In this document: positions 1-64,000 of the stretch, piece by piece
Position numbering within the stretch: position 1 is the stretch's first letter
Layout of the letters: every line of letters starts with the position of its first letter
Assembly (NCBI GenBank): GCA_028875575.1
Contig: JAPPDF010000052.1
Coordinates: 2,554-66,553 of the forward strand
Source of the DNA: Acidobacteriota bacterium
GTDB taxonomy: Bacteria; Acidobacteriota; Terriglobia; Versatilivoradales; Versatilivoraceae
Reading direction: 5' to 3'
DNA length: 64,000 bases
Program-made: the position numbers and the translations under genes
The notes under the pieces: model-generated
Database searches by the model: none
Told to the model about the DNA's origin: nothing
Seen by the model: only the letters and a program-made list of their open reading frames with translations

Positions 1-1
1 G

Positions 2-451
2 GGGGGACGGGAGTTCGTCTTCTACAAGTTCCGGTCCATGGTCGAAAACGCCGAAGCTGCCCAGGGGCAGTTGCAACATCTCAACGAGATGTCGGGACCG
101 GTTTTCAAGATCGGCAAGGATCCCCGCTGCACGCCGGTGGGCCGCCTCCTGCGCAAGTTCAGCCTGGATGAGCTTCCCCAGCTCTTCAACATCCTGAAGG
201 GAGACATGTCTTTCGTGGGGCCGCGCCCGCCACTCCCGCGAGAGGTGGAAAACTACCAGCGCTGGCAGCGTCGAAGGCTTCGGATGAAACCGGGACTTAC
301 CTGTTTGTGGCAGGTTCGCGGCAGAAACGAGATCGATTTCGACGAGTGGATGAAGTTGGACCTGCACTATATCGACAACTGGTCCCTGCTGCTGGACGTC
401 AAGATCGCCTTGAAGACCATTCCGATTGTGCTGCTGGGGAAGGGAACCTGA
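2..451 (+). CDS. Polyprenyl-phosphate sugar phosphotransferase (bacterial sugar transferase, WbaP/ExoY-like), C-terminal part; 5' end lies outside the window
   Basis: The frame is open from base 2. The translation GGREFVFYKFRSMVENAEA...LDELPQLFNILKGDMSFVGPRP matches the conserved C-terminal catalytic domain of the sugar transferase family. Stop TGA at 449-451. Confidence 0.8.
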   Translation, partial: GGREFVFYKFRSMVENAEAAQGQLQHLNEMSGPVFKIGKDPRCTPVGRLLRKFSLDELPQLFNILKGDMSFVGPRPPLPREVENYQRWQRRRLRMKPGLTCLWQVRGRNEIDFDEWMKLDLHYIDNWSLLLDVKIALKTIPIVLLGKGT

Positions 452-462
452 CCGGCTTGGTT

Positions 463-1194
463 TCAGTCCGCCTGATCCCCCCGGACGGAGCCCGCCCGGA
501 TCTCCAATCCGGGCAGCCGGTGGTAATCGGTCCGGTCCTGCACGCCCGCCTCGAGGAAGGAGCGCCGGCGCTCGGCGCACTTGTTGCAACCGCCGCAGTG
601 TTTTTCCCCAACCGGGCGGATACAGGAGAACGTCAACTCCAGGGGCAGCCCCGTGCCCAGTTGGACCACCTCTGTTTTTGAGAGATTTCTGAACGGAGTG
701 AGAATCTCCAGTGGATGGGTTAGAGCGTCGCTTGCCAAACGTTCAAAACCGCGAAGAAAGGCCGGGGTGGCGTCGGGGAAGGGGTTCCCCTTCAACAGCC
801 CCAAAGCGATGACGCCGATCCGGTTAAGCGAGCAATAGACCGCGGCCTTGGAGAGGAGAAGGAGGTTGCGGCCCGGCAGATAGACGGCGCTATCCTCGGA
901 ATGAGCTCCCGGAACGGCCTGGCCGGTGGTGCTCCAATGGGATTGGTAGGTGTCCTCGACCGGAAGACTGAGCTGCCTCAGGGGTTGGATTCCGGAATAG
1001 TTCAGTCGGGCCAGAAACCTCCGGAGCCATATCAGCTCGATCCTTTCCCAGACCAGGCCGGCCCGGACATAAAGGGGTGTGAGCTCCCAGCCCTGTTCGG
1101 CAAGGTGGGCCAACAGAACGCAGCTATCCAGCCCGCCACTGATCAGCACACAGGCCCGGCGATGCTTCCGTCCTCTTGAACTGACCGCGGTCAT
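463..1194 (-). CDS. queC: 7-cyano-7-deazaguanine synthase QueC
   Basis: PP-loop motif VLISGGLDS near the N-terminus and a C-terminal zinc motif CGGCNKCAERRRSF. ATG at 1194 chosen; an in-frame GTG at 1281 would add 29 residues that are atypical for QueC. Confidence 0.8.
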   Translation of the reverse strand: MTAVSSRGRKHRRACVLISGGLDSCVLLAHLAEQGWELTPLYVRAGLVWERIELIWLRRFLARLNYSGIQPLRQLSLPVEDTYQSHWSTTGQAVPGAHSEDSAVYLPGRNLLLLSKAAVYCSLNRIGVIALGLLKGNPFPDATPAFLRGFERLASDALTHPLEILTPFRNLSKTEVVQLGTGLPLELTFSCIRPVGEKHCGGCNKCAERRRSFLEAGVQDRTDYHRLPGLEIRAGSVRGDQAD

Positions 1195-1562
1195 TGCCGT
1201 TTCAGGTGGGCCCAGCCCGGTGTGCGGATCATTCGAGGATAAAGAGCCGGTCGTCAATACAGGCGAACCACGAATGGACACGGATGAACACGAATAGACT
1301 CGATAACAGATAGACCTGCTTCAACGGCAAGCGGCACCAAAATGTGTCTGAAATCTTGCCCCCGTGGCGTGAGTTCGTGTCCTTGGGGAATGACTCGCTA
1401 CATTGGTTTCAAGATCTCTTGAATCGAAGAAACACGGACAGGTGAGTCAAGAATTGTGGATTTCAGGCGGATTGCAGCAAATTTATAATTCAAATATTTG
1501 GTGTCCATTCATGGTTCTTCGTGCCCCTTCGTGGATAACCCCTCAACTGGTTCGACACAAGG

Positions 1563-1883
1563 TCAATCCTTGAACAGACTGTCAAAGGCCGACCTGGCGT
1601 CGAGGGCTGCGGTTCCGGAAGAGGCGCCGGCCCTTGTCTCGGCGGGTGAAAAGTAGTCGCAGAAGTTTGCCCGCTCTCTGTCGCTCACCCATTCAGCCTG
1701 GGTCTCCCGGCATTGATTGTGGACGGTTGGATCGTGGAAGCTGCAATTCTTGCAGACGTGGAGGTCGCTGTGGCATTGGTCGCAACTGTCGTTTCTCGAG
1801 ATCCTGCTACCAGGATCAAGATCAATGGACATGCCGCATTTCCAGCATTGCACGACACTACCTCCCGGATGGCCGCCAATCAC
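1563..1883 (-). CDS. Cys-rich zinc-ribbon hypothetical protein (CWKC...CDQC...CKNC plus two further Cys)
   Basis: 106-codon ORF with a GTG start and three CxxC pairs. It lies immediately downstream (2 bp from) the M16 peptidase gene on the same strand. No family assigned. Confidence 0.45.
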   Translation of the reverse strand: MIGGHPGGSVVQCWKCGMSIDLDPGSRISRNDSCDQCHSDLHVCKNCSFHDPTVHNQCRETQAEWVSDRERANFCDYFSPAETRAGASSGTAALDARSAFDSLFKD

Positions 1884-1921
1884 TCCCGACGGCTTCAGCC
1901 TCCGAACTAATCGAGGCAGTT

Positions 1922-4726
1922 CTACTTCTTGGCAGCCGCGGCGAAGTCTCCTGCCTTGACGATGGTCATCTTGTCCAGGTCCAGGTGGCGTCCGAGGGCG
2001 GATAGGATCTGGTCCGCGGTGAGAGCATCGATCTTCCGCTCGAAGTCCTCGTCCCAGGCCAGCGTTCGACCCTGAAAAAGGCGACTGGCCATGGTGCCGG
2101 CCAGGCGGTTGTCCTGAGATCGGCTCACCTGGCGGGACTGCAGGTACCCCGACTTGGCTGCCGCAATTTCCTTGGCGGTGAACCCGTCGGTGAGCGCCCG
2201 CTCAACCTCCTCCCGGAAGGCCGCTTCCACTCTTTCGATATTTTGCGGCGCCGCAATCGCCCAGGTGCTGAAGGCACCGTGCTCGTCCTTGGCTCGCGCT
2301 TCCAGATAGGCTCGAACCCCGTAGCTGAGCCCCTCTTTCTGGCGAATGCGCACCGCCAGGCGAGAGTTGAGAAATCCGCCGCCCAGCATGTAGTTGCCCA
2401 ACACCAGCGCCGGGTAGTCGGGGTGGCTGTCGCTGACAGCCAGGGGCATTCCGGCGATGAAGACTGCGTTGGCCTTGTCGGGCGTCTCTACCGAACGGTT
2501 GGCCGGGGCGATTTCCTGATAGGGGTTTTCAACTCTCTGGTAAGCACCGGGGCTGCTCCAATCGGGAAAGATCTCCTTCAGGACCTCAACGATGCTGTCG
2601 GTTTCGAAGTCCCCCGATATGGCCACTTCTCCGTCTGAGGCGCCGTAGAAGTCCCGGTGGAATCCTTTCACCTCCTCCAGAGTTGCAGACTTGATGGAGT
2701 CAATTCGCTCGTCAAAGGTGGGCGAATAGTTGACATGCCCCTTGGGATAAGTATTGCCGTGGCGCGCAAAGGTGCTCGCGGCAATCGCTTGGGGATTGCT
2801 CATCTGCTGCTCTATGGCGGCCAGTCGTTCCTCCTTGAGCGTGTTGAACTCCCCTTCCGGAAAGGAAGCCTGGCGAAACACTTCCCCGACCAGCCGCAGG
2901 ACTTCGGGAAGATTCTCCTTGACAGTCTCCATCGATGCGGAGGCGCCGGTCGCGCCTCCCGAGACGCGGCCTGTCGCCTTGAGCCGATCCAGTGCATCCT
3001 GGATCTCCTGCCTGGTGCGCCCCGCCGTGCCTCGCATGAGCATCGATCCGGTCAATCCCGCGATGATGTTCTTATGCATCAGGCTCTTCTCGTTGCCGAA
3101 ATGAAGTCTTATGTTGGCGACGACCGTGCTCCCGCGCGTTTTCTTGGGAAGCAGCGCCAGTTTCAGGTTGGATCCGATCGACAGTCGTTGCACTCGAGAC
3201 TCGATGTTACCGGGTGACGGATCGAATGCCTCACCCGCGGCGACGGCGGCGTCCCCCTTGTAGTCCTTGAGCATGGCTGCGACGTCGGGGCGTTGGGGGA
3301 TTTCGGCCCTGTCCGGATCCTCGGTGGGGACGAATTGCCCCAGGGTTCGGTTGGATGACTTCAGATAAGTGGACGCCGCCCGGTGCACATCTTCAGGCGT
3401 CACTTTTCTGATGCGGTCCCGATGGAGGAAGAAAAGGCGCCAGTCACCCATGGCTACCCATTCACTCAGGCTCAAACCCACTCGATTCACGTCGTTGAGA
3501 GCCAGATCGATGTTCTTCAGCAGTTGCGTCCGCGCCCGCTCGACCTCCTCAGCCTTGGGCGGTTCCCGCCGGATGTCCTCGACCGTGCTCAGGTAGGCCT
3601 GCCGGGCCTGCTCCAGCGAATCCTGCTGGCGCACTTCGGCGCCCAACAGCACAACTCCCGGGTCGTGTAATTGAAAGTTGAAGCCGTAGACTCGGCTGGC
3701 CTTCTTGGTTTCGACCAGTGTCTTGTGCAAACGCCCCGAGGGTGTATCGGAGAGGATATGGGTCAGGAGATCCAGGGCGGCAAAGTCGGGGTGGGATCCC
3801 GCTGGAATGTGGTAGGCGGCCATCAGCAACTGCACGTCGCCCACCCGACGCAGCGTTACCGTGCGTTCGCCATCCTGGGTGGGCTCGGAGGTATAGGGTT
3901 TCTGCAGTCGTCGGGTCGGGCGGGGAATGGGACCGAATTTCTTGGCAATCAAGGCCAGGGTGCTGGCGACCTCGAACTTTCCGGCCACCAGCAGGACGGC
4001 ATTATCGGGCTGGTAGTACTTGCGATAGAAAGCCTTCAAGCGGTCAATGGAGACGTTTTCGATGTCGGAGCGGGCGCCGATAGTGGACTTGCCGTAGTTG
4101 TGCCAGAGAAAAGCAGAGGCCAGCGTGCGCTGCATCAGGATGCGGACCGGATTGTTTTCCCCGCGCTCAAACTCGTTGCGGACCACCGTCATTTCGCTGT
4201 CCAGGTCCTTCTTGGCGATGAAGGAATTGATCATGCGGTCGGCTTCCAGATCCAGTGCCCAATCCAGATTTTTGTCGGTAGCTCTGAAGGTTTCGAAATA
4301 GTTGGTCCGGTCGAACCAGGTAGTGCCGTTGGGGCGGGCTCCATGCTCGGTCAGTTCCTGCGGGATGTTGGGGTGCCGCGGAGTGCCCTTGAAGACCAGG
4401 TGCTCCAGCAGGTGGGCCATCCCGGTCTCACCGTAACTCTCGTGCAGGGATCCCACCAGGTAGGTGATATTCACGGTAATGGTGGGCTTGGAGGGGTCGG
4501 GAAAGAGCAGAATCCGAAGCCCATTGTCCAGGCGGTATTCGGTGATTCCTTCGACCGAAGTCACCCGCTCCATTCCTTCCGGCAGGCTGGAGTCTTGCGG
4601 CCGCACGGGAACCGGCGCCGCGGCAGCGGTGGACCCCGTCCACAAAACCAGGGCGAACAAGACCACGCCCGCCAAAATCATGGCAAGGGGTCTGGAAGAG
4701 AGGGAGATTGTTCTGGGAGACTGCAT
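1922..4726 (-). CDS. M16 family zinc peptidase (insulinase/PqqL-like, two-half single chain) with N-terminal signal peptide
   Basis: Inverted zinc motif HLLEHLVFKGT (HxxEH) in the first half and a second inactive M16 half, about 930 aa. ATG 4726 is preceded by GAGGA 8 nt upstream. Hydrophobic signal MILAGVVLFALVLWTGSTAAAA. Confidence 0.85.
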   Translation of the reverse strand: MQSPRTISLSSRPLAMILAGVVLFALVLWTGSTAAAAPVPVRPQDSSLPEGMERVTSVEGITEYRLDNGLRILLFPDPSKPTITVNITYLVGSLHESYGETGMAHLLEHLVFKGTPRHPNIPQELTEHGARPNGTTWFDRTNYFETFRATDKNLDWALDLEADRMINSFIAKKDLDSEMTVVRNEFERGENNPVRILMQRTLASAFLWHNYGKSTIGARSDIENVSIDRLKAFYRKYYQPDNAVLLVAGKFEVASTLALIAKKFGPIPRPTRRLQKPYTSEPTQDGERTVTLRRVGDVQLLMAAYHIPAGSHPDFAALDLLTHILSDTPSGRLHKTLVETKKASRVYGFNFQLHDPGVVLLGAEVRQQDSLEQARQAYLSTVEDIRREPPKAEEVERARTQLLKNIDLALNDVNRVGLSLSEWVAMGDWRLFFLHRDRIRKVTPEDVHRAASTYLKSSNRTLGQFVPTEDPDRAEIPQRPDVAAMLKDYKGDAAVAAGEAFDPSPGNIESRVQRLSIGSNLKLALLPKKTRGSTVVANIRLHFGNEKSLMHKNIIAGLTGSMLMRGTAGRTRQEIQDALDRLKATGRVSGGATGASASMETVKENLPEVLRLVGEVFRQASFPEGEFNTLKEERLAAIEQQMSNPQAIAASTFARHGNTYPKGHVNYSPTFDERIDSIKSATLEEVKGFHRDFYGASDGEVAISGDFETDSIVEVLKEIFPDWSSPGAYQRVENPYQEIAPANRSVETPDKANAVFIAGMPLAVSDSHPDYPALVLGNYMLGGGFLNSRLAVRIRQKEGLSYGVRAYLEARAKDEHGAFSTWAIAAPQNIERVEAAFREEVERALTDGFTAKEIAAAKSGYLQSRQVSRSQDNRLAGTMASRLFQGRTLAWDEDFERKIDALTADQILSALGRHLDLDKMTIVKAGDFAAAAKK

Positions 4727-4757
4727 GGTTTCTATCCTCGCTTTTATTGGAGCGGTA

Positions 4758-5474
4758 TCAATTCTTGACAAGCGGTGCCACTGGCTCCTTGTCGCGATTC
4801 ATCTCCGGCAAACCGCTGCCGTCAGAGCCTTTGCGGCAATAGCGGGCTTTGGCGGGCGGGAGATTCCACCACACCTGGCGGCAGTCGAACTGGTGTTGTC
4901 GGGCAAACCTGCCAATCCTCGAGTTGACCTTCCGGAGCCGGTCGCGGTCCGCGGCCTTGAGAAAGCGGCTCCTGACGCCGGGGGACAGGGAGTATTCGAA
5001 ATAGACAAACACGCCCCTGGCGGTCAGGTGGTTCATCAGGATCTCCAGGATTTCATCGACCGTCTGAACATCGAAACTGTTGAAGGGAAGTCCGCAGACG
5101 ATGAAATCGTAAGGCCGTGCCTGCTCCAATTGACGCACGTCGGCATTGTGGAGGTTGCATCGGACGCCCCGGGCGTGGAGGTCCTGATTTTGAAGGAAGC
5201 GACTCAAATACCGGCAGAACCTGGGGTTCGACTCGTAGATGTCCAGCCGGTCTCCGGGGATCAGAGACTTGAGGATCCGGGCGGTGAAGACCCCGGTGCC
5301 GGCTCCCACTTCCAGGACCGCAATGGGGCGTTCCGGCCGGTCCTGAAGGGGTTGGACAATTGCCTTGGCCAGAAGCGGTGAGCTGGGGGCGATGGCTCCC
5401 ACGGTGCCGAAACTGGACAGGACCTGGGAAAGAAAAATCCGATTCTGGTCCCAAAAAGGTCTGACTCTCCCCAT
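4758..5474 (-). CDS. Class I SAM-dependent methyltransferase
   Basis: Glycine-rich SAM motif LEVGAGTGVFT. Start assigned to the internal ATG (MGRVRPF...), because the 114-codon upstream extension is Pro/Gly/Ser-rich read-through without homology. Confidence 0.65.
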   Translation of the reverse strand: MGRVRPFWDQNRIFLSQVLSSFGTVGAIAPSSPLLAKAIVQPLQDRPERPIAVLEVGAGTGVFTARILKSLIPGDRLDIYESNPRFCRYLSRFLQNQDLHARGVRCNLHNADVRQLEQARPYDFIVCGLPFNSFDVQTVDEILEILMNHLTARGVFVYFEYSLSPGVRSRFLKAADRDRLRKVNSRIGRFARQHQFDCRQVWWNLPPAKARYCRKGSDGSGLPEMNRDKEPVAPLVKN

Positions 5475-5999
5475 GGCCTGTTGCAATGGACCGCGGCTGG
5501 AGGGGCAGTCGATCAAAGGACTCACCGGAAATTCCCGGGTATGGGTTTCAACCCGGTTGCTGGACGAGTTCCGGCCTTGAAGCATACCCGATCTCGGACC
5601 GTGCGCCAAGCGCGGCGGGCGAGTCGGCGCAAGCGTGTCCCATGCTGCCCCACTGTTCGGGCAACCCTTGTGGATGCCCATTGTCGGCGCTCGCCCGGTT
5701 ATCTCCGCATGGGACGTCCACAAGGGGCACCCACAAGGGGCGCCCCTACGGTCGCACAAGGAATCTGGGCCTGATGGGGAACAATAGATCAGTGGCGCAA
5801 TACCTCCCGGAGCCAAGAATTGATTCCGGGAGGCACTGCCAGCCCTGTATCATAGGGGCGCAAATCGGGGAGAGAGGGTGGTTTTCAATGGGAATTCAGT
5901 TACCCTCTCGGCAATAGTCGACCCGTGCGGCGTCACCTGATCTTGTGTTGGGGTGCCCGCCAATCCGCACTAACCAACTGCTGACTTGGAGTTTCTTCA

Positions 6000-7241
6000 A
6001 TGTTGACCGTCAAGGCCGCCAGGGGAATCGTTCTGGACCATTGCGGCTCCATCCGGCCCGGCCGGTTGTCCACGGAAGTGGTGTCGTTGCCGGCCTCACA
6101 AGGTCGGGTCCTGGCCGAGCCGGTACACCTCGACACAGACCAGCCGCCGTTCGATCGCAGCATGCGAGACGGATATGCCGTCAAGTCCCGGGATCTCGAT
6201 CCGCTGCCGGCCCGGCTCCGATGTGTGGGTGAGATTAAGGCGGGGGAGGTCCCGACCCGGGTTCTGAAATCGGGAGAGGCCATTCAAATCATGACAGGGG
6301 CGCCGGCGCCCAAGGGCGCAGACGCCGTCGTCATGGTCGAGCATACGGAAAGCCTGCCCAAGGATGAAGTGGCTGTGCTTCGATCGGTTCCTTCGGGAGC
6401 CAACATCGCCCCCAGAGGTTCGGAACGCAGGTGCGGCGAACTCCTGATGCCGCCCGCCACCCGCCTGGGTGTTCTGGAGGTGGGAGGCCTGGCCGCGGTA
6501 GGAAAGGCACGGGTTCAGGTTTTTGGGCGTCCGGAGGTCAGCATTTTGGCCACCGGGGACGAACTGGTCGACGTCGATCAGGAACCCGGTCCGGGGCAGA
6601 TCCGCAACTCCAATGCCTATTCTCTATCCGCCCAGGTGGTGAGTCATGGTGGCGTGCCCCGAGTCTTGGCCACAGCCGGAGACACCATGGAACAGCTCAG
6701 GCGGCAAATTCGCCTGGGTCTGGAGAGCGATGTTCTGCTGGTGAGCGGTGGCGTTTCGGCAGGGAAATACGATCTGGTCGAGGAGGTCTTCGAGGAACTC
6801 GGTATTCAAATCCTGTTCGAAGCGGTGAGCATGCGACCCGGAAAACCCACGGTTTTTGCGAGGCGCGAGCAGCAATTCGTTTTCGGTCTTCCCGGCAATC
6901 CCGTGTCGACTTTTGTGGCCTTCGAGCTTTTTGTGTCTCCCGTGCTAAAGGTCCTGCAGGGGTTGCCGGCCGGAGCCCTGAATATGGTGAGGGGGCGGGT
7001 TCAGGAAAAAATTCTGGAGAAATCAGGACGCACGGCTTTGCTGCCGGCAACCGTTACCCTCGACTCCGGCCGCATCTGCATACGACCCGTGTCCTGGAAG
7101 GGATCGGCGGACATCTTCAGCCTGGCGGAGGCCAACGGACTGGTGGTGGTTCCCTTGGAGTGCAGGGAACTGCTTCCCGGCCAGGAGGCTGACGCGCTGC
7201 TGTTCGAGCCCATGAGAGGACTGTCCGGTTGTGAATTTTGA
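6000..7241 (+). CDS. moeA: Molybdopterin molybdenumtransferase MoeA
   Basis: Motifs SMRDGYAV, GDELV and GGVSAGKYD, 413 aa. GGAG upstream of the ATG. Confidence 0.9.
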   Translation: MLTVKAARGIVLDHCGSIRPGRLSTEVVSLPASQGRVLAEPVHLDTDQPPFDRSMRDGYAVKSRDLDPLPARLRCVGEIKAGEVPTRVLKSGEAIQIMTGAPAPKGADAVVMVEHTESLPKDEVAVLRSVPSGANIAPRGSERRCGELLMPPATRLGVLEVGGLAAVGKARVQVFGRPEVSILATGDELVDVDQEPGPGQIRNSNAYSLSAQVVSHGGVPRVLATAGDTMEQLRRQIRLGLESDVLLVSGGVSAGKYDLVEEVFEELGIQILFEAVSMRPGKPTVFARREQQFVFGLPGNPVSTFVAFELFVSPVLKVLQGLPAGALNMVRGRVQEKILEKSGRTALLPATVTLDSGRICIRPVSWKGSADIFSLAEANGLVVVPLECRELLPGQEADALLFEPMRGLSGCEF

Positions 7242-7288
7242 AGCGCGGACCCTGTGATTTTCTTCTTGACGTGGGGAGGAGTTACAGC

Positions 7289-7762
7289 ATGAGCCAGTTC
7301 TCTCACCTCGACGATGCAGGCAGGTTGCGCATGGTGGATGTCTCCTCCAAGCCCGTCACCCAACGCAGGGCTCGCGCCCGGGGTGAGGTCAGGGCGTCCG
7401 CGGAAACCATCGCCCAAATCCACAATAACCGGCTGGCCAAGGGCAATGTCCTCGAAGCAGCCAGGCTGGCAGGGATCATGGCGGCCAAGAACACCGGACA
7501 GTGGATTCCTCTGTGCCATCCTCTGCAACTGAGCCACGTTCAACTGGAGTTCATGGTCAACGACGAAGGGGTGGAAATCGAAGCGACCACCCTGGCCGAG
7601 GGGAAGACCGGGGTTGAAATGGAAGCCCTGGTGGCCGTGTCGGCAGCGGCGTTGACCATTTACGATATGTGCAAGGCCATCGACCGAACCATGGAGATCG
7701 GGAACATCCGCCTGATGGAAAAGTCCGGCGGCCGGTCCGGGCACTTCGTCCGTTCCGATTAG
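7289..7762 (+). CDS. moaC: Cyclic pyranopterin monophosphate synthase MoaC
   Basis: MoaC family sequence (…LSHVQLEF…EMEALVAVSAAALTIYDMCKA). Start ATG 7289 is preceded by GGGAGGAG. Confidence 0.9.
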   Translation: MSQFSHLDDAGRLRMVDVSSKPVTQRRARARGEVRASAETIAQIHNNRLAKGNVLEAARLAGIMAAKNTGQWIPLCHPLQLSHVQLEFMVNDEGVEIEATTLAEGKTGVEMEALVAVSAAALTIYDMCKAIDRTMEIGNIRLMEKSGGRSGHFVRSD

Positions 7763-7821
7763 GCTGCTCTGGTACCGGTTATAATGGGGGTCAGAAATTG
7801 CTGGTGAGGAGTTACTGAATC

Positions 7822-9234
7822 ATGAAGCCACAGACCCTGTTCGACAAGATATGGACAGCCCACCTGGTCCGTGAAGAGCCGGGCCAGCCCTGTCTCCTCT
7901 ACATCGACCGGCACCTGGTGCACGAGGTGACCTCTCCGCAGGCATTCGAGGGACTTCGACTGGCCCGACGGCCGGTTCGCAGACCGGACCTCACCTTCGC
8001 AACCATGGACCACAATATCCCGACCACGGACCGCCAACTGCCCATCCGGGACCCCATTGCAGCCAAACAGGTGCAGACGCTCGAGGAGAACTGCCGGGAA
8101 TTCGAGATCACCCTGTTCGACCTGAACAGCCCCTACCAGGGCATCGTGCACGTCATCGGTCCGGAACTCGGCCTGACGCTGCCCGGGTTGACCCTGGTGT
8201 GTGGAGACAGCCACACCTCGACCCATGGCGCCTTCGGAGCGCTGGCCTTCGGGATCGGCACCAGCGAGGTGGAACATGTTCTGGCCACGCAGTGTCTACT
8301 CCAGGACAGACCCAGAACGCTGTTGGTCCAGGTGGAAGGCCAGCGACCCTATGGTGTTGAGGCAAAAGATATTATCCTTTCCATAATCGGTCGTATCGGG
8401 ACCAGCGGCGGGGCAGGGTCGGTGATAGAGTACGCCGGGCAAACCATCCGAGAGCTCACCATGGAAGAGCGCATGACCGTTTGCAACATGTCGATCGAGG
8501 GAGGAGCACGGGCGGGGATGATTGCCCCGGACGACACGACTTTCAACTATCTCCGGGGCCGAAAGTATGTTCCGGCGGACTTTGAAGCGGCCGTTGCCGG
8601 CTGGAAACACCTGGCCAGCGACCCTGAAGCGGAGTTCGACGACAGCATCCACATCGCGGCCTCCGGCTTGAGTCCACAGGTCACCTGGGGCACCAATCCG
8701 GGCCATGTGGCTCCCATCGATTCCCGGGTTCCCGACCCGGCGGAGTTCGATGATCCCAATGCACGCAAGTCGGCCGAGCGAGCTCTGCAATACATGGATT
8801 TGAAGCCGGGCACGCCCCTGGTCGACATTGCGGTGGATCGTGTCTTCATCGGATCCTGCACCAACTCGCGCCTGGAGGACCTCCGGTCGGCGGCGCGCTT
8901 CGTCAAGGGGCGACGCGTTTCTTCCGGAGTTCAGGCCATGGTGGTGCCCGGATCTCAGCAGGTGAAATGGCAGGCTGAAAAGGAGGGGTTGCACCATTTG
9001 TTTCGGGAGTCCGGATTCGACTGGCGTGAATCGGGGTGCTCGATGTGCCTGGGGATGAACCCCGACATTCTCAGCCCGGGCCAGCGGTGCGTGTCCACCT
9101 CCAACCGCAATTTCGAGGGGAGGCAGGGAAAGGGAGGCAGGACCCACCTGGTCAGTCCCATCATGGCGGCTGCCGCGGCCGTTGAAGGCCATCTGGTGGA
9201 TGTCAGACAATACGACCTGGACGGAACACCTTAA
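7822..9234 (+). CDS. leuC: 3-isopropylmalate dehydratase large subunit
   Basis: Aconitase-family LeuC sequence over 470 aa. SD GGTGAGGAG upstream. Confidence 0.95.
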
Positions 9235-9273
9235 CCCAACCTGTCCTGACGCCCAGTCGCCGAGGATGCGAAT

Positions 9274-9885
9274 ATGGAACCCTTTGAGAAAGTTCACGGA
9301 GTGGTGGCGCCGCTGGATCTACCCAACGTGGATACAGACCAGATCATTCCCAAACAGTTCCTCAAACGGATCGAACGGACCGGCTTCGGCCAGTTCCTTT
9401 TCTACGACTGGCGCTTTCTGGAAGGGAAGACCCTCAATCCTGAATTTGAGTTGAATCAGGAACGCTATCGGGGGGCACGCATCCTGGTCGCCCGAGCCAA
9501 CTTCGGGTGCGGCTCCTCTCGGGAACATGCCCCTTGGTCCCTTCTGGACTACGGCTTCCGTTGTGTCATCGCTCCCTCGTTTGCGGACATCTTCTTCAAC
9601 AACTGCTTCAAGAACGGTCTGCTCCCGGTGCGGCTCTCCGAGGAGCAGGTGGAAGCCATTTTTCAGCGCGTTCGAGGGACCGCTGGCTTTCGGATGACGG
9701 TTGACCTGCAGAAGCAGCAGATTCATGCCGAAGGCGGGATGAGCTACAGCTTCCAGGTCGATCCCTTTCGGCGCCGTTGCCTCCTCAACGGTTGGGACGA
9801 TATCGGCCTCAGCCTGCGGCATGAAGACCTGATCTCACAGTTCGAATCCCGAAACGCCCCGCCTCTGAACCACCCGTCGGTCTGA
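9274..9885 (+). CDS. leuD: 3-isopropylmalate dehydratase small subunit
   Basis: LeuD family, 203 aa, immediately after leuC. Confidence 0.95.
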
Positions 9886-10094
9886 GCCTGAGCGGCCGGT
9901 TGTTTCAAGCCGCGTCGCACGGGCAGTAGACGAGCCTTGCCGCCCAACCGCATCGGGCTTCGCCATCCGGCTCGGCTTCTGCGACTCCCCCTCAAGGGGA
10001 GAGTGATAGCTGGGGTTCTTGAAGGATGTTATGCGAATATGGAGGGCAGACGCTCGAAGATAATCAGTTGAAAAATCCTATCCGCCGGCAGTTT

Positions 10095-10289
10095 TGTGGG
10101 TTAAGGGGGAGCTGCGAAGCTGCGGCTGGCGTGGGTTACCCGGCGAGACGTCTCCTGCAAGCCATCCTTGTAGAGCTGCAACGCAGCGGCTTCGTGTAGC
10201 CCCGGACGGCAGCCCGGGGTCGTTGGAATTCCGCGCAAACCTAGCCGCGAATGCGGCGCATTTAGAGCTGCGTTTCCGAACCCACAGCC
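10095..10289 (+). repeat. Intergenic repeat element R2, copy A (candidate structured ncRNA)
   Basis: About 195 bp, about 70% identical to 32666-32859. Terminal 8-bp complementary ends TGTGGGTT/AACCCACA and several internal hairpins conserved with compensatory changes. Confidence 0.5.
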
Positions 10290-10336
10290 ACCCAACGTAC
10301 AGAGAGCGGGGAGCCGGATTCAACTGAGACGGGACA

Positions 10337-11227
10337 CTAATGCTTGGGAGACAGGAAGGAATCGAACTGCTTGGTCAGGCCGAACACGATACCCGACTTG
10401 GGGGAGTGGTGTGCCAGCCCGGCCACGGCGGCGACGTCCCAACGCAAACCACCGGCGTGGATCTGGAGTCCCATGCGAAACTGAGAGAGGCTCTCGGTTC
10501 CCAGAGGCGCTTGGTGGCGGCTGTTGCGGTGGCCGAATACCTCACCGGCGAGATTGACCTTGGAGGTAAGGGGGTAGATCCCGGCCAGCCCATAGAGCAT
10601 GACGTCGTTTTGAACTCCCGCCAGTACGGGGTTGGCCAGGATCCCCAATCCCAGATTGCCGAAGACATGGAGTTCACCGAAGTGCTTCCCCACCAGAATG
10701 CCGCCGCGATATTGGGTGGCGTTCAAGCCGAGGCCCTTGGCGGTGGATGCATTGGGCACCTGAACCGAAGTGAAGAAGCCAAAAGAAGGTTTGGGGCCGC
10801 CTTCGCGCAACATGCGTATCTTGGTGGAAAGGAAGAGATCGCCGTAGTCGCTGGTTGCGGTCCCGCCGGAACTCAAATGGGGCCTCACCGGGGCGGGCGT
10901 GGATTCGGTAACCGAGAGAAGGTTGTGCGCAGTCCAGTCCATCTGTACTTCCGCCACCCCGGCCAGGCTGATATGAAGGCCCATGACTCCCAGACCGGTC
11001 TGATCCCCTCGTAGTCCCGAGACCGGAAATTTGGCGTCCTGCAGGAAATCGAACCCGAACTCCACCGAGGCGCGACCCGATTTCAAGATGGTGGGGTCTT
11101 CGGTTTGCAAGGGACGCTGTTGTGCGTCCGCATAAAGGGAACACACCGCAAAAGCCAGCACTAGAGTGGAAAGCCTCTGGAGGCTGCGAACGATCGGGCG
11201 GACTGGCGTGCAATGAGATGGATTCAA
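10337..11227 (-). CDS. Outer-membrane beta-barrel protein (putative transporter/porin-like) with signal peptide
   Basis: Alternating-polarity beta-strand composition ending in an aromatic residue. Signal-like n/h region with AxA cleavage (ADA|QQ). Start set to TTG 11227 (MNPSHCTPVRPIVRSLQRLSTLVLAFAVCSLYADA). The annotated ATG 11284 lies inside a repeated 32-bp element and is probably fortuitous. Confidence 0.5.
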   Translation of the reverse strand: MNPSHCTPVRPIVRSLQRLSTLVLAFAVCSLYADAQQRPLQTEDPTILKSGRASVEFGFDFLQDAKFPVSGLRGDQTGLGVMGLHISLAGVAEVQMDWTAHNLLSVTESTPAPVRPHLSSGGTATSDYGDLFLSTKIRMLREGGPKPSFGFFTSVQVPNASTAKGLGLNATQYRGGILVGKHFGELHVFGNLGLGILANPVLAGVQNDVMLYGLAGIYPLTSKVNLAGEVFGHRNSRHQAPLGTESLSQFRMGLQIHAGGLRWDVAAVAGLAHHSPKSGIVFGLTKQFDSFLSPKH

Positions 11228-11252
11228 TCCTCCGAAGTGAGATTTCGGGGGG

Positions 11253-11284
11253 CTGGTGTTCTGTCTCAGAAATAGGGTTGCCAT
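11253..11284 (-). repeat. 32-bp repeat unit (copy i), minus-strand reading ATGGCAACCCTATTTCTGAGACAGAACACCAG
   Basis: One of three near-identical copies in the rsmE-OMP intergenic region. Confidence 0.6.
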
Positions 11285-11323
11285 TTTTCGGCGCGAAGCG
11301 GGGCTGGATGCTCGGAGCGGATA

Positions 11324-11355
11324 CTAGTGTCCTGTCTCAGGAATAAGGTTACCAT
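11324..11355 (-). repeat. 32-bp repeat unit (copy ii, degenerate: ATGGTAACCTTATTCCTGAGACAGGACACTAG)
   Basis: 27/32 identity to copy i, same orientation, 71 bp away. Confidence 0.5.
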
Positions 11356-11564
11356 CTCCGATGGAGGTTCCACCGGGAAACGGTCGTAGGAAAGGTCCGT
11401 TGCGTTTCAGAGAACCGCCACCGTTGTGCTCCCCCGCCCTGGAACCTCCATCGGCCCTCCGGGTTCGGGCGGAACAGCGCCGTCGTCGTCGTCGCTCCTC
11501 CTCACAATGAGTGGGCATTGCATCGTCGTCGCTCCTAGAATGCGGCGCTGTTGCGCTCCGAAAT

Positions 11565-11596
11565 ATGGCAACCCTATTTCTGAGACAGAACACTAG
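11565..11596 (+). repeat. 32-bp repeat unit (copy iii, inverted relative to i and ii: ATGGCAACCCTATTTCTGAGACAGAACACTAG)
   Basis: 31/32 identical to copy i but on the opposite strand. It creates the spurious plus-strand ORF 11511-12104 that runs antisense to rsmE. Confidence 0.6.
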
Positions 11597-11618
11597 TCCA
11601 AGGCCGGTGCGGAAGCAA

Positions 11619-12356
11619 TCAATTTCCCGGGAACAGTTCGTACCGCAAAAGGGCCGCCGCAACCGTAGCAGCGGTTTCGGTTCTCAGGGTGCTGTGGCCC
11701 ATTTGAACCGACTGAAACCCGCTACGCAGGAAGGTCTCGCATTCGCCGTCGGTCCATCCGCCTTCCGGACCGACGGCGAAGGCGACCGACGGCCAGGACC
11801 TGCCCCGGAGCAGCTTCTTGAGGGACATAGCCTGGGGAGCGGCCTGAAAGAGAAGTTTCAGATCGGCATCGACAGCTTCACAAATCTCACGGCACTCCAC
11901 CGGTGGATAGAGTGTCGGTATGGTGGACCGACGGCACTGCTTGGCAGCGTTGACAAGGATGGTCCTCCACCGTTTCACCTTGGCCCGCCTCCTGTCCTGG
12001 TCGAAACTGACCACCGAACGGCGACCTTGAACCAGGTAGATCTCGGAGACCTCCAGTTCAGTGGCCTTCTGCAGGATCCAGGTCAGTCGATCGGACTTGC
12101 ATAGGGCCTGGATCAGTGTCAACCGGACGTCGGGGTCGGCTGTCGAGGAGAGTAGGGAAACTTCCACCAGCCGGACCCGGTTTTCCGATATTTCCCCGAC
12201 GCGGGCCGACCACAACCGTCCCCTTCCGTCTATGAGCTCCACGCTGGTGCCCACATCCGCCCGCAGGACATGAATCAGGTGGTGAGCCTCGCGTTTCTCC
12301 AGCATTGCGATGGCTCCGCTTGGGGGTGTGTCCAGAAAGAATCGTCGGACCGGCAT
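11619..12356 (-). CDS. rsmE: 16S rRNA (uracil1498-N3)-methyltransferase RsmE
   Basis: RsmE family with C-terminal GPEGGW…E motif. ATG at 12356 (MPVRRFFLD). Confidence 0.8.
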   Translation of the reverse strand: MPVRRFFLDTPPSGAIAMLEKREAHHLIHVLRADVGTSVELIDGRGRLWSARVGEISENRVRLVEVSLLSSTADPDVRLTLIQALCKSDRLTWILQKATELEVSEIYLVQGRRSVVSFDQDRRRAKVKRWRTILVNAAKQCRRSTIPTLYPPVECREICEAVDADLKLLFQAAPQAMSLKKLLRGRSWPSVAFAVGPEGGWTDGECETFLRSGFQSVQMGHSTLRTETAATVAAALLRYELFPGN

Positions 12357-12428
12357 GGTGGATCCCAAACAACCGGTTATTCGAGAACCGGGAGAGTGGC
12401 CGGGAAGTCAGGTTCCGGGCCGTTTGGA

Positions 12429-13319
12429 TCAAGATCCCTCGGGCCGGGACGAGGGGTTCCTTCCAAACACGAGACACCGCCATTCTCCCTTGGCGATGTC
12501 TTGCGACAGCGTCAGTGGCAGGTCGCGAACGATTTCCGACCGGAATATGCCCGTTGCATCCCGTTCCAGCAGCCCGGAGAGAATGAGGCTGCCCTGCGGA
12601 TTGAGGTGTTGGGCGAAGTCGGCCAGTTTCTGCTGAATCAGGTTGCCCTCCAGGTTAGCCAGGATGACATCGAATCCGCTTCCGGCAAGAGCGTCGACTT
12701 CTCCCGTAAACAGGCGGATCCGTTGGTCAACCCGATTGCGGCAACAGTTGGCCCGGGCGACCTGAATGGCCACCGGATCGATATCGAACGCCAGGACGCT
12801 TGCAGCGCCCAATTTGGCGGAGGCGATTGCCAGAATCCCGGATCCGGTGCCGATGTCCAGCACGGTTCTGCCGGTCAAGGGGAGTCTTTCCAGCACCTCC
12901 AGGCAGAGCTGGGTCGATTCGTGCGTGCCGGTTCCAAAGGCCATTTGAGGCTCCAACCACATGGAAATGCGATCCTGGACGGAAGTCCCGGAAACCTGCC
13001 GCCCGGGAATGATCCAAAAGCGAGCGCCGACCGGGAAGGGCTTCAGATTCCGGCGCCATGCCTTCAGCCAGTCGTGTTCTTCCTCGATTCCGGCGGTGCA
13101 GCCGGCAACCGAGACGGCTGAATCCCGGCATCGGGACTGGAAATCACTGTGCACACGACCGATGTCGCTGGAGGCATCGAAATAGGCCTTCAGTAACACC
13201 GCTCCCGACTTCAGTGGCTGTTCGTGCAGGCCTCGGGTCCCCATTTCGGCAACGATGGCCGAGGCCACTTCAACATGCCGGGGGTGAAGGGAGAACTGGA
13301 GATAGTTCCACTGTCGCAT
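12429..13319 (-). CDS. prmA: Ribosomal protein L11 methyltransferase PrmA
   Basis: PrmA family with SAM motif VLDIGTGSGILAIA. ATG 13319 (MRQWNYLQF…). Confidence 0.85.
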   Translation of the reverse strand: MRQWNYLQFSLHPRHVEVASAIVAEMGTRGLHEQPLKSGAVLLKAYFDASSDIGRVHSDFQSRCRDSAVSVAGCTAGIEEEHDWLKAWRRNLKPFPVGARFWIIPGRQVSGTSVQDRISMWLEPQMAFGTGTHESTQLCLEVLERLPLTGRTVLDIGTGSGILAIASAKLGAASVLAFDIDPVAIQVARANCCRNRVDQRIRLFTGEVDALAGSGFDVILANLEGNLIQQKLADFAQHLNPQGSLILSGLLERDATGIFRSEIVRDLPLTLSQDIAKGEWRCLVFGRNPSSRPEGS

Positions 13320-13442
13320 CGAAATTTGAACCAAGGGACGATACCGGCGACAGTCTTGACAAACCGGCTCCCGGCGGGGGACCTGTGGTTCAGGGCCTGT
13401 CCGGTCAGGGAAATGCGGAATGAGAGAGGCGGGTCTCGGGGA

Positions 13443-14558
13443 TCAACCCAGAATGTCCTTGACCCTGTCGAACAACCCCCGCTCCAGGGGCTTGTTCTCC
13501 ACCGGTGTCAGTTTCGCCAACTGCTCCAACAAGCGGCGTTGGTCCCGATTGAGCTTTCTGGGAGTCACCACGTTGACGGAGACGAATTCGTCTCCACGGC
13601 CGCGGCCGTTGACACCGGGGATGCCTTTGCCTCTCAATCGAAAGACCTTGCCACTTTGAGTGCCTGGCGGGATCGACAGGGTTTCCTCTCCTTCCAGGGT
13701 AGGGACCTTGATGGTCGCACCCAAAGCCGCCTGGGTGAAACTGATGGGAATCCTGCAGTGAATGTCGTTCTCCTGGCGCTCGAAGACTTCATGGTCTCCC
13801 ACTCTCAAGACCACGTAGAGGTCTCCCGGCGGTCCACCCTGGAGACCTCCCTCACCCTCCCCGGAATACCTCACCCTGGAACCGCTGTCGACTCCGGCCG
13901 GAATCGTCACCTGGAGGAAGCGCTCCCGGCGAAGGCGACCCTCTCCGCGGCAATCGACGCAACGATCCTTGACCAGTCGTCCCGATCCCTGGCACTGGTG
14001 GCAGGGGCGGCTGATAGTGAAAAACCCTTGCTGGTAACGCATCTGGCCCTGCCCGTGGCAGGTGGGGCAGCTGGTGGCCGTAGCCCCGGGCGAGATACCG
14101 GAACCTTGACAGGGCTCGCATGACTCCATGCGGGGCACCTTGATCCGGGTCTTCATTCCAAAGGCCGCGTCCATGAAGTCGATCTGCAGGTCGTAACGGA
14201 GGTCGGCTCCCCTGCGCGCGGAAGATTGGCGGCGGGACGCTGATCCGAACAGGTCGCCAAAGCCGAAAAAGTCGCCAAAAATGTCTCCGAATTCCGAAAA
14301 AATGGTCGGGTCGAAGCCGGCTCCCCCGCTCCCGCCGACCGAACTGTGGCCGAAACGGTCATATTGAGCCCGCTTTTGGGGATCGCCCAGAACGCTATAG
14401 GCTTCGGCAGCTTCCTTGAATTTTTCTTCGGCGGATCGGTCCCCGGGGTTCTTGTCGGGGTGGTACTTGACGGCGTGCCTGCGGTAAGCGCTCTTGATCT
14501 CCTGGTCGGAGGCCGATTTGGAAACACCGAGGACTTCGTAGTAATCGCGCTTGCTCAA
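13443..14558 (-). CDS. dnaJ: Molecular chaperone DnaJ
   Basis: J-domain (YYEVLGV…HPDKN), G/F region, four CxxCxGxG zinc repeats and a C-terminal domain. TTG start with GGGAGA SD 9 nt upstream. Confidence 0.95.
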   Translation of the reverse strand: MSKRDYYEVLGVSKSASDQEIKSAYRRHAVKYHPDKNPGDRSAEEKFKEAAEAYSVLGDPQKRAQYDRFGHSSVGGSGGAGFDPTIFSEFGDIFGDFFGFGDLFGSASRRQSSARRGADLRYDLQIDFMDAAFGMKTRIKVPRMESCEPCQGSGISPGATATSCPTCHGQGQMRYQQGFFTISRPCHQCQGSGRLVKDRCVDCRGEGRLRRERFLQVTIPAGVDSGSRVRYSGEGEGGLQGGPPGDLYVVLRVGDHEVFERQENDIHCRIPISFTQAALGATIKVPTLEGEETLSIPPGTQSGKVFRLRGKGIPGVNGRGRGDEFVSVNVVTPRKLNRDQRRLLEQLAKLTPVENKPLERGLFDRVKDILG

Positions 14559-14581
14559 CGCAACAATCTCCCTACACCGTT

Positions 14582-15286
14582 CTAATTGCTTTGTGTTTCG
14601 GTCGTCGTCTTGTCCGGAGCGGCAGCAACCTTTACCAGAGCGGGACGAAGCAGACGGCCCTTGAGAGTATAGCCCGGCTGCAGTTCATCCATAATCTGAT
14701 TGTCGGCAAAAGCTTCCGTCTCCTCCCGCATCAGGGCTTGATGGCGATTGGGGTCGAAAGTTTGACCCGAAGTTTCAATGGGTTCCAGACCTGATTGGGC
14801 CAGCAGGTCCGTGAATTGCTTCAGGACCAGTTGAAACCCCGTCTTGTAGTCTGCAACCGTCTCACCCTCGGCAACTTCAAGCCCTCGTTCAAATGCGTCC
14901 AGGACCGGCAGCAACTTGCGTACAAAGTCGGTCAGAGCATAATCGAAGAAGTCATGCTTTTCCCGTTCGGTCCTCTTGCGAAAGTTATCGAATTCGGCCT
15001 GAAGTCGAAGCAGCCTCTGAAAAAGCGCCTCCTTTTCGGCCTTGAGGCGATGGAGTCGGGGATCCTCAGGGGCCGCCACGGCCGTTTTGTCGGTCGGGGT
15101 TTCGCCAGCGGGCTCCTCCGGGCCCTCAGCCGGTGGCTGTGCCCCGGGCGGCCCCTGCCGTGGGGTGGACTCCCGATCTCCTGTTTCACCTCGTTCGAGC
15201 GACGCCGATGGGTTTTGAGCCTCCGCGGCAGCCGTCACCGGGGGAGAATCCGCATTTTCTGAAGTTGAAGCCATGGCTGTGGTCAT
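14582..15286 (-). CDS. grpE: Nucleotide exchange factor GrpE
   Basis: GrpE family C-terminal region with an acidic disordered N-terminus. Start uncertain (ATG 15286 or 15274, or GTG 15301). Confidence 0.85.
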   Translation of the reverse strand: MTTAMASTSENADSPPVTAAAEAQNPSASLERGETGDRESTPRQGPPGAQPPAEGPEEPAGETPTDKTAVAAPEDPRLHRLKAEKEALFQRLLRLQAEFDNFRKRTEREKHDFFDYALTDFVRKLLPVLDAFERGLEVAEGETVADYKTGFQLVLKQFTDLLAQSGLEPIETSGQTFDPNRHQALMREETEAFADNQIMDELQPGYTLKGRLLRPALVKVAAAPDKTTTETQSN

Positions 15287-15396
15287 GCCGCGCGACGGCA
15301 CCGGTTCGCCGTGCCTGCGTGTCTTCGCAAATTGGATGCAGCCGCTGTGAAGCGGTCGGTCCGAGGTGGCTTTTCGACTTGAATGGGGGAATTCAA

Positions 15397-16479
15397 TCAG
15401 AGGCGCGCCACTTCGCCGCTTCCGGAGTCGGCGCCGAGGATCTGACCATAAAGCTTGGCGACATAGTCAACCGTGTTGATGGCTTTGGCATATTCCATAC
15501 GCGTCGGCCCCAGGATACCCACCGAGCCCAGATTCCGATCATGGATCGTGAGCGGAGAGGAGATCAACGTGTATTCCCGTAATCCCGGCAACGAGTTTTC
15601 CGAGCCGATGATGATTCTTACACCCTGTCCGGGTCGTGCTTGAAGACACTGGTTGAGGATCTTTACCAGCCGGCTCTTTTCTTCGAAAGTCCTGAAGATG
15701 GACCGCATCCGTTCGGTGTCGGCAAACTCGGGTTGACCCAGGAAATTGGAAGCGCCGTCGAGGTAGATGTCGACATCGGGCTCGGCCACCTCGTCGATCA
15801 GACCTCTATCGCAGAGCAATATCACGTTGTTGAGGAAACGGTCGTAGAGGGCTTTTTCCTCCTTCATCTTCTTGAGGATGTCATCGCGGATGGAGAGCAG
15901 GCTGTAGCCGGAGTAGTTCTCGTTCAGAAACCTGGCCGTCTGGTCCAGCTCGCGTTGGTTGAACGACTCGTCGATTTGAATGATTCGGTTCTGCACCAGA
16001 CCCGATTTGGACACGGTGATCACCAGGATCTTGGAATCGCTGAGCTGAATCAACTCAAGGTGTTTCAACAGGCTGTGACCGAGCGAGGGAGATATGACGA
16101 AGCCGACATTGTTGGTGGCGTGGGAGATCGCCTGGGAAATCCGCTCCATGACGTTATCGTGGGAGTCCGGAGTGAAAATCCTGCCGTTGATCAACTCCTG
16201 GTCCGAGCTGTTCAGGCAGGAAGATTCCAGCAGGTTGTCCACGTAGAATCGGTATCCCTTGTCGGTGGGAACCCTGCCTGCCGAGGTGTGAGGCTGAATC
16301 AGATAACCCGCTTCCTCCAGGTCGGCCATGATGTTACGAATGGTTGCAGGGCTGATACGCTGACTACGCTCCTTGGCAAGGATACGGGAGCCTACCGGTT
16401 TGCCGCTGGCGATGTAGTGCAGGATTACAGACTTCAGAATGTCTCTTTCCCGCTCATTCAACTCACGCTTGGTGTCCAT
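15397..16479 (-). CDS. hrcA: Heat-inducible transcription repressor HrcA
   Basis: HrcA family (N-terminal winged helix ILKSVILHYIASGKPVGSR). Start ATG 16479 (MDTKRELNERERDIL). First gene of the hrcA-grpE-dnaJ operon. Confidence 0.9.
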   Translation of the reverse strand: MDTKRELNERERDILKSVILHYIASGKPVGSRILAKERSQRISPATIRNIMADLEEAGYLIQPHTSAGRVPTDKGYRFYVDNLLESSCLNSSDQELINGRIFTPDSHDNVMERISQAISHATNNVGFVISPSLGHSLLKHLELIQLSDSKILVITVSKSGLVQNRIIQIDESFNQRELDQTARFLNENYSGYSLLSIRDDILKKMKEEKALYDRFLNNVILLCDRGLIDEVAEPDVDIYLDGASNFLGQPEFADTERMRSIFRTFEEKSRLVKILNQCLQARPGQGVRIIIGSENSLPGLREYTLISSPLTIHDRNLGSVGILGPTRMEYAKAINTVDYVAKLYGQILGADSGSGEVARL

Positions 16480-16656
16480 TGGAACCGTTGCCTGATCGAA
16501 GGTTACTGAACGGTTTATAGTATCTGTATTCTGGAGTGTCAAGCGCTTTTGGCTTGCCGTTATGTCTCCCCTGGAGCCTCGCCGTGGCATTGGATTTTTC
16601 CCTGTGCCCCAGTGGCATACGGAGAATGAAACGGGCCGTGTCCGTCCTCGTGACAG

Positions 16657-17538
16657 TCATTGAAGTCGTGGCTCAGGACGAGGAATGGGGCAAGCGTCGA
16701 CCAGGCGGGTCTGTCCCAGTGCCTCCGCCTCCGACCGCATGTCCGGGTCCAGGGAGCAGGCCTCTATTCGGACGTTGAGACCCCGCCGAAAGCCGTCCTG
16801 CAAGCATGAGACAACCGCAGAGAACTCCGGTGCCTCCCCAAGGCAGGATTTGAGGGTGGCAACGTTCGAGGCCAGGTTCGAAAGTGTCTGTCCGCGCAGG
16901 GCCCCTTGCAGCAAACCCGGATCAAAGTCCAGGAGAATGGACCCGTGCTGCAGGAATCCCCGGAGGGTCCTTCGCTGGGCGCTGCCGACAAGTTTTTTGC
17001 CCGCGAATAGAATCTCGTGGTGAAGGGTGGTGGCAAAGCAGGCATGGCTGCGATGGGACCGTTGACTGCGTCTTTGCCCGACTGCCGGGCCGGCGAGGGT
17101 GGTGTCGATCCCGAGCAGTGCCAGACCCTGCTGCAGAGCTGCTGAAATTTTCCCGTAGGTATCTTGTATGGACCAGGCGGGGAAGAGGGAGCGGTCGTTG
17201 GAGATGAAGGAGTAGGTGACTTCCCGATGGTGCAGCACTGCCTTCCCCCCGGTGGCCCGGCGAGCGACCGCAATGCCATGTCGCCGACAATACCCGAAAT
17301 CCACCACCCGGGAAGCCTGTTGGGACATGCCGAGGGACAAGGTCGGTTTCGGCCAACCGTAGAAGCGCAGGAACGTCTCGACCACAGCCGATTCTACCGA
17401 GACTCGACGCAACAACAATTCATCCAGTGCCAGGTTGGAGGCTCCGTCGCCAAGTTGTTCCAGAACCAGTGCGCAGAACGGATCAGCCGGGTCGGAGACT
17501 GGACCGATACTGTATTCGGTAGCGTCGGCTGGCGCCAT
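16657..17538 (-). CDS. Lipoate-protein ligase / octanoyltransferase family protein (BPL/LPL catalytic domain)
   Basis: Conserved RRxTGGKAVLHHxEVTYSF block typical of LplA/LipB-family enzymes. Confidence 0.7.
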   Translation of the reverse strand: MAPADATEYSIGPVSDPADPFCALVLEQLGDGASNLALDELLLRRVSVESAVVETFLRFYGWPKPTLSLGMSQQASRVVDFGYCRRHGIAVARRATGGKAVLHHREVTYSFISNDRSLFPAWSIQDTYGKISAALQQGLALLGIDTTLAGPAVGQRRSQRSHRSHACFATTLHHEILFAGKKLVGSAQRRTLRGFLQHGSILLDFDPGLLQGALRGQTLSNLASNVATLKSCLGEAPEFSAVVSCLQDGFRRGLNVRIEACSLDPDMRSEAEALGQTRLVDACPIPRPEPRLQ

Positions 17539-17603
17539 GGACGGGGGTTAGGAGTGTGGGTACGCAGCCTGCCGCCGGCCTCTCGTGGGGCGAGCGATGA
17601 CAC

Positions 17604-18251
17604 CTACCTGGTGGAGATGACGGTCAACGGGCGATCCAGGCGGATGACCATGAGAGTACCTGCCGGGATTTCTATTTCCTTGCCACCCCGCCTCAAGACG
17701 TCGACCAGTCCGATGAGTCCGCCGGCGCCCGCACCGATGGCTGCTCCCTTTCGGCCGCCGGCGATGGCTCCGATCCCGGCGCCGATTGCTGCCCCGGCTC
17801 CGATTTCGGCGGCGCTGCTCTTGCGGCTGGACTCTCCCAGGATGGTCCCTTCACGGCGGTCCATTTCCTCTTTTTGAGTATCGTCCAGCTCGGCCTGGGA
17901 GGCGATGATGGTCTCCGAAACGCCGTTGGGAAAAATCAAACGCTCATAGATGAGGTTGACCTCCGCCCGCCCCTTGATGCGGCCAGGTTGTCGGACTTCA
18001 GCAACCCGGCCCTCCACCGTGGTGCCCATCGGAATGACCTCCTTACCCCGAACCTGAACACTTTCAACTACCTTTGCGGTGAAGCGGTCTCCCTGCCGAT
18101 TGGTCTTGGAGTTGACGGTTGATTCCAGGCGCACCTGTATGCGTGTTCCCTCGGGCACCAGGTAAGATCGGGTGGCCTGGGCCTGTAGATTGATTGGGGA
18201 AAAGAGGCCGGCACAGAAGAAAACGGACAGAACGGTTGGAAACGATTTCAT
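17604..18251 (-). CDS. Secreted protein with glycine-zipper (GxxxG-rich) C-terminal region
   Basis: Signal peptide (MKSFPTVLSVFFCAGLFSPINLQAQA) and a GAGAAIGAGIGAIAGG…GAGAGGLIGL glycine-zipper segment. Confidence 0.55.
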   Translation of the reverse strand: MKSFPTVLSVFFCAGLFSPINLQAQATRSYLVPEGTRIQVRLESTVNSKTNRQGDRFTAKVVESVQVRGKEVIPMGTTVEGRVAEVRQPGRIKGRAEVNLIYERLIFPNGVSETIIASQAELDDTQKEEMDRREGTILGESSRKSSAAEIGAGAAIGAGIGAIAGGRKGAAIGAGAGGLIGLVDVLRRGGKEIEIPAGTLMVIRLDRPLTVISTR

Positions 18252-18328
18252 GGCGTGTCTTCTTTCAACTCTCGTCTGACGTTAGCGCGAAAAATCCGCG
18301 GCTCGCGGAGCAACCAGACCGGGCACGA

Positions 18329-18574
18329 GCCCGCATTTCTCACCAGGGGGCATGATCATGGCGCAGGAATTTTCCCTTCAGCGCGTGCTCGCGACCGAAG
18401 AGCGTAGCGGTCACTACGGTCGAGGGAGCCTGTGCGCGCTGAATGGAAAAGGACCAGTCAGGGCATGCCCAGCGCCGTCTGTTACCTGCAAGCCCTTACC
18501 ATGGAGCCAATCAAGGTACTGAAAGATAAACTGCCTTTCGTCATGCTACCAGCGACCTGGTGAGAAATGCGGGC
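18329..18574 (+). mobile_element. MITE-like element, copy 1 (246 bp, about 20-bp terminal inverted repeats GCCCGCATTTCTCACCAGG / CCTGGTGAGAAATGCGGGC)
   Basis: Perfect terminal inverted repeats, internal nested palindromes, no coding capacity. Flanked by GA…TA. The right flank CTA on the plus strand is the TAG stop codon of degP on the minus strand. Confidence 0.7.
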
Positions 18575-20136
18575 TAGGGCACCGACCCCGTCAGGAAGAG
18601 CGTGGTAATTTCTCCCGCTTCGCGGTCCCAGCGCTTCACCAGGAATAAAAGGTTCATGCCGGACTGCAGGTCGGAGGTGAGTTCCTGCAGGTCACCGACG
18701 GTGCGGGTCGGCTTCTTGTTGATCTCCATGATCAGGTCGTGGGGTCTGATCCGGGCCTCCTCGGCAATGCTGTCGGGTTCGACCCTCATGACGTAGACTC
18801 CGCTCTCCTCATCCGACAAATTGAATTGCCGGGCCAGTCGGGGAGTGAGGTTCTGTGCGGAAATTCCCAGGCGGACCGATTCGGAAGGTCCCTCCTCTGC
18901 AGGAGCAGCGCCGCGGGAAACCGAAGGAAGGTCCTCTCGATCCATGGCCGTCAGTTGGGTGGTCCTGAGCCGGCCGTCCCGAATGTACTTGATGGTGATC
19001 CTGGTTCCCGGGGCCACGGCGGAGAGCACTCGATGCATATCGTAGGTGTCATTGATCTTGTTCCCGTCCACCTCCACGATCACGTCGCCCTGCTCGAGCC
19101 CGGCCTTGGCGGCGGGACCGTCAGCCGGGTCGGCCCTTTCCACAATCACTCCCTTGCCGTCGGCTGCACCCAAGGCCTTGAGTGTTTGAGCGGTAGCCTC
19201 CCCCTGCATCCGAATTCCTATGGCCCCGCGCCGAACCTTGCCATGTTCGATGAGCTGGTTATAGACGTTGGTGGCCAGGTTGGAGGGAAGAGCGAATCCG
19301 ATACCGAGATTTCCCCCCATTCCCCCAAAAGTGTTTTGGGTCAAAATGGCGGTGTTGACGCCGATGACCTCTCCGGCCATGTTGACCAGGGGGCCTCCGC
19401 TGTTGCCCCGGTTGATGGCGGCATCGGTTTGCAAGAACTGTTGCCAGGGCGTGGCATCTCCCATGTTCTTGCGACCGGTGGCGCTGATGATGCCGGCGGT
19501 GACCGTCTGCTCCAGACCAAAGGGGCTGCCCACCGCCAGTACCCAGTCGCCCTGACGCATCCCGTCCGAATCGCCCAACCTGGCAGCGGTGAGCTTGTCT
19601 TCGGCTTCTACCCGGATTACGGCCAGGTCGGTATTGACATCCTTGCCCACCACCTTGGCCTCGTACTCGTCTCCGGTGGACAGCTTGACGGTGATGGTGT
19701 CGGCATTTTCAACCACGTGGGCGTTGGTGAGAATATATCCCTTGGCATCCACCACGAAGCCCGATCCGAGGGACTGGCTCCTACGACTCCGGCGGGGCAT
19801 TTCCGGACCGAAGAAGCGTTCGAAAAAGTCCTGGAACGGGTCGTTGCGGTACTGCCGGCGGGGGGAAGACTGCCGCCTGACGATGGTTTCAGTGCTGATA
19901 TTGACTACCGCGTTCTCGACTTTTTGAGCCACTGTTGAAAAGTGCGACGACAGCTTGGTGGGAGAAGGCACGCTGATGGGCGCGGGCGTGGAGGCCGCCG
20001 ACCTGGCGGCGCTCACGGAATGGTCGATCATGGTGCCGATGGCCACCCCCAGGATGAGGGTTCCCAGAATCATCGAGAAGAAAAGAAGTCTGCGCCTCCT
20101 CATGGCTCTCAATATCCTTTCGACGGAAGCGATCAT
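18574..20136 (-). CDS. degP: Periplasmic serine endoprotease DegP/HtrA (Do family, trypsin domain plus two PDZ domains)
   Basis: Catalytic-triad context (TNAHVV, DLAV, GNSGGPL) and two PDZ domains. ATG 20136 with AAGGTG upstream; a GTG at 20142 is an alternative start. Confidence 0.9.
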   Translation of the reverse strand: MIASVERILRAMRRRRLLFFSMILGTLILGVAIGTMIDHSVSAARSAASTPAPISVPSPTKLSSHFSTVAQKVENAVVNISTETIVRRQSSPRRQYRNDPFQDFFERFFGPEMPRRSRRSQSLGSGFVVDAKGYILTNAHVVENADTITVKLSTGDEYEAKVVGKDVNTDLAVIRVEAEDKLTAARLGDSDGMRQGDWVLAVGSPFGLEQTVTAGIISATGRKNMGDATPWQQFLQTDAAINRGNSGGPLVNMAGEVIGVNTAILTQNTFGGMGGNLGIGFALPSNLATNVYNQLIEHGKVRRGAIGIRMQGEATAQTLKALGAADGKGVIVERADPADGPAAKAGLEQGDVIVEVDGNKINDTYDMHRVLSAVAPGTRITIKYIRDGRLRTTQLTAMDREDLPSVSRGAAPAEEGPSESVRLGISAQNLTPRLARQFNLSDEESGVYVMRVEPDSIAEEARIRPHDLIMEINKKPTRTVGDLQELTSDLQSGMNLLFLVKRWDREAGEITTLFLTGSVP

Positions 20137-20457
20137 GTTCACACCTTGAACAAAGTGTAAGTTATCGCCTCGGTGAGGGCAACCTTGAATGCGCGCGGTA
20201 CGGGAGCAGCCGGCCCCACCCTCGCCTCATGATCCTGCCAATATCTTTTTTGGTAATCGTACGGGGATATGCTAACATCCCGCCGTAATTTGGGCGAGGA
20301 CGGGCCGGGCAGTTTCGGTCCCCGGCGGACCGCCTGAGTCCCGGCGGTGGCCGCGCCCTGTGCTTTCCGGGTCCGGGACAGCATTGCTTTCGAACCCCAA
20401 TCCCTCACATCATCCCTGGCAAGGGATCCTTCGGTTCCCGACCGGCCACTATCGCCG

Positions 20458-20835
20458 ATGACGCTTCAATTTGCCAATGTGCTGGTTTTTCTGGGCGTCG
20501 GCGCGCTGTTCATCTTCGTCAATCTGCTCATTGCAAGCTTGATTCGCCCCTCCAAGTACAGCGAGGAAAAGTTGATTCCCTACGAGTGTGGGGAGAATCC
20601 GGTCGGCAGTCCCTGGATCAAGTTCAATATTCGTTTCTACGTTTTCGCCTTGATTTTCATCATATTCGACGTGGAGGTGGCCTTTTTGCTGCCGTGGGCT
20701 GTGGTTTTCAAGGAACTGGGGTGGATCGCGTTCATCGAAGGACTCATCTTTATCGCCATACTGGTGGTCGGCCTGGCCTACGTTTGGGCCAAGGGGGATC
20801 TGCAATGGGTGCGGCCCGAAGAACGTTACCAGTGA
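20458..20835 (+). CDS. nuoA: NADH-quinone oxidoreductase subunit A
   Basis: NuoA/ND3 family, three TM helices ([11 protein letters not shown]…). The 5' extension in the ORF track is rejected. Confidence 0.9.
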
Positions 20836-20847
20836 TGGAAGGGAGCC

Positions 20848-21366
20848 ATGGGAATCCTGGAGAATAGGTTCGGCGACAACATCGTTCTTACGACCGTGGA
20901 TACATTGCTGAACTGGGGAAGAGCCTCGTCGCTATGGCCGATGACCTTTGGCCTGGCCTGCTGCGCCATCGAAATGATGGCGACCGGAGCTTCCCGCTAC
21001 GACTGGGATCGCTTCGGAATGATTCCCCGGGCTACGCCCCGCCAGTCGGATGTCATGATCGTGGCGGGGACGGTCACCTTGAAGATGGCCACCCGTGTGA
21101 AGCGGCTTTATGAGCAAATGCCGGAACCCAAGTATGTGATCTCCATGGGCAGTTGCGCCAACAACGGAGGACCCTACTGGCAGCATGGCTACCATGTTCT
21201 TAACGGCGTGGACCACGTGATACCGGTAGATGTCTACGTTCCCGGCTGTCCCCCGCGTCCGGAAGCCCTTCTTTTCGGCGTCATGAAGCTTCAGGAAAAG
21301 ATCATGCGGCAGCGTGTACTTCGCAAGAAAGGGTCCACGCAAGAAAGGGCCCGCCAAATCGGATGA
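20848..21366 (+). CDS. nuoB: NADH-quinone oxidoreductase subunit B
   Basis: N2 cluster ligands ([21 protein letters not shown]). Confidence 0.95.
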
Positions 21367-21923
21367 AACAGGCCTCGGAGATCATCCAGACCCTCCAGGA
21401 TCAATTCCCGGACCAAATCATCAAGTCCAGCCAGGAATGCCTCCAGCCCTTCGTTGTAGTGGCTTCGGATGCCGTGGCGGAGATCTGCGCCTTTCTCAAG
21501 AACGATCGCGACCTGGCTTTCGATACCTTGATGTGCTTGAGCGGCGTGGACTACAAGAGTGCCAAGAACGAACCGGAGCGGCTCGAGGTGGTCTACCACC
21601 TTTTTTCCATGCACCACAGGCACAAGATCGTGCTCAAGGCGGAACTGCCGAGAGAAGACCCGGCCCTGCCCACGGTCGAAACCGTCTGGGACATCGCCAA
21701 CTGGCATGAAAGAGAGGCCTACGACATGTACGGCATCCACTTCGACGGCCATAGCGACCTGCGCCGAATCCTTTGTCCAGACGACTGGGTGGACTTTCCG
21801 CTGAGAAAGGACTATGTCCAACCGGAGACCTACCGCGGCATGCCGGCCGCGGCGTCCAAACAGTTTGCCGAACGGGCCCAGGAGGGAGAAGATCTGGGAA
21901 CCGATCCCTTCCAGGCCGGTTGA
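21363..21923 (+). CDS. nuoC: NADH-quinone oxidoreductase subunit C
   Basis: NuoC/30 kDa subunit family. 4-bp overlap with nuoB. Confidence 0.9.
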
Positions 21924-21971
21924 CGGGATCGTTTCAACCTGCCCCGGAGCGCCGTCCCCCGAGTAATTTAC

Positions 21972-23096
21972 ATGCAAGTCGAAGCTTACGCCGGCGAGGA
22001 AATGGTCCTGAACATGGGCCCCCAGCATCCCAGCACGCACGGCGTGTTGCGCCTGGAGCTGGAAACGGACGGTGAAATCGTCAGGAACGTCACTCCCCAC
22101 ATCGGCTACCTGCACCGCTGTTTCGAGAAGCACGCCGAACACATCGACTATCCCGGCGTCATCCCCTTTTGCGACCGCATGGACTACATTGCCTCCATGA
22201 ACAACAGCCTGGGCTATGCGCTGGCCGTTGAAAAGTTGATGGATCTGGAGGTCAACGAGCGGGTGAAGACCCTCAGGGTGTTGATGGCCGAACTCAACCG
22301 CATTGCCAGCCATCTGCTTTCGGTTGGCACCTATGCCATGGATATCGGGTCTTTCACCCCTTTCCTGCATTGTTTCCGGGAGCGGGAGAAAGTTCTGGAC
22401 CTGTTCGAATGGCTGTGCGGCGCCAGGCTCCTGTACAACTACAACTGGGTCGGTGGCGTTTCGCACGACATTCCCGAGGGCTTCGAGGCCAAGACCCGCG
22501 AGTTTCTGACCCAGTTCGAGCCCGTCATCGCGGAGTTGGACAAGTTGCTCAGCTATAACAAGATCTTCCTGGAACGCACGGCCGATGTCGGGATCATCAG
22601 CGAGGAGCAGGCCCTGTCGCACAACGTGACCGGACCCAACCTGCGCGGATCCGGAATCGCATGGGACCTGCGCAAGGAAGAGCCCTACTGCGGCTACGAG
22701 ACCTATGAATTCGAGGTTCCGGTGGGCCTGGGCGAGCACGGTCCTCTCGGCTCCTGTTGGGACCGTTACTATGTGCGGGTTCGCGAGATGGAGCAGAGCC
22801 TTGGACTGATTCGCCAGGCCTTGGATCGACTTCCCGAAGGAGACGTGCACGAGCACATTCCCCGACGGGTGCGGCCCGCCAAGAGCGAGGTCTACGACCG
22901 CACCGAAACGCCTCGAGGAGAGTTGGGATACTACATAGTGAGCGCCGGAGGACTCATCCCCTTCCGGGTCAAAGTCAAGTCCCCCTGCTTTACGGTGCTG
23001 AGCCTGCTTCCTGCCATCGCCAAGGGTGGAATGGTGGCGGATATCATCGCCATAATCGGCAGCATCGATATCGTGATGGGTGAGATCGACCGTTAG
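21972..23096 (+). CDS. nuoD: NADH-quinone oxidoreductase subunit D
   Basis: 49 kDa subunit family (MGPQHPSTHGVLRL…). Confidence 0.95.
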   Translation: MQVEAYAGEEMVLNMGPQHPSTHGVLRLELETDGEIVRNVTPHIGYLHRCFEKHAEHIDYPGVIPFCDRMDYIASMNNSLGYALAVEKLMDLEVNERVKTLRVLMAELNRIASHLLSVGTYAMDIGSFTPFLHCFREREKVLDLFEWLCGARLLYNYNWVGGVSHDIPEGFEAKTREFLTQFEPVIAELDKLLSYNKIFLERTADVGIISEEQALSHNVTGPNLRGSGIAWDLRKEEPYCGYETYEFEVPVGLGEHGPLGSCWDRYYVRVREMEQSLGLIRQALDRLPEGDVHEHIPRRVRPAKSEVYDRTETPRGELGYYIVSAGGLIPFRVKVKSPCFTVLSLLPAIAKGGMVADIIAIIGSIDIVMGEIDR

Positions 23097-23132
23097 TTCC
23101 TTCGGCAGGGCCGAGGATCGACTGCCGATTTC

Positions 23133-24209
23133 ATGCCCACAAAGAAGATCCGGTACGCATCCATGGAATACCTCAGAGAGGTACTGACTCAGCAGGTGGC
23201 AGGGTACGATCAATTGCCCGAGGTTCTGCAGATCTTCCTCCCCATGCTGCTGGCCTGTTTACTGTGCCTGGGGTTGGTTGCCTTCATCCCCCTGGTGGCA
23301 ATCTGGGGGGAGCGCAAGGTTTCGGCCCACATGCAGGACCGGTTGGGACCGATGCGGGTGGGCGGCTGGCACGGATGGGCCCAGACCATCGCCGACGGAG
23401 TCAAGCTGCTATTGAAAGAGGACATCATCCCGGCTCAGGCCGACCGGCTGCTCTTCAAGCTGGCCCCACTGGTGGTTTTCGCCGGGGGCTTTGCCGCCTT
23501 TGTGGTGTTGCCCTTCGGCGAGCGGCTCATCGTCAGCGACCTCAATATCGGAGTGCTGTATATCGCGGCCATCTCCTCGTTGGGCGTGGTGGGGATCATC
23601 ATGGCCGGTTGGGCCTCCAACAACAAGTACGCGCTGTTCGGGGGAATGCGGGCGGCTGCCCAGATCGTCAGCTACGAGATCCCCACCGTTCTGGCCATCC
23701 TGACGGTGGTGATTCCGGTGGGCAGCCTCAGCATGCAGGAGATCGTGCGGGCTCAATCGGGGGGTGTTTTCAACTGGTTCATCTTCCAGCCCGTCACCTT
23801 CCTGGCATTCTGGGTCGTCTACCTGGGTACGCTGGCCGAGGTGAACCGGACTCCCTTCGATATTCCGGAGGCCGAATCGGAGCTGGTGGCCGGGTACCAC
23901 ACCGAATACAGCGGCATGCGCTTCGCGTTCTTCTTCCTGGCGGAGTATGCCAACATGTTCCTGGTGAGCGCGCTGGCGACCACCCTCTTCCTGGGGGGAT
24001 GGCATGGGCCGGGCTTTCTTCCGGGGCCGGTCTGGTTCATCCTCAAGGCAACGGCTCTGGTCTTCGTGCAGATGTGGTTGCGGTGGACCTTGCCCCGTTT
24101 GAGGGTCGATCAGCTCATGCACGTGAGTTGGAAGGTCCTGTTGCCCATTTCTTTCGTCTTGGTGTTGGCCGCGGGGACGCTGGCCCTGTGGCGGGAGGGA
24201 ACCCCTTGA
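23133..24209 (+). CDS. nuoH: NADH-quinone oxidoreductase subunit H
   Basis: ND1 family ([19 protein letters not shown]). Directly follows nuoD, with no nuoEFG in between. Start may be an internal ATG (23163). Confidence 0.9.
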
Positions 24210-24228
24210 CCATGGGGAAGGGGAAGCC

Positions 24229-24723
24229 ATGAAACGTTATATTCGAGATATTTTCCAATCCATCTGGACGGTGCTGCAGGGAATGAAGATCACCGGGATC
24301 CACCTCTTCACCCGCTCCTGCACGCTGCAGTACCCCAACGTCAAATGGGAGCTGCCCGAGCGCTCCCGCATGCGGCTGTTCAACAAGATCGAGGACTGCA
24401 TCGGCTGCGGTCAGTGCGTTCGGGCCTGCCCGGTCGACTGCATCTACATGACCACCGAGAGACGCGGCAAGGAGGAGGCTCCCATCTTCGCGGCCGACGG
24501 GACCCCCATCAAGCTGCGGGTCACCCAGTTCGATATCGACATGTCTCTCTGCTGCTACTGCAACCTCTGCACTTACCCATGTCCGACCCATTGCCTGGTC
24601 ATGACTCCCGAGTACGAGTTTGCGGTGCAGTCCAAGCAGGACTTTCTCTACCGCTTCGCCAAGGACGAACCCCAGGCCCCGCCCAAGCCCGCTCCGAGCC
24701 CCCGGCCGGCAGGGGCCAGTTGA
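24229..24723 (+). CDS. nuoI: NADH-quinone oxidoreductase subunit I (2x[4Fe-4S])
   Basis: Two CxxCxxCxxxCP ferredoxin motifs. Confidence 0.9.
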   Translation: MKRYIRDIFQSIWTVLQGMKITGIHLFTRSCTLQYPNVKWELPERSRMRLFNKIEDCIGCGQCVRACPVDCIYMTTERRGKEEAPIFAADGTPIKLRVTQFDIDMSLCCYCNLCTYPCPTHCLVMTPEYEFAVQSKQDFLYRFAKDEPQAPPKPAPSPRPAGAS

Positions 24724-24733
24724 GGGTATCCCG

Positions 24734-25234
24734 ATGAGTGTTACCGACATCGTTTTCATTCTTACCGCCATCGTCACGGTGGGATCGGCCGTGGTGGTGG
24801 TGGTGTCCCGAAGCTTGATCTACTCGGTTTTTTCCCTTCTCTTCACCTTTTTCGGGGTGGCGGTTCTTTACGTATTCCTGGGGGCCGACTTCCTGGCCGG
24901 TGCCCAGGTGCTCATCTACGTGGGAGGGATCCTGGTTCTGCTGCTGTTTGGCGTGATGCTGACCCACCGGCTCTACAATCTGAATCTGACTACCGAAAGA
25001 TTTCAGCCGGTTGCAGGCACCCTGATTGCGGCGGCGGTTTTCGCTTCCATCAGCCTGGCTGCGTTCAAGACCAAATGGAAGCTGGTTGGCGAGAGGGAAT
25101 TGGAGCCTACCACCCAACAGATCGGGGAGGCCTTCCTGAGCAGCTACCTTCTTCCCTTTGAAATTGCATCGGTACTCCTTCTGGTCGCCCTGATCGGAGC
25201 CGCCATGCTGGTGAGAAGGAGGACGGACGTTTGA
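24734..25234 (+). CDS. nuoJ: NADH-quinone oxidoreductase subunit J
   Basis: ND6 family. ATG 24734 (MSVTDIVFILTAIV…). Confidence 0.85.
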   Translation: MSVTDIVFILTAIVTVGSAVVVVVSRSLIYSVFSLLFTFFGVAVLYVFLGADFLAGAQVLIYVGGILVLLLFGVMLTHRLYNLNLTTERFQPVAGTLIAAAVFASISLAAFKTKWKLVGERELEPTTQQIGEAFLSSYLLPFEIASVLLLVALIGAAMLVRRRTDV

Positions 25235-25536
25235 TCGAACTCAAGTATTTCCTGCTGATTAGCGCGTGTCTGTTTTCCCTGGGCGTGTTCGGCGTGTTGA
25301 CTCGGCGCAACGCCGTCAACGTGCTGATGGGAGTGGAGCTGATCCTGAACTCGGCCAACCTGAACCTGGTGGCCTTCTCCCGCTACAGCTCTACCGGGAT
25401 CGACGGACAAATGTTTGCGGTTTTCGTCATTGTGGTGGCCGCCGCTGAAGTTGCCGTGGCCCTGGCGATCGTCCTCACCCTCTACCGGGTTCTGAACACG
25501 GTGAACCTGGATCGGGCCGATGTGCTCAAGCGGTAG
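25231..25536 (+). CDS. nuoK: NADH-quinone oxidoreductase subunit K
   Basis: ND4L family. TTG start overlapping the nuoJ stop. Confidence 0.9.
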   Translation: MIELKYFLLISACLFSLGVFGVLTRRNAVNVLMGVELILNSANLNLVAFSRYSSTGIDGQMFAVFVIVVAAAEVAVALAIVLTLYRVLNTVNLDRADVLKR

Positions 25537-25631
25537 ACGGGCCGGAGGCCTGCCTTGGCGCCGGGACCCCTCGTGATCCTCCTGGGCGCAGCATTTTCCA
25601 AGCGGGAAGAAAGAAAGAGGTTGGATCCTCA

Positions 25632-27122
25632 ATGAACCTCGGCAACCTGGACAGCCTGACCTTTTTCCGCCCGGAGCTGATCCTGCTGGGTGGCATCCTC
25701 CTGGTGGTGATTTCCGACATCGCGCTCAAGGGGTTGAGGAACCACGTCAACCCGCTGCTGACCCTGGCGGCGCTCCTGCTGGCTCTCTTCTACACGCTGC
25801 AGACCGATCATGGCTCGGCCATGACTCTCTTCGAAGGGATGCTGGCTCTGGACAACTTTGCCCTCTTCTTCAAGGTCTTCCTGCTGATGGCGGGGATCCT
25901 GGTGCTGCTGGGTTCTCTGCACTCGGAGGAATTGGCTTCCGTCCACCAGGGAGAATTTCACGCTCTCCTGCTGGCGGTCACCCTGGGCATGCTGCTGATG
26001 GCCAACTCGGCCCACCTGGTCATGCTCTACCTGTCACTGGAGCTGGTGTCACTGACCTCCTATGTCATGGTGGGCTACCTGCGCAGCGATCGTCTCTCCA
26101 ACGAGGCCTCCATGAAGTACATCCTGTTCGGCGCCGTGTCGACTGGAGCCATGCTGTATGGATTCTCCCTGCTGTACGGCATGACCGGAAGCCTCGATCT
26201 CTTCGCAATCCGGGACGCGCTGCTGGCGCAGGAAGTGGTCGGGTTCAATCAGGTCACCCTGGTGCTGATCGTGGTGCTGACCACGGCCGGTTTCGGATTC
26301 AAGACGGCAGCGGTGCCCTTTCACTTCTGGTGCCCGGACGTCTATACCGGCGCTCCCACACCGGTGACGGCCTTTCTCTCGGTTGCTCCCAAAGCCGCCG
26401 GCTTTGCCATTCTGGTGCGCTTCTTCCTGGGCGGACTGAGTCAACCGGCTGGGGAGCAGTGGGGATTCATCAGCGGAATCGACTGGCCGACGGTGCTTAT
26501 CGTGGTGTCGGTAATGACCATGAGCCTGGGGAACATCGCCGCGCTCACCCAGAACAACCTGAAGCGGATGCTGGCCTATTCCAGCATTGCGCACGCCGGC
26601 TACATCCTGATGGGTGTGGTCCTGCTGACCGGCACCGGCCTCAAAGCCATGCTGGTCTATCTCTTTGTTTACCTGTTCATGAATCTGGGCGCCTTCTTCG
26701 TGGTCACGGTAATTTTCAACAGCGAGAAGACCTTCGAACTGGAGGACTACAACGGCATGTTCCGTCGCTCGCCCTTTCTGGCGGTCGCCATGAGCATCTT
26801 CCTGTTGTCTCTGATCGGCATTCCGCCCTTTGCCGGATTTCTGGGCAAGCTCTATATCTTCGGCGCCGTCATCGACCAGGGCCTCTACTGGTTTGCTCTC
26901 GTGGGAGCCCTCAACGCCGCCGTGGCGGCCTTCTACTACATGAGGGTCATGAAGCACATGATTCTGGAAAACGATGACCGGCCGCCCACCCCGCTGCGCA
27001 TCTCCACTCTGAACCGGGCCCTGCTGGTTCTGCTGCTGGTTCCCAATATCCTCCTGATTGTCTTCTGGACCCCCATCGACCGCTGGACGGCCAACTCCAT
27101 CACCCTCTTCGGCGGACTATAG
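25632..27122 (+). CDS. nuoN: NADH-quinone oxidoreductase subunit N
   Basis: ND2 antiporter-like family, about 14 TM helices. Follows nuoK directly; nuoL and nuoM are elsewhere. Confidence 0.85.
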   Translation: MNLGNLDSLTFFRPELILLGGILLVVISDIALKGLRNHVNPLLTLAALLLALFYTLQTDHGSAMTLFEGMLALDNFALFFKVFLLMAGILVLLGSLHSEELASVHQGEFHALLLAVTLGMLLMANSAHLVMLYLSLELVSLTSYVMVGYLRSDRLSNEASMKYILFGAVSTGAMLYGFSLLYGMTGSLDLFAIRDALLAQEVVGFNQVTLVLIVVLTTAGFGFKTAAVPFHFWCPDVYTGAPTPVTAFLSVAPKAAGFAILVRFFLGGLSQPAGEQWGFISGIDWPTVLIVVSVMTMSLGNIAALTQNNLKRMLAYSSIAHAGYILMGVVLLTGTGLKAMLVYLFVYLFMNLGAFFVVTVIFNSEKTFELEDYNGMFRRSPFLAVAMSIFLLSLIGIPPFAGFLGKLYIFGAVIDQGLYWFALVGALNAAVAAFYYMRVMKHMILENDDRPPTPLRISTLNRALLVLLLVPNILLIVFWTPIDRWTANSITLFGGL

Positions 27123-27830
27123 CCCCCCGATCACCCAGGTGAGTTGTCTCACCGGACCGTGGGCCCCCTTGATCAGGACCTTTTCGATATCGGCGGTGCG
27201 GCTGGGACCGGTGATCATCGTCAGCGCCGCCGGCAGCCGGCCCTCTTCAGGTGCGGTCCCCAATTGGTGGAAGACGGCAGCCAGGTCCGGACAGATCTGG
27301 TCTGGGGTGGCCAGCACCAGGTGGGCAGTAGGGAGCAGGCTGATCTGACGACTGGAGCCGGTGCTGGCAACAAGGACGGTACCGCTCTCAGCGATCAGGA
27401 ATTCCGCCCCCGTGATGGACAAATCCGCTTGGGCCAGTTGCCGGGAATTCCGCCGCCGGGAACCCCTGCTATCCGAATCTCCTTCCTCGGTCCAAAGACT
27501 CACCTCGGGAAGCAGGTCCGAAAGCGCCTGGGCCAGGCGATGGCGCCGGCAGATTTCATGGTTGGAGACGGCGACCCTGCGGTATCCGGCGGCCACAACC
27601 AGGTCCTGAATGCCCCTCAGGGCTTCCTCACTATCGGTGCAGAGTCGGGGCTCGCCACCGACCCGTTCCGATTGTTCCCGAAACTGCCCGAAGAGCTGAG
27701 CGGGATCCACCCGGCCGGGGGACGAATCAGCCCTGTTGAGGCTGCCATGCGACTGTCCCTGCCCAGGGCCGGGGCGAAGCAACGCCCGCCGAATACGGCC
27801 AAGGATGACCTCCCGGGAACCGTTCATCAT
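27117..27830 (-). CDS. lutC: Lactate utilization protein C (LUD domain)
   Basis: LUD/YkgG family. ATG overlaps the lutB TGA (ATGA overlap). Confidence 0.75.
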   Translation of the reverse strand: MMNGSREVILGRIRRALLRPGPGQGQSHGSLNRADSSPGRVDPAQLFGQFREQSERVGGEPRLCTDSEEALRGIQDLVVAAGYRRVAVSNHEICRRHRLAQALSDLLPEVSLWTEEGDSDSRGSRRRNSRQLAQADLSITGAEFLIAESGTVLVASTGSSRQISLLPTAHLVLATPDQICPDLAAVFHQLGTAPEEGRLPAALTMITGPSRTADIEKVLIKGAHGPVRQLTWVIGGL

Positions 27831-29233
27831 CCCTCTCCCCGTGGCCGGTTCTCCTCCCACCACTGCTTGAAGGAGGTCTCGGCCAACGCCGGAAAGTCCC
27901 GGGTTGGACTCCATCCCGGAACGGCGAAAGGGCGATTGCCTTTACCTGACACCTTCAACAACAGACGCAACAGCGCCGAGCCCATCCGATACAGGGCCGG
28001 ATCCTTCATGCCGGCCGCGAAGAGAGACATCGCCAGACGCTCCTGCCAGGGAGTCGCCCGGCGGGATACCAGCTTCTCGCGCAGCCACAGCAGTTGGTGA
28101 TGGAGGTCGATCTTGACCGGACAGATATTGGAGCAGGAGCCGCAAAGCGAGGAGGCGTAGGGGAGATCCTTGGCGACCTCCAATCCTTGGAACAGTGGCG
28201 TCAGCACCGATCCGATGGGACCGGAGTAGACGGACCCGTAGGAGTGCCCTCCGACTCGCTGGTAGATCGGGCAGGTATTCAGGCAGGCGCCGCAACGAAT
28301 GCAGTAGAGCGAACGGCGCATTCGAGGATCAGCCAGAATGTCGCTGCGCCCGTTGTCGAGCAGAATCAGATGAAATTCTTCGGGGCCGTCCCATTCCCGC
28401 TCTCGGCGCGGTCCGCTGATCATGGAGACGTAACTGGTCTGCCTCTGTCCGGTCGAGCTGCGGGCCAGCAGCCTCAGGAAAAGCGGAAGGTCTGCAAACC
28501 GGGGGATTACTTTCTCCAAACCCATGATGGCCAGATGGACCCGAGGAAGGCTGGTGCAGAGACGGGCATTGCCCTCGTTTTCCACGATTACGATGGTGCC
28601 CGTATCGGCCGCGGCGAAATTGACCCCTGAGATTCCCAAACGGGCCGATAGAAACTCGCGGCGCAGCCGTTGCCTGGCAAAAGCACACAATTCCGCCGGA
28701 ACATCCGTGTAGGGAATTCCGAATTTTTCATGAAAGAGGTTTCCGATCTGCTGGCGGGTCATGTGCAGGGCGGGTGCGATGATGTGGGACGGAGTTTCGC
28801 CGGCGACCTGAATGATGAACTCACCCAGATCGGTTTCCACGGGTTCCACTCCGGCAGACTCCAGCGCATCGGCCAGCCCGATTTCCTCGGCAGCCATTGA
28901 CTTGGATTTCACCACGGTCGGGGCCTGCAGCCGGCGGCAGAGATCCACTACGTAATTGGAGGCCTCGCTTGCGTCCCGGGCCCAGAACACCCGGCCGCCC
29001 CGCCGAACCACGCTGGCTTCCAGCTTCTCCAGGTAGAAGTCCAGGTTCTCGACAGTTTCTTCCTTGATGCGATGGGCTCTCTCTCGAAGATCCTCCCACT
29101 CGGGCACCAGTTGGACGGACTGGGCGCGCTGCCCCAGGGCATGGCCGGTGGCCGATTGAAAGGTGTTGCGAAGACGCTGGTCTGCGACATTCTCCGAGGC
29201 AAGAATCTTGAATTGGCTGGGCGTACGATTCAT
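27827..29233 (-). CDS. lutB: Lactate utilization protein B (iron-sulfur, LUD domain)
   Basis: CIRCGACLNTCP and CGSCSNICP 4Fe-4S motifs plus a LUD domain. ATG 29233 (MNRTPSQFKIL…). Confidence 0.85.
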   Translation of the reverse strand: MNRTPSQFKILASENVADQRLRNTFQSATGHALGQRAQSVQLVPEWEDLRERAHRIKEETVENLDFYLEKLEASVVRRGGRVFWARDASEASNYVVDLCRRLQAPTVVKSKSMAAEEIGLADALESAGVEPVETDLGEFIIQVAGETPSHIIAPALHMTRQQIGNLFHEKFGIPYTDVPAELCAFARQRLRREFLSARLGISGVNFAAADTGTIVIVENEGNARLCTSLPRVHLAIMGLEKVIPRFADLPLFLRLLARSSTGQRQTSYVSMISGPRREREWDGPEEFHLILLDNGRSDILADPRMRRSLYCIRCGACLNTCPIYQRVGGHSYGSVYSGPIGSVLTPLFQGLEVAKDLPYASSLCGSCSNICPVKIDLHHQLLWLREKLVSRRATPWQERLAMSLFAAGMKDPALYRMGSALLRLLLKVSGKGNRPFAVPGWSPTRDFPALAETSFKQWWEENRPRGEG

Positions 29234-29241
29234 CCCTGCAG

Positions 29242-29961
29242 TCAAAGGTTCTCTCCCAGCAGGTCGGCCAGATGGAGCGGCTTGATCGGAAGGTTCTGAC
29301 GACTCAGGTAGCCTCCGATCTGCATCAGGCAACTGGAGTCGTTGGCCACTACATATTCCGCTTCCGTCTTGAGGATGGCTTCGCTCTTGTCCTGCGTCAT
29401 GGCGGTGGATATTTCGGGGAACTTGACTGAAAAGGTGCCACCGAATCCGCAACAGGCGTCGCTGTTTTCCATCTCCACCAGTTCGATCCCGCGGACGTGT
29501 CGGATCAGCTCTCGGGGGGCACGGTGCACCCCCAGCTCCCGGAACAGGTGGCAGGCGTCGTGGTAGGTGACACGATGGGGAAAGGTGGCCCCCAAATCCT
29601 TGATTCCCATAACGTTGACCAAAAAATCGGAGAATTCTCGGGTTCTGCGGGTGACCTCCTGGAGTTGCTGGCGCAGGCCGGGATCCGGGAGTATCTCCGG
29701 GTAGAACACCTTCACCATGCTGGTGCAGGAGCCGGAGGGAGAGACAATGGTTTCGGCTTCTCCGAAGACCTCCAGGAAACGCCGAGCCAGCTGGGTAGCC
29801 TCCTCATGATATCCTGAGTTGAACGCCGGTTGACCGCAACAGGTCTGCTCCCGCGGGTAGTCGACCGACACTCCCACTTTGCGGAGGATCTTGACCAGGT
29901 TGATACCCACGCTGGGAAAGAACTGATCCACCAGGCAGGGGATGAACAGTGAAACGGTCAT
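29242..29961 (-). CDS. lutA: Lactate utilization protein A ((Fe-S) oxidoreductase with two CCG domains)
   Basis: Two cysteine-rich CCG motifs (CCGQPAF…, CCGFGGTF…). ATG 29961. Confidence 0.85.
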   Translation of the reverse strand: MTVSLFIPCLVDQFFPSVGINLVKILRKVGVSVDYPREQTCCGQPAFNSGYHEEATQLARRFLEVFGEAETIVSPSGSCTSMVKVFYPEILPDPGLRQQLQEVTRRTREFSDFLVNVMGIKDLGATFPHRVTYHDACHLFRELGVHRAPRELIRHVRGIELVEMENSDACCGFGGTFSVKFPEISTAMTQDKSEAILKTEAEYVVANDSSCLMQIGGYLSRQNLPIKPLHLADLLGENL

Positions 29962-30443
29962 GGAGCGTCCGAGGTGCGGGAACAACGCGCGGGGAAGCCA
30001 TTAATAGCACAATTGGGCAGCGTCCCCTATTCCTCTTTTTTCGGTTGTTTCAATAAAGTTCCACCGCCGCCCTGTGCTGCCGATCATGCGAGCGTGAAAC
30101 AAGAGCAGTCCATGGCCTGTCGGGAACAAGATTTTGAACATCGATGCACAGGATTTACAGGATAATCAGGACGTGGCGTTGCTGCAACAGAGACTGACTC
30201 CGGCGATGATCACCTGCGGCTATGCGGATGTTCAGGACTGCAAGCCAGCCGTCTCCGGATAAAATCCGGTGCATCCGGTGCATCGATGTAACTGGACCAT
30301 CTGCTCAGGCTCGATTTTGAACCGGTTGCCAGCCAACGGAGGTCGTGGTTTGAAACTCACGCGGGGGCGCGGGCTGGATTGCCGGGTCGCAACCCTGCCG
30401 ATGCGTCCGAGTCGTCACGCTTGGTGGCCCTTCGTGTCACTTC

Positions 30444-31208
30444 GTGGATTACTCTTTTTTGGGTTGTTGCAGGTATGAACTCACCGTGGTATCGATTAGA
30501 GACCGCATAGCTATTGTGACCGGCGGAACGCGGGGAATCGGTCAAGCCATCGCCCGCGCTTTGCTGGAGGCCGGCGCCCGTGTGGTAATCTGCGCCCGAG
30601 ACCGGGAGGCAGTGGCCGCCTGCGTCGAGCAGTTGCAACCACAGTGGGCCGGCAGGGTCAAGGGAACGGCCTGTGACGTTTCCCGCTACGACCAGGTCCG
30701 GTCCCTGGTGGACTTCACCCTGGAGGAGTTCGGAGGGCTGGACATACTGGTGAACAACGCGGGGGTGGGAGTGATGGGCGATATCGCCGAGATATCTCCC
30801 CGGCAGTGGCAAGAGGTCATCGGAACCAACCTCACCGGTGTTTTCCACTGCTGCCATGCGGCCGTTCCCATATTGAGAAGGCGAGGAGGCGGGTATATCC
30901 TCAACATCGGAAGCTTGGCGGGGACACAGGGTTTTGCGGGCGGCTCGGCCTACAATGCCTCCAAGTTCGGCCTCAATGGCTTCAGCGAAGCCATCATGCA
31001 GGATCTGCGCCACGACAATATCCGTGTCAGCGCCGTCCTTCCGGGAAGCGTCAATACCGGATTCCGCGGGCATCGGACCGGCAAGGAGGTCCGCTGGAAG
31101 CTGGCGCCGGAGGACGTGGCCCAGGTGGTGGTGGATCTGCTACGGCACGATCCCCGGTCCCTTCCCAGCCGGGTGGAACTGCGCCCCTCCCGGCCCCCCA
31201 GGAAATAG
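30444..31208 (+). CDS. SDR family NAD(P)-dependent oxidoreductase
   Basis: TGGTRGIGQAIA Rossmann motif and NAG, Y…K catalytic signature. Annotated GTG 30444 lies inside a conserved ACGAAG repeat; the true start is more likely GTG 30489 (MVSIRDRIAIVTGG). Confidence 0.8.
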   Translation: MDYSFLGCCRYELTVVSIRDRIAIVTGGTRGIGQAIARALLEAGARVVICARDREAVAACVEQLQPQWAGRVKGTACDVSRYDQVRSLVDFTLEEFGGLDILVNNAGVGVMGDIAEISPRQWQEVIGTNLTGVFHCCHAAVPILRRRGGGYILNIGSLAGTQGFAGGSAYNASKFGLNGFSEAIMQDLRHDNIRVSAVLPGSVNTGFRGHRTGKEVRWKLAPEDVAQVVVDLLRHDPRSLPSRVELRPSRPPRK

Positions 31209-31219
31209 AGAGAATTGCC

Positions 31220-31621
31220 ATGGCCTACTGGTTGTTGAAGACGGAACCTTCGGACTACGCCTATGCGGATCTGGAAGCAGACCAGGGGACCCTCTGGGAC
31301 GGGGTCAGCAACAACCTGGCTCTGAAGCACCTCAGACAGATCCGTCGTGGAGATCAGGCCCTGATATACCACACCGGCGGAGAGAGGGTGGTAGTCGGCA
31401 TCGCGGAGGTGACCAGCGATCCCTTTCCCGATCCTGAGCGGGACGATCCCCGGCTGGTGGTGGTGGAGGTGAAGCCCGGGCGCAAGCTGGCAAAACCGAT
31501 TCCACTTGCCGACATCAAGTCGGACCCGGAACTCAAGGATTTCGACCTGGTTCGGCTGCCGCGTCTTTCGGTCATGCCGGTAACCGAAGCTGTCTGGAAA
31601 CGCCTTTTGTCGGTTGGCTGA
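31220..31621 (+). CDS. EVE (PUA-like) domain protein
   Basis: MAYWLLKTEPSDY…LWDGV…YHTG pattern typical of standalone EVE domain proteins. 133 aa. Confidence 0.7.
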   Translation: MAYWLLKTEPSDYAYADLEADQGTLWDGVSNNLALKHLRQIRRGDQALIYHTGGERVVVGIAEVTSDPFPDPERDDPRLVVVEVKPGRKLAKPIPLADIKSDPELKDFDLVRLPRLSVMPVTEAVWKRLLSVG

Positions 31622-31632
31622 CCAATGGGGCA

Positions 31633-32502
31633 CTAGTAAAGAGTTCGGGCCAAGCGTCCCCTGAACTCCTCGGCCAGGTCGCTTCTTTCCCCAATCAGGC
31701 TGAAAACGGCCAGCATGGCCTTGCGGGCGGAGTCCTCCCGGTAATGCTTGTCCCGGGCGACCACGGCCAGAAACTCCTCCAGCGCTTCCCGATATTGTCC
31801 GGTCGCCGCCAGGCAGGAGGCCAGGGCCATGCGTGCGCCCAGGTCTTGCGGAGTGCTTTCCAGGATTTTCCTCAGAGAGGCCTGACCGCCCGCCTCCGCG
31901 CAATCCGCCTGGAATCCGATAACCTGTTCCAGCCGGTCGGCGGCTTCCTTTTCGTCGGCCAGAAACGGAATGGCCTTGAGATGGGATCGGGCCTGTTCCG
32001 GCAGGTGCTCCTCAATCAACAGCCTGGCCAGAGCCAGACGGGCCGGCGAGTGTTGTGGTTCGCGGTCGATGACCTGTTCCAGAAGACCTTTGGCCGCCTC
32101 TTTTCTCCCGGCCTCCAATGCAACTCGTGCCTCAGAAAAGAGCTTGTCGACCTCGGTGGGACAGTAGGGTTTGAGAAACCGGCGAATCTCGGCTTCAGGG
32201 ATGGCTCCCGCGAACTGGTCGACCGCTTTCCCCTCCAGGAAAAGGACGACTTGCGGGATGCTGCGGATCTGGAAGGCAAGGGCCAGGTCCGGACTTTCGT
32301 CGGTATTGATCTTGGCCAGCAGGAAGGCTCCAGCGTACTCTACTGCCAGTTTCTCCAGGACCGGACTCAAGCTGTGGCAGGGACCGCACCAGGGAGCCCA
32401 GAAGTCCACCAGCACCGGGGTGGTGCGGGATTTTTCGACCACTTCGGATTCAAACTGGTCCTGCTCGAGGTCAACGACAAATTTTGAAGTGGATGACGCC
32501 AT
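31633..32502 (-). CDS. Thioredoxin-domain cochaperone with TPR repeats (YbbN/CnoX-like)
   Basis: WCGPC thioredoxin active site followed by about 180 aa of TPR-like helical repeats. Confidence 0.8.
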   Translation of the reverse strand: MASSTSKFVVDLEQDQFESEVVEKSRTTPVLVDFWAPWCGPCHSLSPVLEKLAVEYAGAFLLAKINTDESPDLALAFQIRSIPQVVLFLEGKAVDQFAGAIPEAEIRRFLKPYCPTEVDKLFSEARVALEAGRKEAAKGLLEQVIDREPQHSPARLALARLLIEEHLPEQARSHLKAIPFLADEKEAADRLEQVIGFQADCAEAGGQASLRKILESTPQDLGARMALASCLAATGQYREALEEFLAVVARDKHYREDSARKAMLAVFSLIGERSDLAEEFRGRLARTLY

Positions 32503-32665
32503 TTCCAGTCCTCCCGTAAACCCATGTTACCAAACCCTGTCCTGCAACAAGAAACGGATCCACGAACACGATTGTACGACAAAGCTGTGAAGGGAGATCC
32601 GTGGATCAAGTGCCCCCCTACTGGGGCCAGACATTAACCGAAAGAAATTTCCACGCTCAGCAGCA

Positions 32666-32859
32666 TTGTGGGTTAGGGGAGAGCCGCGAAGCTGCGGTTG
32701 GAGTGGGTAGGCAAGGAAACGCTTACTACAAGCCATCCTTATAGAGCTGCGTAGCAGCGGCTCAGGGTAGCCCCGGGCGGCAGCCCGGGGTCGTATGGTT
32801 CTGCTCCAACCCCGCCGCGAAGGCGGCGAATCAAGAGCCGGGTCCCGCAACGCACAGCC
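32666..32859 (+). repeat. Intergenic repeat element R2, copy B (candidate structured ncRNA)
   Basis: Same orientation as copy A (10095-10289). Conserved blocks CAAGCCATCCTT(G/A)TAGAGCTGC and GTAGCCCCGG(A/G)CGGCAGCCCGGGGTCGT. Confidence 0.5.
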
Positions 32860-33110
32860 TCGCCAGAGCGCAGCCCGGGGTTTCCTGATCCCGCGCGCCG
32901 CCCTGGCCGCGTATGCGACGAATCAGGTTCGTCGTGCAGCACCGCAGTGCCCGTCCAATAAAGGCTAAGCATCCACCCATCCAATCGAGCGTTACAAGTG
33001 CCAAGGGGAGAGTTACATGTCGGCCAATTTTTGTTGGTGTCCGCCGTCGGTTGTCTTGGATCGGGAGCGGTGTTAGGATGGAGGGCGAAGCGGGCTAAAA
33101 GAGGTGACCG

Positions 33111-33809
33111 ATGCGCAAGGTGCTGTGGATGGCTTCATTGCTACCGGTTGTTGCCACAATGCACCATCCTGTGGCAGCCCAGGTCAACCTGTCCTTTGAC
33201 GGCAGGGTGGTGAACCTGACGGCGTCGAACGAGAGTTACGGAAGCATCCTGGACCTTCTGGGCCGGCACACGGGAATGGCGGTGGAGATTCCCGGCGAGT
33301 TGAAGTCCGTGCGGGTTCCCCTGCTGGAGATACGAGGGCTGGAAGTCAAGGCAACCGTTCTGAAGATCATGGAAGGGAGTGGTTTTGATTACTTTCTGTT
33401 GACTCGGACGGGTCGTCCCGACACCCTGTCCCGCTTGATCGTATCCGGCAAATCCAAGAAGATCGCGCCACCGGCCCGGCGCAGTCGACCGCCCTCCCGA
33501 TCTCCCCGCAGACCCTTTGTTGGCCGCAATGTGACACCTTTCAACCCACGGACGGGTTCAGGGGCAAGGACTGGCTCCAGGGCGCAGAAGATCAAGCCGG
33601 CGGTGCAGCCCAAGACCACGCCGACCGCCCAGCCCGCCACTGCCTTTCCGGTCGGCCAGCCCTACGGCCAAACCTTGAGCAGCCAACCTCCTGGTATCGG
33701 CCAACCCGCTGCAGCGCAGCCCCGGCAGGTGCGTTCCCCACGGGCCTCCGGGGGACAGACAACCGCGAATCCCAGCCGTCGTGCACCCAACCCATACCAG
33801 CGGAAATAG
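33111..33809 (+). CDS. Secreted hypothetical protein: N-terminal about 110-aa globular domain (STN/secretin-N-like pattern) plus Pro/Arg/Gln-rich low-complexity tail
   Basis: Signal peptide MRKVLWMASLLPVVATMHHPVAA. SD AGAGGTGA. The C-terminal half is compositionally biased. Domain assignment is tentative. Confidence 0.5.
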   Translation: MRKVLWMASLLPVVATMHHPVAAQVNLSFDGRVVNLTASNESYGSILDLLGRHTGMAVEIPGELKSVRVPLLEIRGLEVKATVLKIMEGSGFDYFLLTRTGRPDTLSRLIVSGKSKKIAPPARRSRPPSRSPRRPFVGRNVTPFNPRTGSGARTGSRAQKIKPAVQPKTTPTAQPATAFPVGQPYGQTLSSQPPGIGQPAAAQPRQVRSPRASGGQTTANPSRRAPNPYQRK

Positions 33810-33833
33810 CCCTTCAAGCGCAGTGCCGGGCTC

Positions 33834-34316
33834 ATGAAGTCTTCCAACACGCAGCGGACCGGAGAAAAGACAGTCAGCCTGAACAGGAAGGCCTTCCACC
33901 AGTACCACATCTCCGATGTTTTCGAAGCCGGCATGGCCTTGCGCGGCACCGAGGTCAAATCCATTCGAGCCGGTCGGGTCAACTTGAAAGAAGGGTACGG
34001 TGCGGTCAAAGGCGGGGAAGTGTGGCTGCTCAACTGTCATATCAGTCCCTATGAGCAGGGAAACCGCATGAACCACCATCCCCTGCGGCCGCGAAAGTTG
34101 TTGCTTCACCGCCGGGAGATTCGAAAACTGATTGGGCAGACCAGTGAGCGGGGCATGACCCTGGTGCCGCTTCGCATCTACTTCCACAAGGGCCGGGCCA
34201 AGTGTGAGATCGCGCTGGCCAAGGGGAAGAAGCTCTTCGACAAGCGGGAAAAGGAGAAACGCAAGGCCATGGAGCGGGAAGCCCGCCAGGCCATGAAACA
34301 GAAGGCGGTTGGTTGA
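33834..34316 (+). CDS. smpB: SsrA-binding protein SmpB
   Basis: SmpB family (…LRGTEVKS…LLNCHISPY…) with basic C-terminal tail. Confidence 0.95.
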   Translation: MKSSNTQRTGEKTVSLNRKAFHQYHISDVFEAGMALRGTEVKSIRAGRVNLKEGYGAVKGGEVWLLNCHISPYEQGNRMNHHPLRPRKLLLHRREIRKLIGQTSERGMTLVPLRIYFHKGRAKCEIALAKGKKLFDKREKEKRKAMEREARQAMKQKAVG

Positions 34317-35098
34317 GGGAAGGCAGTGCGAGGTCGACTGTGGGAAACAGCTTCGAGTTGAAGACCCGCCGGCTTTTCGCCGGCATCATCGGTCAGCGGG
34401 ACCGGTGGTTAGAGCGGCAGCGGTCTCCCGGGGCCGATGTGACGTTCGAGCGATTGACCGGAGACGTTTGGGCCAGACACAACTGCGCTCTGGACCAGCC
34501 CGGGGTGAGGGCCGGTCCTGTACCGGCCTCCTGGCAAAACGAGGGGCGGCGTCAACTGGAGCGCCACCTCAAGGCTTGCCGCTGGTTTCTGGAGAGAGTC
34601 CCACAATCCGCTGCGCCGACTCCTGCCGACCTGCGGCAGCTGCACTCCCGACTCATGGGACAGCCCGCGGATCGACTATCCGACTACCGGAATGCGCCGG
34701 CAGCGCCCCTGCTGGAAAGTCATGACCCTGCAGAGTGGGAACTGGTTCCACACCTGGTTGATACGGCCCTTCAGTGGTGCCGGGCGGATAGTTTCGGCGA
34801 GATGCACGAGGTGGAGCAGACTGCGTTGGTCCTGCTGAAGTTGACCGACATCCAACCCTTTGACCGCCACAACGGAAAGACACTGCGCCTGTTCTCGAAC
34901 TTCTTTCTGGTCAGATCGGGATATCCGCCCGCTGTGATTCGCTCCGAGCAGGCCGATCGGTATCTGATGGCGCTTCAGAAGGGTCTGTGCTACCAAACCG
35001 GTTCGTTGGTCGAGCTCTTGACCGAATCGGTGGCATTCAGCCTCGGCTACTGTCTGGGAGAACCTCCCAGCCCGCCACCTTTTGTGGTTCTGGACTGA
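34313..35098 (+). CDS. Fic-fold family protein with degenerate active-site motif
   Basis: Helix-motif region ALVLLKLTDIQPFDRHNGKTLRLFSNFFLVRSG aligns to the Fic core HPFx(D/E)GNGR, but reads QPFDRHNGK (catalytic His replaced by Gln). TTG start overlaps the smpB stop by 4 bp. Confidence 0.6.
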   Translation: MREGSARSTVGNSFELKTRRLFAGIIGQRDRWLERQRSPGADVTFERLTGDVWARHNCALDQPGVRAGPVPASWQNEGRRQLERHLKACRWFLERVPQSAAPTPADLRQLHSRLMGQPADRLSDYRNAPAAPLLESHDPAEWELVPHLVDTALQWCRADSFGEMHEVEQTALVLLKLTDIQPFDRHNGKTLRLFSNFFLVRSGYPPAVIRSEQADRYLMALQKGLCYQTGSLVELLTESVAFSLGYCLGEPPSPPPFVVLD

Positions 35099-35133
35099 AG
35101 ACATCCCGGGCCACCTCTGACCTGTTCTCTCCC

Positions 35134-35715
35134 ATGGAAGCCGTCAGAACCTTCATCTGCCTCCAACTTCCCGCGTTCGCCAGGGAACGGCTTGCGTCCA
35201 CCCAGCACCAGTTGCGGGAGAGTGGAGCGCAAGTCAGTTGGGTCAAGCCGCACAATATCCACCTGACCCTCAAGTTTCTGGGGTCGGTCCCGGCGGAACG
35301 CCTGCATGAGGTGGTGCGGGCAGTGCAACGGGCGGTGGTGCCGGCCCCGCCCATCCAGTTGGAATTGACCGTGTTGGGTTGTTTCCCCAACAGGCGTGCG
35401 CCCAGGGTTATCTGGGCGGGGCCGAAACAGCTGCCCGAAAAGCTGAGAAACCTGCAGCAGAGGGTTGAAAAGGAGCTGGTCGCAACAGGGTTTCCTGCTG
35501 AATCACGTCCCTTCTCTCCCCATTTCACCTTGGGTAGGGTCCGATCGGGCCGAAACATTGGGAAGCTGGTGGCGGCAATGCAAGCGGCGCGGCTGGAGCC
35601 GCTGCTGTTCGAAGCAGCCGAAGTCATAGTGATGGCCAGCCGGCTCCACCCCTCTGGTGCCCTTTACACCCCCGTCTCGCGCGTCCCCTGGAATTCCCCC
35701 GACCCCGGCCACTGA
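35134..35715 (+). CDS. thpR: RNA 2',3'-cyclic phosphodiesterase ThpR (LigT-like 2H phosphoesterase)
   Basis: Two H-x-T/S-x motifs (HLTLKFLG and HFTLGRV). ATG 35134. Confidence 0.8.
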   Translation: MEAVRTFICLQLPAFARERLASTQHQLRESGAQVSWVKPHNIHLTLKFLGSVPAERLHEVVRAVQRAVVPAPPIQLELTVLGCFPNRRAPRVIWAGPKQLPEKLRNLQQRVEKELVATGFPAESRPFSPHFTLGRVRSGRNIGKLVAAMQAARLEPLLFEAAEVIVMASRLHPSGALYTPVSRVPWNSPDPGH

Positions 35716-35729
35716 GCAGGTAGCTGCTA

Positions 35730-35974
35730 GCCCGCATTTCTCACCAGGGGGCATGATCATGGCGCAGGAATTTCCCCTTCAGCGCGTGCTCGCGACCGAA
35801 GAGCGTAGCGGTTTCTACGGTCGAGGGAGCCTGTGCGCGCTGAAGGGAAAAGGACAAGCCAGGGCATGCCCAGCGCCGTCTGTGATGCGCAAGCCCTTGA
35901 CATTGAGCCAATCAAGGTGCTGAAGATAATCTACTTCTTGTAATGCCTCCAGCGGCCTGGTGAGAAATGCGGGC
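35730..35974 (+). mobile_element. MITE-like element, copy 2
   Basis: About 85% identical to copy 1, same orientation, same terminal inverted repeats. Flanks TA…TC. Track ORFs 35657-35923 (+) and 35503-35760 (-) fall inside it and are rejected. Confidence 0.7.
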
Positions 35975-36053
35975 TCGTCCTGGCATCTGCAGCCAAGACG
36001 CCTGTACGGCCCACGAGAATTCCCTATCCGATCGGCAGTTGGACTGTCGAACT

Positions 36054-37571
36054 TCAACCCTTCCTTGAGAAATACTCCTCCATGGCCTCAATTAGCGAAG
36101 CCGTGGTGTACTTTTCAGGGACGAGGTCTACCTGTAACCCCAAGTCCCTGGCAGTGCCGGCGGTGATGGGTCCGATACAGGCTACGGCTGCGCCCTGCAG
36201 GCTCTCGGCCAGGGACTTGGGGCGGGTGAGGTCGGCCAGGTTGGCGACGGTAGAGGAGCTGGTGAAGACCACCATGTGGGGAGGAGCGTCATTGAGCACT
36301 TGCGCCCATCGGAACTGTGCATTTTCCGGGGGCCCGGTTCTATAGGCCTCGACCACCTCCACGCGGGCGCCCTGTCGCTGCAGTTCCCGGGGCAACACCT
36401 CGCGGGCGACCCGGGCCCTTGGAAGCAGCACCCGCATGCCCTTGACCACCTTGCCGCGCAGGCTCTCCACCAGGCCCTCGGCCTGGTAGTCGCTGGGAAG
36501 GGTGTCCACGGCCAACTTGAAGTCAAGAACAGCCCGGCGAGTTGCCGGCCCGATGGCTGCGATACGGACCCCCTTGAGCTGTCGAATGTCGGGATGGCGT
36601 CGAAAGTACCTATTGAAGAAGTATTTGACCCCGTTAACGCTGGTGAAGATGAGCCAATCGTATCGATCGATGGTTTCAAGGGCTCGATCCAGCTTTGCCC
36701 AGGAGTCCGGTTCACGCACCTCCACCGTGGGAAAGGAGATGGCCATGGCCCCCAGCAGCTCCAGGGCTCTGCGGAAGTCCCGGGACTGGTGGCGGGGGCG
36801 GGTGATCAGGATGCGCTTTCCGAACAGGGGACGGTTGTCGAACCATCGCAGCCGCTCCCTTAGCCTGACCACTTCGCCGACAACGATCAAGGTGGGGGGA
36901 GACATTGGCGCGACTTGCTCCAGGATGGACCCCAGTGTGGCGGTGACGACCTCTTGTGAGGGACGTGTCCCCCAGCGGATCAGAGCAATGGGCGTGGACG
37001 GGCTGCGACCGTGGCGGGTAAGCTGCTCCACCACCTGCCTCAAGCTCCTGGCCCCCATAAAAAAGACCAGGGTTTCGGCGGCCGAGGAAATTTTCTTCCA
37101 GTCCAGCGCAGAATCGTCGCGGGTCGGATCCTGCTGGGCTGCCACAAAAGCCACGGTCGGACCATAGTCCCGATGGGTCAGCGGAATTCCCGCGTAGGCC
37201 GGTGCAGCCGAGCCTGCCGAGACTCCGGGCACAACCTCGAAGGGAATACAGGCCCGAGCCAGAACTTCCGCCTCCTCGCCGCCGCGTCCGAAGATGAAGG
37301 GATCGCCTCCCTTGAGGCGGGCCACCGTTTTCCCTTGGCGGGCGCGCTCCAGCAGCAGGGAATTGATCTCCGCCTGGGCAATATGGTCCCGGCCTCCCTG
37401 CTTGCCCACGTAGACTCGTTCCGCCGAGCCGGGAGCGTACCGCAGCAGTTCCCGGTTCACCAGGTGGTCGTAGATCACGCAGTCGGCCGCCTCCAGACAG
37501 CGGCGTCCCTTCAAGGTGATGAGCTCGGGATCGCCCGGACCGGCCCCGATCAGATAGACGGCCGTCTTCAT
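36054..37571 (-). CDS. Bifunctional uroporphyrinogen-III C-methyltransferase / uroporphyrinogen-III synthase (CobA-HemD fusion)
   Basis: N-terminal SUMT domain (VYLIGAGPGDPELITLKG…) followed by a HemD domain. 505 aa. Confidence 0.9.
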   Translation of the reverse strand: MKTAVYLIGAGPGDPELITLKGRRCLEAADCVIYDHLVNRELLRYAPGSAERVYVGKQGGRDHIAQAEINSLLLERARQGKTVARLKGGDPFIFGRGGEEAEVLARACIPFEVVPGVSAGSAAPAYAGIPLTHRDYGPTVAFVAAQQDPTRDDSALDWKKISSAAETLVFFMGARSLRQVVEQLTRHGRSPSTPIALIRWGTRPSQEVVTATLGSILEQVAPMSPPTLIVVGEVVRLRERLRWFDNRPLFGKRILITRPRHQSRDFRRALELLGAMAISFPTVEVREPDSWAKLDRALETIDRYDWLIFTSVNGVKYFFNRYFRRHPDIRQLKGVRIAAIGPATRRAVLDFKLAVDTLPSDYQAEGLVESLRGKVVKGMRVLLPRARVAREVLPRELQRQGARVEVVEAYRTGPPENAQFRWAQVLNDAPPHMVVFTSSSTVANLADLTRPKSLAESLQGAAVACIGPITAGTARDLGLQVDLVPEKYTTASLIEAMEEYFSRKG

Positions 37572-37629
37572 GGACCCTGCCTCTCCCGTTTGGTCAGCAT
37601 GACACCGAGGATACCGGGGCTCACGTCGC

Positions 37630-38553
37630 TCACCCGGTCATTTGCAACAACTCGCCGGCGCCGCGGTCGAGGAGTCTGCGGGCGACCGAATGGCCCAACT
37701 CTGCAGATTCCTCCAGGGTTGCCTGGCCGACCTCCCGAATCAGGCGGCTTCCATCGGCAGCCCCAACCAGTCCGGTCAGTCGCAACTGCGCCTCGTGGAT
37801 GACGGCAAATCCGGCAATGGGCACCTGGCATCCCCCACCCAGACGGCTCAGCAGACTCCGTTCCGCCTCGGCAGCTTTTCTGGAGTCCCTGTCGTCGAGC
37901 CCCTGGATTCGGTCGAGGGTCAAACGGTCGTCGCAGCGAACCTCCACCGCCAGCGCGCCTTGTCCGATGGCCGGACAGATGGTGTCGACCGATAGCTTCT
38001 CGCGAATGCGATGATCCAGTCCCAGTCGAATCAGGCCGGCGCAGGCCAGAATAATGGCGTCGTAGTCTCCCTCATCCAGTTTGCGAAGGCGGGTATCCAG
38101 ATTCCCCCGCAGGTTCTTCACGTGCAGGTCCGGACGGAGGTGCAACAACTGGCATTGCCGTCTCAGGCTGCTGGTCCCGACGGTGGACCGAGGGGGAAGT
38201 TCCGCCAGGCAGCCAAACCGGTTGGAAAGGAAGGCGTCTCGTGCATCTTCTCTTGAAGTGATGGCACCCAGGCAGAGGCCATCGGGCAGGCGGGTTGGGA
38301 GGTCTTTGAGACTATGGACAGCCAGATCGATCTCCTCGCGAAGCAGGGCTTCTTCGATCTCCTTGGTGAAGATCCCTTTGCCCCCAATCTGGTGCAGCGG
38401 AGGTCCGCTGCGTCGATCCCCGGTAGTGAGAATGCGGCGGACGGTTATGGGTAGAAGGGGCTGTGTCCGGCTCAGCTGGTCCTTTACGAGGTCAGCCTGC
38501 CTGAGGGCCAGAGGGCTGCTTCGCGAGCCAATGACAAGAGGTTTATCGGCCAT
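37630..38553 (-). CDS. hemC: Hydroxymethylbilane synthase (porphobilinogen deaminase)
   Basis: HemC family (IGSRSSPLALRQA…). Confidence 0.95.
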   Translation of the reverse strand: MADKPLVIGSRSSPLALRQADLVKDQLSRTQPLLPITVRRILTTGDRRSGPPLHQIGGKGIFTKEIEEALLREEIDLAVHSLKDLPTRLPDGLCLGAITSREDARDAFLSNRFGCLAELPPRSTVGTSSLRRQCQLLHLRPDLHVKNLRGNLDTRLRKLDEGDYDAIILACAGLIRLGLDHRIREKLSVDTICPAIGQGALAVEVRCDDRLTLDRIQGLDDRDSRKAAEAERSLLSRLGGGCQVPIAGFAVIHEAQLRLTGLVGAADGSRLIREVGQATLEESAELGHSVARRLLDRGAGELLQMTG

Positions 38554-38730
38554 GATCGGTTTCCCATCCGGACGGCAACCGGTTTCCGGAAAGTACCGCG
38601 AGTAAAGAAGAGAGAAAAGACGGGCCGGGTGTGATCCCTTGCCTGAAACGACCCTGTTGCGCCACAGTGAGCCGCGGCGTCACAAAGGAAGGGGGCGGCC
38701 AGTCGAAAAGATTACCCAATCTCCCGCGGG

Positions 38731-39996
38731 TCAAGGCTTAAGTCCCAGCATCTTCTTGATGGTGGCGATTTTCTGCTCTGCGGCGGGGTCCTGGCCCAAC
38801 GACTTGATTTCCGAGATGGGGCCGTGCAGGATCTTGTTCAATATCCCTCGAGTCAGCTGCTCCAGGGCGGCCTCCTGCTGATCATTCAGGGCCCCCAGCT
38901 TCTTGCGGTTCCTGGCCAGTTCCTCTCTCCGGATGTCGTCCCAGTGCTTCCGCAGCGAGACGATGGCCGGAGCCACATCCAGTCCTCGGGTTTGCTTGAT
39001 GTAGGACTGGACCTCCTCCTGGATGATGGCTTCCGCGAACTGAGCTTCCTTCCGACGCTGTTTGAGGTTGGCATCGACCACGTGCTGGAGGTCGTCGATG
39101 TCATAGAGAAAAATGTTGTCCAGGCGGTTTACCTCGGGGTCCACGTCGCGGGGCACTGCGATGTCGATGATGAAGACCGGCCGGTTCTTGCGCAACTGGA
39201 TCAACCTCTGCCCGTCGGACCTGGTGAGGATGAACCCGGGAGAACCGGTGGAACAGATGAGAATGTCTGCCCGTTCGACATGGCGAAAGAGCTCTTCCGG
39301 AGGGATCGCCTCTCCATTCAGGCCACTGGCCATTTCCACGGCCCGCCGGTAGGTCCGGTTCCAGACCAGCAGTCGGGAGATTCCTTGAGAAATCAGGTGT
39401 TTGGCTGCCAGTTCACTCATCTTTCCGGCCCCCAGCAACAACACCGTGCGTCCTCCCAGGTGGTCGAATATTTTCCTGGCCAGTTCCACCGCGGCAAAGC
39501 TGACCGATACTGCGGCGCTGGAGATGGCGGTCTCCGAACGCACTCGTTTGGCCACAAAAAACGCTCGATGAATCAGGGGGCTCAAGGCATCCCCCACGGA
39601 TCCGATACTGCGAGCCAGACTGAAGGCGGTCTTGAATTGACCCAGTATCTGGGGTTCTCCCAGCACCATCGAATCCAGACTGCTGGCGACGCGGAACACA
39701 TGACGCACCACCTCGGAGTGGGTCAGATCGTACAGGTAGGGGTGCAGGGACTCTTCCGGCTGGCGGTGAAAATCGGAGATGAAGTTTCTGACCATCATGA
39801 CGCCGTGTCGAGCATCCGCCGAGTGGGCCAGAACCTCCGTCCGATTGCAGGTCGACAGTATCAGACTCTCGGCGATGGCCGATTGGGCGGTGAGGCATTG
39901 CAAGGCCTCCCGCAGCCTGGAGTCCGGAAAGTGAAGCCTCTCGCGGACCTCGACCGGGGCTGTCTTGTGGCTAAGTCCTACCAGTAGCAGACTCAT
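38731..39996 (-). CDS. hemA: Glutamyl-tRNA reductase
   Basis: HemA family (LSTCNRTE active-site Cys context). ATG 39996 overlaps the upstream gene stop (ATGA). Confidence 0.9.
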   Translation of the reverse strand: MSLLLVGLSHKTAPVEVRERLHFPDSRLREALQCLTAQSAIAESLILSTCNRTEVLAHSADARHGVMMVRNFISDFHRQPEESLHPYLYDLTHSEVVRHVFRVASSLDSMVLGEPQILGQFKTAFSLARSIGSVGDALSPLIHRAFFVAKRVRSETAISSAAVSVSFAAVELARKIFDHLGGRTVLLLGAGKMSELAAKHLISQGISRLLVWNRTYRRAVEMASGLNGEAIPPEELFRHVERADILICSTGSPGFILTRSDGQRLIQLRKNRPVFIIDIAVPRDVDPEVNRLDNIFLYDIDDLQHVVDANLKQRRKEAQFAEAIIQEEVQSYIKQTRGLDVAPAIVSLRKHWDDIRREELARNRKKLGALNDQQEAALEQLTRGILNKILHGPISEIKSLGQDPAAEQKIATIKKMLGLKP

Positions 39997-40793
39997 TGGA
40001 TGAAAGGATGGGCGCTGCCCTGGGAGCGGGTGCCGAAAAAGGTTGCCAGGATGAGAATGAATCCCAGGATGGACATCCAGGCAGCGCGCCTGCCGCGCAG
40101 ACCCTCCGAGAATCGATAGGCGATAAGCACGGCGTAGACGATCCAGGTGCTGAAGGAGGCGATGATTTTCTTGTCCAGCTCCCACGGCGCCTGCCAAAGG
40201 ACGCCGGCTATCAGTCCCAGAGTCAACAGGGGAAAACCGATGCTGAGAGCCCGATACCCCAACTCGTCACAGACTTCAAGCGAGGGAAGGCGATAGTAGA
40301 ATGCCTGGGGTCTACGTCGCTTCAACTCGTTTTCCTGGATGAGGTACATTAATCCGGAGGCAAAGGCCACGAAAAAGGCCGCGTAGGCAAAGAAGATGAA
40401 TGGCACATGCAGGTAAAGCCAAAGGCTCCCCAGCATTTCGGGAAAGGGCTGGCTCGGCTCCGACGTCAGGTTGGCGGCCAGCGTCAAGATGAAGGCCAGC
40501 GGGAAAACGAAAACGCTCAATGAATCCAGCCGGTAGCGGGCGTAGGCCAGGAGGAATGCCAGCACGATCACCAGGGCGAAAAAGGAGAGCACGCCCTGCA
40601 ATTCGTTGATCGGCGGGTGACGGGTCTCGAACCAGGCCACGGAAATCGCCAGCAGATGGCACAGGAATCCCGCGGAAATACTGGCCAATGCGACCCGAAA
40701 CAGTGTCTTCTTGCGGGTAATGACGGTCAGGAATGAGTGGAGCAGGCCTACCGAGTAGAACGCGATGGTCAAGCGAAGCAGCAGCAGGCTCAT
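39993..40793 (-). CDS. Cytochrome c assembly protein (CcsA/ResC-like) preceding hemA
   Basis: Polytopic membrane protein of the CcsA family (W-rich region WxxxW…). Translationally coupled to hemA. Confidence 0.75.
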   Translation of the reverse strand: MSLLLLRLTIAFYSVGLLHSFLTVITRKKTLFRVALASISAGFLCHLLAISVAWFETRHPPINELQGVLSFFALVIVLAFLLAYARYRLDSLSVFVFPLAFILTLAANLTSEPSQPFPEMLGSLWLYLHVPFIFFAYAAFFVAFASGLMYLIQENELKRRRPQAFYYRLPSLEVCDELGYRALSIGFPLLTLGLIAGVLWQAPWELDKKIIASFSTWIVYAVLIAYRFSEGLRGRRAAWMSILGFILILATFFGTRSQGSAHPFIQ

Positions 40794-40822
40794 AGGGATC
40801 TCTGGGACAAGCTTGGAAGCGG

Positions 40823-41677
40823 TTGCCGCTCGGGACGAATCGCCGCAACCCATTATACTATCGGCATTTCGATCCAACAAGGAGCCCCGATACCGGTCCC
40901 CGCCGCACTTCCGGACCGGCTAGAGTTTATTCGCGCACCTATGCTAAGCTGCGGCTGATCGTGGCACTCGGGCCGCCCTGGAGGGTCATCGGGTCGGGTG
41001 CCGTCTTCGCCATCGGAGCCTCCGTGATCGACACCGCGCAGTTGGTCCAGTTTCTTTTTTTCATGATCGTGTTTCTGTTTTCTCTCAGTGTGCACGAGGC
41101 GGCTCATGCCAAGACCGCAGAGTGGTTTGGAGATCCCACGGCGCGATACCTCGGACGGGTAACGTTGAATCCGATCGCGCATATCGACGTGGTTGGAACC
41201 CTGATTTTCCCCGCCATTGCTTTCTTTTCGGGGGGGCTGCTGTTTGGTTGGGCCAAGCCGGTTCCCTGGAATCCGCTTCACGTCAAGGATCGCCGCAAGG
41301 CGGATATCTGGATTTCCGCGGCCGGACCCATCAGCAACCTGCTGCTGCTGGCTGTTTTCCTCCTGGGCGTAAAGGGCCTCCAGAGCTATGAGATGGGCGG
41401 AGGGGTGATCGTTGGGACAGTGCTGGAGCCACTGTGGCGGATGTGTCTGCTGGGAGCCTTCCTCAATACCGCCCTGGCCGTGTTCAACATGATTCCCATT
41501 CCACCCTTGGACGGAAGTTGGATTCTGCCCCACTTCCTGCCGAGTGGTTTGGCCGATGCCTACCACCAGATTCGCCCCTATGGATTTCTTATTCTGTTCG
41601 TGTGTCTTTATCTCGGCGTCCTGGGTGGAGTGCTGAGACCCTTCATGCAAATCGTCCACTGGATCATCGCCGCCTGA
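40823..41677 (+). CDS. Site-2 protease family (M50) membrane zinc metalloprotease
   Basis: HEAAH zinc motif in the first TM helix and LDG motif (PPLDGS) downstream. The real start is probably an internal GTG (around 40951 or 41026). Confidence 0.7.
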   Translation: MPLGTNRRNPLYYRHFDPTRSPDTGPRRTSGPARVYSRTYAKLRLIVALGPPWRVIGSGAVFAIGASVIDTAQLVQFLFFMIVFLFSLSVHEAAHAKTAEWFGDPTARYLGRVTLNPIAHIDVVGTLIFPAIAFFSGGLLFGWAKPVPWNPLHVKDRRKADIWISAAGPISNLLLLAVFLLGVKGLQSYEMGGGVIVGTVLEPLWRMCLLGAFLNTALAVFNMIPIPPLDGSWILPHFLPSGLADAYHQIRPYGFLILFVCLYLGVLGGVLRPFMQIVHWIIAA

Positions 41678-41701
41678 CAGTTGCCGGGCGACCCTATTCA
41701 C

Positions 41702-42703
41702 ATGGTTCCCTCAGAGTCAAACAAACCTCGAATTTCCAGTGGAATGCGTCCCACCGGCAAGCTCCATCTCGGGCACGTGGTAGGTGCCCTGAAGAATTGG
41801 GTGGAACTGCAGGAGAGTTACCGGAGTTTCCACTTCATTGCCGACTGGCACGCGCTGACCTCCGATTTCGCCGATACTTCGGAAATCGACCACTTTCGCA
41901 CTGAGATCATGATCGACTGGCTGGCAGCCGGTCTTGACCCGCAGAAGTCGGTGCTCTTCGTGCAGTCGGCAGTTCCCGAGCACGCCGAGCTGCACCTGCT
42001 TTTCTCCATGATCACGCCGCTGGGATGGCTGGAAAGGGTTCCGACCTACAAGGAACAGCGAGACAACGTACCCGACAAGGACCTGGGCAACTACGGCTTC
42101 CTGGGGTATCCGGTGCTGCAAGCCGCGGATATCCTGATGTACAGGGCCGACGCCGTGCCGGTGGGCGAGGATCAGGTGCCGCACGTGGAGCTCACTCGGG
42201 AGATTGGCCGGCGTTTCAACTCCCTCTACGGTCGGGTCTTCCCGGAACCTCAGGCTCTGTTGACTCCCGTCCCCAGGCTTCCCGGACTGGATGGGCGCAA
42301 GATGAGCAAGAGTTACGGCAACGATATCTCCCTTTCCGACTCCCCCGAGACCATTCACGCCAAGGTCAGGACAATGATGACCGATCCGGCCCGAAAGCGC
42401 CGCCACGATCCGGGAAATCCTGAACTCTGTCCGGTTTTTTCCTACCACAAGATCTATTCGTCCCGGGAGACACAGGCGACGGTCGATAGAGAATGCCGGA
42501 CGGCCGGGATCGGTTGCGTCGACTGCAAGAAGTGGATGAGCGACGGCTTGATCCGTGAGTTGTCCCCCCTGCTGGAACGCCGGCGGGACTACGCGGGCCG
42601 TCGTCAAGAGATCGGTGAAATCATTCAGGACGGGAATCGACGGGCCGCCCAGGAGGCCGGCGAGACGATGCAGGCCGTTCGACAGGCCATGAAGATGACC
42701 TGA
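41702..42703 (+). CDS. trpS: Tryptophan--tRNA ligase
   Basis: Class I aaRS HIGH-type motif (TGKLHLGH) and KMSKS (KMSKS present). Confidence 0.9.
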   Translation: MVPSESNKPRISSGMRPTGKLHLGHVVGALKNWVELQESYRSFHFIADWHALTSDFADTSEIDHFRTEIMIDWLAAGLDPQKSVLFVQSAVPEHAELHLLFSMITPLGWLERVPTYKEQRDNVPDKDLGNYGFLGYPVLQAADILMYRADAVPVGEDQVPHVELTREIGRRFNSLYGRVFPEPQALLTPVPRLPGLDGRKMSKSYGNDISLSDSPETIHAKVRTMMTDPARKRRHDPGNPELCPVFSYHKIYSSRETQATVDRECRTAGIGCVDCKKWMSDGLIRELSPLLERRRDYAGRRQEIGEIIQDGNRRAAQEAGETMQAVRQAMKMT

Positions 42704-42712
42704 CAACCACCC

Positions 42713-43504
42713 ATGGACGATCCTTACAGGATTCAGTTGCCGGCCTACGAGGGCCCTCTGGATCTGTTGCTGGAGCTGATTCGCAAGCAGCAGATCGACA
42801 TCTACGACATCCCCATCGCCAAGATTACACGGCAGTACCTGGACACGATCCGGGCCATGCAGGAACTCGACATCAAGCTTGCCGGCGAGTTCCTGTTGAT
42901 GGCGGCAACCCTCATCCACATCAAGTCCAGGATGCTCCTGCCCGCCGATCCGCTTGAGCCGGAGGGCATGCAGGACGACCCCCGGGCCGAGCTGGTGCAT
43001 CGGCTTCTGGAGCACGAGAAGTTCAAGAACGCCGCTCAAATGCTCCACCAGAAGGAACAAGTGGAGCGGGCCAGCTGGACCCTGCCGGGAGTGTGGGATT
43101 TTCGGGAGACATCGGTGGAACCCGAGCAGAAAGCCAGCTCCTTCGACCTGATTATCTCTCTGCACAGGATTCAGGAGCGGCACAGGGCCGTCCGAGCCAT
43201 GGAAATCGAGCAGGAAGAGGTGACCATCGGGAAGGTTCTCCATGACTTGAAGACCATTTTCGAGGATTCCGGGGGCGAGGTCTCCGTCGACCGGCTGTTT
43301 GCCCTCTATCGGAGCCGAAAGGCGCTGGTGGTGGTGTTTGTCGCCCTCTTGGAGATGTCCTATCTGCAGGCCATTGTGCTGGTTCAAAAGCAGCGTTTCG
43401 GCGATATCGTGGCCAGGCGCAAGGACAAATTTACCGAGGTGATGGGTGACCTTGAACTATGGACAGGCCGGATAGAACTGGCGGTGGCCGGCAGACCCTC
43501 CTGA
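42713..43504 (+). CDS. scpA: Segregation and condensation protein A
   Basis: ScpA family (YEGPLDLLLELI…). Confidence 0.9.
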   Translation: MDDPYRIQLPAYEGPLDLLLELIRKQQIDIYDIPIAKITRQYLDTIRAMQELDIKLAGEFLLMAATLIHIKSRMLLPADPLEPEGMQDDPRAELVHRLLEHEKFKNAAQMLHQKEQVERASWTLPGVWDFRETSVEPEQKASSFDLIISLHRIQERHRAVRAMEIEQEEVTIGKVLHDLKTIFEDSGGEVSVDRLFALYRSRKALVVVFVALLEMSYLQAIVLVQKQRFGDIVARRKDKFTEVMGDLELWTGRIELAVAGRPS

Positions 43505-43759
43505 AATCGGATTGATTGGTGGAGAGTGAAGAGTGAAGAGCTACTTGATCGACACGCAAAGCATCTTGTCGGTCTCGGCGAAGTCCTTCGCGAAGTGCAA
43601 CCAAGTCATCGGGCACTGGCTTGCATTTGCGACTGACCACTGGCCACCGGCTACTCTCCACTCTCCACTATTCACCTATCCGTGCCGCTGTCCCGGACGA
43701 CGGGGCGTCTCATGAGGGGCGAAACAGGGGACTGTTCCAGGCAAGCTTCGGAGTGCGGG

Positions 43760-44443
43760 ATGAATGAAGAAGAGCTGAGACCGATCGTGGAGGCGCTCGT
43801 CTACCTGGCGGAGGAACCCGTCACCGTGGCTTCCATGGTCGAATTGTTGGGAAAGGAAAACGAAGCTTCCATTCGCCAAGCGCTTTCTCACCTTCGTCGC
43901 CGCTACGCCTCGCCCGAGCACGGAATCGAGATCAAGGAGATCGCCGACGGCTACAGGATGGCCACCAAGCCCGAGCATCACGCCTGGGTTCAGAAGTTTT
44001 TGAAACACCAGGCCCCAGTGATCAGGCTCTCGCTGCCTGCCTTGGAAACCCTGGCGGTGATCGCCTACAAGCAGCCGGTCACTCTCCCGGAAATCCAGGA
44101 AATTCGGGGAGTCAACGCCACGGCCGTTATGAAGACTCTGGTCGAAAAGAAACTGGTAACCGCCGGCGGGCGCAAGAACGTTGTGGGCAGGCCCATTCTT
44201 TACAAGACCACTCGAGACTTTTTGCTTCAATTCGGGCTCAAGAACCTGGGGGAACTCCCCAGCCTGGACGAATATGAGGAACTGGCGCAGGCATCCCTGG
44301 AGGGAATGGCGGTCACGAGTGGAGCCGAATCGGAAACGGGAGCGGAAGGCGCCTCCAACCGGCGGGAGACCGCCATCGCCTCCTCGAGCGCCGGCGAACA
44401 GTCGGGCGACGGTCGGGTGGTTCCCGGGAAGCAGACGCCTTGA
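43760..44443 (+). CDS. scpB: Segregation and condensation protein B
   Basis: ScpB family winged-helix pair. ATG 43760 (MNEEELRPIVEALVY…). Confidence 0.85.
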   Translation: MNEEELRPIVEALVYLAEEPVTVASMVELLGKENEASIRQALSHLRRRYASPEHGIEIKEIADGYRMATKPEHHAWVQKFLKHQAPVIRLSLPALETLAVIAYKQPVTLPEIQEIRGVNATAVMKTLVEKKLVTAGGRKNVVGRPILYKTTRDFLLQFGLKNLGELPSLDEYEELAQASLEGMAVTSGAESETGAEGASNRRETAIASSSAGEQSGDGRVVPGKQTP

Positions 44444-44448
44444 GAGCC

Positions 44449-45186
44449 ATGGTGACGGACCGGCTGCAGAAAGTCATTGCCCACGCCGGCGTTTGTTCCC
44501 GGCGCCGGGCCGAAGTCTTGATTCAGGAGGGGAGGGTTTCCGTAAACGGCAAGCCGGTCACCCGGCCAGGCGCCAAAGTGGATACCTCCCGTGACCATGT
44601 TCGAGTCGACGGGAACCGTATTCGTCCGGACGGGCGGCGAACCTATCTGCTGCTAAACAAGCCGCGAGGATATTTGTGCACCCTTTCGGACCCGGCCGGC
44701 AGGCCACTGGTGGGCCAGCTGATTCGGGGGTGCCCACCGGGAGTGAACTCGGTCGGCCGTCTGGATTTCAACACTGAAGGTCTACTGCTCTTGACCAATG
44801 ACGGCGAATTTGCCAACCGGATCGCCTCAGCCGGATCTCATTGTCCCAAGACCTATGTGGCCAAAGTGAGAGGGACTCCCAGTCGGGCCATTCTGGCGAG
44901 GGTCTCGAAAGGACTCTCCCTGGACGGAAGAAAGCTGGCGCCTTGCAAAATCGCCATGGCGAAGCAGGGCGACAACTGTTGGCTGAGAATTACGTTGATC
45001 GAGGGCAGAAACAACCAGATCCGTAAAATGTTTGACCGTGTCGGACACTCTGTGATCAAGTTACGACGCATCCAGATCGGGTATTTGAAGGACGCCCGGC
45101 TGAAACCGGGGGAGTACCGCCACTTGAGCCGCCAGGAAGTGATGCGCTTTCTGGATGCGAAGTCGGATACACGCAAGGAAGCGTGA
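44449..45186 (+). CDS. rluB: Ribosomal large subunit pseudouridine synthase B (S4 domain plus RsuA-type catalytic domain)
   Basis: S4 domain (…HAGVCSRRRAEVLI…) and catalytic motif GRLDFNTEGLLLLTNDG. Confidence 0.85.
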   Translation: MVTDRLQKVIAHAGVCSRRRAEVLIQEGRVSVNGKPVTRPGAKVDTSRDHVRVDGNRIRPDGRRTYLLLNKPRGYLCTLSDPAGRPLVGQLIRGCPPGVNSVGRLDFNTEGLLLLTNDGEFANRIASAGSHCPKTYVAKVRGTPSRAILARVSKGLSLDGRKLAPCKIAMAKQGDNCWLRITLIEGRNNQIRKMFDRVGHSVIKLRRIQIGYLKDARLKPGEYRHLSRQEVMRFLDAKSDTRKEA

Positions 45187-45322
45187 GAATCGCGGGCTCG
45201 GGTTGGAACCGGAGAGACGGAATCGATCCGTATTCTCACCCCTGGCCCGCGGGGGCGCAGGCACTGGTGTCCCGCACTGCCAACCCGGTGAGAAATATGG
45301 GCTTGTCCCACGGGGTGGACCC

Positions 45323-45730
45323 ATGAACGACCCTACGGAAATCAAGCGCCTGCTCGAGTGTTCCAGGACCATTGCCGTGGTCGGACTCTCCGCCAATCCA
45401 AGCCGGCCCAGCAATGCGGTGGCTCGCTACATGCAGACGCAGGGCTACCGAATCGTTCCCGTGAATCCCAACCACCAAGCGGTCCTGGGGGAGTTCTGCT
45501 ACCCCAGCCTGCTCGACATCCCTGCTTCCACTTCCATCGATCTGGTCAATGTTTTCCGTCGTCCGGATGCCATTCCCCTAGTGGTGGAGCAGACCATGCA
45601 GATCGGTGTCGGAGCCATATGGATGCAGGAGGGTGTCGTCGACGGACAGGCGGCCCGGAAGGCCGAGCATGCCGGATTGACGGTGATCATGGATCGGTGC
45701 CTGCTCAAGGAACACAGCCAGTACATCTAG
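45323..45730 (+). CDS. CoA-binding domain protein (YccU/YneT family)
   Basis: IAVVGLSANPSRPS…RIVPVNP pattern of the CoA-binding fold. ATG 45323. Confidence 0.75.
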   Translation: MNDPTEIKRLLECSRTIAVVGLSANPSRPSNAVARYMQTQGYRIVPVNPNHQAVLGEFCYPSLLDIPASTSIDLVNVFRRPDAIPLVVEQTMQIGVGAIWMQEGVVDGQAARKAEHAGLTVIMDRCLLKEHSQYI

Positions 45731-45835
45731 CCTTCCTTTTGCTTGAATGCGTCGGGACGATCTGTTAGCTTAAATTGCTTTCCGGGCGTTTCAAGAAAAC
45801 TGAATCGGGTCCGAATTTTCCCCTTGGGTGGCGCC

Positions 45836-47170
45836 ATGGCGCAGCAACGACCTCACGGTCTCGCTTCCAGGTTGAACGAACGGCTCGAGTCCGTTGTCAT
45901 GGTCAGCGCAATCTTGGGACTGTCGCTGGCGTGGCTGTGGCTGCTGCCCGATGATCCCTCGGCAGCACCCATCCAGCCTTTAAACCACCAGACCCCTCCT
46001 GCCACCGAGCACCCGCCACCGCCACCTCAACTGAGTGTGATTGAGGGGAAAGTCGCGAGAAACGCCACCTTCGGCCAACTGATGGGTGCCCACGGTTTTT
46101 CCCCTGAGACCGTTTACCGGCTGACGCGCACGAGCCGGCCGGTCTACAACCTGGCCAGACTCAGGGCAGGGAATCGATTCGAGTTGGAACGGCTGGCTGA
46201 CGGCAGGCTGAACGCATTCCGCTACCAGGTGGACTCCGACAAGTATCTGCAGTTGGATCGCACCGGCGACGGCTTTCGGGCTCAATTGATTCCCATCGAG
46301 TACGAAAAGCGCGAACTGCCGGTGGCAGGAACCATTGAGTCTTCCTTGTTCGGCACGCTTTCCGACCTGCAGGAAAAGGATCAGTTGGCTCTGGACATGG
46401 CCGAGATCTTTTCCTGGGACATTGACTTCAACACCGAGATCCAAAGAGGGGACCATTTTCGCCTGATGGTCGAAAAGCTCTATCTGGAAGATCGAATGGT
46501 CCGATATGGAAACATCCTGGCCGCGGAGTTTCATAACGCCGGGAAACTCTATACCGGATACCGCTTCGAAGATCCTGAGGGTGAGGTCGGTTATTTCGAC
46601 GATCGCGGGCGATCGCTCAAGCGGGACTTTCTAAGATCTCCGGTGAAGTTTTCCCGCATCAGCTCGCGCTTTTCCTACAGGAGGCTTCATCCCATCCTGC
46701 GAAAGCGACGGCCGCACCTGGGAGTCGACTACGCGGCGCCTACAGGGACTCGGGTTGTGGCGGCCGGCAACGGCCGAGTACGGTTCCGCGGATGGAAGGG
46801 CGGTTACGGCAACCTGATTGAAATCAGGCACGGCAACGGGTTCACGACCTACTACGCCCACTTGTCCCGCTTTGCCCGAGGATTGCGGAGGGGTTCGAAA
46901 GTCATCCAGGGCCAGGTAATTGGCTACGTCGGGTCGACCGGACTCTCCACCGGTCCCCACCTCGACTACCGAGTGCGGCGAAACGGTGTCTTTGTAAATC
47001 CGCTCACTCTCAAGATGAAGCCGTCCAAACCGCTGAAGCCCGAATACCGGAGTGCGTTTCGGCAAGTCAAGCTGCAGTGGCAGCAACAGTTGGCCGCGAT
47101 CGCTCCTCCCGCGGAACAGACCCGACAAGCCAGTTCGGCCCACGGCTTCGAGGCAGATTTCATCTACTAG
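45836..47170 (+). CDS. M23 family metallopeptidase (peptidoglycan DD-endopeptidase-like) with N-terminal TM anchor
   Basis: C-terminal M23 signature HLGVDYAAPTGTRV…HLDY. N-terminal TM (VVMVSAILGLSLAWLWLL). Confidence 0.8.
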   Translation: MAQQRPHGLASRLNERLESVVMVSAILGLSLAWLWLLPDDPSAAPIQPLNHQTPPATEHPPPPPQLSVIEGKVARNATFGQLMGAHGFSPETVYRLTRTSRPVYNLARLRAGNRFELERLADGRLNAFRYQVDSDKYLQLDRTGDGFRAQLIPIEYEKRELPVAGTIESSLFGTLSDLQEKDQLALDMAEIFSWDIDFNTEIQRGDHFRLMVEKLYLEDRMVRYGNILAAEFHNAGKLYTGYRFEDPEGEVGYFDDRGRSLKRDFLRSPVKFSRISSRFSYRRLHPILRKRRPHLGVDYAAPTGTRVVAAGNGRVRFRGWKGGYGNLIEIRHGNGFTTYYAHLSRFARGLRRGSKVIQGQVIGYVGSTGLSTGPHLDYRVRRNGVFVNPLTLKMKPSKPLKPEYRSAFRQVKLQWQQQLAAIAPPAEQTRQASSAHGFEADFIY

Positions 47171-47231
47171 ATGGTTGTGACCTGAACGTCCCGGATGCTG
47201 CTGACCAGCAGTGATTCCCCAGGAGGTAGCG

Positions 47232-48803
47232 GTGAACATTCTGCTTTTTTCGATGCCGGACTCGTTTGAGCACATGCCCACCGTGGCCATTCGCATGCCT
47301 AACGGAGCCCTGACGTCGCTTGCAGGCAACGTCGATTCACATCATCGCGTGTCTGTCGCCGATCTGATTCTGGTGCAATCTCAGGTTCGCCAAACCGTGA
47401 TTCGCCTGGTTCAGGAGTGTCAGCCGGATGTGGTCGGGCTATCGGTGATGACCTTCCAGCGCCATACTGCCCAAAAGATCATCAGCCTGGTGCGCCGGCT
47501 CAAGCCCGATGCCCATATCGTGGTGGGCGGCTACGACCCCAGCCTGGATCGGGTTGCCTACACCCGTCCTGTGCCCGGGAGGCCTGATTTTATCGTTCGC
47601 GGGGAAGGAGAGAAGACCTTTCGGGAGCTGCTGCAAGCCCTGGAAAACGGCAAGGATTACTCTGCCATCGCCGGTTTGTCGTATCGGCAGGGAGACCGAT
47701 TTCACCATAATCCGGAGCGCCCGGCAAGCTCACTGACGGGCGAGGAGGTCAAGCTTCCGCGCAGGGATTCCAGGGTTCTGCAGGGCTACACGTTGCTGGG
47801 GAGGCCGGTTGACGTTGTGGAGACCTCACGCGGTTGCACCTATGATTGCAGCTTTTGCTCAATCATCGAAATGCGGGGACGAAACTTCCACACCTACCAT
47901 ATCGAGCGGGTCATCGAGGATATTCGTGATGCCTACCAGCGGGGGGCCCGGGCCGTCTTCCTGGTGGACGACAACATCACGCTGAACGTGCACCGCTTTG
48001 AAGCCTTTTGCCAGGCAATCATCGACGCGGAGCTGAACGACGTCGACTACATTCTTCAAGGCATGACCTCGGCTCTGGCCAACCACGGGGAACGTCTGGC
48101 CCCGCTCATGCGCCGGGCCGGATTCCGCTATGTGTTCCTGGGAATTGAAAATATCCTGGAAGAAGATCTGAAATTCCTGCGGGCCAGCTCCAAGAACCAG
48201 GAGCGCCAGAATGGACGCTCTGTAGGCAATGCCTCCATTCGGGCGATCGAGTATCTCCATCAGAACGGGATCTACGTGGTCGGCGGACTTATCGTCGGGA
48301 ATCCGGACGATACCCGGGAATCCATCCTGACCAACCTGGAGTTCGCCAAAAAGTATATCGACTGGCCCTATATTCAACACCCCACACCCTATCCGGGCAC
48401 TCCCATGACCCTGGATTTCCGCGCCCGCAATCTGATCATCAACGAAGCGCTGGAGGAATATGACGGCACCACCGCCGTGGTGAAGGCGGAGCACCTTTCG
48501 GCTCAGGAAATCGAGTTTCTGCGATGGCAGGCCGAGCGCTGGATCAAGACACGGCATTTCCCTACGGCGCTGTGGCACAGTCCCGGATTCGTGTTTCGGC
48601 ACGGGCACAAGATGCTGACCCATACCTTCAGGGGCAGCAGTTGGAAATCTGCGTTGGGGTTGGAATCGTCTCGTCAAGTCTATGAGCGCTACCAGGCCAT
48701 CCGCAAATCCGAACGGAACTACCTGCCACTTGAGGTTCCTTCCCGGGATGCCGCGGACATTCCGCGAGACACCTCTTCCCGGCCGGTCCGAAAAACCGCA
48801 TAG
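47232..48803 (+). CDS. B12-binding domain-containing radical SAM protein (class B)
   Basis: N-terminal cobalamin-binding fold followed by radical SAM CxxxCxxC (CTYDCSFCS). GTG start 5 nt after AGGAGG. Confidence 0.8.
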   Translation: MNILLFSMPDSFEHMPTVAIRMPNGALTSLAGNVDSHHRVSVADLILVQSQVRQTVIRLVQECQPDVVGLSVMTFQRHTAQKIISLVRRLKPDAHIVVGGYDPSLDRVAYTRPVPGRPDFIVRGEGEKTFRELLQALENGKDYSAIAGLSYRQGDRFHHNPERPASSLTGEEVKLPRRDSRVLQGYTLLGRPVDVVETSRGCTYDCSFCSIIEMRGRNFHTYHIERVIEDIRDAYQRGARAVFLVDDNITLNVHRFEAFCQAIIDAELNDVDYILQGMTSALANHGERLAPLMRRAGFRYVFLGIENILEEDLKFLRASSKNQERQNGRSVGNASIRAIEYLHQNGIYVVGGLIVGNPDDTRESILTNLEFAKKYIDWPYIQHPTPYPGTPMTLDFRARNLIINEALEEYDGTTAVVKAEHLSAQEIEFLRWQAERWIKTRHFPTALWHSPGFVFRHGHKMLTHTFRGSSWKSALGLESSRQVYERYQAIRKSERNYLPLEVPSRDAADIPRDTSSRPVRKTA

Positions 48804-48876
48804 GTCCCCCATTATCTCTATCTTCTCCGATTCCAGCCGCCAATCCGTTGATTCTCAAGCTCCTGGTTCCTGCGTC

Positions 48877-50778
48877 ATGAAGCGTCCCTCGAGATATCTG
48901 CGCCTCATTCCGTGGCTGCGATGGGGCTTGCCGGTGTTGCTGCTCAGCCTGCCGGCAGTCACCGTGAAAATCCTTCCTCAGGAATGGCCCCACTACGGGG
49001 GGGATCTGGCCGCACGGAAATATTCGGCTCTGGACCAGATCAACCGGGACAACGTCGCGAAACTGAAGGTCGCGTGGACCTACCATACCGGTGATGTCAG
49101 CGATGGATCGAAGTATCCGGTGCGGTCTGCTTTCGAATGCACACCCCTGGAGGTGGACGGAGTCCTTTACCTGACCACCCCCTTTGGCCGCGCGGTCGCC
49201 CTGGACTCGGCGACCGGTAAGGAGCTCTGGGCCTTCGACCCCAATCTCGACAAGCATCGGCCCTACAACCTGTTCATCAATCGCGGCCCGGCCTATTGGC
49301 GCCGGGGCAAGCAGAAACGGCTCTATTGGGGAACACTGGACGGGCGGCTGTTCGGCTTGAATGCCCGCACCGGACGGCCGGTTGCGAGTTTCGGCAGCGG
49401 CGGTGTCCTGAACCTTAGAGCTGGCATGGCCGACCGCTTTCCCAAGCGTATCTACGGGGTGAGTTCACCTCCATTGATTTTTGAGAACCTGGTAATTGTG
49501 GGCTCGGTGGTGTCGGACGGCCTGCCCGAGGGACCCGATGGAGATGTCCGCGCCTTCGATGCCGATACGGGGCGACTGGTCTGGCGGTTCAACACGGTAC
49601 CCGGTCCCGGAGAGTTGGGGAACGACACCTGGGAAGGAGAATCCTGGAAGGGCCGGGGAGGGACCAACGTCTGGGCTCCCATGAGTTGCGATGCCGAACG
49701 AGGCATCCTCTATCTCCCGGTGAGCTCTCCTTCCCCGGACCGATACGGAGGCGGGCGCAAGGGGAAGAACTGGTTCGGGGATTGCCTGGTCGCCCTGGAC
49801 ATTCGCACCGGGCGGCGTCTGTGGCACTACCAGATCACTCATCATGATCTTTGGGACTGGGACCTGCCGGCGCAACCCAATCTGGTTGACGTGCGCCGCC
49901 AGGGAACCATCGTGCCTGCGGTGGCCCAAATCACCAAGATGGGTTACGTCTTCCTGTTCGATCGGGTGACGGGAAAACCCCTGTTCCCGATTGAGGAGCG
50001 GCCCGTTCCCCCCAGTCCGGTTCCCGGAGAGGAAGCCTGGCCGACCCAGCCGGTGCCGCTCAAGCCTCCGGCCATTGCCCGTCAAGGAATGACAGCCGAC
50101 GAGATCAATCGGCTGGACCCCGAAACGGAGGCCGAGTGCCGGACAATTCTAAAGAATGCAAACCTGGGCAAGATGTATCAACCGCCAGGCCTGGAGTACA
50201 CGGTGCTGTTCCCGGGCACCAACGGCGGACCCAATTGGGGCGGGGCATCCTACGATCCCACCTTGAACTTGTTGTTCGTCAACTCCATGGACGTGGGCCA
50301 GGTGGTGAAGATGGTGGAAGGGCGGGCAGGGAGTCGACTGCCCTATATGGCCCGGGGAATTCGGCAGGGACGTTTCTGGGATTCCAGGCGGCTGCCCTGT
50401 CAGGTTCCCCCCTGGGGAACCCTGACGGCTATCGACCTGAACCGTGGAAGCCTGCGCTGGCAGGTGCCGCTCGGCCTGGTGGAAGAACTGGCAGCTCGCG
50501 GGATCACCGAAACAGGCTCACCCAACCTGGGCGGCTCCATCGTAACAGCCGGCGGCCTGGTGTTTATTGCGGCCACCAATGACCGCCGCATTCGAGCCTT
50601 CCACTCTGAAACGGGCCGCCAGCTTTGGGTGACCCGGCTGGATTTCAGCGGGCACGCAACCCCCATGACCTTCTGGTCGAAGCGTTTGAAGAAGCAACTG
50701 GTGGTCATCGCCGCCGGTGGCGGCAACAAGTACAACGACAGTTACGGCGATGCCCTGGTAGCCTTCGCCTTGCCTTGA
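48877..50778 (+). CDS. PQQ-dependent dehydrogenase (quinoprotein, 8-bladed beta-propeller) with signal peptide
   Basis: Repeated W-motif propeller blades (…GVLYLTT…, …GKELWAF…, …GRLVWRF…, …GRRLWHY…, …GRQLWVT…). N-terminal signal MKRPSRYLRLIPWLRWGLPVLLLSLPAVT. Confidence 0.85.
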   Translation: MKRPSRYLRLIPWLRWGLPVLLLSLPAVTVKILPQEWPHYGGDLAARKYSALDQINRDNVAKLKVAWTYHTGDVSDGSKYPVRSAFECTPLEVDGVLYLTTPFGRAVALDSATGKELWAFDPNLDKHRPYNLFINRGPAYWRRGKQKRLYWGTLDGRLFGLNARTGRPVASFGSGGVLNLRAGMADRFPKRIYGVSSPPLIFENLVIVGSVVSDGLPEGPDGDVRAFDADTGRLVWRFNTVPGPGELGNDTWEGESWKGRGGTNVWAPMSCDAERGILYLPVSSPSPDRYGGGRKGKNWFGDCLVALDIRTGRRLWHYQITHHDLWDWDLPAQPNLVDVRRQGTIVPAVAQITKMGYVFLFDRVTGKPLFPIEERPVPPSPVPGEEAWPTQPVPLKPPAIARQGMTADEINRLDPETEAECRTILKNANLGKMYQPPGLEYTVLFPGTNGGPNWGGASYDPTLNLLFVNSMDVGQVVKMVEGRAGSRLPYMARGIRQGRFWDSRRLPCQVPPWGTLTAIDLNRGSLRWQVPLGLVEELAARGITETGSPNLGGSIVTAGGLVFIAATNDRRIRAFHSETGRQLWVTRLDFSGHATPMTFWSKRLKKQLVVIAAGGGNKYNDSYGDALVAFALP

Positions 50779-50802
50779 ACTATCGTCGGACCGGTCGCCC
50801 CC

Positions 50803-51363
50803 ATGCCCAAAATCCCGGAGGGTCTGCTACATTGGGGTGCCAGAACGTCGATTCAGACGATCTGCCTGGCCTTGCTGGCGGCGATCCCCTGGATCTCCGG
50901 TGCTTACCAAGTTTCGTCGCAGAGTCGGAACGATACGCAGCCGCTCTCGCAACCGCTCCCCTTCAGCCATCGCAGCCATAGTCAACTGGGGTTGAATTGC
51001 TCCACCTGCCATAGCATGGAGGGTAGAGGCGGCAGCGCAGGCTTTCCTCCCGTAGCTCTTTGCCTGTCCTGTCACCGTGGAGGCAAGGGAGAAATCACGC
51101 CTGTTGGAGTCTCGTTGGAGGGCTACGAGCAAAGGGGCGAAACCATTCCCTGGGTCCGGGTCTACAAGATCCCCGATTTCGTGTTCTTCAGCCACAAGGA
51201 GCACCTGGACTCAGGAGCCACCTGCACGACCTGCCACGGTGCGGTGGAGCTGCGGGACAGGCTCAAGCAAGAGGTCCCGACTTCAATGGAGCATTGCATG
51301 GATTGCCACAAGTCTCGGGGAGCCTCCCTGGAATGCCATTTCTGCCACGAGTTGAACCAGTGA
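50803..51363 (+). CDS. Pentaheme c-type cytochrome
   Basis: Five CxxCH motifs (CSTCH, CLSCH, CTTCH, CMDCH, CHFCH) in 186 aa, with N-terminal signal/anchor. Immediately downstream of the PQQ dehydrogenase. Confidence 0.8.
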   Translation: MPKIPEGLLHWGARTSIQTICLALLAAIPWISGAYQVSSQSRNDTQPLSQPLPFSHRSHSQLGLNCSTCHSMEGRGGSAGFPPVALCLSCHRGGKGEITPVGVSLEGYEQRGETIPWVRVYKIPDFVFFSHKEHLDSGATCTTCHGAVELRDRLKQEVPTSMEHCMDCHKSRGASLECHFCHELNQ

Positions 51364-51438
51364 CGACCGCGGTAGATAACCCGCGAGTGACCGGTGATCC
51401 ATAATCTGTATTGATAGTTGGCATAAACAAAACTGATT

Positions 51439-51466
51439 TTGACCATCGGAGCGGTAACTCTACAAT
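51439..51466 (+). promoter_or_regulatory. Sigma70-like promoter TTGACC-N16-TACAAT
   Basis: Near-consensus -35 and -10 hexamers in an AT-richer island between the cytochrome and porin genes. Confidence 0.35.
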
Positions 51467-51472
51467 GAGCTC

Positions 51473-51610
51473 ACTTCTTCGATACAGAGCCGTATCGAGG
51501 GGGATAGATCGCCCACCGCCGACGGGAGTGGCCCGGTGGTGGTGATTTGGACAGAGACGTCCATTGGATCCGAGCGGGGACTCGTGCCGATGGACGTCTT
51601 TTTTTATTTG
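51473..51610 (+). ncRNA. Candidate small RNA or terminated leader (about 140 nt) between promoter 51439-51466 and the intrinsic terminator
   Basis: Promoter followed about 80 nt later by a GC-rich hairpin (AGACGTCCATTGG…CCGATGGACGTCT) and a T9 run. No plausible ORF inside. Confidence 0.35.
51555..51610 (+). terminator. Rho-independent terminator (13-bp stem, T-rich tail)
   Basis: Inverted repeat AGACGTCCATTGG / CCGATGGACGTCT followed by TTTTTTTTATTT. Confidence 0.6.
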
Positions 51611-51668
51611 GGGCCTCTATAGGGTTCCGCAAGAAGGGACTAATGGGACCGGAAAGGAATGGAAAGCA

Positions 51669-52955
51669 ATGAAAACGAATTGGGCCAGGTTGCTTATGGC
51701 TGGACTGCTGGCCTCGGGTTTGTCGAGTGGGGCGACCCTTGCGCAGGACAGCAGTCAGGAGGAGTTGCTGGAACGAATCAAGAAACTGGAGGAGCGGATC
51801 GCTGAACTGGAAGGGACGAGCAAAGCCACTTCCAAGGAAGCCGAACCGGCCGCCGACGCCGCACCCGGCGAGGCGGCTGCTCCTGAGGCGGAAGCCAGTG
51901 ACACGGCGCCCATACTGGATTTTTTCAAGGCGACCAAAGTCAGTGGATATGTCGATGCCTATTACGGCTACAACTCAAACGATCCCGATAGCGGTATTGT
52001 CGACCTTCGTGGCCTGGATACCAGGCACAACAGCTTTCAGTTCGATCTGGCAAAAATAGTATTCGACCGGCCTGCCGGCGAGACCAACAGCCTGGGCTAC
52101 CGCATCGACCTGGTCTACGGTCCGGCGGCCGACACCTACCACTCATTTGAACCCGTTGGCGGCCAGCAGGAAATCATCAAAAACATTCAACAGGCCTACG
52201 TGAGCTACATCGCCCCAGTCGGTGACGGCCTGACCGTCGATGTCGGAAAGTTCGGAACCTTTGTGGGTGCGGAAGTGCTCGACACCATCGACAACTTTCA
52301 ATACCAGCAATCGATTCTCTTCGGCTTCGCCCAGCCCTATTACCACACCGGAGTCCGCACCAGCTATTCGGTTTCAGACACGGTGGACGTGGGCTTCTAT
52401 CTTGTGAACGGTTGGAACAATTCCACCGACAACAATACCGGGAAGAGCGTCGGCTGGTCGATCGCCGTTTCGCCGAACGACAATTTCAGCATCAGTCAGG
52501 GGTATCTGGGAGGCCCGGAGCTGGACGGCATCAACAGTCCCTGGCGGCACCTCTTCGACACTGTGATCAGCGCCAGCGTCAACGACCAGGTGGAGGTGCT
52601 GATCAACTATGACTATGGATACGATGCCGCGGACCTGCCCCATTTCGAGCGAACGGCCTGGCAGGGCATTGCCGGCGCCGTGCGTTTCAGCACGACCGAC
52701 AAGAAGTGGGCTTTTTCACCACGCTTTGAATACTTCGCGGACAAAGATGCCTTTGCTACCGGGATCTCCCAGGACCTGAAGGAAATCACCCTGACGGCCG
52801 ACTATCGGGCGCGCCCGAACTTCAGCACCAAGTTCGAATACCGCTACGACTGGTCTGACCAGCCCTTCTTCGTCTCGGGAGCCGACGACCTGGTCACGAG
52901 CCAGAGCGTTTTCCTGATTGGGTTCGTGTACAGCTTTGGTTTCGGCGACGAGTGA
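51669..52955 (+). CDS. Outer-membrane porin-like beta-barrel protein with N-terminal coiled-coil segment
   Basis: Signal peptide (MKTNWARLLMAGLLASGLSSGATLA|QD), coiled-coil (EELLERIKKLEERIAELE), beta-rich body, C-terminal FVYSFGF(GDE). Confidence 0.6.
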   Translation: MKTNWARLLMAGLLASGLSSGATLAQDSSQEELLERIKKLEERIAELEGTSKATSKEAEPAADAAPGEAAAPEAEASDTAPILDFFKATKVSGYVDAYYGYNSNDPDSGIVDLRGLDTRHNSFQFDLAKIVFDRPAGETNSLGYRIDLVYGPAADTYHSFEPVGGQQEIIKNIQQAYVSYIAPVGDGLTVDVGKFGTFVGAEVLDTIDNFQYQQSILFGFAQPYYHTGVRTSYSVSDTVDVGFYLVNGWNNSTDNNTGKSVGWSIAVSPNDNFSISQGYLGGPELDGINSPWRHLFDTVISASVNDQVEVLINYDYGYDAADLPHFERTAWQGIAGAVRFSTTDKKWAFSPRFEYFADKDAFATGISQDLKEITLTADYRARPNFSTKFEYRYDWSDQPFFVSGADDLVTSQSVFLIGFVYSFGFGDE

Positions 52956-52967
52956 TGGCGCTTGGCG

Positions 52968-54116
52968 TCAACCTTCCTTCGTTTCCGCAATGTCGGTGAC
53001 TTCCATCTTTCCATGGGTGGCCAGGTAGATGGCCAGTCCAATGGTTACGACCAGGATCCCCAGAGCTGCCAGCAGCAGATGGCGGTTCATGGTATCGACG
53101 GCGATATGGGTTTCGCTCATGTCCTGTTCGACAATGGAGATCCAACGGAGTTGGGGGTATTTCGACGACAGGGCCAACTTCCTGAACGCCACCATCTTTC
53201 TGCCGCCGCCCAGGGCCGTGGCTTCAATGAAGTCCGGCTGACCCGGCTGCCGCAGTGCGTTGAGAATTTCATCGAAATAGGGCACCTCCATCAGTTGAGC
53301 GGCCACCAGGTGGCCGGAATCCTCACTCTCCGTGGAGGTGGGATCACCAGTCTGAGCAGGGGGGAAGTCCACCACCTCGCTGCCGATGATGGTGCCGTCT
53401 TCCCGAGCCAACGACATGTTTCCAGTGGCTCCGATGGGAGTTCCCGTAACCAGAAGAAAAAGGTCGCTGATGTCAACGGCCACCCCGATGACCCCGATGA
53501 CTTCCTCCGGCGATTTGTTCGCCACGGGGACGACGATGTGAAGCACGTTGATCTGGGTCAGGGGGTCGAAACGGACATCCTCAATGACCACCTGGCCGGT
53601 GACGCCATCCCTGAAGCTCTGGCGCCACCAGGGTTCGTCCCCCTGCTCGAAGTCGATGGGCTTGACGTTGGCCGCCACCGTCCCGCCGAATCGATCGGTA
53701 ACGGTGATGCGCCGAAAGGCCGGATTGATGGCCACGAAGCCTCTCAAGTATCGGGAGGCAGGGTTGGAGAGAATCCGTTGAACCGTGGCTTCCCCCCGAG
53801 GTTGCAGCCAAGCTTGCTCGATGGCCGTGATTTTTCGGCGCACCGCGTCGGGGGATCTCGGATAGGAGGCGTTTCCGGCCACAATAGCAGCTTGAACCGC
53901 GGCGTTCACGGCCAAGGTTTCCACTTCTCTGACCAGGTTGTTGACGGCATAGCTCATGGTGGCTGCGTTGTTTCCGGAAATAGCCCTGAAGTTGGCCGCT
54001 ACTTCCTCTTCGATAGCGGTCTTGGCCTGGTCGACTGTGAAGAAAATAACGATCCAGGTCGGGAGGTTGGCCAATATCAGCACGATCACGGCTGTGCGCA
54101 AATCGATGCGTCTCAT
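52968..54116 (-). CDS. Membrane-anchored periplasmic sensor-like (Cache/PDC-like) protein with two TM helices and no cytoplasmic output domain
   Basis: TM1 (AVIVLILANLPTWIVIFF), about 300-aa periplasmic region, TM2 (LLLAALGILVVTIGLAIYL), then only 15 residues. ATG 54116 with AAGGAGG 6 nt upstream. Confidence 0.5.
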   Translation of the reverse strand: MRRIDLRTAVIVLILANLPTWIVIFFTVDQAKTAIEEEVAANFRAISGNNAATMSYAVNNLVREVETLAVNAAVQAAIVAGNASYPRSPDAVRRKITAIEQAWLQPRGEATVQRILSNPASRYLRGFVAINPAFRRITVTDRFGGTVAANVKPIDFEQGDEPWWRQSFRDGVTGQVVIEDVRFDPLTQINVLHIVVPVANKSPEEVIGVIGVAVDISDLFLLVTGTPIGATGNMSLAREDGTIIGSEVVDFPPAQTGDPTSTESEDSGHLVAAQLMEVPYFDEILNALRQPGQPDFIEATALGGGRKMVAFRKLALSSKYPQLRWISIVEQDMSETHIAVDTMNRHLLLAALGILVVTIGLAIYLATHGKMEVTDIAETKEG

Positions 54117-54617
54117 GATGCCTCCTTTGGCAAACGTCTGTAGGGGGTTTGCTGATTCAAGTCTATTGGCTGGGTAGGCAATCGTCAAGCGAGGCCATAG
54201 TCGGTTGCGGATCTCGAAATAATGGCATTCGAGGAATGAGGACGTGTTCTCGACCTCCCTTTCTACAGGCACTCGCCAATCCCTCGAACCGATGTCGCGA
54301 GTGGAAACCGGGACGCATTCTCTTGGAAACCGTAGCCATCAGGATGCACGGCGAGCCTGTTTTTGGGCCGCATAACCCTCTCGGGGAATCATTGGTCATT
54401 GACTTCAAAAAAGGACTTATGCTAAAAATCCTGCGGCTTACCTACAGGGTCCGGCGAATGCGTGTTCCTTGAGGTTCTCGAGCGTTGCGCAATCGACGGT
54501 AGCCATTCCCAGCCTGACACTTCCAGAACCGGCCAACGGCTGTTCCGTGTCCTTCTCCATGGTTCCATCTGAGGTCTTTTCGATTCTGGCCTCCTGCAAC
54601 ATCACCAAGGTCATTTC

Positions 54618-56675
54618 ATGAATTTTCTGGAGATGCTCGCGCTGATTCCGTTGTTTCCCGCGGCCGGAGCGCTTGTTAACGGCCTTTTGGGTCGACGGTG
54701 CTCCAAAGCGTGCATCGGCACGGTAGCCTGCGGGACGGTGGGTATTTCTTTCCTGCTGTCCCTGGGCGCTTTTTACCAACTTCTGGGCAGACCGGAAGGG
54801 CAGCGCCTGGTGGAGCAGGAGCTGTTTACCTGGATTTCTGCCGGAGCTGGAGAACTGAGCTCAGGGGCCATCTCCCAGTTTCTGGTGCAGTGGGGCTATC
54901 AACTGGATCCGTTGTCGGCGGTGATGATCCTGGTCGTCACCGGCGTAGGGTTCCTGATCCACATCTATTCCATCGGATACATGGCCCACGAAGAAGGCTA
55001 TGGCCGCTTCTTCACCTACATGAACCTCTTCATGTTTTCGATGTTGACGCTGGTTCTGGCCAATAACTTCGTGCTCATGTTCGTGGGTTGGGAGGGAGTC
55101 GGTCTCTGTTCCTACTTGCTGATCGGCTTCTACTTCGAGAGGAAGAGCGCCGCCGACGCCGGCAAGAAGGCCTTTATCGTCAATCGGATCGGGGACTTCG
55201 GCTTCATGCTGGGAATATTCCTGATCTTCACTGCCTTCGGAACACTGGACTTCACCGGCGTATTCGGACTGGTCGAAACCCAGGCTCAGGCGGGAATGCT
55301 CGTCAGCGGCGACGCCACCATCACCGCGATCTGCATCCTGCTGTTCGTGGGCGCCATGGGAAAGTCGGCCCAGGTCCCGCTCTACGTCTGGCTGCCGGAC
55401 GCCATGGAGGGTCCCACTCCCGTCAGCGCCCTGATACACGCCGCAACCATGGTCACCGCCGGCGTCTACATGGTGGCCCGCTGCAGCGCGCTTTTCGTCT
55501 TATCTCCCGACGCCATGCTGCTTGTCGCCGTAGTTGGTGCATTTACGGCCATTTTTGCGGCCTCGATCGGGCTGGTTCAAAACGATATCAAGCGGGTTCT
55601 GGCCTACTCCACCGTGAGTCAACTGGGCTACATGTTTCTGGCCTGCGGTGTCGGGGCCTTCGGCGCAGGTGTGTTCCATCTGATGACCCATGCTTTTTTC
55701 AAGGCTCTGCTGTTTCTGGGCGCCGGAAGCGTGATTCACGCCCTGAGCGGGGACCAGGACATGCGCCGGATGGGCGGACTCAGGACGCGCATCCCGGTCA
55801 CATTCTGGACCATGATGGTTGGAACGGTGGCCATTGCTGGCTTCCCGCCCCTGGCGGGCTTTTTCAGCAAGGACGAAATACTGTGGCGTGCCTTCTCCAG
55901 TTCACAGGGGCACGTGCTGTTGTGGGCAGTTGGAGTGTTGGCAGCGGGCATGACCTCCTTCTACATGTTCCGCATGATGTTCCTGACCTTTTTCGGGAAG
56001 CCCCGGATGTCCCCTGAGGTCGATTCCCACGTTCATGAGTCTCCCAAGGTCATGACAGCTCCGCTCGCGGTGCTGGCAGTCGGCGCGGTCGTCGCGGGCT
56101 GGGTCGGCATTCCCCACCTGATCGGTCAATATGTTTTCCACTTGCCTCAGTACTTCGAGCATTTTCTGGCTCCGGTCGTGGCTCATCCGGCCGCGGTGGA
56201 GGGAGGACACGCCTCCGAAGGCCTGGAGTGGGGACTCATGGCGTTCTCGGTAGCCATCGCACTGATTGGGTTGTGGCTTGCGCGACGCTTCTACCTGACC
56301 CACCCGGCGCTACCGGAACAGATGATGTCCCGCTTCAAGAACATCTACACGACCTTGCTCAACAAGTACTGGGTGGATGAACTCTACGACCTGCTCTTCG
56401 TCAATCGGACCAAGGGCCTGGCCGACCGTTTGGCGAGGTTCGACAACAGGGTGGTCGACGGAGCAGTGAACGGCTCGGCCTGGTTGACGCGGCTGACGGC
56501 TTCGGTTTCCGGTTTCTTAGACTATTGGATTGTCGATCTGGCAGTTCGGCGCTCAGACCTTATCTACTACCTGAGTTTTCCCCTGCGGCGAATCCAGACC
56601 GGCGTCATACAGACCTATGCGGCACTGACCATCGGCGGCATACTTGTGATTGTCGGCTATTTCATGCTGACATGA
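54618..56675 (+). CDS. nuoL: NADH-quinone oxidoreductase subunit L
   Basis: ND5 antiporter-like family with long C-terminal amphipathic helix region. 685 aa. Confidence 0.95.
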   Translation: MNFLEMLALIPLFPAAGALVNGLLGRRCSKACIGTVACGTVGISFLLSLGAFYQLLGRPEGQRLVEQELFTWISAGAGELSSGAISQFLVQWGYQLDPLSAVMILVVTGVGFLIHIYSIGYMAHEEGYGRFFTYMNLFMFSMLTLVLANNFVLMFVGWEGVGLCSYLLIGFYFERKSAADAGKKAFIVNRIGDFGFMLGIFLIFTAFGTLDFTGVFGLVETQAQAGMLVSGDATITAICILLFVGAMGKSAQVPLYVWLPDAMEGPTPVSALIHAATMVTAGVYMVARCSALFVLSPDAMLLVAVVGAFTAIFAASIGLVQNDIKRVLAYSTVSQLGYMFLACGVGAFGAGVFHLMTHAFFKALLFLGAGSVIHALSGDQDMRRMGGLRTRIPVTFWTMMVGTVAIAGFPPLAGFFSKDEILWRAFSSSQGHVLLWAVGVLAAGMTSFYMFRMMFLTFFGKPRMSPEVDSHVHESPKVMTAPLAVLAVGAVVAGWVGIPHLIGQYVFHLPQYFEHFLAPVVAHPAAVEGGHASEGLEWGLMAFSVAIALIGLWLARRFYLTHPALPEQMMSRFKNIYTTLLNKYWVDELYDLLFVNRTKGLADRLARFDNRVVDGAVNGSAWLTRLTASVSGFLDYWIVDLAVRRSDLIYYLSFPLRRIQTGVIQTYAALTIGGILVIVGYFMLT

Positions 56676-56761
56676 ACCCAGGACGGTTCAAGGACATCGA
56701 GGCTGGGTTGACAAGCCCGCACGGCAGAGTCATCGCAGTGATACGATCGGGAGCTTGATAC

Positions 56762-58366
56762 ATGTTTGAAGACCATCTCTTGTCCATTGTCGCCTACACG
56801 CCGCTGCTGGGCGCCCTGCTGCTGCTGTTGGTGAACAGGGAAAAGACCGAGGTCATCCGCTGGTTTGCCAACATTGTGGCCGCCATCGGATTTCTGGTGT
56901 CCATTCCGCTGATCATCGGGTTCGATACGGATGCTGAAGGGCTGCAGTTCGTGGAGCGCGCCTCCTGGATTCCCTCCATCGGCGTGGAGTATCACTTCGG
57001 CATCGACGGCATCAGCCTGTTGTTGATCGTGCTGACCACGGGGTTGGGGTTCCTGTCCATTCTCTCTTCCTGGAATGCGATTCAGGAGCGGGTCAAGGAA
57101 TATTACATCTTCATGTTGATGCTCCAGACCGGCATGCTGGGCGTCTTCATGTCCATGGACCTCTTCCTCTTCTACGTATTCTGGGAGGTCATGCTGGTCC
57201 CCATGTACTTCCTGATCGGCGTATGGGGAGGGGCGAGAAAGCTGTATGCAGCCATCAAGTTCTTCCTCTACACCCTGCTGGGATCGGTGGTGTTGCTGCT
57301 GGGCATCCTGGCCCTCTACTTCTACAACCACGAGGTGACCGGCGTCTACACCTTCAGTATTCCGGCACTGCTGGAGCTGGATTATCCCTGGGAGTATCAG
57401 TTCTGGGTGTTCCTGGCCTTCTTCATCGGGTTCGCCATCAAAGTCCCCATGTTCCCGTTCCACACCTGGCTCCCCGATGCCCACGTGGAGGCTCCCACGG
57501 CCGGTTCGGTGATTCTGGCCGGCGTGCTGCTGAAGATGGGCACCTACGGCTTCATCCGCTTCAGCCTGCCCATGTTTCCGGATGCGGTTCAGGACACCAC
57601 TTCATTGAACTTTGCCTATATGACGTTCGGTTGGTTCGACCAGCAATTCGGGCTGCTACACCTGATGATCTTTCTGTCGATCGTCGGGATCATCTATGGC
57701 GCCCTGGTGGCCATGATGCAGAAGGATGCCAAGAAACTGGTGGCCTATTCCTCTGTCAGCCACCTGGGATTTTGCATGTTGGGTTTGTTTGCGCTGAATC
57801 CCAACGGAATCAACGGCAGCATCCTGCAGCAGATCAACCACGGGATTTCGACCGGGGCTCTCTTCCTGATCGTAGGCATCGTCTATGAACGGAGACACAC
57901 CCGGGAGATTTCCGAATATGGCGGGCTCTCCCGCGTCATGCCGGGCTATGCCGTCATATTCCTGATCATCACCATGGCTTCCATCGGGCTGCCGCTCCTC
58001 AACGGATTCATCGGAGAATTTACCATCCTTGCCGGAGCTTTCCAGCGCCACTGGAGTTGGGGGGCCTGGGGCTGCGCGGGAATCGTTCTGGGTGCGGCCT
58101 ATATGCTCTGGCTCTATCAGCGAATGATGTTCGGGCCGGTGACCAATCCCAAGAACAAGGATTTGAAGGACCTCAGCGTCAGGGAGTACGCCACGCTGTT
58201 GCCGCTGGTCATCATGTGCTTCTGGATCGGGATCTACCCCAAGCCCTTCTTCAAGTACATCGAAAAGCCGGTTGAGAAAATCGTGCAGAGGGTGCAGCCC
58301 GGTTTCTTCGATCGTTCCGAGGCCCTGATGGCCACGCTGCCCATACAGGAGGCAAGGAAGAAGTAA
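56762..58366 (+). CDS. nuoM: NADH-quinone oxidoreductase subunit M
   Basis: ND4 family. 534 aa. Confidence 0.95.
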   Translation: MFEDHLLSIVAYTPLLGALLLLLVNREKTEVIRWFANIVAAIGFLVSIPLIIGFDTDAEGLQFVERASWIPSIGVEYHFGIDGISLLLIVLTTGLGFLSILSSWNAIQERVKEYYIFMLMLQTGMLGVFMSMDLFLFYVFWEVMLVPMYFLIGVWGGARKLYAAIKFFLYTLLGSVVLLLGILALYFYNHEVTGVYTFSIPALLELDYPWEYQFWVFLAFFIGFAIKVPMFPFHTWLPDAHVEAPTAGSVILAGVLLKMGTYGFIRFSLPMFPDAVQDTTSLNFAYMTFGWFDQQFGLLHLMIFLSIVGIIYGALVAMMQKDAKKLVAYSSVSHLGFCMLGLFALNPNGINGSILQQINHGISTGALFLIVGIVYERRHTREISEYGGLSRVMPGYAVIFLIITMASIGLPLLNGFIGEFTILAGAFQRHWSWGAWGCAGIVLGAAYMLWLYQRMMFGPVTNPKNKDLKDLSVREYATLLPLVIMCFWIGIYPKPFFKYIEKPVEKIVQRVQPGFFDRSEALMATLPIQEARKK

Positions 58367-58719
58367 CGATCTGAGAACACGGGGACGCCTTGGCTGGTTT
58401 TGTCCGGTGGGACGTGGAAAGAGTTATCCACAAAGGAAAACGACCAACCACGAATAAACACCAATAAATGGGTTGATGAGTGGGCGATTGAGGAGTTTGG
58501 CAACCGAAATCGAGGGATCACCGGCAAAAGACACGGAGTTTTACCTAGTCGACAAAGTTGCAGAAGCACTCTGGCGCCGCTTGTCGTTGAAGTCGGCCCA
58601 ACTGTGTTCGCGTTTATTCGTGTCTGTCGGTGTTAATTTGTGGTTCGTCTTTATGGACGATTGGGTGTTTCCCCTCGAATGATCCGCACAGCAGGGCGGG
58701 GGCGGGGCTGGACTGCGAC

Positions 58720-59331
58720 TCAGCCTCTTCGGGGTCTCACCAGCTTGAAGGTGTAGGTCCTCTGATCGCCGCTCCGGGTCTGGATCAGCTCCACGCCTTT
58801 TCTGGGATAGCGCCAGCTCGTGGTCTGGAGATCCGGTCGGAGACGGCGGGGCTCCGGACCGAACATCTTCTTGAACAGATCCAGGTTGCCCCGCCGCAGA
58901 ATCGAACGGAATCGTCCCTTCACCTTTCTGGCCAGGGTGGTATTGACGTAGATGGCCATGACCTTGCCGGTCTGCTTGTCGATGTCCAGGTAGATACCTC
59001 GTTCCTGATAGGCGGAACGATACAGGCCTCCCACCGGGGTGGTTCCAAGGGGTTTCCCCAGTTGCTTGTTCTGGTTGACCTCTGCTGTCCGGTCTCCCAA
59101 CTTGACGCCCATGACTGACAGGTTGCGACTGGTCAGATCCGAAATTTGGGTAATATCTTCCTTCACCAGATCGTAGACCTTGATCTCCTCCGGTTCCGGG
59201 GCTGCTTCTTCCGCTTTAGGGGCTTCCGCCTCCGCGTCGGCTGCCGGTGGGGACTCGGGAGCCTGAGTACAACCGGCAATAAATAGCGAAGCGACGACGA
59301 TTGCTATCCCAAGAGTATATTTTCCAGGCAT
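58720..59331 (-). CDS. Hypothetical lipoprotein
   Basis: Lipobox LFIAG|C after signal MPGKYTLGIAIVVAS. GGAGGA SD upstream of ATG 59331. The long 5' extension in the track is rejected. Confidence 0.55.
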   Translation of the reverse strand: MPGKYTLGIAIVVASLFIAGCTQAPESPPAADAEAEAPKAEEAAPEPEEIKVYDLVKEDITQISDLTSRNLSVMGVKLGDRTAEVNQNKQLGKPLGTTPVGGLYRSAYQERGIYLDIDKQTGKVMAIYVNTTLARKVKGRFRSILRRGNLDLFKKMFGPEPRRLRPDLQTTSWRYPRKGVELIQTRSGDQRTYTFKLVRPRRG

Positions 59332-59412
59332 GGCGTCCTCCAGTCGAACTCGGGCGTCCGACGTTGACCTCAAGCGGATGATAATGCATCCGCCGGCGAG
59401 AGCGCAAACAAG

Positions 59413-59622
59413 GTGGCGACCAGGTTTCAACAATACGGAGACTTGCTGACGCTGGGGATCATGTTTCCGGCCTGCATTGCCATCGGATACGGCCTGGGAT
59501 ACTTGCTGGACAGCTGGACGGGGAGCCGGAACACCTTCAGCTTCATCGGCATTCTGTTCGGAATCACGGCGGCTTTCGTCAATCTCTTTCGAGTGGTCAA
59601 GAAGGTCGATGGGAAGGAATGA
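59413..59622 (+). CDS. AtpZ/AtpI-family small membrane protein (ATP synthase operon leader protein)
   Basis: 69-aa two-TM protein immediately upstream of atpI-atpB. Confidence 0.55.
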   Translation: MATRFQQYGDLLTLGIMFPACIAIGYGLGYLLDSWTGSRNTFSFIGILFGITAAFVNLFRVVKKVDGKE

Positions 59623-60067
59623 CATTCATCCCAGGAATCTCTCCTTCGTAGCCTTGACAGACGAGGGCCTGGAGCGCCGGCTTTGGAAAATCAGTCTCGG
59701 CCTGGGCGTTCCGGCCTGTCTGGCAGCCCTGATCCTCGGCGGACTCGACTCGGGCCTGGGCTTCCTGGCAGGGGCGGTGCTCTCCTGGATCAACTTCAGG
59801 TGGCTCAAGCAAGGGGTGGACCATTTCCTGGAAAGCGCCCGCTCGGCGCAGCCGACACCCAAAAGGGCGGCGCGTGCTGCTATCTTCAAGTATTTCTTAA
59901 GATACGCCTTGATTGGGCTGTCACTCTATGCTACATTCCGCGTTGATCTGCTGGAGGTCTTTGGATTTTTCTCGGGCCTTGTCTTGCTGGTCGGTGCCGT
60001 GCTGGTCGAGTGTGTATTGCAAGTGATCAAAGGTTGGGACGAGGACCCTTGCCATGGAACACGGTAG
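59609..60067 (+). CDS. atpI: ATP synthase protein I (AtpI-like, four TM helices)
   Basis: Hydrophobic four-helix protein overlapping atpZ and ending at atpB. Position typical of atpI. Confidence 0.55.
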   Translation: MGRNDIHPRNLSFVALTDEGLERRLWKISLGLGVPACLAALILGGLDSGLGFLAGAVLSWINFRWLKQGVDHFLESARSAQPTPKRAARAAIFKYFLRYALIGLSLYATFRVDLLEVFGFFSGLVLLVGAVLVECVLQVIKGWDEDPCHGTR

Positions 60068-60803
60068 CACCTGGATAGCCGAATGGGTCAACAGCACCTT
60101 GGGTCCGGTGGTGGCGGCTCTGCTCGGCAGTCTCTATGGGCTGTTTGGCTACACATACACTCCCGGGCACATGATCATTCCCGAGCATGTTACCTTTGCC
60201 GTACTGGTGTTTCTCTTCTGCGCGGTGTTTTTCCCCATCGCCGGGCGGTCGTTTTCTCTGGAGAAGCCGGGCAAGATACAACAGATTCTGGAGCTGGTAG
60301 TTGAATTCCTCAACGGGCAGTTGGAGGAGATCATCGGCCATGGGGCCAAAAAGTACCTTCCCATGGTGGCGACCATCGGAATCTTCATTCTGCTGATGAA
60401 CCTTTGCGGACAGATTCCGGGATTTGCCTCTCCGACCAGCAGCATCAACGTGACCGTCGGCTGCGCCCTGGTGGTGTTCCTCTACTACAACTACCTGGGG
60501 ATTCGAAAGCAAGGATTGGTTTCCTATCTCAAGCACTTTGCCGGTCCGGTGCCCCTGATGGCGCCGTTGATGGTTCCGATAGAAATCATCAGCCACTTGG
60601 CCCGACCCTTTTCGCTGTCGGTCCGTCTTTTTGCCAACATCTTCGGAGAGCACCAGGTAGTGGCCGTGTTCTTTGCCCTGGTCCCCTTCATCGTGCCGCT
60701 TCCCATCATGGCGCTGGGAGTGTTTGCCAGTTTTCTGCAGGCTTTCATCTTCATGGTCCTGACCATGATCTATATTGCGGGAGCCGTCTCGGAGGAGCAT
60801 TAA
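60054..60803 (+). CDS. atpB: F0F1 ATP synthase subunit a
   Basis: Subunit a family with conserved Arg in LSVRLFANIFGEH. Stop TAA 60801-60803. Confidence 0.9.
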   Translation: MEHGSTWIAEWVNSTLGPVVAALLGSLYGLFGYTYTPGHMIIPEHVTFAVLVFLFCAVFFPIAGRSFSLEKPGKIQQILELVVEFLNGQLEEIIGHGAKKYLPMVATIGIFILLMNLCGQIPGFASPTSSINVTVGCALVVFLYYNYLGIRKQGLVSYLKHFAGPVPLMAPLMVPIEIISHLARPFSLSVRLFANIFGEHQVVAVFFALVPFIVPLPIMALGVFASFLQAFIFMVLTMIYIAGAVSEEH

Positions 60804-61048
60804 CCCGCATTTCTCACCAGGCCGCTGGTGGCAGGACGAAGGCTAGTTTATCTGTCAGTACCTTGATTGGCTCCATGCAAAGGGCTTGCGGATAACAGAC
60901 GGCGCTGGGCACGCTCTGGCTGGTCTTTTTCCCTCCAGCGCGCACATGCTCCCTCGACCGTAGTGACCGCTACGCTCTTCGCTCGCGAGCACGCGCTTGA
61001 GGGAAAAATCCTGCACCATGATCATGCCCCCTGGTGAGAAATGCGGGT
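60803..61048 (-). mobile_element. MITE-like element, copy 3 (inverted orientation), inserted between atpB and atpE
   Basis: Reverse complement of copies 1 and 2, same terminal inverted repeats, flanked by TA on both sides. The left TA belongs to the atpB TAA stop. Track ORF 60997-61182 inside it is rejected. Confidence 0.7.
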
Positions 61049-61226
61049 TAAGCCTCAGAGGTCACGGCGCCGGCAAGGTCGAATTCGACCGTCCCTGCCA
61101 CTTGTGTGAGCCCGGGATGCACGAGGGGTTCTCGGGAACCACCTCCAAGTGGCGCTTCATTGGTTCCAGCGGAGCTCCTTAAGATCGGGTATCCGCGGCG
61201 AACCCCAACCGAAAGGAGAATCCACC

Positions 61227-61589
61227 GTGAAGCGATTTTACCTGGCAGTCTTCATCGGCATCGTCGTTCTGTTGACGGCATCGCCGGTTTTTGCCCAAAC
61301 CGATGACACCAGCTGGTGGCCGTTTTCGACGGAAGGTACCGGCAGTCACTGGCATTACATCAGCATCGGTTTCGCCATGGCCTTCGCCGCCGCCATTTGC
61401 GGCCTGGCCCAGGGGCGGGCCGTCTCGGCAGCCTGCGAAAGCCTCGCCAGAAATCCCGGAGCCGCAGCTTCCATCCGATTTGCCCTGTTGCTGGGGCTGG
61501 TGCTCATCGAATCGCTGGTCCTCTACACGCTGCTGATTGCCTTCATGCTTTACTTCAAGCTACCGGCAATTCCCCCAACTCCCTTCTAG
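61227..61589 (+). CDS. atpE: F0F1 ATP synthase subunit c with N-terminal signal-like extension
   Basis: C-terminal hairpin with GxGxGxG-like helix 1 (AICGLAQGRAVSAA) and the ion-binding Glu (LIESLVL). GTG 61227 is 7 nt after AAAGGAGAA. Hydrophobic N-terminal segment AVFIGIVVLLTASPVFA. Confidence 0.8.
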   Translation: MKRFYLAVFIGIVVLLTASPVFAQTDDTSWWPFSTEGTGSHWHYISIGFAMAFAAAICGLAQGRAVSAACESLARNPGAAASIRFALLLGLVLIESLVLYTLLIAFMLYFKLPAIPPTPF

Positions 61590-61605
61590 TTCTCGCGGTA
61601 ATTCT

Positions 61606-61645
61606 GCAGCCGCCTGCCGAGACTCCGGCAGGCGGCTTTTTTTTT
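61606..61645 (+). terminator. Rho-independent terminator after atpE
   Basis: GCAGCCGCCTGCCG-AGACTC-CGGCAGGCGGC followed by T9. Confidence 0.6.
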
Positions 61646-61808
61646 GGAGTTTTCCGTTATCGCGTCCTCTGCCGACCCGCAGGACAATAGGTGGAGTGAC
61701 GCCCGCGCTGACGGGATGCCGTCATCCCGCGACAATACTCCTCCAATGAGGGGAGTCAGCAGGACAAGGGCGGAGCCCGCGGTCGAGCCGGTGGGGGTAA
61801 TCGGAAGG

Positions 61809-62255
61809 TTACTGCTGAGGCGCCGTCAGGGTTTCGGCCAGCTTGTCGAAGAAGCGCTTGATCATCATCTTGGAGGTGGTGTCGAGCAGGCGCTGTCCCA
61901 CGGCCGAGATGGTGCCTCCCACTCGGACCTCTCCCTCGTAGCCAACGGACGTTCCACCGTCTTCGGGGGTCAACTGCAGCAGGCCGTCTCCCTTCAGGAA
62001 ACCGATCCTGCCCGATCCTTCAACCAGGAGGCGAAAGCTGTGGGGGAAGTTGCGGTCGGCAATGCGGACCTTGCCGTCGAAAAGGCCGGAGATGCTGGCC
62101 AAAGCCATCTTCATCTTCATGGCGTAGGTGTCTTCGGCCACCTGGACCAGGCTCCGGCAGCCGGGCATGCAGCGCTCCAGCACACTTGGGTCCTGGAGCG
62201 CCCGATAACACTGCTCCTGATCCAGGGCGAGAAAGCGGGATCCGCTGATTTTCAA
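61809..62255 (-). CDS. coxG: Carbon monoxide dehydrogenase subunit G-like (CoxG, SRPBCC fold)
   Basis: CoxG family sequence, 148 aa, downstream of coxM. Confidence 0.7.
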   Translation of the reverse strand: MKISGSRFLALDQEQCYRALQDPSVLERCMPGCRSLVQVAEDTYAMKMKMALASISGLFDGKVRIADRNFPHSFRLLVEGSGRIGFLKGDGLLQLTPEDGGTSVGYEGEVRVGGTISAVGQRLLDTTSKMMIKRFFDKLAETLTAPQQ

Positions 62256-62264
62256 TGCGGCCCC

Positions 62265-63110
62265 CTACAAGGCGGCCTGGATGGCGCGAGCGGTGTAGAC
62301 GCGAGCCACACTCCTGCGATAGTCGCTGGAGGCGTGCAGATCCGAAATGGCGTCGACGCCCTCATCCACCGCAGCGGAAGCCCTGGCGACGTCGTCTTGG
62401 GAACCCGCAGAGCCCTCCAGCAGCGCCTCCACCCCGGTAGCCCGGTAGGCCGTGGCGCTCAGGCCGGTCACACCGACCCGGGCCATGGTGATTCGGCCAC
62501 CCGAGGTTCGCACCCGGGCCGCCACGCCCACAATGGCAAAGCCCGATGCCGGCTGGCGCAGCTTCTGGTAGCTGACTCCGGTGCCGGCCTCTTCAACAGG
62601 CAGGATGAGCTCGGTGATGATCTCGTCCGGTTCCACGGCAGTGGTGAGGGCATCCACAAAGAAATCCCCGATGTCCACCACCCGTTCCGAATCCTTTCGA
62701 ACTAGCCTGACCTTGGCCTCGAGGGCGCATAGGGCCGCAGGATAATCGGCGGCAGGATCGGCGTGGGCGGCGCTACCGCCCAAGGTGCCCATGTTCCGCA
62801 CCTGAGCGTCGCCGATATGGCCGGCTGTCTCGGCCAGCAGGGGGCACTTCTCCTGAACCAGGGCCGAGGTGGCCACCTGGTGATGGGTAAGCAGAGCCCC
62901 CAGATGCAGGCTGCCACCCTCCTCGGCAATCCGATTCAGGTCGGCAATACGGCCCAGATCCACAACGTGTTCCGGAGCGGACAGCCGGAGCTTCATCAGG
63001 GGGATCAGGCTCATGCCCCCCGCCAGCACCTTGGCTTCGCCATCGGCCAGCAGATCGGCGGCTTCCTGCACCGTTCCGGGTCTGGAGTAATTGAATTCCT
63101 GGGGAATCAC
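62265..63110 (-). CDS. coxM: Xanthine dehydrogenase/CO dehydrogenase family FAD-binding medium subunit
   Basis: FAD-binding PCMH domain (KVLAGGMSLIPLMKLR, …GTLGGS…). Confidence 0.85.
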   Translation of the reverse strand: MIPQEFNYSRPGTVQEAADLLADGEAKVLAGGMSLIPLMKLRLSAPEHVVDLGRIADLNRIAEEGGSLHLGALLTHHQVATSALVQEKCPLLAETAGHIGDAQVRNMGTLGGSAAHADPAADYPAALCALEAKVRLVRKDSERVVDIGDFFVDALTTAVEPDEIITELILPVEEAGTGVSYQKLRQPASGFAIVGVAARVRTSGGRITMARVGVTGLSATAYRATGVEALLEGSAGSQDDVARASAAVDEGVDAISDLHASSDYRRSVARVYTARAIQAAL

Positions 63111-64000
63111 GCTGAACCTCCTTGCTGAACAAGTTTCCAGATTTTTTCCGGGGTCAGAGGCATGTCGATATGCCGGACCCCCAGGTGAGAAAGAGCGTCC
63201 ACCACCGAGTTCACCACCGCCGGTGAGGCTGCGATAGTGCCGGCTTCACCCACGCCCTTGACACCCAGAGGATTGACCGGGGAGGGTGTTTCGGTGCGGT
63301 CGGTCTCGATGGTCGGAACCATGGCCGCCTTGGGAAGGGCATAGTCCATGTATTCGCCGGTGATAAGTTGGCCGGTGTCGTCGTAGACCACCTGCTCGAA
63401 CAGCGCCTGACCCAGGCCCTGGGCGACGCCGCCATGCACCTGGCCATCCACCAGCAGGGGGTTGATGACCTTACCGCAGTCATCCACGGCCAGGTAGCGC
63501 TTGATGGCCACTTCACCCGTGTCCGGATCGACGTCGCTCACCACGATGTGAGCCCCGAAAGGAAAGGCGAAGTTGGGAGGCTCCCAGTAGTTGGTCGCAA
63601 TCAGGCCGGGCTGAGTGTTCGGGGGGTAGTTGGGACCGATCCAACTGGTCAGGGCGATTTCACCCAGGGGAACGGTCTTTCCGGTCTTGTTGCAGGTGCA
63701 GACGCCGTCGGCATAAGTCACGTCGTCGGATTCCAGCAACATGGCCCCGTAGGTTTCGATCTTCTCCTTGAGCTCGCGAATGGCCAGCACCAGGGCTGTT
63801 CCTCCCACGGCCGTGTTGCGACTGCCGAAGGTGCCCACGCCGTGCTGCACCGTGGACGTATCCCCGTGGGCCACCGTGATGTTCTCGATGTCCACGCCCA
63901 GCTCGTCGGCCGCAATCTGGCTGAAGGTGGTTTGCGAACCCTGACCGTGAGGGGACACGCCCGTCATGATGGTGACCTGACCTGAAGGTTCGATCTTGAC
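63107..64000 (-). CDS. coxL: Xanthine dehydrogenase/CO dehydrogenase family molybdopterin-binding large subunit, C-terminal part (gene continues beyond the window end)
   Basis: C-terminal MoCo-binding domain sequence (…GVGEAGTIAASPAVVNSV…). ATGA overlap with coxM. Form I versus form II cannot be decided because the active-site loop lies outside the window. Confidence 0.85.
   Translation of the reverse strand, partial: VKIEPSGQVTIMTGVSPHGQGSQTTFSQIAADELGVDIENITVAHGDTSTVQHGVGTFGSRNTAVGGTALVLAIRELKEKIETYGAMLLESDDVTYADGVCTCNKTGKTVPLGEIALTSWIGPNYPPNTQPGLIATNYWEPPNFAFPFGAHIVVSDVDPDTGEVAIKRYLAVDDCGKVINPLLVDGQVHGGVAQGLGQALFEQVVYDDTGQLITGEYMDYALPKAAMVPTIETDRTETPSPVNPLGVKGVGEAGTIAASPAVVNSVVDALSHLGVRHIDMPLTPEKIWKLVQQGGSA

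Follow-up and report, generated by a model that had tools for sequence, protein, structure and literature searches.

The Acido-Lenti-1 motif as the probable hairpin core of a REP-like DNA repeat in an acidobacterial genome segment

The intergenic element that occurs twice in a 64,000-nucleotide stretch of DNA from an Acidobacteriota bacterium (the window) is, with a probability of roughly 0.7, a non-autonomous, hairpin-rich DNA repeat of the REP/REPIN-like kind (REPtron or TIRtron type), the conserved core of which is the Rfam motif Acido-Lenti-1. This reading at the DNA level is drawn from convergent doublets, tandem arrays, insertion polymorphism, cores that bracket a Y1 transposase gene and a share of only about 1% G·U pairs in the core stems. 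The data indicate that a DNA repeat of the REP/TIRtron-like kind has Acido-Lenti-1, an orphan 'sRNA' motif of unknown function in Rfam since 2010, as its conserved hairpin core. The partner of this repeat is indicated to be a small IS200-related Y1/HUH transposase with the signature YxxxQxxHH, and the repeat occurs in Acidobacteriota, Planctomycetota, Verrucomicrobiota and Lentisphaerota as well as in a few further phyla.

Copy A (10088-10289, plus strand) and copy B (32660-32859, plus strand) are composites of about 200 nt that begin with an H2-type hairpin and continue through a variable segment into the Acido-Lenti-1 core, the hairpin H3 and a tail, and they are alike from GCAG (10088 and 32660) through GCC (10289 and 32859). 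A first, sequence-only reading of the window had described two copies of about 195 bp in the same orientation, and a global alignment of 10095-10289 with 32666-32859 bears this out: 157 of 201 columns are identical, which is 78% and not the approximately 70% given there, compared to 51.0±1.9% (maximum 58%) between copy A and 300 random 195-nt windows of the same sequence. The description as a two-copy element holds inside the window and has to be widened beyond it, where the element belongs to a large family. Copy A lies downstream of leuD (9274-9885, Pfam Aconitase_C/LeuD) and is faced by the 3' end of a convergent 315-aa ORF (10337-11284), which has no Pfam match on record, so that the label 'OMP' proposed for it is a putative one. 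Copy B sits between divergent 5' ends, as described before, namely those of a thioredoxin-TPR gene (31633-32502, minus strand) and a 232-aa ORF (33111-33809, plus strand) that is followed by smpB. Each copy is a singlet composite in which a degenerate H2/H3-type hairpin (H2*) is followed by about 45 nt of variable sequence, then by a complete arm in the order H2-TAG-H1-H3 and by a tail of about 30 nt.

From 5' to 3', the hairpins of the two copies can be followed on the plus strand. H2* reads AGCTGC-GAAGCT-GCGGCT in copy A (10110-10127), where it holds a U·G pair, and AGCCGC-GAAGCT-GCGGTT in copy B (32682-32699). The core of copy A (10174-10219) comprises an A, H2 (10175-10187), a 9-nt linker, a TAG foot (10197-10199) and H1 (10200-10219), and the core of copy B (32745-32790) comprises H2 (32746-32758), TAG (32768-32770) and H1 (32771-32790); in both cores, Acido-Lenti-1 is on the minus strand. 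H3 follows as GCCGC-GAAT-GCGGC in copy A (10244-10257) and GCCGC-GAAG-GCGGC in copy B (32814-32827), with 97% of its cells paired in an alignment of seven full-length copies, that is, the two of the window and those at the related loci L078, L128, L233, L234 and L257. H3 of copy A corresponds to the H3 of the wider family (commonly AGCCCC-GGAG-GGGGCGACAG), which is found about 22 nt 3' of most cores.

The local hairpins that had been listed are all present. The pairing-preserving differences between the copies include the loop swap in H2 (GCTGC-AAC-GCAGC at 10175-10187, GCTGC-GTA-GCAGC at 32746-32758), the variant loop of H3 at the positions given above and the change from U·G to C-G in H2* (AGCTGC..GCGGCT at 10110-10127, AGCCGC..GCGGTT at 32682-32699). 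The CCCCGG..CCGGGG helix of H1, said to be retained in both, is a perfect 8-bp stem in copy B (32771-32790) and carries one A·C mismatch in copy A (10200-10219). The 8-bp closing stem TGTGGGTT/AACCCACA did not hold up as a shared feature: it is perfect only in copy A, copy B reads AACGCACA with one mismatch, and as a defining feature of the element it was dropped, being kept in none of the five relatives L078, L128, L233, L234 and L257. Across the seven full-length copies it is paired in 71% of cells, compared to 97-100% for the local hairpins. The argument that a G·U wobble fixes the plus strand as the transcribed one is built on the degenerate H2*, which is perfectly Watson-Crick in L233, L234 and L257, so that the U·G to C-G 'covariation' sits in a decaying H2* copy. 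Double-sided changes among the seven copies do occur elsewhere, with T-A to A-T in H2 of three copies and, in the closing pair of H1, a T-A in L257 (which carries the orthologue of copy B) where the window copies have C-G.

The identity of the core was obtained from Rfam. A scan of the whole window returned one match at the gathering score of 37 bits, RF01687 (Acido-Lenti-1) at 32745-32790 on the minus strand with 42.8 bits; copy A (10174-10219) aligns to the full 1-46 model with 31.8 bits (E 1.9e-5), which is below the gathering score, and apart from Acido-Lenti-1 the scan gave only chance-level matches at either copy. Both cores align to RF01687 without gaps over its 8-bp hairpin, its 12-nt linker starting with CUA and its 5-bp hairpin, on the minus strand here, and the five full-length composite relatives score 41-46 bits. 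The comparison with Rfam that had been proposed from the sequence alone hence assigns both cores to a known family, RF01687, which is curated there as sRNA. A covariance model (R1) built from 124 other cores, with the window sequences left out, finds only two core places in the 64 kb, both on the plus strand: copy B with 56.8 bits (E 1e-14) and copy A with 42.0 bits (E 1.8e-10). Its next-best matches in the window are the H2-like hairpins at 10110-10132 and 32682-32704, with 11 bits for H2* of copy A, the third-best match, and 10.4 bits for that of copy B; H3 is found as well, at 10243-10261. A third copy had been considered at 14067-14101 (repeat family D4), and R1 gave no match there at E ≤10. 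Circular permutation or the remnant of a tandem array was another candidate, in which GUGGGUUA at the 5' end would be the 3' half of a minus-oriented core; it was rejected, R1 finding only plus-oriented partial matches (H2* and H3).

Acido-Lenti-1 was described as a motif found in Acidobacteria and Lentisphaerae, at times close to group II introns, and likely to be a non-coding RNA (Weinberg et al., 2010; PMC2864571). The alignment of that study holds about 89 members: K. versatilis contributes about 12, which are dispersed, and L. araneosa about 70, many of them in tandem arrays that repeat every 74, 110-115 or 192-200 nt (Weinberg et al., 2010; PMC2864571). The present family shares with RF01687 the 46-nt core from end to end, the two hairpins, the conserved GGCUA linker and the taxa (Acidobacteria, Lentisphaerae and Planctomycetes). 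It differs as follows: Rfam places the motif on the opposite strand as a stand-alone sRNA of unknown function, whereas the core in the window is one module of a composite of about 200 nt and, family-wide, behaves as a DNA repeat that brackets a Y1 transposase gene. If confirmed, this would call for a relabelling of RF01687, and annotators would stop calling its copies sRNA genes.

The wider family was collected with a core pattern that fixes only unpaired and closing positions and that was run on one genome per species. This gave at least 120 loci, and at least about 240 related loci were scanned overall; nearly all of the pattern matches listed are true family members. The pattern loci span Acidobacteriota, Planctomycetota, Verrucomicrobiota, Lentisphaerota, Chlamydiae and a few other groups, several loci share one contig or MAG, and viral contigs searched with the subfamily pattern gave no match. 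Read on the strand that is plus in the window, the arm consists of H2 (AG-NNNN-GNA-NNNN-CG), a 9-nt linker (commonly G(G/A)CAGANNN), TAG, the 8-bp H1 with a GNNA loop (CCCNNNNC-GNNA-GNNNNGGG), a spacer of about 22 nt and H3, itself an H2-like hairpin. In 140 unique cores, 97.6% of the approximately 1,820 stem cells at positions left free by the pattern are Watson-Crick, with many compensatory pair types; the other cells include 19 G·U (about 1%) and 6 A·C. The loop of H2, also left free by the pattern, is GNA in 86% of these cores. TAG precedes H1 in all cores, a triplet which the search pattern demanded, and the independent alignment of Rfam has CUA or CUG at this place; the base before TAG is G in 53 of the 140.

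The distribution of the cores is that of an extragenic repeat, with 15% of them inside ORFs of at least 300 aa compared to 70% of random positions. Among the matches listed, neighbouring cores form 21 convergent, 4 divergent and 5 tandem pairs, the convergent ones mostly spaced by 130-194 nt, and reversed-sequence controls for such pairs yielded no matches. R1 adds many degenerate partners, which brings convergent doublets to roughly one third of the genome loci (again among the matches listed); tandem arrays are present at some loci. Where the two arms of a doublet differ, as they often do, the changes compensate each other inside each hairpin, from which it follows that the local hairpin is kept and not the identity between arms. 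Extragenic singlets, convergent doublets and arrays are therefore all forms of the Acido-Lenti-1 family. The two copies of the window are singlets with all hairpins on one strand and not inverted doublets, an observation that goes against the REP-like reading.

The family is also associated with a protein gene. When the ORFs of the at least 120 loci were clustered, the only cluster directly adjoining cores was a protein of about 147 aa that matches Pfam Y1_Tnp (PF01797) with E-values of 1e-22 to 1e-27. Four intact genes and one pseudogene of this kind occur among the pattern loci, and all four intact genes have the arrangement core(+)-H3(+)-ATG...stop-H3(-)-core(-), as in L067, with a core at 6662-6707 (+), the gene at 6748-7188 and a core at 7232-7277 (-). 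A homologue search with the protein gave 2,885 relatives at E 1e-20 or better, some of which are named 'REP-associated tyrosine transposase' by JGI and some 'IS200/IS605 family transposase' by NCBI. In the reciprocal test, which started from the protein alone, three of three further Y1 genes had the same bracket at the same distances, so that all seven intact Y1 genes examined are bracketed by convergent cores. The curated RF01687 model reaches its gathering score on both flanks of the gene in L062, L067, L056 and L256 and on one flank only in L251 and L255; L103 runs off the contig end. The HxH motif and the Y motif YIxNQxxHH (Y-I-x-x-Q-x-x-H-H) are invariant in the seven proteins. As for their class, they pass the NCBIfam model NF033573 (IS200/IS605 transposase) with 70-76 bits at a cutoff of 55 and fail NF047646 (canonical RAYT) with 21-26 bits at a cutoff of 80, and a PDB sequence search retrieved only distant IS608-type TnpA (E about 8e-6). 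That the proteins score as IS200-type and not as canonical RAYT is a point against a REP-like classification. A set of other systems, namely TnpB/omega-RNA, retron, integron attC, CRISPR-like array, riboswitch and leader, was considered and set aside: the Y1 protein is the only one that recurs as a neighbour among the loci listed, copy A is flanked by the 3' ends of genes while copy B is flanked by 5' ends, and Rfam matches other than Acido-Lenti-1 are at chance level.

The transposase TnpA of IS200/IS605 and the TnpA-REP protein of E. coli are established models for the recognition of DNA hairpins by Y1 enzymes. By likeness to IS608 TnpA and E. coli TnpA-REP, we infer that the Y1 enzyme recognises TAG-footed hairpins and disperses the element. 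In related genomes, two convergent arms bracket the 147-aa Y1 gene, and doublets without a gene, singlets and arrays are scattered through intergenic DNA. The enzyme may bind the hairpins in single-stranded DNA of one strand, the one that carries the GNA/GNNA loops and the 5' TAG foot, and could then cut and join beside them, by which copies would spread or rearrange. The copies of the window represent one complete arm with an extra, partly decayed H2-type hairpin, inserted in two unrelated intergenic regions, and any effect on transcripts, such as a stabilised 3' end, would be a by-product. A cognate Y1 enzyme is presumed to be encoded in this genome. Within the 64-kb window, tblastn detected no Y1 transposase gene, which is an observation against the preferred reading.

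Several features are shared with REP/REPIN-RAYT systems, or REPtrons (Nunvar, 2010; Bertels and Rainey, 2011, PMC3116915; Ton-Hoang, 2012): the hairpins are GC-rich and extragenic, with TAG (here demanded by the search pattern) at the end of the 5' foot, the repeats occur as inverted doublets that span about 150-200 nt and as clusters and arrays, and inverted copies bracket one small Y1/HUH gene (7/7 here, at the level of the family). The differences concern the enzyme, which lies outside the class-2 RAYTs (it has the Y motif YIxNQxxHH, that of RAYTs being Y---NP, and low NF047646 scores), the arm, which has about 90 nt with three hairpins compared to a single palindrome of 20-40 nt in a REP, and the foot, in which the base before TAG is not fixed as G, whereas REPs have GTAG or GGAG.

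A related description is that of the 'TIRYT' genes of Acidobacteria. In the passages of Di Nocera et al. (2013; PMC3733652) that were drawn on, these are described as Y1 genes with long inverted repeats, which form a sharply defined acidobacterial group in K. versatilis, T. saanensis, A. capsulatum and G. mallensis; the TIRYT repeats of K. versatilis are said to belong to a repeated family. According to the same passages, the inverted repeats of TIRtrons flank the Y1 gene and can also make up moderately abundant repeat families of singles, dimers and groups. This matches what is found here, where inverted arms of about 90 nt flank a Y1 gene and also occur away from it, as dispersed singlets and doublets. 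The shared TIR motif GGGGWSAS, as quoted in those passages, does not exactly fit H3 (GGGGCGAC), and no link between acidobacterial TIRs and Acido-Lenti-1 was found in the text passages searched (PMC3733652). Likened by description in these passages, the acidobacterial TIRYT and the present family are probably the same phenomenon.

A further point of reference is the TnpA-Y1 subclass 1.2, for which the signature Y---Q--HH is given (Quentin et al., 2018; PMC6006769). The present proteins resemble this subclass in the Y-motif signature, small size, closeness to IS200 TnpA and low copy number, and differ in that their genes are tightly bracketed by hairpin arms and occur in Acidobacteriota and PVC phyla; judged by the motif, they may be members of subclass 1.2. 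If confirmed, a Y1 subclass described as being without terminal DNA structures would gain a candidate substrate, and REPtron-like systems would no longer be confined to Proteobacteria, those outside having an enzyme of another class and an arm of three hairpins that is more complex.

The IS200-type score of the proteins also raises the possibility that the composite is a miniature IS200/IS605 derivative (PATE-like), with H2* as its left-end and H3 as its right-end hairpin on the same strand, that was moved as single-stranded DNA by an IS200-type TnpA and might retain a TnpB guide-RNA scaffold. Consistent with this, the associated Y1 proteins pass the NCBIfam IS200 model, and H2* and H3 are hairpins of the same type and strand, set in from the two composite ends by about 22 and 32 nt. 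The arms at the Y1 gene, however, are inverted and not direct, no TnpB-like cluster recurs beside cores among the ORF clusters of the listed loci, and the ends of the composite are poorly conserved, which makes such a derivative very improbable. What is held in common with IS200/IS605 elements and PATEs is the Y1/HUH Pfam family (PF01797, NF033573) and the subterminal DNA hairpins as presumed recognition elements; the left- and right-end hairpins of IS200/IS605 are direct and on one strand, in contrast to the inverted gene-flanking arms found here, and a tnpB partner is missing. Since the element has neither the enzyme class of RAYTs nor the direct hairpin layout of IS200/IS605, it is filed as a variant of the REPtron/TIRtron kind that belongs to neither the REP/RAYT nor the IS200/IS605 family.

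Evidence for insertion comes from the composite subfamily and from the two loci of the window. At least five full-length composites (L078, L128, L233, L234 and L257; 73-84% identity) were found outside the window. In most other elements with an identical H1 the likeness is limited to the core, which makes the composite a narrow subfamily. It sits in unrelated flanks in L078, L128, L233 and L234. Directly 5' of copy A lies a further stretch, module U (9935-10087, plus strand), which has 80-81% identity to L233 and L234, where it also precedes the composite, and which is absent from copy B, L078 and L128. Orthology of copy A to the L233 and L234 copies had been considered because of this shared upstream sequence and was rejected, the contigs of both having no leuD or OMP homologue; the upstream stretch is thus a separate module that travels with the element.

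At locus A, the lineage-specific segment between leuD and the convergent 315-aa ORF (9892-10325) contains copy A. In six relatives, homology to the window ends at about 9890 and resumes at 10326-10336, and the gap holds 9 nt, a 419-aa ORF or other sequence; none of these loci has a core. The segment inserted in the window is about 434 nt long and includes module U in addition to the composite, which leaves the moved unit without clear bounds and is a point against the preferred reading. Measured from stop to stop, the spacer between leuD and the convergent ORF is 9 nt in the syntenic L247 and L248 compared to 451 nt in the window, and the relative with the 9-nt spacer has an 88% identical LeuD and the same gene order, with MoeA-MoaC-LeuC-LeuD, the convergent 315-aa ORF, RsmE and PrmA. 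Locus B has its orthologue in an intergenic region of L257, where the thioredoxin protein is 90% identical and copy B is present with 79% identity compared to 86% in the adjacent flank, and L258 and L259 lack the copy at the orthologous site. Both window copies are therefore insertion polymorphisms, with sites that are empty or otherwise filled in close relatives, and the elements of the window are ordinary mobile-repeat insertions that mark two hypervariable intergenic spots.

The same comparisons bear on whether the element is still mobile. A decayed relic, or a REP-like spacer used by the host, with no current mobility and no active transposase in this genome, would fit the lack of a Y1 gene in the window, the degenerate H2* and the A·C mismatch in H1 of copy A, as well as the persistence of copy B at the orthologous site of L257 at an approximately neutral rate. 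Such an element might be neutral filler or have host roles, such as protection of 3' ends, termination between convergent genes or sites for nucleoid proteins, and copy A lies between convergent 3' ends, a place where the REPs of E. coli often sit. The location of copy B between divergent 5' ends means that a terminator role does not fit both copies. The hairpins of the cores and H3 moreover remain intact, and compensatory change is seen even among orthologues (C-G versus T-A in L257 for the pair that closes H1), and the composite is found in several unrelated contexts, so that a relic is quite unlikely.

The sequence-only reading had put the element forward as a candidate structured non-coding RNA family. 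A family with conserved, covarying hairpins was upheld, its core being already curated in Rfam as an sRNA motif; a dedicated ncRNA gene of about 200 nt closed by a terminal stem was not, the stem being paired in 71% of cells. In its general form, this explanation posits a multi-helix plus-strand transcript of about 200 nt that acts in trans or on neighbouring transcripts, its REP-like origin being either incidental or an exaptation. The folding data lean towards it: single-sequence MFE z-scores are -1.65 and -3.8 on the plus strand versus 0.05 and -2.0 on the minus strand, and the RNAalifold consensus of the seven sequences has -59.6 kcal/mol and 51 pairs on the plus strand versus -44.2 kcal/mol and 34 pairs on the minus strand. 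The loops read GNA or GNNA on the plus strand (H2 with GNA in 86%), and Rfam, for its part, classes the core as sRNA. The plus-strand gain in folding comes from long-range helices, GGTTGGCGTGGG with CCGCGCCAACC and YACAAGCC with GGCTTCGTG, in which about 20% of cells are G·U; G·U is replaced by G-C several times in them, and both sides of a pair change in 3 to 4 cases. In DNA, these G·U-rich plus-strand helices of the seven composites would be weak, which is a further observation against the REP-like reading.

Set against an RNA are, first, the statistics of the same helices: 17 of 500 shuffles match their pairing and 19 of 500 their covariation, values within the stated false-positive range of the tool and obtained with seven sequences, and the covariation term of RNAalifold is about 0. 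Second, Rfam annotates the opposite strand, and the doublets and Y1 flanks mix both orientations, so that no single transcribed strand fits the family. A functional RNA would be expected to have more G·U than the unusually low share of about 1% in the core stems, conservation is lacking for the proposed closing stem, copy B is less conserved in L257 than its adjacent flank, and the presence of the element varies among close relatives. Consensus scans of the flanks of either copy, in which acidobacterial promoters may differ from the consensus used, found no sigma-70-like promoter and no intrinsic terminator. Taken with the folding data, an ncRNA is rather unlikely. The asymmetry of the GNA/GNNA loops suggests that the plus strand is the strand that is 'read', and it fits strand-specific recognition of single-stranded DNA by a Y1 enzyme as well as it fits RNA.

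An intermediate case concerns only the composite subfamily (A, B, L078, L128, L233, L234 and L257), which might be derived from a REP and exapted as a structured plus-strand RNA or single-stranded DNA with a function beyond that of a transposase substrate. The G·U-rich long-range helices could then organise the three hairpins into one fold, and the product could, for example, regulate the Y1 enzyme or neighbouring genes or act as their cofactor. This is unlikely as well.

A minor and tentative feature lies next to copy B: a possible partial second unit at 32868-32926 (plus strand), 3' of the copy, comprises the 3' half of an H1, a spacer and an H3-type hairpin (GGCCGCGTATGCGACGA) and has about 60% identity to 32772-32830, with a weak R1 match nearby at 32834-32879.

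Some of the 46-nt Acido-Lenti-1 (RF01687) cores, the part that the roughly 200-nt hairpin-rich composite element shares with related loci in other genomes, adjoin a further repeat, a common GC-rich palindrome of the form CCCTCTCCC...GGGAGAGGG. Two examples are found 3' of the cores of L014 (at about 3200-3260) and L112 (at about 2870-2940), and these palindromes suggest that distinct repeat families accumulate at shared intergenic sites.

Immediately 5' of copy A (10088-10289), comparison with L233 and L234 delimited a module, termed U (9935-10087), which is 80-81% identical to the stretch directly 5' of the composite in both of these loci and contains the hairpin CTCCCC-TCAA-GGGGAG. Module U is absent 5' of copy B (32660-32859) and 5' of the composite in L078 and L128. 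On the 3' side of copy B, the segment 32868-32926 shows about 60% identity to 32772-32830 and carries the 3' half of the 8-bp arm hairpin H1, a spacer and a hairpin of the H3 type; it is possibly a partial tandem second unit of the element. Direct tandem arrays of cores occur in L091 (5908-6228, period 89 nt), L040 (6-156, period 105 nt) and L. araneosa contigs of Weinberg's alignment (periods 74, 110-115 and 192-200 nt), a short-period, BIME-like clustering. In L257, an array of three tandem units, each about 200 nt long (1120-1720), lies upstream of the thioredoxin gene and adjoins the orthologous copy of element B; the 250-aa ORF called across the array is without a Pfam match.

The junction between leuD and the convergent 315-aa ORF, which harbors copy A in the window, is a variation hot spot that differs between close relatives (window 9886-10336 versus L244-L249 and L260). 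Depending on the genome, the space is filled by 9 nt, by 451 nt of repeats, by a 419-aa ORF or by other material, a PIN-domain pair and an integrase fragment among it. A repeat search of the window also revealed a 70-nt inverted repeat close to where the 315-aa ORF starts (11250-11319 and 11530-11599), with arms that are 83% complementary and 210 nt apart.

Repeat comparison within the window uncovered a second family, separate from and unrelated to the copy A/B element, with copies of about 260 nt at 18323-18585, 35724-35985 and 60794-61076 (inverted) and a partial one at 45284-45313. An Rfam scan of the window gave no match to this repeat at gathering score. Its termini are inverted repeats of 18 nt (CCCGCATTTCTCACCAGG / CCTGGTGAGAAATGCGGG) and its window copies are 89-93% identical to one another, features that make the family MITE-like.

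Follow-up and report, generated by a model that had tools for sequence, protein, structure and literature searches.

What are the three closely similar, non-coding repeats of about 244 bp that stand at or near the ends of genes in this stretch of DNA (the window, by which we mean the whole 64 kb that was analysed), and which enzyme could have brought them there? The original prediction took them for a family of miniature transposons and, from an apparent TA duplication, named an IS630 or Tc1/mariner transposase as the mover. The first half of that proposal fares well, since the repeats have terminal inverted repeats (TIRs), no conserved open reading frame, numerous copies in other genomes, sites filled in one relative and empty in another, and autonomous elements that share their ends; the second half does not, because full-length elements with matching ends encode a transposase of the IS1380 family. 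We consider it very probable that the repeats in the window are miniature transposons (MITEs) with no transposase of their own, bounded by the ends of an IS1380-family insertion sequence (IS). The family, which has the ends of an IS1380-family clade, is new, and its kind is already known; the sole feature of it that could exceed the ordinary is a covarying cargo module.

Copies A (18330-18573, 244 bp) and B (35731-35973, 243 bp) lie on the plus strand and copy C (60804-61047, 244 bp) is inverted on the minus strand, in the places and orientations first noted, except that one surplus base had been counted at each end. Both ends of all three carry a perfect 18-bp TIR, CCCGCATTTCTCACCAGG (18330-18347 and 18556-18573 in A, 35731-35748 and 35956-35973 in B, 60804-60821 and 61030-61047 in C), where inverted repeats of about 20 bp had been proposed; exact matches to it number 6 in 64 kb against 0.1 expected, a count that 0 of 100 shuffles equal. 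Pairwise identity is 90.2% between A and B and 91.0% between A and C, slightly higher than the internal identity of about 85% estimated earlier, and an alignment of the copies with 20 nt of flank on each side has a mean column identity of 89%. As expected of elements described as having no ORF, only non-conserved chance ORFs overlap the copies. The flanks first read as gA/TA, TA/Tc and TA/TA are correct, and become, as four bases, CGAG (18326-18329, which we read as a decayed CTAG) and CTAG (18574-18577) for copy A; CTAG (35727-35730) and CTCG (35974-35977) for copy B; and TTAA (60800-60803) and TTAA (61048-61051), a perfect direct repeat, for copy C. The window also holds a relic of about 74 bp (45229-45301) with degenerate ends CCGTATTCTCACCCCTGG ... 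CCCGGTGAGAAATATGGG, in which a TIR match with 3 mismatches (45284-45301) pairs with a degenerate left end (45229-45246) recognised by eye; it has lost the internal module, and sits just 3′ of the stop of ORF 44440-45186.

Have these repeats moved? A scan of one genome per species with the 18-mer end found it at at least 120 loci in Acidobacteriota, Gamma- and Alphaproteobacteria, Planctomycetota, Myxococcota, Bacteroidota, and Actinomycetota, so that further copies do exist outside the window; the acidobacterial carriers among the loci listed are Ca. Versatilivorator, other Terriglobia, Bryobacterales, and Acanthopleuribacter. Between 61 and 64 paired copies could be extracted from these loci, most of about 240 bp and some of 60 to 350 bp. 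An all-against-all search of their flanks, looking for empty sites in relatives, yielded three filled/empty pairs: i) copy A is missing from its site in Ca. Versatilivorator sp. OZ241970 (locus L024), where a single CTAG stands at 4071-4074 of that locus; ii) conversely, the window is empty at 17529-17532 (CCAG on the minus strand), where L024 carries a 241-bp copy at 4879-5119 flanked by CCAG and CTCG, that is, with 4 extra bases of which just 2 of 4 are identical; and iii) a copy in locus L100 is absent from locus L035, where the site is empty. Each empty site holds one tetranucleotide. The flanks of the window and L024 are about 84-88% identical and otherwise collinear, and as they differ by filled and empty sites, the insertions (or precise losses) must postdate the split of the two lineages. 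The L024 copy of the second pair lies 10 nt inside the window's longest-ORF start of a lipoate-ligase-like gene (ATGGCGCCAG|, window 17529-17539); either this gene truly starts at a point further 3′, or the insertion changed the 5′ end of its L024 counterpart.

The same data bear on the view that the repeats are immobile, being REP/BIME-like intergenic repeats or terminator hairpins that were spread by recombination or retained from an ancestor. An intergenic location at gene ends would suit such repeats, as would a high degree of structure (the strand of copy A folds at -119.5 kcal/mol, z = -7.1 against shuffles), but they should not have reciprocal filled and empty sites in otherwise collinear flanks, defined target repeats on either side, ends identical to those of transposase-bearing elements, or a phyletic distribution incompatible with vertical descent. 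The empty sites refute this explanation, which we hold to be extremely improbable.

If the repeats are mobile, which transposase moves them? Locus L009 contains, at 336-2046, an element of 1711 bp with identical 18-bp TIRs and a single ORF of 458 aa that matches PF13701 (DDE_Tnp_1_4) at E=1e-155 and the NCBIfam model NF033539 "IS1380 family transposase" at E=1e-118, each of them passing the curated cut-off. From independent assemblies come twelve more distinct full-length elements, in which the first 14 nt of the ends are the same and the four-base flanks are the YTAR described below; every further full-length element fetched (L202-L205, L245, L247, L248, L251, L253, and L254-L263) starts with CCCGCATTTCTCAC and closes with its complement. 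All 13 of the 13 distinct full-length elements with these ends and an intact transposase encode one of the IS1380 family, the type having been identified directly in L009, L202-L205, L245, L247, L248, L251, and L253, and in L254 by identity to P0102. A degraded fourteenth, L028, has a frameshifted IS1380-type ORF about 46% identical to the L009 protein, 3 mismatches in its right TIR, and flanks that have decayed away from YTAR. The autonomous elements are thus about 1.7 kb long (1711 bp in L009, 1702 bp in L254-L263), with one 458-aa ORF and ends in CCCGC; homologues of the L009 transposase are numerous and lie on short contigs, which is where a repeated IS would be expected. In the 64-kb window, tblastn with the partner transposase found no IS1380-type transposase, and tblastn found no transposase in any of the Versatilivorator loci fetched; judging from the shared ends, an IS1380-type enzyme acting in trans is the candidate partner of the window copies. 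MITE and IS share just 19-29 bp at each end, and the MITE is therefore not a simple internal-deletion derivative of the IS. That the interior of the MITE arose from the ends of the IS was considered and rejected, both because of these short matches and because a covariance model of the module (CM R1) finds it in no full-length IS.

The original prediction would instead have the element run from (A/G)CCCGC to GCGGG(T/C), duplicate TA, and be served by a mariner-like transposase in trans. IS630 prefers CTAG and duplicates TA. The flank pattern is indeed IS630-like: its central TA hardly varies on either side, and pairs other than CTAG fit "TA plus complementary terminal base" more often than a perfect 4-bp repeat, both in the MITEs and in four full-length ISs. 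Against this, the transposase is of the IS1380 type in all the full-length elements recovered with these ends, and we saw no IS630-type partner; the terminal base varies (left G/A, right T/C) among ten 1702-bp ISs that are 100% identical; and the terminal state does not cluster on the transposase tree. An IS630/mariner-type MITE is largely refuted as to the family of the transposase, and we think it very unlikely. What this explanation treats as heritable element sequence, the (A/G)...(T/C) base, is flank: the ten contigs L254-L263 carry the 1702-bp IS with 0 differences between any pair, whereas all four positions flanking it are variable (CTAG, TTAG, or CTAA on the left; TTAA, TTAG, or CTAG on the right). 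Because the base beside CCCGC varies among ISs that are themselves 100% identical, it belongs to the flank, and the element is CCCGC...GCGGG. The model of "TA plus heritable terminal base" is rejected on the same grounds, the base being scattered on the transposase tree. Flanks in L254-L263 are also alike further out, for example cgaagg(a/t)(t/g)g(c/t)CTAG, and one of them resembles the reverse complement of the opposite flank of another copy, which suggests that this IS lands repeatedly in another repeat family.

With an IS1380-family partner as the preferred reading, what is its target? Flank composition departs from random at four positions only on each side, C/T, T, A, and G/A. The pair CTAG/CTAG occurs 20 to 25 times (20 of 61 in one count), TTAA/TTAA and CTAA/CTAA twice each, and the next commonest pairs, TTAG/CTAG and CGAG/CTAG, three times each; the rest include several pairs that are mixed or decayed. 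Position -1 on the left and position +4 on the right are not independent (Fisher p=3e-4). To judge from these flanks, the recognised unit is YTAR (CTAG in preference to TTAA, CTAA, or TTAG) with TA as its invariant core, and the duplicated unit is most likely the 4-bp YTAR, a length that is strongly inferred; with a palindromic target, models of 2 and 4 bp predict the same empty site, and the stagger is hidden. We rejected the idea that CTAG belongs to a TIR of 22 bp and that nothing is duplicated, because one CTAG remains at the empty sites. Decayed flanks are mostly CGAG/CTCG and CCAG/CTGG, single changes in the central TA of CTAG, and could be a sign that CTAG is generally unstable in these genomes; mismatches between the flanks of MITEs would fit a decay of about 10% per site. 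The unlike flanks of full-length ISs (CTAA/TTAG in three, CTAA/TTAA in one) are another matter, as a simple fill-in duplication of 4 bp does not predict them in young elements. They may come from chimeric short-read contigs or from decay; alternatively, by analogy, the non-identical YTAR flanks of young ISs may represent a piggyBac-like carry-over of donor flank, which would link IS1380 chemistry to that of piggyBac.

A YTAR target also accounts for the position of the repeats relative to genes. The ORF at 18574-20142 on the minus strand encodes a 522-aa HtrA/DegP-type protease (Pfam), and its TAG stop is the CTA at 18574-18576, within the right flank of copy A; the ORF at 60054-60803 on the plus strand is atpB (Pfam), its TAA stop at 60801-60803 lies within the left flank of copy C, and atpE comes next, so that copy C sits within the atp operon between atpB and atpE. 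Both stops directly abut the element, as had been noted when the flanking TA was assigned to the degP TAG on the minus strand and to the atpB TAA, and the leading T of the left TTAA of copy C is the third base of the final His codon of atpB. Copy B lies between a LigT-like ORF (stop 35713-35715) and a HemD/methyltransferase ORF (stop 36054-36056, minus strand), 12 nt past the TGA of the former and not on a stop codon. The pattern of A and C recurs through the family: in 22 of 64 copies a stop codon in the flank closes an open frame of 120 codons or more, and such stops end these frames on 26 of 115 sides, compared with 13 and 9 in two control frames; in 4 copies they do so on both sides, between convergent genes. 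Every YTAR holds TAG or TAA on one or both strands, and CTAG and TTAA do so on both. Copies therefore stand exactly on gene ends because YTAR contains a stop codon, which the duplication regenerates on the side of the gene.

Insertion into host stops without damage to the coding sequence, as first proposed, is thus general for the family, and relatives of the window's atpB bear it out, since the protein ends in ...EEH* throughout the metagenome atpB loci just as it does in the window. We were unable to find a strain-level empty site at atpB among 80 metagenome atpB loci, the closest of which are 77-82% identical at the protein level. An exact-protein look-up gave a single contig with an identical atpB among the matches listed (Logan contig L121), and this contig is filled and breaks inside copy C. 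MITE copies break short-read assemblies and could be mistaken for regulatory RNAs, and so present a hazard to annotation. They also explain, in terms of mechanism, why a transposon placed on a stop codon need do its host no harm, even where it lies between convergent genes or within the atp operon.

We picture transposition as follows. An IS1380-type DDE transposase encoded outside the window would bind the CCCGCATTTCTCAC... ends; the element is inserted, as flanks and empty sites show, into YTAR, mostly CTAG and less often TTAA, CTAA, or TTAG; one tetranucleotide is left on each side, as the flank statistics show, with 4 bp much the better supported length over 2 bp; and in GC-rich genomes many of the tolerated YTAR sites are host stop codons, with the stop regenerated on the gene side. 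The interior does not come from the parent IS, but consists of a 129-nt irregular hairpin module beside one TIR, with about 80 nt of variable sequence after it; compensatory changes preserve the pairing of the module in different subfamilies and phyla.

What, then, is the interior? When copies from Acidobacteriota and Pseudomonadales are aligned, the left two-thirds prove to be conserved, with compensatory changes. This is the 129-nt module from which CM R1 was built. It directly abuts the left TIR of copy A at 18348-18476 on the plus strand (146.8 bits; the variable region follows at 18477-18555), and occupies 35749-35877 on the plus strand in copy B (152.1 bits) and 60901-61029 on the minus strand in copy C (144.4 bits); in every case it lies directly beside one TIR and scores 144-152 bits. 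In a gammaproteobacterial subfamily of 240 bp, which BLAST ties to the window copies through the TIRs only, CM R1 still scores 45-62 bits. Among 44 copies, pairing holds in 93.7% of cells, and both partners have changed in 30 of 34 pairs, counts that are inflated by the fitting of this alignment (A7) to the model structure; slid controls give a covariation score of 0.05-0.15 where the module gives 0.65, a value attained by 0 of 500 shuffles. A MAFFT alignment that was not fitted to the model, when folded by RNAalifold, recovers the core hairpin. The unpaired motifs GCAGGAU, AAGAC, CGAA(A/G)AGCGUAGC, and GAG(G/U)GA are kept across subfamilies whose stems are wholly different. Certain MITE subfamilies carry small extra palindromes, GCACTCTTCTCAAGAGTGC near the 5′ end of the module and TACACACGGGCACGTG inside its main stem (L089, L068 at 3874-4131, L073, L099; L070, L085, L112, L077, L069), and the module is therefore modular and tolerant of hairpin insertions.

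Such conservation raises the possibility that the repeats are primarily genes for a structured RNA (or single-stranded DNA), the module being what is selected and the IS1380 ends merely the vehicle that spreads it. Several observations would fit: covariation in the module is strong; the unpaired motifs outlast their stems; the parent IS has no module; and G-U cells outnumber A-C cells by 119 to 33, including a conserved tandem G-U, an excess that hints at function on one strand. Other observations tell against it. A few inherited pairs account for most of the G-U excess (18 pairs have some G-U and 14 some A-C), and palindromes can retain their pairing by template switching, with no selection on a product. 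No conserved promoter or terminator was found in the element, where copy B has one weak outward TTGAGC-16-GATAAT and a weak antisense terminator-like hairpin occurs in the acidobacterial subfamily only; nor does the module show an orientation bias relative to transcription of the host genes that read toward it (12 sense, 16 antisense). An Rfam search of the module gave no match at gathering score and only a chance mir-622 at E<=10, and the gammaproteobacterial copy had no match, so that no Rfam relative is apparent. Finally, deletion derivatives that lack the module persist (L112 at 53-128, L032, and the relic at 45229-45301 of the window).

The absence of both an orientation bias and a conserved promoter leaves an RNA role unsupported, and we regard a primarily structured gene as a minority reading, possible but rather doubtful. 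We are equally tentative about the related proposal that the module is a functional one-strand structured nucleic acid, an undescribed RNA or a folded single-stranded DNA, that has spread across phyla between IS1380 ends. On the preferred reading of the repeats as IS1380-dependent MITEs, our best guess would be that the module aids the persistence or transposition of the element in cis, for example as a folded single strand or as a platform for binding a host factor or the transposase; it does not appear to serve the host. Whatever its role, the covarying module, present in both Acidobacteriota and Gammaproteobacteria, may prove to be a new structured element and is a marker of transfer across phyla. 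The vector of such transfer shows no sign of being a phage, as a CM search did not find the module in viral contigs. Viral contigs do contain 39 single 15-mer matches to the end, most of them with no YTAR flanks, as chance matches would be; about five that have YTAR flanks may be real ends.

How do these elements compare with known systems? With the IS1380 family (IS1380, ISEcp1, IS1247, and ISPme1, for example) they share, through their partners, a 458-aa DDE_Tnp_1_4/NF033539 transposase, a length of about 1.70 kb, short TIRs beginning with CC, and a short target duplication. According to ISfinder, members of the family are about 1.55-2.0 kb long, have one ORF and inverted repeats that begin with CC, and make direct repeats of 4-5 bp. 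Set against direct repeats of 4-5 bp, the four flanking positions here are target-derived, the left and right tetranucleotides are often non-identical, and the palindrome hides the stagger. For IS1247 a direct repeat of 5 bp is reported (PMC3281130). ISEcp1 and ISPme1 can capture adjacent DNA by a one-ended process (PMC9330008), which by analogy offers a possible route for foreign cargo to come between two ends. The window copies differ from the family in having no transposase and only about 19-29 bp in common at each end; they differ from it also in their strict YTAR/CTAG target and in being MITE derivatives, neither of which is described for the family in the literature searched, where we likewise found no account of this end sequence or MITE family and no paper that connects IS1380 with CTAG or with such MITEs.

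The elements also resemble piggyBac, whose bacterial relatives the IS1380-family transposases are. The piggyBac end has the form 5′-CCC...GGG-3′. Ends of that form are found here too, as are a 4-bp flank repeat and a palindromic four-base target with a central TA, although the target is TTAA for piggyBac and YTAR (TTAA included) for the present elements, which are bacterial and prefer CTAG. The piggyBac elements are eukaryotic relatives for which IS1380 has served as outgroup (PMC10813416). Unlike flanks on the two sides of one element are, by this analogy, only a hint of donor-flank carry-over. What the window copies and their autonomous relatives provide is a concrete and testable non-autonomous partner system for IS1380-family transposases, with a defined four-base site as target.

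In genomic behaviour the closest analogy is with MITEs of the Correia type. The Neisseria Correia elements (NEMIS) and IS630-derived MITEs such as RUP are small, TIR-bounded, and non-coding, with TA at their junctions; they lie beside or between genes, can be co-transcribed with them, and can fold into long hairpins. The present family differs in its ends, in the family of its partner transposase, in its tetranucleotide target, and in an interior that is a covarying module shared across phyla rather than a simple palindrome of the ends. Elements of the IS5 group make a 4-bp duplication of YTAR/CTAG-like targets, but the ends here are unlike those of IS5, and the transposase between them is of the IS1380 type.

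Other repeats and motifs lie near these copies or elsewhere in the window. The spacer between atpB and atpE contains, at 61097-61153, a conserved hairpin motif CCACTTG-TGTGAGCCCGGGATGCACGAGGGGTTCTCGGGAACCACCTCC-AAGTGG, about 75 nt before the GTG of atpE at 61228; the core of this hairpin is 86-98% conserved in the same spacer of many acidobacterial metagenome atpB loci (L123-L146), it contains a CACCUCC stretch resembling an anti-Shine-Dalgarno sequence, and Rfam gives no match to it at E<=1. In nine of the relatives (L126, L128, L129, and L131-L136) a different palindromic repeat (CAGTGGCGAGTG...CTCGCCACTCGCCACT) stands directly 3′ of the atpB stop, and in Acidobacteriota hairpin repeats seem to have settled at the 3′ end of atpB more than once. 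A pair of direct repeats, 84-86% identical, occupies 10088-10223 and 32660-32794, with a third partial match at 14067-14101; the copy at 32660-32794 holds the window's sole Rfam match at gathering score (Acido-Lenti-1, 32745-32790 on the minus strand, 42.8 bits), and Rfam does not report the copy at 10088-10223. Lastly, segments of 70 nt at 11250-11319 and 11530-11599 form an inverted repeat, 83% complementary with its arms 210 nt apart, which may represent either a palindrome that flanks a gene or a further small element bounded by TIRs.

Follow-up and report, generated by a model that had tools for sequence, protein, structure and literature searches.

What is a Fic-fold protein without the catalytic histidine of its family doing directly behind smpB? 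The question is raised by a 64-kb stretch of acidobacterial DNA (hereafter the window), in which smpB, a Fic-fold gene and an intact thpR follow one another head-to-tail on the + strand (Table 1). The identity of the two outer genes is clear: SmpB matches its Pfam family (5.1e-61) and exceeds the cut-offs of NF003843 (216 bits, cut-off 130) and TIGR00086 (184.4 bits, cut-off 119.1), while ThpR, which an earlier note made from the letters of the window had placed behind the Fic-fold gene, is indeed found there, passing TIGR02258 (143.8 bits, cut-off 65.7), matching Pfam LigT_PEase (3e-30) and keeping both HxT motifs, HLTL at 35260-35271 (residues 43-46) and HFTL at 35521-35532 (residues 130-133). 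No terminator-like site was found on the + strand between 33809 and 35715, and the Fic-like gene is very probably co-transcribed with smpB. The surrounding window carries the housekeeping genes hemA, hemC, cysG/hemD and trx; searches of all 64 kb with ARAGORN and Rfam returned no tmRNA gene (ssrA). We considered and rejected a toxin-antitoxin or defence reading, in view of these housekeeping surroundings, the lack of an antitoxin gene and a PADLOC output limited to weak generic Fic matches. The small antitoxin ORF that in a class I FicTA module contributes the inhibitory helix in trans is likewise missing, the neighbours of the gene being smpB upstream and thpR downstream.

Table 1. Features of the smpB locus, in window coordinates
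Feature	Position	Strand	Length	Description	Evidence
STN-like gene	33111..33809	+	232 aa	Signal peptide, weak STN-like domain, Pro/Gln/Arg-rich tail	
smpB	33834..34316	+	160 aa	SsrA-binding protein of trans-translation	Pfam and NCBIfam equivalogs
Spacer	34317..34339	+	23 nt	From smpB stop to probable Fic-like start; GAGG 6 nt before GTG	
FICD-like Fic-fold gene	34340..35098	+	252 aa	Read from the probable start, GTG 34340	
NCALD	34481..34495	+	residues 48-52	Aligned with the class II inhibitory-helix motif (S/T)xxxE(G/N)	MAFFT alignment
Fic flap / target dock equivalent	34685..34729	+	residues 116-130	YRNAPAAPLLESHDP	Alignment to FICD RFRTTQVLVGHHIPP
Altered Fic signature	34853..34888	+		QPFDRHNGKTLR, in place of HxFx(D/E)GNGRxxR	HMMER alignment to FICD
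thpR	35134..35715	+	193 aa	LigT-family RNA 2',3'-cyclic phosphodiesterase; 35 nt after the Fic-like stop	

The conserved unit also takes in a secreted STN-like protein encoded directly upstream of smpB, which was absent from the earlier note. By tblastn, this gene lies upstream of smpB in L001-L019, in L021 and L023, and in many of the metagenome loci. Its homologues match STN (PF07660) weakly, and the copy in the window matches nothing in Pfam or NCBIfam; the gene is probably the first of the operon.

The longest Fic-like reading frame begins at TTG 34313 and encodes 261 residues, and the earlier note had accordingly let the protein start within the smpB stop codon, with a 4-bp overlap. Homologues do not bear this start out. 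Gene calls give 252 residues and the N-terminus MGNxFELKT for 39 of the 48 full-length homologues; several relatives have an ATG at the position aligned with GTG 34340, and a GAGG stands 6 nt upstream of this GTG in the window. Because homologue lengths, N-terminal conservation and the upstream GAGG all speak for GTG 34340, the TTG start is probably wrong and the gene likely begins 23 nt past the smpB stop.

As judged by sequence and by predicted structure, the middle protein has a Fic fold that is closest to FICD/HYPE. It matches the Pfam Fic/DOC profile PF02661 over positions 3-93 of 93 with 33.2 bits (gathering cut-off 24, E 9.5e-8), and a precomputed PF02661 match is present in all 48 full-length homologues, so that the Fic resemblance on which the earlier note relied is more than a coincidence of motif. 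The best relative of known structure is human FICD, at 2e-13 with the single sequence and 3.5e-22 with a family profile. An AF2 model (pLDDT 79, pTM 0.80) has the all-helical Fic core and superposes on FICD and C. elegans Fic-1 with a TM-score of 0.64-0.74 over approximately 250 columns, and the best 29 Foldseek matches of this predicted structure in the PDB are FICD, Fic-1 and BT_2513 (TM 0.63-0.74, probability 1.00).

Two further elements of canonical Fic proteins have putative counterparts. In a MAFFT alignment, the segment HNCALDQ of the window protein lies under SNAIEG or TVGIEG of canonical relatives; relative to the class II motif (S/T)xxxE(G/N), Asn occupies the S/T position, the acid is Asp and the G/N position is variable, and the distance from NCALD to the His position is 120 residues as compared with 131-134 in canonical relatives. 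Another segment, SWQNEG (residues 64-69 of the 252-aa protein), fits the class II motif literally and was rejected, being unconserved in relatives. In the segment aligned with the flap, the β-hairpin that registers the target in a competent Fic AMP-transferase, R117 never varies among the closer relatives, and Y116, P123, L124, E126, H128 and P130 hardly do; the AF2 model has pLDDT <50 for residues 112-129 and predicts no strands there.

The linkage of this gene to smpB is tight and conserved. smpB stands directly upstream of the Fic-like gene at 19 of 19 genome loci, and at 30 of 30 informative metagenome loci for the 252-aa group and 16 of 19 for a 207-aa sister group; the same arrangement is present in the contigs of P0053, P0201, P0207, P0055, P0057, P0058 and P0290. 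The adjacency seen in the window thus holds in relatives from two subfamilies, and literature searches gave nothing that describes an smpB-Fic pairing, in agreement with the earlier note, which did not recognise a described module here. thpR itself is frequent, not obligatory: in many lineages it is displaced, inserted genes separate it from the pair, or ThiF takes its place.

Such linkage might reflect nothing but the inherited gene order of Acidobacteriota, with the Fic-like protein serving elsewhere, for example in chaperone regulation in the way that FICD regulates BiP. Because all linked loci apparently belong to one phylum, inherited synteny does add to the counts: the labelled loci are Acidobacteriota MAGs with the exception of two that carry the label Acidimicrobiia, in which SmpB shares 74-77% identity with that of the window, and trx-TPR, hemC and cysG/hemD are also syntenic among the closer genomes. 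Distant members of the pseudo-Fic clade occur without smpB linkage (P0070 in Fic-LplA-DnaJ, P0066 with SerRS and Clp_N/NTP_transferase, L068-L082 with a 113-aa ORF), and FICD, the closest characterised relative, acts on an Hsp70, which the matched PDB entries name. We nevertheless regard this explanation as rather unlikely, since the smpB-Fic junction outlasts both the outer flanks, which vary by lineage (trx, GDSL lipase, abhydrolase or Bac_transf upstream; thpR, cysG, ThiF or others downstream), and the divergence of the Fic-like protein itself, persisting down to approximately 26% identity (range 26-45%). The spacing is moreover held at about -7 to +47 nt, overlaps included (approximate where estimated from alignments), with the 23-nt spacer of the window conserved in L001-L004, and interruptions of the pair consist of just one gene, pepA, which runs in the same direction with overlapping stops and starts.

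Aligned residue by residue with HMMER, QPFDRHNGKTLR of the window lies under HPFIDGNGRTSR of FICD. Gln stands in for the catalytic His, Arg for the Mg-binding Asp, His for the first Gly and Lys for the first Arg, while the Phe, the Asn, the second Gly and the second Arg (Arg2) are kept; the substitution of His by Gln and the altered acidic and Gly positions had been read exactly in the earlier note. The window protein thus lacks the signature of a competent Fic AMP-transferase, which is HxFx(D/E)GNGRxxR with its catalytic His (PMC3667792, PMC7842960). The replacement is nearly invariant inside each subclade: over 57 unique relatives at >=55% identity the residues of the window motif are present in the numbers Q 57, P 57, F 57, D 55, R 52, H 44, N 56, G 57, K 43 and Arg2 57.

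At larger distances the His position takes on other residues, and almost every smpB-linked member has Q, W, L, R, F, S or T there. Our counts for the wider 252-aa group were Q28 L11 W6 H6 R3 F2 S2 T1; Gln is also the commonest residue at this position among 145 aligned representatives of the best 150 matches of an exhaustive search. Scaffold features are largely kept in the 252-aa group, with Arg2 in 116/116, Asn in 113/116, the second Gly in 114/116 and D/E at the inhibitory position in 109/116. In the 207-aa sister group the position is Trp in 129/129 within a fixed motif WPFEFGNLT; this group lacks the N-terminal inhibitory segment and has L/I/V/M in place of Arg2, a joint loss that is consistent with the known pairing of the inhibitory Glu with Arg2 in Fic inhibition (PMC3667792). 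With the His position so varied among smpB-linked members, what selection maintains is not the base that transfer requires. From this family pattern we infer that AMP-transfer chemistry has been lost, and the window protein is probably not an AMPylase. Databases label members of the His-less clade 'Fic family protein' or 'protein-threonine AMPylation protein'; the AMPylase annotation is probably wrong.

It is conceivable, though we think it improbable, that the protein is still an enzyme of altered chemistry, which would bind a nucleotide or phosphorylated substrate without Mg and catalyse without His, using the Asn-Gly anion hole, Arg2, the Arg/Lys substitutions and the inhibitory-helix Asp/Glu as binding residues; hydrolysis of a phosphodiester on a protein or an RNA end would be one example, and would suit the thpR neighbour. 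Other Fido proteins have diverged in chemistry, among them Doc and the phosphocholine transferase AnkX. Doc is a kinase (PMC4454073), and the Arg at the D/E position of the window motif parallels the Lys that in BepC contacts the α- and β-phosphates of ATP in place of Mg (PMC7842960). The tight conservation of the replacement motif within each subclade is also what an active site would be expected to display, many 252-aa members change the His alone and keep (D/E)(G/A)NGRxxR, and a few smpB-linked members have a fully canonical motif (HPFDEGNGRTLR in L016 and L035, HPFDDGNGRTLR in L064). However, every characterised Fic-motif transferase or deAMPylase requires the motif His, to our knowledge, and the residues that replace it in the same gene context are chemically unrelated. 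The site of the 207-aa group, furthermore, is hydrophobic and incompatible with phosphate binding, with Arg2 replaced by L/I/V, yet this group is smpB-linked as well. We stress that catalysis may persist in those lineages with a canonical motif and that the ancestral role may have been enzymatic; where the His alone is changed, the site could serve nucleotide binding or a different chemistry instead of pure scaffolding.

The Fic-like gene is under purifying selection and is not decaying, with a dN/dS of 0.20-0.37 (smpB 0.06-0.16, thpR 0.15-0.21); a single outlier, 0.66 for the L004 fic, is attributed to an uncorrected 1-codon indel in slicing and not to biology. That the frame is a decaying pseudogene or its Fic resemblance a chance motif match, as the degenerate motif and the modest single-sequence Pfam E-value might suggest, is exceedingly improbable and is refuted by these dN/dS values, an intact ORF in >100 unique homologues, a mean column identity of 73% across the family, the profile match to FICD and the confident AF2 model, whose Foldseek matches have the Fic fold.

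The reading that we favour, if tentatively, is the following: the window protein would be a FICD-like (class II) pseudoenzyme, co-expressed with SmpB, that acts by binding at its former active-site face. The protein has lost its catalytic His and, in the window lineage, its Mg-binding acid as well, and its gene belongs to a conserved acidobacterial cluster of the order [secreted STN-like protein]-smpB-[His-less Fic]-(often thpR), probably sharing one transcript with smpB. The scaffold would keep the Fic fold, the segment equivalent to the flap and the Asn-Gly anion hole, and the acid of its inhibitory helix would pair with the second arginine of the motif. At its former active-site face it would bind a partner, or a ligand that bears phosphate, with a connection to ribosome rescue by SmpB and tmRNA, and would modulate it, not modify it. 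New functions are expected of Fic proteins with degenerate motifs (PMC3667792). The gene context is suggestive of a theme of RNA and translation quality control, and from this context a functional tie to trans-translation may be drawn, although we hold it to be somewhat doubtful. A more specific proposal makes the protein a dedicated accessory factor of trans-translation in Acidobacteriota: as a Fic-fold 'reader' or adaptor it would attach to SmpB, to EF-Tu or to complexes of tmRNA and the ribosome and, in loci with thpR, would also link rescue to the processing of those RNA ends with a 2',3'-cyclic phosphate that remain when mRNA is cut endonucleolytically. In that full form the proposal seems to us unlikely.

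In a major phylum associated with soil and sponges, the gene has stayed directly downstream of smpB across deep divergence, which makes it a concrete and directly testable candidate for a modulator of ribosome rescue specific to this lineage. SmpB is known to partner with tmRNA, EF-Tu, the ribosome and RNase R, and our literature searches returned no Fic-fold partner; if the adaptor proposal is true, this would be the first Fic-fold component of a ribosome-rescue pathway and a natural conversion of a Fic enzyme into a binder resembling a substrate trap. The window protein also belongs to a large clade of bacterial proteins resembling FICD, most of them unannotated, in which the catalytic His is replaced, and the three subclade-specific, internally conserved former active sites form a natural series from Fic enzyme to pseudoenzyme.

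Among known systems, FICD/HYPE and C. elegans Fic-1, the class II AMPylases/deAMPylases of BiP, are the best match in both sequence and structure. The likeness extends over the core helices and the context of the motif (LHPVE...HPF-type, against EMHEVE...QPF in the window protein) to a putative N-terminal inhibitory-helix motif at similar spacing (TVAIEG-type, against NCALD) and the kept Arg2. Unlike FICD, the window protein has neither TPR nor membrane anchor, has undergone the four motif substitutions given above, and is bacterial, cytoplasmic and encoded next to smpB. In Bartonella BepC, too, the Fic motif is non-canonical but conserved and its D/E position is occupied by a basic residue, and the FIC domain works by protein binding and not by catalysis (PMC7842960). 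The His and the remainder of the BepC motif are intact, however (HxFxKGNGRxxR). BepC is secreted as a T4SS effector, carries OB and BID domains and targets host GEF-H1, and its sequence is not close to that of the window protein. AvrB is cited as the classic Fido protein without the Fic motif, Fic-like in fold but devoid of the catalytic signature (PMC4454073, PMC7842960). It is a plant-pathogen type III effector of very divergent sequence, whereas in the window protein F, N, G and Arg2 are still present and the cut-off of the Fic profile is exceeded. Campylobacter fetus Fic2 and the Doc toxin are Fic/Doc-fold proteins that act on the translation apparatus. Doc phosphorylates EF-Tu, and EF-Tu delivers tmRNA-SmpB. 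Fic2, which has a degenerate motif, perturbs the joining of ribosome subunits (PMC5651007). Both are toxins of toxin-antitoxin systems that keep the catalytic His, and Fic2 H184A loses toxicity; the window protein, in contrast, has neither the His nor an antitoxin gene and is encoded in a housekeeping operon.

Four genes lie close together, all reading the same way, on the forward strand of the window between 33111 and 35715; we found no terminator-like site on that strand between 33809 and 35715, and no tRNA or tmRNA gene within the 64-kb window. The open reading frame between smpB and thpR encodes a Fic protein, as the earlier note had proposed: it scores 33.2 bits against Pfam Fic/DOC (gathering threshold 24) and covers essentially the entire model, and among solved structures it is closest to human FICD, C. 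elegans Fic-1 and BT_2513, FICD being matched at 2e-13 with the single sequence and at 3.5e-22 with the family profile. An AF2 model built from 28 family sequences is all-helical (pLDDT 79, pTM 0.80) and superposes on FICD and Fic-1 with TM scores of 0.64-0.74 over about 250 columns. The start had been placed so as to overlap the smpB stop codon, and the longest frame, from TTG 34313, does so and gives 261 residues. However, 252 residues are called for 39 of 48 full-length homologues, with the N-terminus MGNxFELKT; several relatives have ATG at the aligned position, there 11-33 nt past the smpB stop; and GAGG lies 6 nt 5' of GTG 34340. For these reasons the evidence points to GTG 34340, 23 nt past the smpB stop, as the likely start. 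Even so, the two genes are tightly packed.

Features in the window and in comparison loci (L, numbered loci from genome and metagenome scans and contig look-ups)
Feature	Sequence	Position	Strand	Remarks
Thioredoxin-TPR gene	window	31633-32502	-	
Acido-Lenti-1 RNA	window	32745-32790	-	RF01687, 42.8 bits (gathering 37)
232-aa signal-peptide protein	window	33111-33809	+	ORF
smpB	window	33834-34316	+	passes Pfam and both NCBIfam equivalogs
Fic-like gene	window	34313/34340-35098	+	Pfam Fic/DOC
NCALD motif	window	34481-34495		
thpR	window	35134-35715	+	passes TIGR02258; both 2H phosphoesterase HxT motifs present
TraY-like/ParE pair	L023	4348-4810		
DUF2490 ORF	L047	3830-4552		also L041, L044, L046-L050, L053, L056
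207-aa Fic gene followed by MoeB/ThiF gene	L110	5001-6645		also L024, L083, L092
pepA locus	L087	840-3435		
pepA locus	L101	537-3456		
pepA locus	L092	14-1037		
pepA locus	L025	23-997		
111-118-aa ORF	L077	about 2217-2558		also L068, L070, L079, L082

The adjacency to smpB is conserved in relatives. The nearest genome, a Candidatus Versatilivorator MAG (Acidobacteriota, Terriglobia), has a Fic-like protein 91% and an SmpB 95% identical to those of the window. A genome scan returned 20 loci, all from MAGs; two of these carry the label Acidimicrobiia and the rest Acidobacteriota. In each of the 19 loci for which upstream sequence is available, 0-39 nt separate the end of smpB from the Fic-like start; a homologue of the secreted 232-aa protein lies 5' of smpB in these loci. 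Among 80 metagenome loci (L053 being on the same contig as genome locus L018), smpB is directly upstream in 30/30 of the 252-aa group and 16/19 of the 207-aa group, the two smpB-linked subfamilies, counting loci with enough upstream sequence; in L083 and L084 we found no smpB within 2.7 kb. A co-directional leucyl aminopeptidase gene (PepA, Peptidase_M17) adjoins the Fic gene in L092, L087 and L101, and in the last two stands between smpB and Fic with ends overlapping or nearly abutting. Contig look-ups of relatives from the profile search recovered the pair in P0053 (4-nt overlap), P0201, P0207, P0055, P0057, P0058 and P0290. Because the outer flanks of linked loci vary (upstream trx-TPR, GDSL lipase, abhydrolase or Bac_transf; downstream thpR, cysG/hemD, ThiF or others), the smpB-Fic pair is better preserved than the genes around it. 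In the loci seen, the association is one of Acidobacteriota, the sole organism label in the 207-aa group among the matches listed being Terriglobia (P0250); that it is inherited gene order with no shared function we think rather unlikely. Distant pseudo-Fic relatives are unlinked to smpB: P0070 lies in a Fic-LplA-DnaJ context, P0066 follows SerRS and Clp_N/NTP_transferase, and the QPFExxNExTAL group is immediately preceded by a conserved 111-118-aa ORF, without Pfam or NCBIfam match, with which it may form a different two-gene unit.

The product of 33111-33809 has a signal peptide, a Pro/Gln/Arg-rich tail and, in homologues, a weak STN-like (secretin/TonB N-terminal) domain. Its gene stands directly upstream of smpB in nearly all loci with the pair, and a secreted protein heading a ribosome-rescue operon is unexpected. 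An Acido-Lenti-1 RNA lies in the divergent intergenic region of about 600 nt between this gene and the thioredoxin-TPR gene. The two MAGs labelled Acidimicrobiia, L017 and L018, encode SmpB 74-77% identical to that of the window; L017 also shares its trx-TPR and STN-like neighbours, and L018 does so in part. These bins may be misclassified.

The downstream partner is less constant. The earlier note had joined thpR to the pair, and it does follow Fic within 35-65 nt in the window, L001-L012, L015, L017, L027, L028, L033, L040, L055 and the P0058 contig. In a subgroup with the motif QPFDEANGR, one DUF2490 signal-peptide ORF (~820 nt) intervenes, and in the MAG locus L023 a TraY-like/ParE toxin-antitoxin pair; in L019 thpR is 4 kb away, and it was not found in the available sequence of L013, L014, L021 and L034. 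Members of the 207-aa group have in its place a MoeB/ThiF-family adenylyltransferase gene, which overlaps the Fic stop by ~14 nt and gives the order STN-like-smpB-Fic-ThiF. The triad is present at 33-37% Fic identity and is thus old and frequent but not obligatory, smpB being the constant partner.

The Fic signature is HxFx(D/E)GNGRxxR (PMC3667792, PMC7842960). HMMER aligns IQPFDRHNGKTLRLF of the window with IHPFIDGNGRTSRLL of FICD, and the earlier note had read the motif exactly (QPFDRHNGK): His is replaced by Gln, the Mg-binding acid by Arg, the first Gly by His and the first Arg by Lys. Phe and Asn are retained, as are the second Gly and second Arg. Relatives share the altered motif: in the 57 unique sequences at least 55% identical to the window protein, which form its subclade, we counted Q 57, P 57, F 57, D 55, R 52, H 44, N 56, G 57, K 43 and second Arg 57. 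Nor is the gene decaying, with dN/dS of 0.20-0.37 (Nei-Gojobori, window against eight relatives; one outlier, L004, is attributed to an indel in slicing of the sequence), compared with 0.06-0.16 for smpB and 0.15-0.21 for thpR. These observations agree with a Fic scaffold that no longer performs His-dependent transfer yet remains under selection, including on the former active site; an altered enzymatic chemistry seems to us improbable.

When 1.84 billion cluster representatives were searched exhaustively with a profile, matches to 18 clusters fell below 1e-30 and matches to 742 fell below 1e-10. In a rough NJ tree, canonical FICD-like proteins (HPFxDGNGRTxR, SNAIEG-type inhibitory motif) form the outgroup, and nested inside canonical proteins is a large clade of ~200-270 aa with altered motifs; the His position reads Q 52, H 40, A 10, R 9 and others in 145 aligned representatives among the top 150 matches. 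We discerned three smpB-linked groups: the window's subclade, with QPFDRHNGK; the wider 252-aa group (59 unique sequences; His position Q28 L11 W6 H6 R3 F2 S2 T1), whose remaining motif is frequently intact (QPFDEANGR, WPFEEGNGR) and which includes a few fully canonical motifs (HPFDEGNGRTLR in L016 and L035); and the 207-aa group (129 unique sequences), with fixed WPFEFGN(L/F/M)T and the second Arg changed to L/I/V/M. NCALD in the window aligns with SNAIEG/TVGIEG of canonical relatives, which suggests an inhibitory-motif equivalent. At this position the 252-aa groups have D/E in 109/116 and keep the second Arg in 116/116, whereas the 207-aa group is without the N-terminal segment carrying this putative helix equivalent and lacks both residues, a joint loss that supports this reading and fits the Glu-Arg2 pairing of Fic inhibition (PMC3667792).

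Taking the demonstrated fold, substitutions, selection and smpB linkage together, we would class the protein as belonging to a subfamily of Fic-fold pseudoenzymes whose conserved linkage to smpB had gone unreported. No account of the pairing came up in full-text literature on SmpB together with Fic domains, on smpB together with thpR, or on Fic motifs that are degenerate or non-canonical; NCBIfam has no specific model, and source databases label the proteins 'Fic family protein' or 'fido (protein-threonine AMPylation protein)'. The protein is probably co-expressed with SmpB, and we infer that its role is most likely one of non-catalytic binding tied to ribosome rescue. There are precedents. 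Among Fic-fold proteins, Doc acts on EF-Tu. Action of Fic/Doc-fold proteins on the translation apparatus is known (PMC5651007), and degenerate Fic motifs are expected to mark new functions (PMC3667792). A further precedent is BepC, whose FIC domain works through binding and carries at the D/E position a basic residue that contacts ATP phosphates (PMC7842960), comparable to the Arg of the window protein.

Follow-up and report, generated by a model that had tools for sequence, protein, structure and literature searches.

The RNA target of ANTAR-domain proteins is defined by two hairpins that have stems of at least 3 bp and hexaloops with A at position 1 (A1) and G at position 4 (G4); the second of these hairpins overlaps the 5′ base of an intrinsic terminator (PMC3369931, PMC8934654, PMC10783516). 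In the NalA leader of Pseudomonas and the nasF leader of Klebsiella, binding of the ANTAR protein to the loops leads to read-through into nitrogen-assimilation genes (PMC10783516, PMC3369931). Similarly, the REC-ANTAR protein GnfR of Geobacter relieves premature termination in the leaders of nitrogen-limitation genes (PMC2995071). The eut leaders are bound by a dimeric protein (PMC3369931, PMC8934654). Their linkers span 5–12 nt, and changes in this length, including an extension of 20 nt, abolish antitermination by EutV (PMC8934654). The rule used to curate ANTAR targets accepts linkers of 2–25 nt (PMC8164766).

The present study concerns a stretch of 64,000 nucleotides from an Acidobacteriota bacterium (hereafter, the window), in which a promoter and a terminator precede a porin gene. 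Acidobacteriota are hard to culture and, to our knowledge, almost no RNA regulation has been described in them. MicF, MicA, and MicC are structured porin-regulating sRNAs that have their own promoter and Rho-independent terminator and lie beside a porin gene; sRNAs of the MicF type pair with their targets in trans as antisense RNAs, and typically lie apart from the target gene or diverge from it. An earlier note on this DNA proposed either an independent trans-acting sRNA or a transcription-attenuation leader controlling the porin. The present results support the latter and sharpen it to a putative ANTAR-type (NasT/NasR/GnfR-like) antitermination leader, based on two hexaloops and on a second hairpin that excludes the terminator.

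Architecture and conservation of the leader

Coordinates refer to the + strand unless otherwise stated. The sigma-70-type promoter TTGACC-16 nt-TACAAT was found at 51439–51466, exactly as the earlier note had read it, by a consensus scan and by conservation among orthologs. Transcription is predicted from this promoter to start at approximately A51473. A single pair of promoter-like hexamers is no better than chance (1 observed and 1.2 expected in the 4 kb between 49500 and 53500); therefore, the reality of the element rests on its conservation. The ortholog set comprised 15 orthologous loci from Ca. Versatilivorator-type Acidobacteriota, or 16 when the window is counted. All 16 share an invariant -35 box and a -10 box of the form TA[C/A/T]AAT, separated by exactly 16 nt; the sequence of this spacer changes among the orthologs, but its length does not. 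The promoter had also been placed in an AT-richer island, which is present (GC 0.45 over 51380–51499 versus approximately 0.60 in the flanking genes), although the contrast is modest.

An AT-rich conserved block (ATCCATAATCTGTATTGATAGTTGGCATAAACAAAACTGATT; 51398–51438) abuts the -35 box. It has many invariant columns across the 16 orthologs and is retained even in the most distant ones, L012 and L013. The block contains CATAAT and CATAAA with approximately two helical turns between them, and we speculate that it may serve either as an UP element or as the site of a transcription factor that adds a further layer of control to the attenuator. A sigma-54 promoter in this block (TGGCAT...) was rejected on inspection because TTGC is absent at -12 and TGGCAT is lost in L012 and L013. 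Further upstream, just past the stop codon of a cytochrome gene, a small hairpin without a T-run (CGCGG-TAGATAAC-CCGCG, 51368–51385) is conserved in the closest orthologs only.

No meaningful open reading frame lies within the transcript, in agreement with the earlier reading. The start of a 44-aa frame at 51411–51545 precedes the promoter, and its sole in-frame ATG belongs to the -10 box. A leader peptide was rejected on these grounds: the only frame begins 5′ of the promoter and is disrupted in L015 and L010 by 1-nt indels. CsrA-type GGA sites were also rejected on inspection, as the GGA triplets are buried in helices.

The predicted transcript contains three hairpins. The first hexaloop hairpin (P1, 51474–51503), identified from minimum free energy (MFE) folds and two compensatory pairs, has a 12-bp stem and the loop AGAGCC at 51486–51491, which carries A1 and G4. 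Orthologs carry AGAGCC, AAAGCC, AGAGTC, AGAGCG, AAAGTG, or AAAGCT, and A1 and G4 are always kept. The middle, inserted hairpin (H2, 51507–51547), which is supported by folding and by RNAalifold covariation, is 41 nt long and accounts for all but a few of the 44 nt that link P1 to P2; it lies flush with P2 and 2–3 nt from P1. The linker folded alone has a dG of -22.5 kcal/mol. The H2 sequence differs in L011, L014, L013, and L012, yet the hairpin is retained, and both its sequence and its length vary freely across loci. The second hexaloop hairpin, or antiterminator (P2, UGGAC-AGAGAC-GUCCA, 51548–51563), was identified from nascent folds and conservation. It has a 5-bp stem and a loop at 51553–51558 with A1 and G4, and is invariant among the orthologs except for the loop variant ATAGAC, in which A1 and G4 are kept. 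The segment AC-AGAGCC-GU around the loop of the first hairpin thus reappears as AC-AGAGAC-GU, where it overlaps the terminator.

The intrinsic terminator hairpin (51555–51599) is mutually exclusive with P2: the 3′ strand of P2 (51559–51563) and part of its loop fall within the terminator 5′ arm (51555–51567). The terminator is supported by its dG (-25.9 kcal/mol), by shuffling (z = -4.25), and by conservation. The earlier description of its stem as 13 bp of GC holds for the 13 outer pairs, to which a 4-bp inner stem is added, but the stem is not purely G+C; the hairpin does lie downstream of the -10 box, at a distance of 88 nt rather than about 80 nt. The tail had been given as T9 and is in fact T7-A-T3 (51599–51609), a T-run conserved in all orthologs, in which a terminated leader of approximately 135 nt would end. 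Our automated terminator scan missed this hairpin because its loop rule allows only 3–8 nt. The following spacer, or 5′ UTR (51610–51668), is poorly conserved according to the alignment and the promoter scan, and includes a purine-rich ribosome-binding region (GGAAAGGAAUGGAAAG) at approximately 51651–51666.

We conclude that the promoter and terminator 5′ of the porin are real and conserved. The earlier note had suggested a search for homologous loci upstream of orthologous porins, and the entire intergenic element aligned in 15 of the 15 loci retrieved. The 146 nt from the -10 box to the tail fold into three hairpins with z = -4.55, and RNAalifold, run independently, recovered the same three hairpins with eight compensatory pairs, two in P1 and six in H2. 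The P1 and P2 stems are kept in the 15 orthologs (about 97–98.5% of cells paired). Positions 2, 5, and 6 of the hexaloops vary, A1 and G4 are invariant in both loops in 15/15 orthologs, and the closing C-G pairs are conserved. The three hairpins occupy nearly the whole RNA, and the conserved bases lie almost entirely in helices or in the two hexaloops.

The terminator is 99.5–100% paired and nearly invariant in sequence among the orthologs. Plain terminators drift in sequence, and a near-invariant stem is, judged from the alignment, atypical for one. Near-invariance of P2 and the terminator is expected because one sequence must serve two exclusive helices. Since neither varies, covariation neither backs nor contradicts them. 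P1-H2-P2 is the MFE fold for every nascent transcript ending between 51563 and 51586. In the full-length leader, P2 gives way to the terminator, and a fold constrained to keep P2 is 15.6 kcal/mol less stable. As the completed terminator outcompetes P2, the default state is predicted to be termination after approximately 135 nt. Both strands of the 64 kb together contain a single case of the composite signature, in which a terminator is overlapped by an A..G.. hexaloop hairpin, and 10 shuffles contained none; a relaxed structural scan of the window revealed no other ANTAR-like leader. The distant porin homologues L018 and L019 do not have such a leader upstream.

The porin gene and metagenomic relatives of the leader

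The gene downstream, which the earlier note had called a porin gene, encodes a BBP2/OmpL-like outer-membrane beta-barrel porin of 428 aa (51669–52955; PF07642, E = 3.4e-77). Its ATG at 51669 lies 59 nt past the tail, as previously stated, and the protein is 97% identical to that of a Ca. V. vitaminiformans MAG, which places the source of the window among Ca. Versatilivorator-type acidobacteria. The element is co-oriented with and immediately 5′ of the porin gene in 16/16 orthologs. A promoter scan of 49500–53500 and the alignment of the 16 orthologs revealed no promoter that is conserved in the interval from the terminator to the porin ATG. A deletion shortens this gap to 31 nt in L006; together with the lack of a second promoter, this implies that porin transcription must traverse the terminator.

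In four loci, glnD (PII uridylyltransferase) follows the porin gene on the same strand, and in one of these, L076, amtB comes after the porin and glnD. The apparent operons span L046:1353–5590, L076:5637–12269 (- strand), L135:772–4958, and L011:2965–7315, the last being a Versatilivoraceae chromosome. As far as gene order can indicate function, this porin-glnD-amtB linkage firmly puts the porin in nitrogen-status control, and suggests that the porin admits a nitrogen source. In the lineage of the window, the porin gene is monocistronic and stands alone among housekeeping genes, facing a convergent Cache-domain gene; therefore, the glnD linkage appears to have been lost or moved. The convergent neighbour (52968–54272, - strand) encodes 434 aa in which the dCache_1 sensor domain alone is recognisable (E = 5e-18). 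It has no identifiable output domain and is not an ANTAR protein.

Upstream of the leader and on the same strand, 48682–51363 encodes a 698-aa PQQ-dependent dehydrogenase followed by a 186-aa multihaem cytochrome. The former is of the glucose/quinate/shikimate membrane-bound type, with all NCBIfam matches below the curated cut-offs, and the latter has weak QrcA-like and cytochrome c7 similarity. The cytochrome may be the electron acceptor of the dehydrogenase.

We scanned a metagenome collection without bias for GGACANAGACGTCC-N18-45-GGRCGTYTTTT. The core GGAC-AnAGAC-GUCC...GGRCGUYUUUU was found in at least 120 loci, drawn from habitats that include soils and sediments. Most of the listed core loci also have an A..G.. 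hexaloop hairpin further upstream, often just 2–9 nt from P2, and at least 28 core loci have a sigma-54 promoter. Among the matches listed, the genes directly 3′ of the core form a nitrogen-assimilation set that includes NrtA-like binding proteins, NirC-type nitrite channels, and NirB-type reductases; further genes in this position encode glutamine synthetase (GlnA), AmtB, NadE, cyanase (CynS), NifA-like activators, and several porin families. An ANTAR gene adjoins the core in at least 38 loci among the matches listed, and the six verified by Pfam are of the REC-ANTAR or GAF-ANTAR type.

Other genes were less expected in this position. An OmpA-cupredoxin fusion lipoprotein follows the core in at least seven loci (L030, L051, L102, L121, and similar loci), FlpD-like hydrogenase delta subunits in L080, L085, and L130, a DUF3034 protein in L120, and NifA-like GAF-sigma54 activators in L039 and L067. 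These findings suggest that nitrogen-linked ANTAR regulons are larger and more varied than usually described.

A subset of the core loci shares the three-hairpin layout. Its traits are a P1 of the form GAUAC-hexaloop-GUAUC, a linker of 44–61 nt with a hairpin abutting P2, and a terminator that begins ...GUCCAUUGG. Among the matches listed, tblastn identified a BBP2 porin in 14 of the 18 subclass loci with enough downstream DNA, with the element in the same orientation and position before the porin gene as in the window. An additional subclass locus, L092, has a BBP2 porin identified by Pfam. No BBP2 porin was found in the 88 listed loci with full upstream sequence and another P1 type; the one other tblastn porin match, L068, lacks its upstream end, and its P1 type is not visible. 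On this comparison of loci, the three-hairpin subclass is specifically linked to BBP2 porins.

The P1 loop departs from the canonical form in a soil sister clade (L031, L071, L092, L096, L106, L131, and L135), in which P1 lies approximately 60–75 nt upstream of the GGACAGAGACGTCC core. The loops are GGUGUA, GGUGCU, GGUGUG, GGUGCG, and GGUGUU, with G for the canonical A at position 1 and G4 kept. A GCCGAC-GGUGAA-GUCGGC hairpin also lies upstream in nirC-type loci (e.g., L038, L041, and L042). We speculate that some ANTAR proteins may recognise GGUG-type loops as an alternative variant; the GGUGNN clade raises some doubt as to whether P1 is read canonically.

Proposed antitermination and its alternatives

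We consider it likely, with good confidence, that a cis-acting, protein-dependent ANTAR-type antitermination leader gates the BBP2 porin within a nitrogen-status regulon. Transcription would begin at the conserved sigma-70-type promoter, and the nascent RNA would fold into the adjacent hairpins P1, H2, and P2, displaying the hexaloops AGAGCC and AGAGAC. When the regulator is absent, synthesis of the 3′ arm would allow the stabler terminator to displace the 5-bp P2, and transcription would stop after approximately 135 nt (default OFF). An ANTAR-domain protein in its activated form, NasT, GnfR, or GAF-ANTAR-like and probably dimeric, would bind both hexaloops. P2 held by the protein would block the terminator, and polymerase would read into the porin gene. 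In this scheme, H2 may act as a folded spacer that holds P1 next to P2 across the 44-nt linker. The signal may be nitrogen limitation, to which GnfR responds (PMC2995071), or nitrate/nitrite, the signal of NasT and NasR.

The window leader shares three structural features with ANTAR targets. Both hairpins have a hexaloop on a stem of at least 3 bp (12 bp in P1 and 5 bp in P2), both loops carry A1 and G4 in all 15 orthologs (GGUGNN occurring in the P1 loops of the soil sister clade), and P2 overlaps the 5′ base of the terminator in exclusive folds. However, the linker is not short, at 44 nt here and 44–61 nt across the subclass. Folding of H2 leaves approximately 3 nt and 0 nt of the linker single-stranded, and the folded H2 may satisfy the spatial requirement despite the 44 nt.

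Neither the 64-kb window (best E approximately 1) nor the 3 kb flanking each of the 15 orthologous loci (L002–L017) was found to encode an ANTAR-domain protein (PF03861). The searches employed AmiR and Rv1626 sequences and then an HMM built from the 38 ANTAR neighbours. The acidobacterial locus L019 encodes an ANTAR protein. An Rfam scan of 50000–53500 in the window returned no match at E ≤ 10.

The absence of a nearby ANTAR gene would also fit a cis attenuator with another effector, either a metabolite riboswitch with P1 and H2 as the aptamer or a different RNA-binding protein. The non-canonical linker with its covarying extra hairpin, the GGUGNN loops of the sister clade, and the lack of an Rfam match for the window copy point in the same direction. 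However, the conserved nucleotides are exactly the ANTAR determinants, namely A1 and G4 in two hexaloops and their closing C-G pairs, and H2 is free to vary in sequence and length, unlike a ligand pocket. Moreover, the P2 core is identical to that of ANTAR-adjacent loci and to the 3′ part of the narK consensus. We regard a non-ANTAR effector as unlikely.

An independent trans-acting sRNA of approximately 135 nt, pairing with the porin or other mRNAs in the manner of MicF or MicA, is very unlikely. A conserved promoter and an efficient-looking terminator do bound a structured non-coding transcript, and the unusual sequence conservation of the terminator stem, taken alone, could suggest a seed region. 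However, the overlap of P2 with the terminator fully accounts for the invariant segment, and with almost all of the RNA folded into the three hairpins, no extended unpaired stretch is evident that is conserved and could act as a seed. The earlier proposal of an autonomous sRNA finds no support: the element invariably lies directly 5′ of the porin gene and on its strand, no conserved promoter intervenes before the ATG even where the gap is 31 nt, and in other phyla the core is found before unrelated nitrogen genes and beside ANTAR genes. The terminated leader would nevertheless accumulate, may act secondarily in trans, and would resemble an sRNA in RNA-seq. The terminated leader of Pseudomonas P11/NalA has reportedly been seen as an sRNA in the same way.

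The cytochrome gene, on the same strand, ends approximately 190 nt before the hairpin, which would also halt upstream transcripts, but a constitutive terminator of the PQQ-dehydrogenase/cytochrome operon that neighbours the porin promoter by chance and acts as no switch is highly improbable, because the promoter sits 5′ of the terminator so that every porin transcript meets it, the terminator is invariant jointly with an overlapping hexaloop hairpin, and the composite motif is unique in the window, absent from shuffles, and common to at least 120 nitrogen-gene leaders.

With the ANTAR-type leader proposed here, what was an anonymous pair of promoter and terminator becomes a specific regulatory switch that can be tested in Acidobacteriota, and an uncharacterised OmpL-like porin family would be tied to a nitrogen-status regulon (glnD and amtB). 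We further propose, tentatively and with slightly less than even confidence, that the three-hairpin loci form an uncatalogued subclass of ANTAR leaders with an obligatory covarying helper hairpin (a P1-H2-P2 platform), specific to acidobacterial BBP2 porin(-glnD-amtB) operons. If this is the case, outer-membrane permeability for a nitrogen source would be switched by antitermination in Acidobacteriota, some ANTAR proteins would read a geometry excluded by the published linker rules, and the GGUGNN clade would suggest that ANTAR proteins may accept G for A at loop position 1. Current Rfam models and short-linker ANTAR criteria would miss the whole subclass, which matters for the prediction of regulons in soil and sponge-symbiont genomes. 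Caution is also needed with transcriptomes, in which such leaders are expected to show up as abundant sRNAs.

Comparison with described leaders

In the literature, we found no direct precedent for a link between the narK motif and ANTAR proteins or for ANTAR-controlled porins. Porins go unmentioned in the supplements of Ramesh 2012, in which the single acidobacterium examined has no match.

The narK RNA (RF03032) is related to the window leader through its 3′ end. The two have the P2 core in common, as GACAAAGACGUC in the 3′ consensus of narK RNA and as GGACAGAGACGUCC in the window. However, the consensus P1 of RF03032 is the hexaloop hairpin CC-AACGGC-GG, whereas P1 of the window is GAUAC-AGAGCC-GUAUC, and the RF03032 linker is approximately 7 nt long, whereas that of the window is structured and spans 44 nt. 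The narK model also includes a sigma-54 -24/-12 box, which the window copy lacks. The window copy stays below the RF03032 gathering threshold of 43.2 bits, with the P2 core alone common to both; among canonical relatives, L145 scored 45.6 bits, above this threshold, and L089 scored 29.7 bits. The window has no match to the Pseudomonas sRNA P11 (RF00625, gathering threshold 70 bits), which we take to be the same RNA as NalA, and L089 matched it weakly at 23.7 bits.

NalA (the Pseudomonas nirBD leader, NasT/NasS) and the Klebsiella nasF leader (NasR) resemble the window leader in having two A1/G4 hexaloop hairpins, the second of which competes with a terminator (PMC10783516, PMC3369931). However, NalA is 75 nt long, has a short linker, and controls nitrite reductase, whereas the window leader has a 41-nt inserted hairpin and a porin target. 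The window leader also differs in its sigma-70-type promoter, many of its canonical metagenomic relatives having sigma-54 promoters, in its occurrence in Acidobacteriota, and in having no adjacent nasT-like gene.

The eut leaders, the best-characterised dual-hexaloop ANTAR substrate, similarly carry A1 and G4 in both loops and have a P2 that overlaps the terminator (PMC3369931, PMC8934654). They belong to an ethanolamine regulon in another phylum and have linkers of 5–12 nt, whereas the window linker is 44 nt long but folded. The GnfR site GGC-AANGGC-GCC (PMC2995071) is the commonest P1 hexaloop type among the metagenomic matches listed. GnfR leaders have sigma-54 promoters and nif/gln targets, and neither a porin target nor a three-hairpin layout is described for them in that study (PMC2995071). 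Unlike sRNAs of the MicF type, the window element is co-oriented and obligatorily co-transcribed with the porin gene and carries the ANTAR determinants. The class of mechanism is well known; what is new is a layout with three hairpins, a sigma-70-type promoter, a porin(-glnD-amtB) target, and an acidobacterial host.
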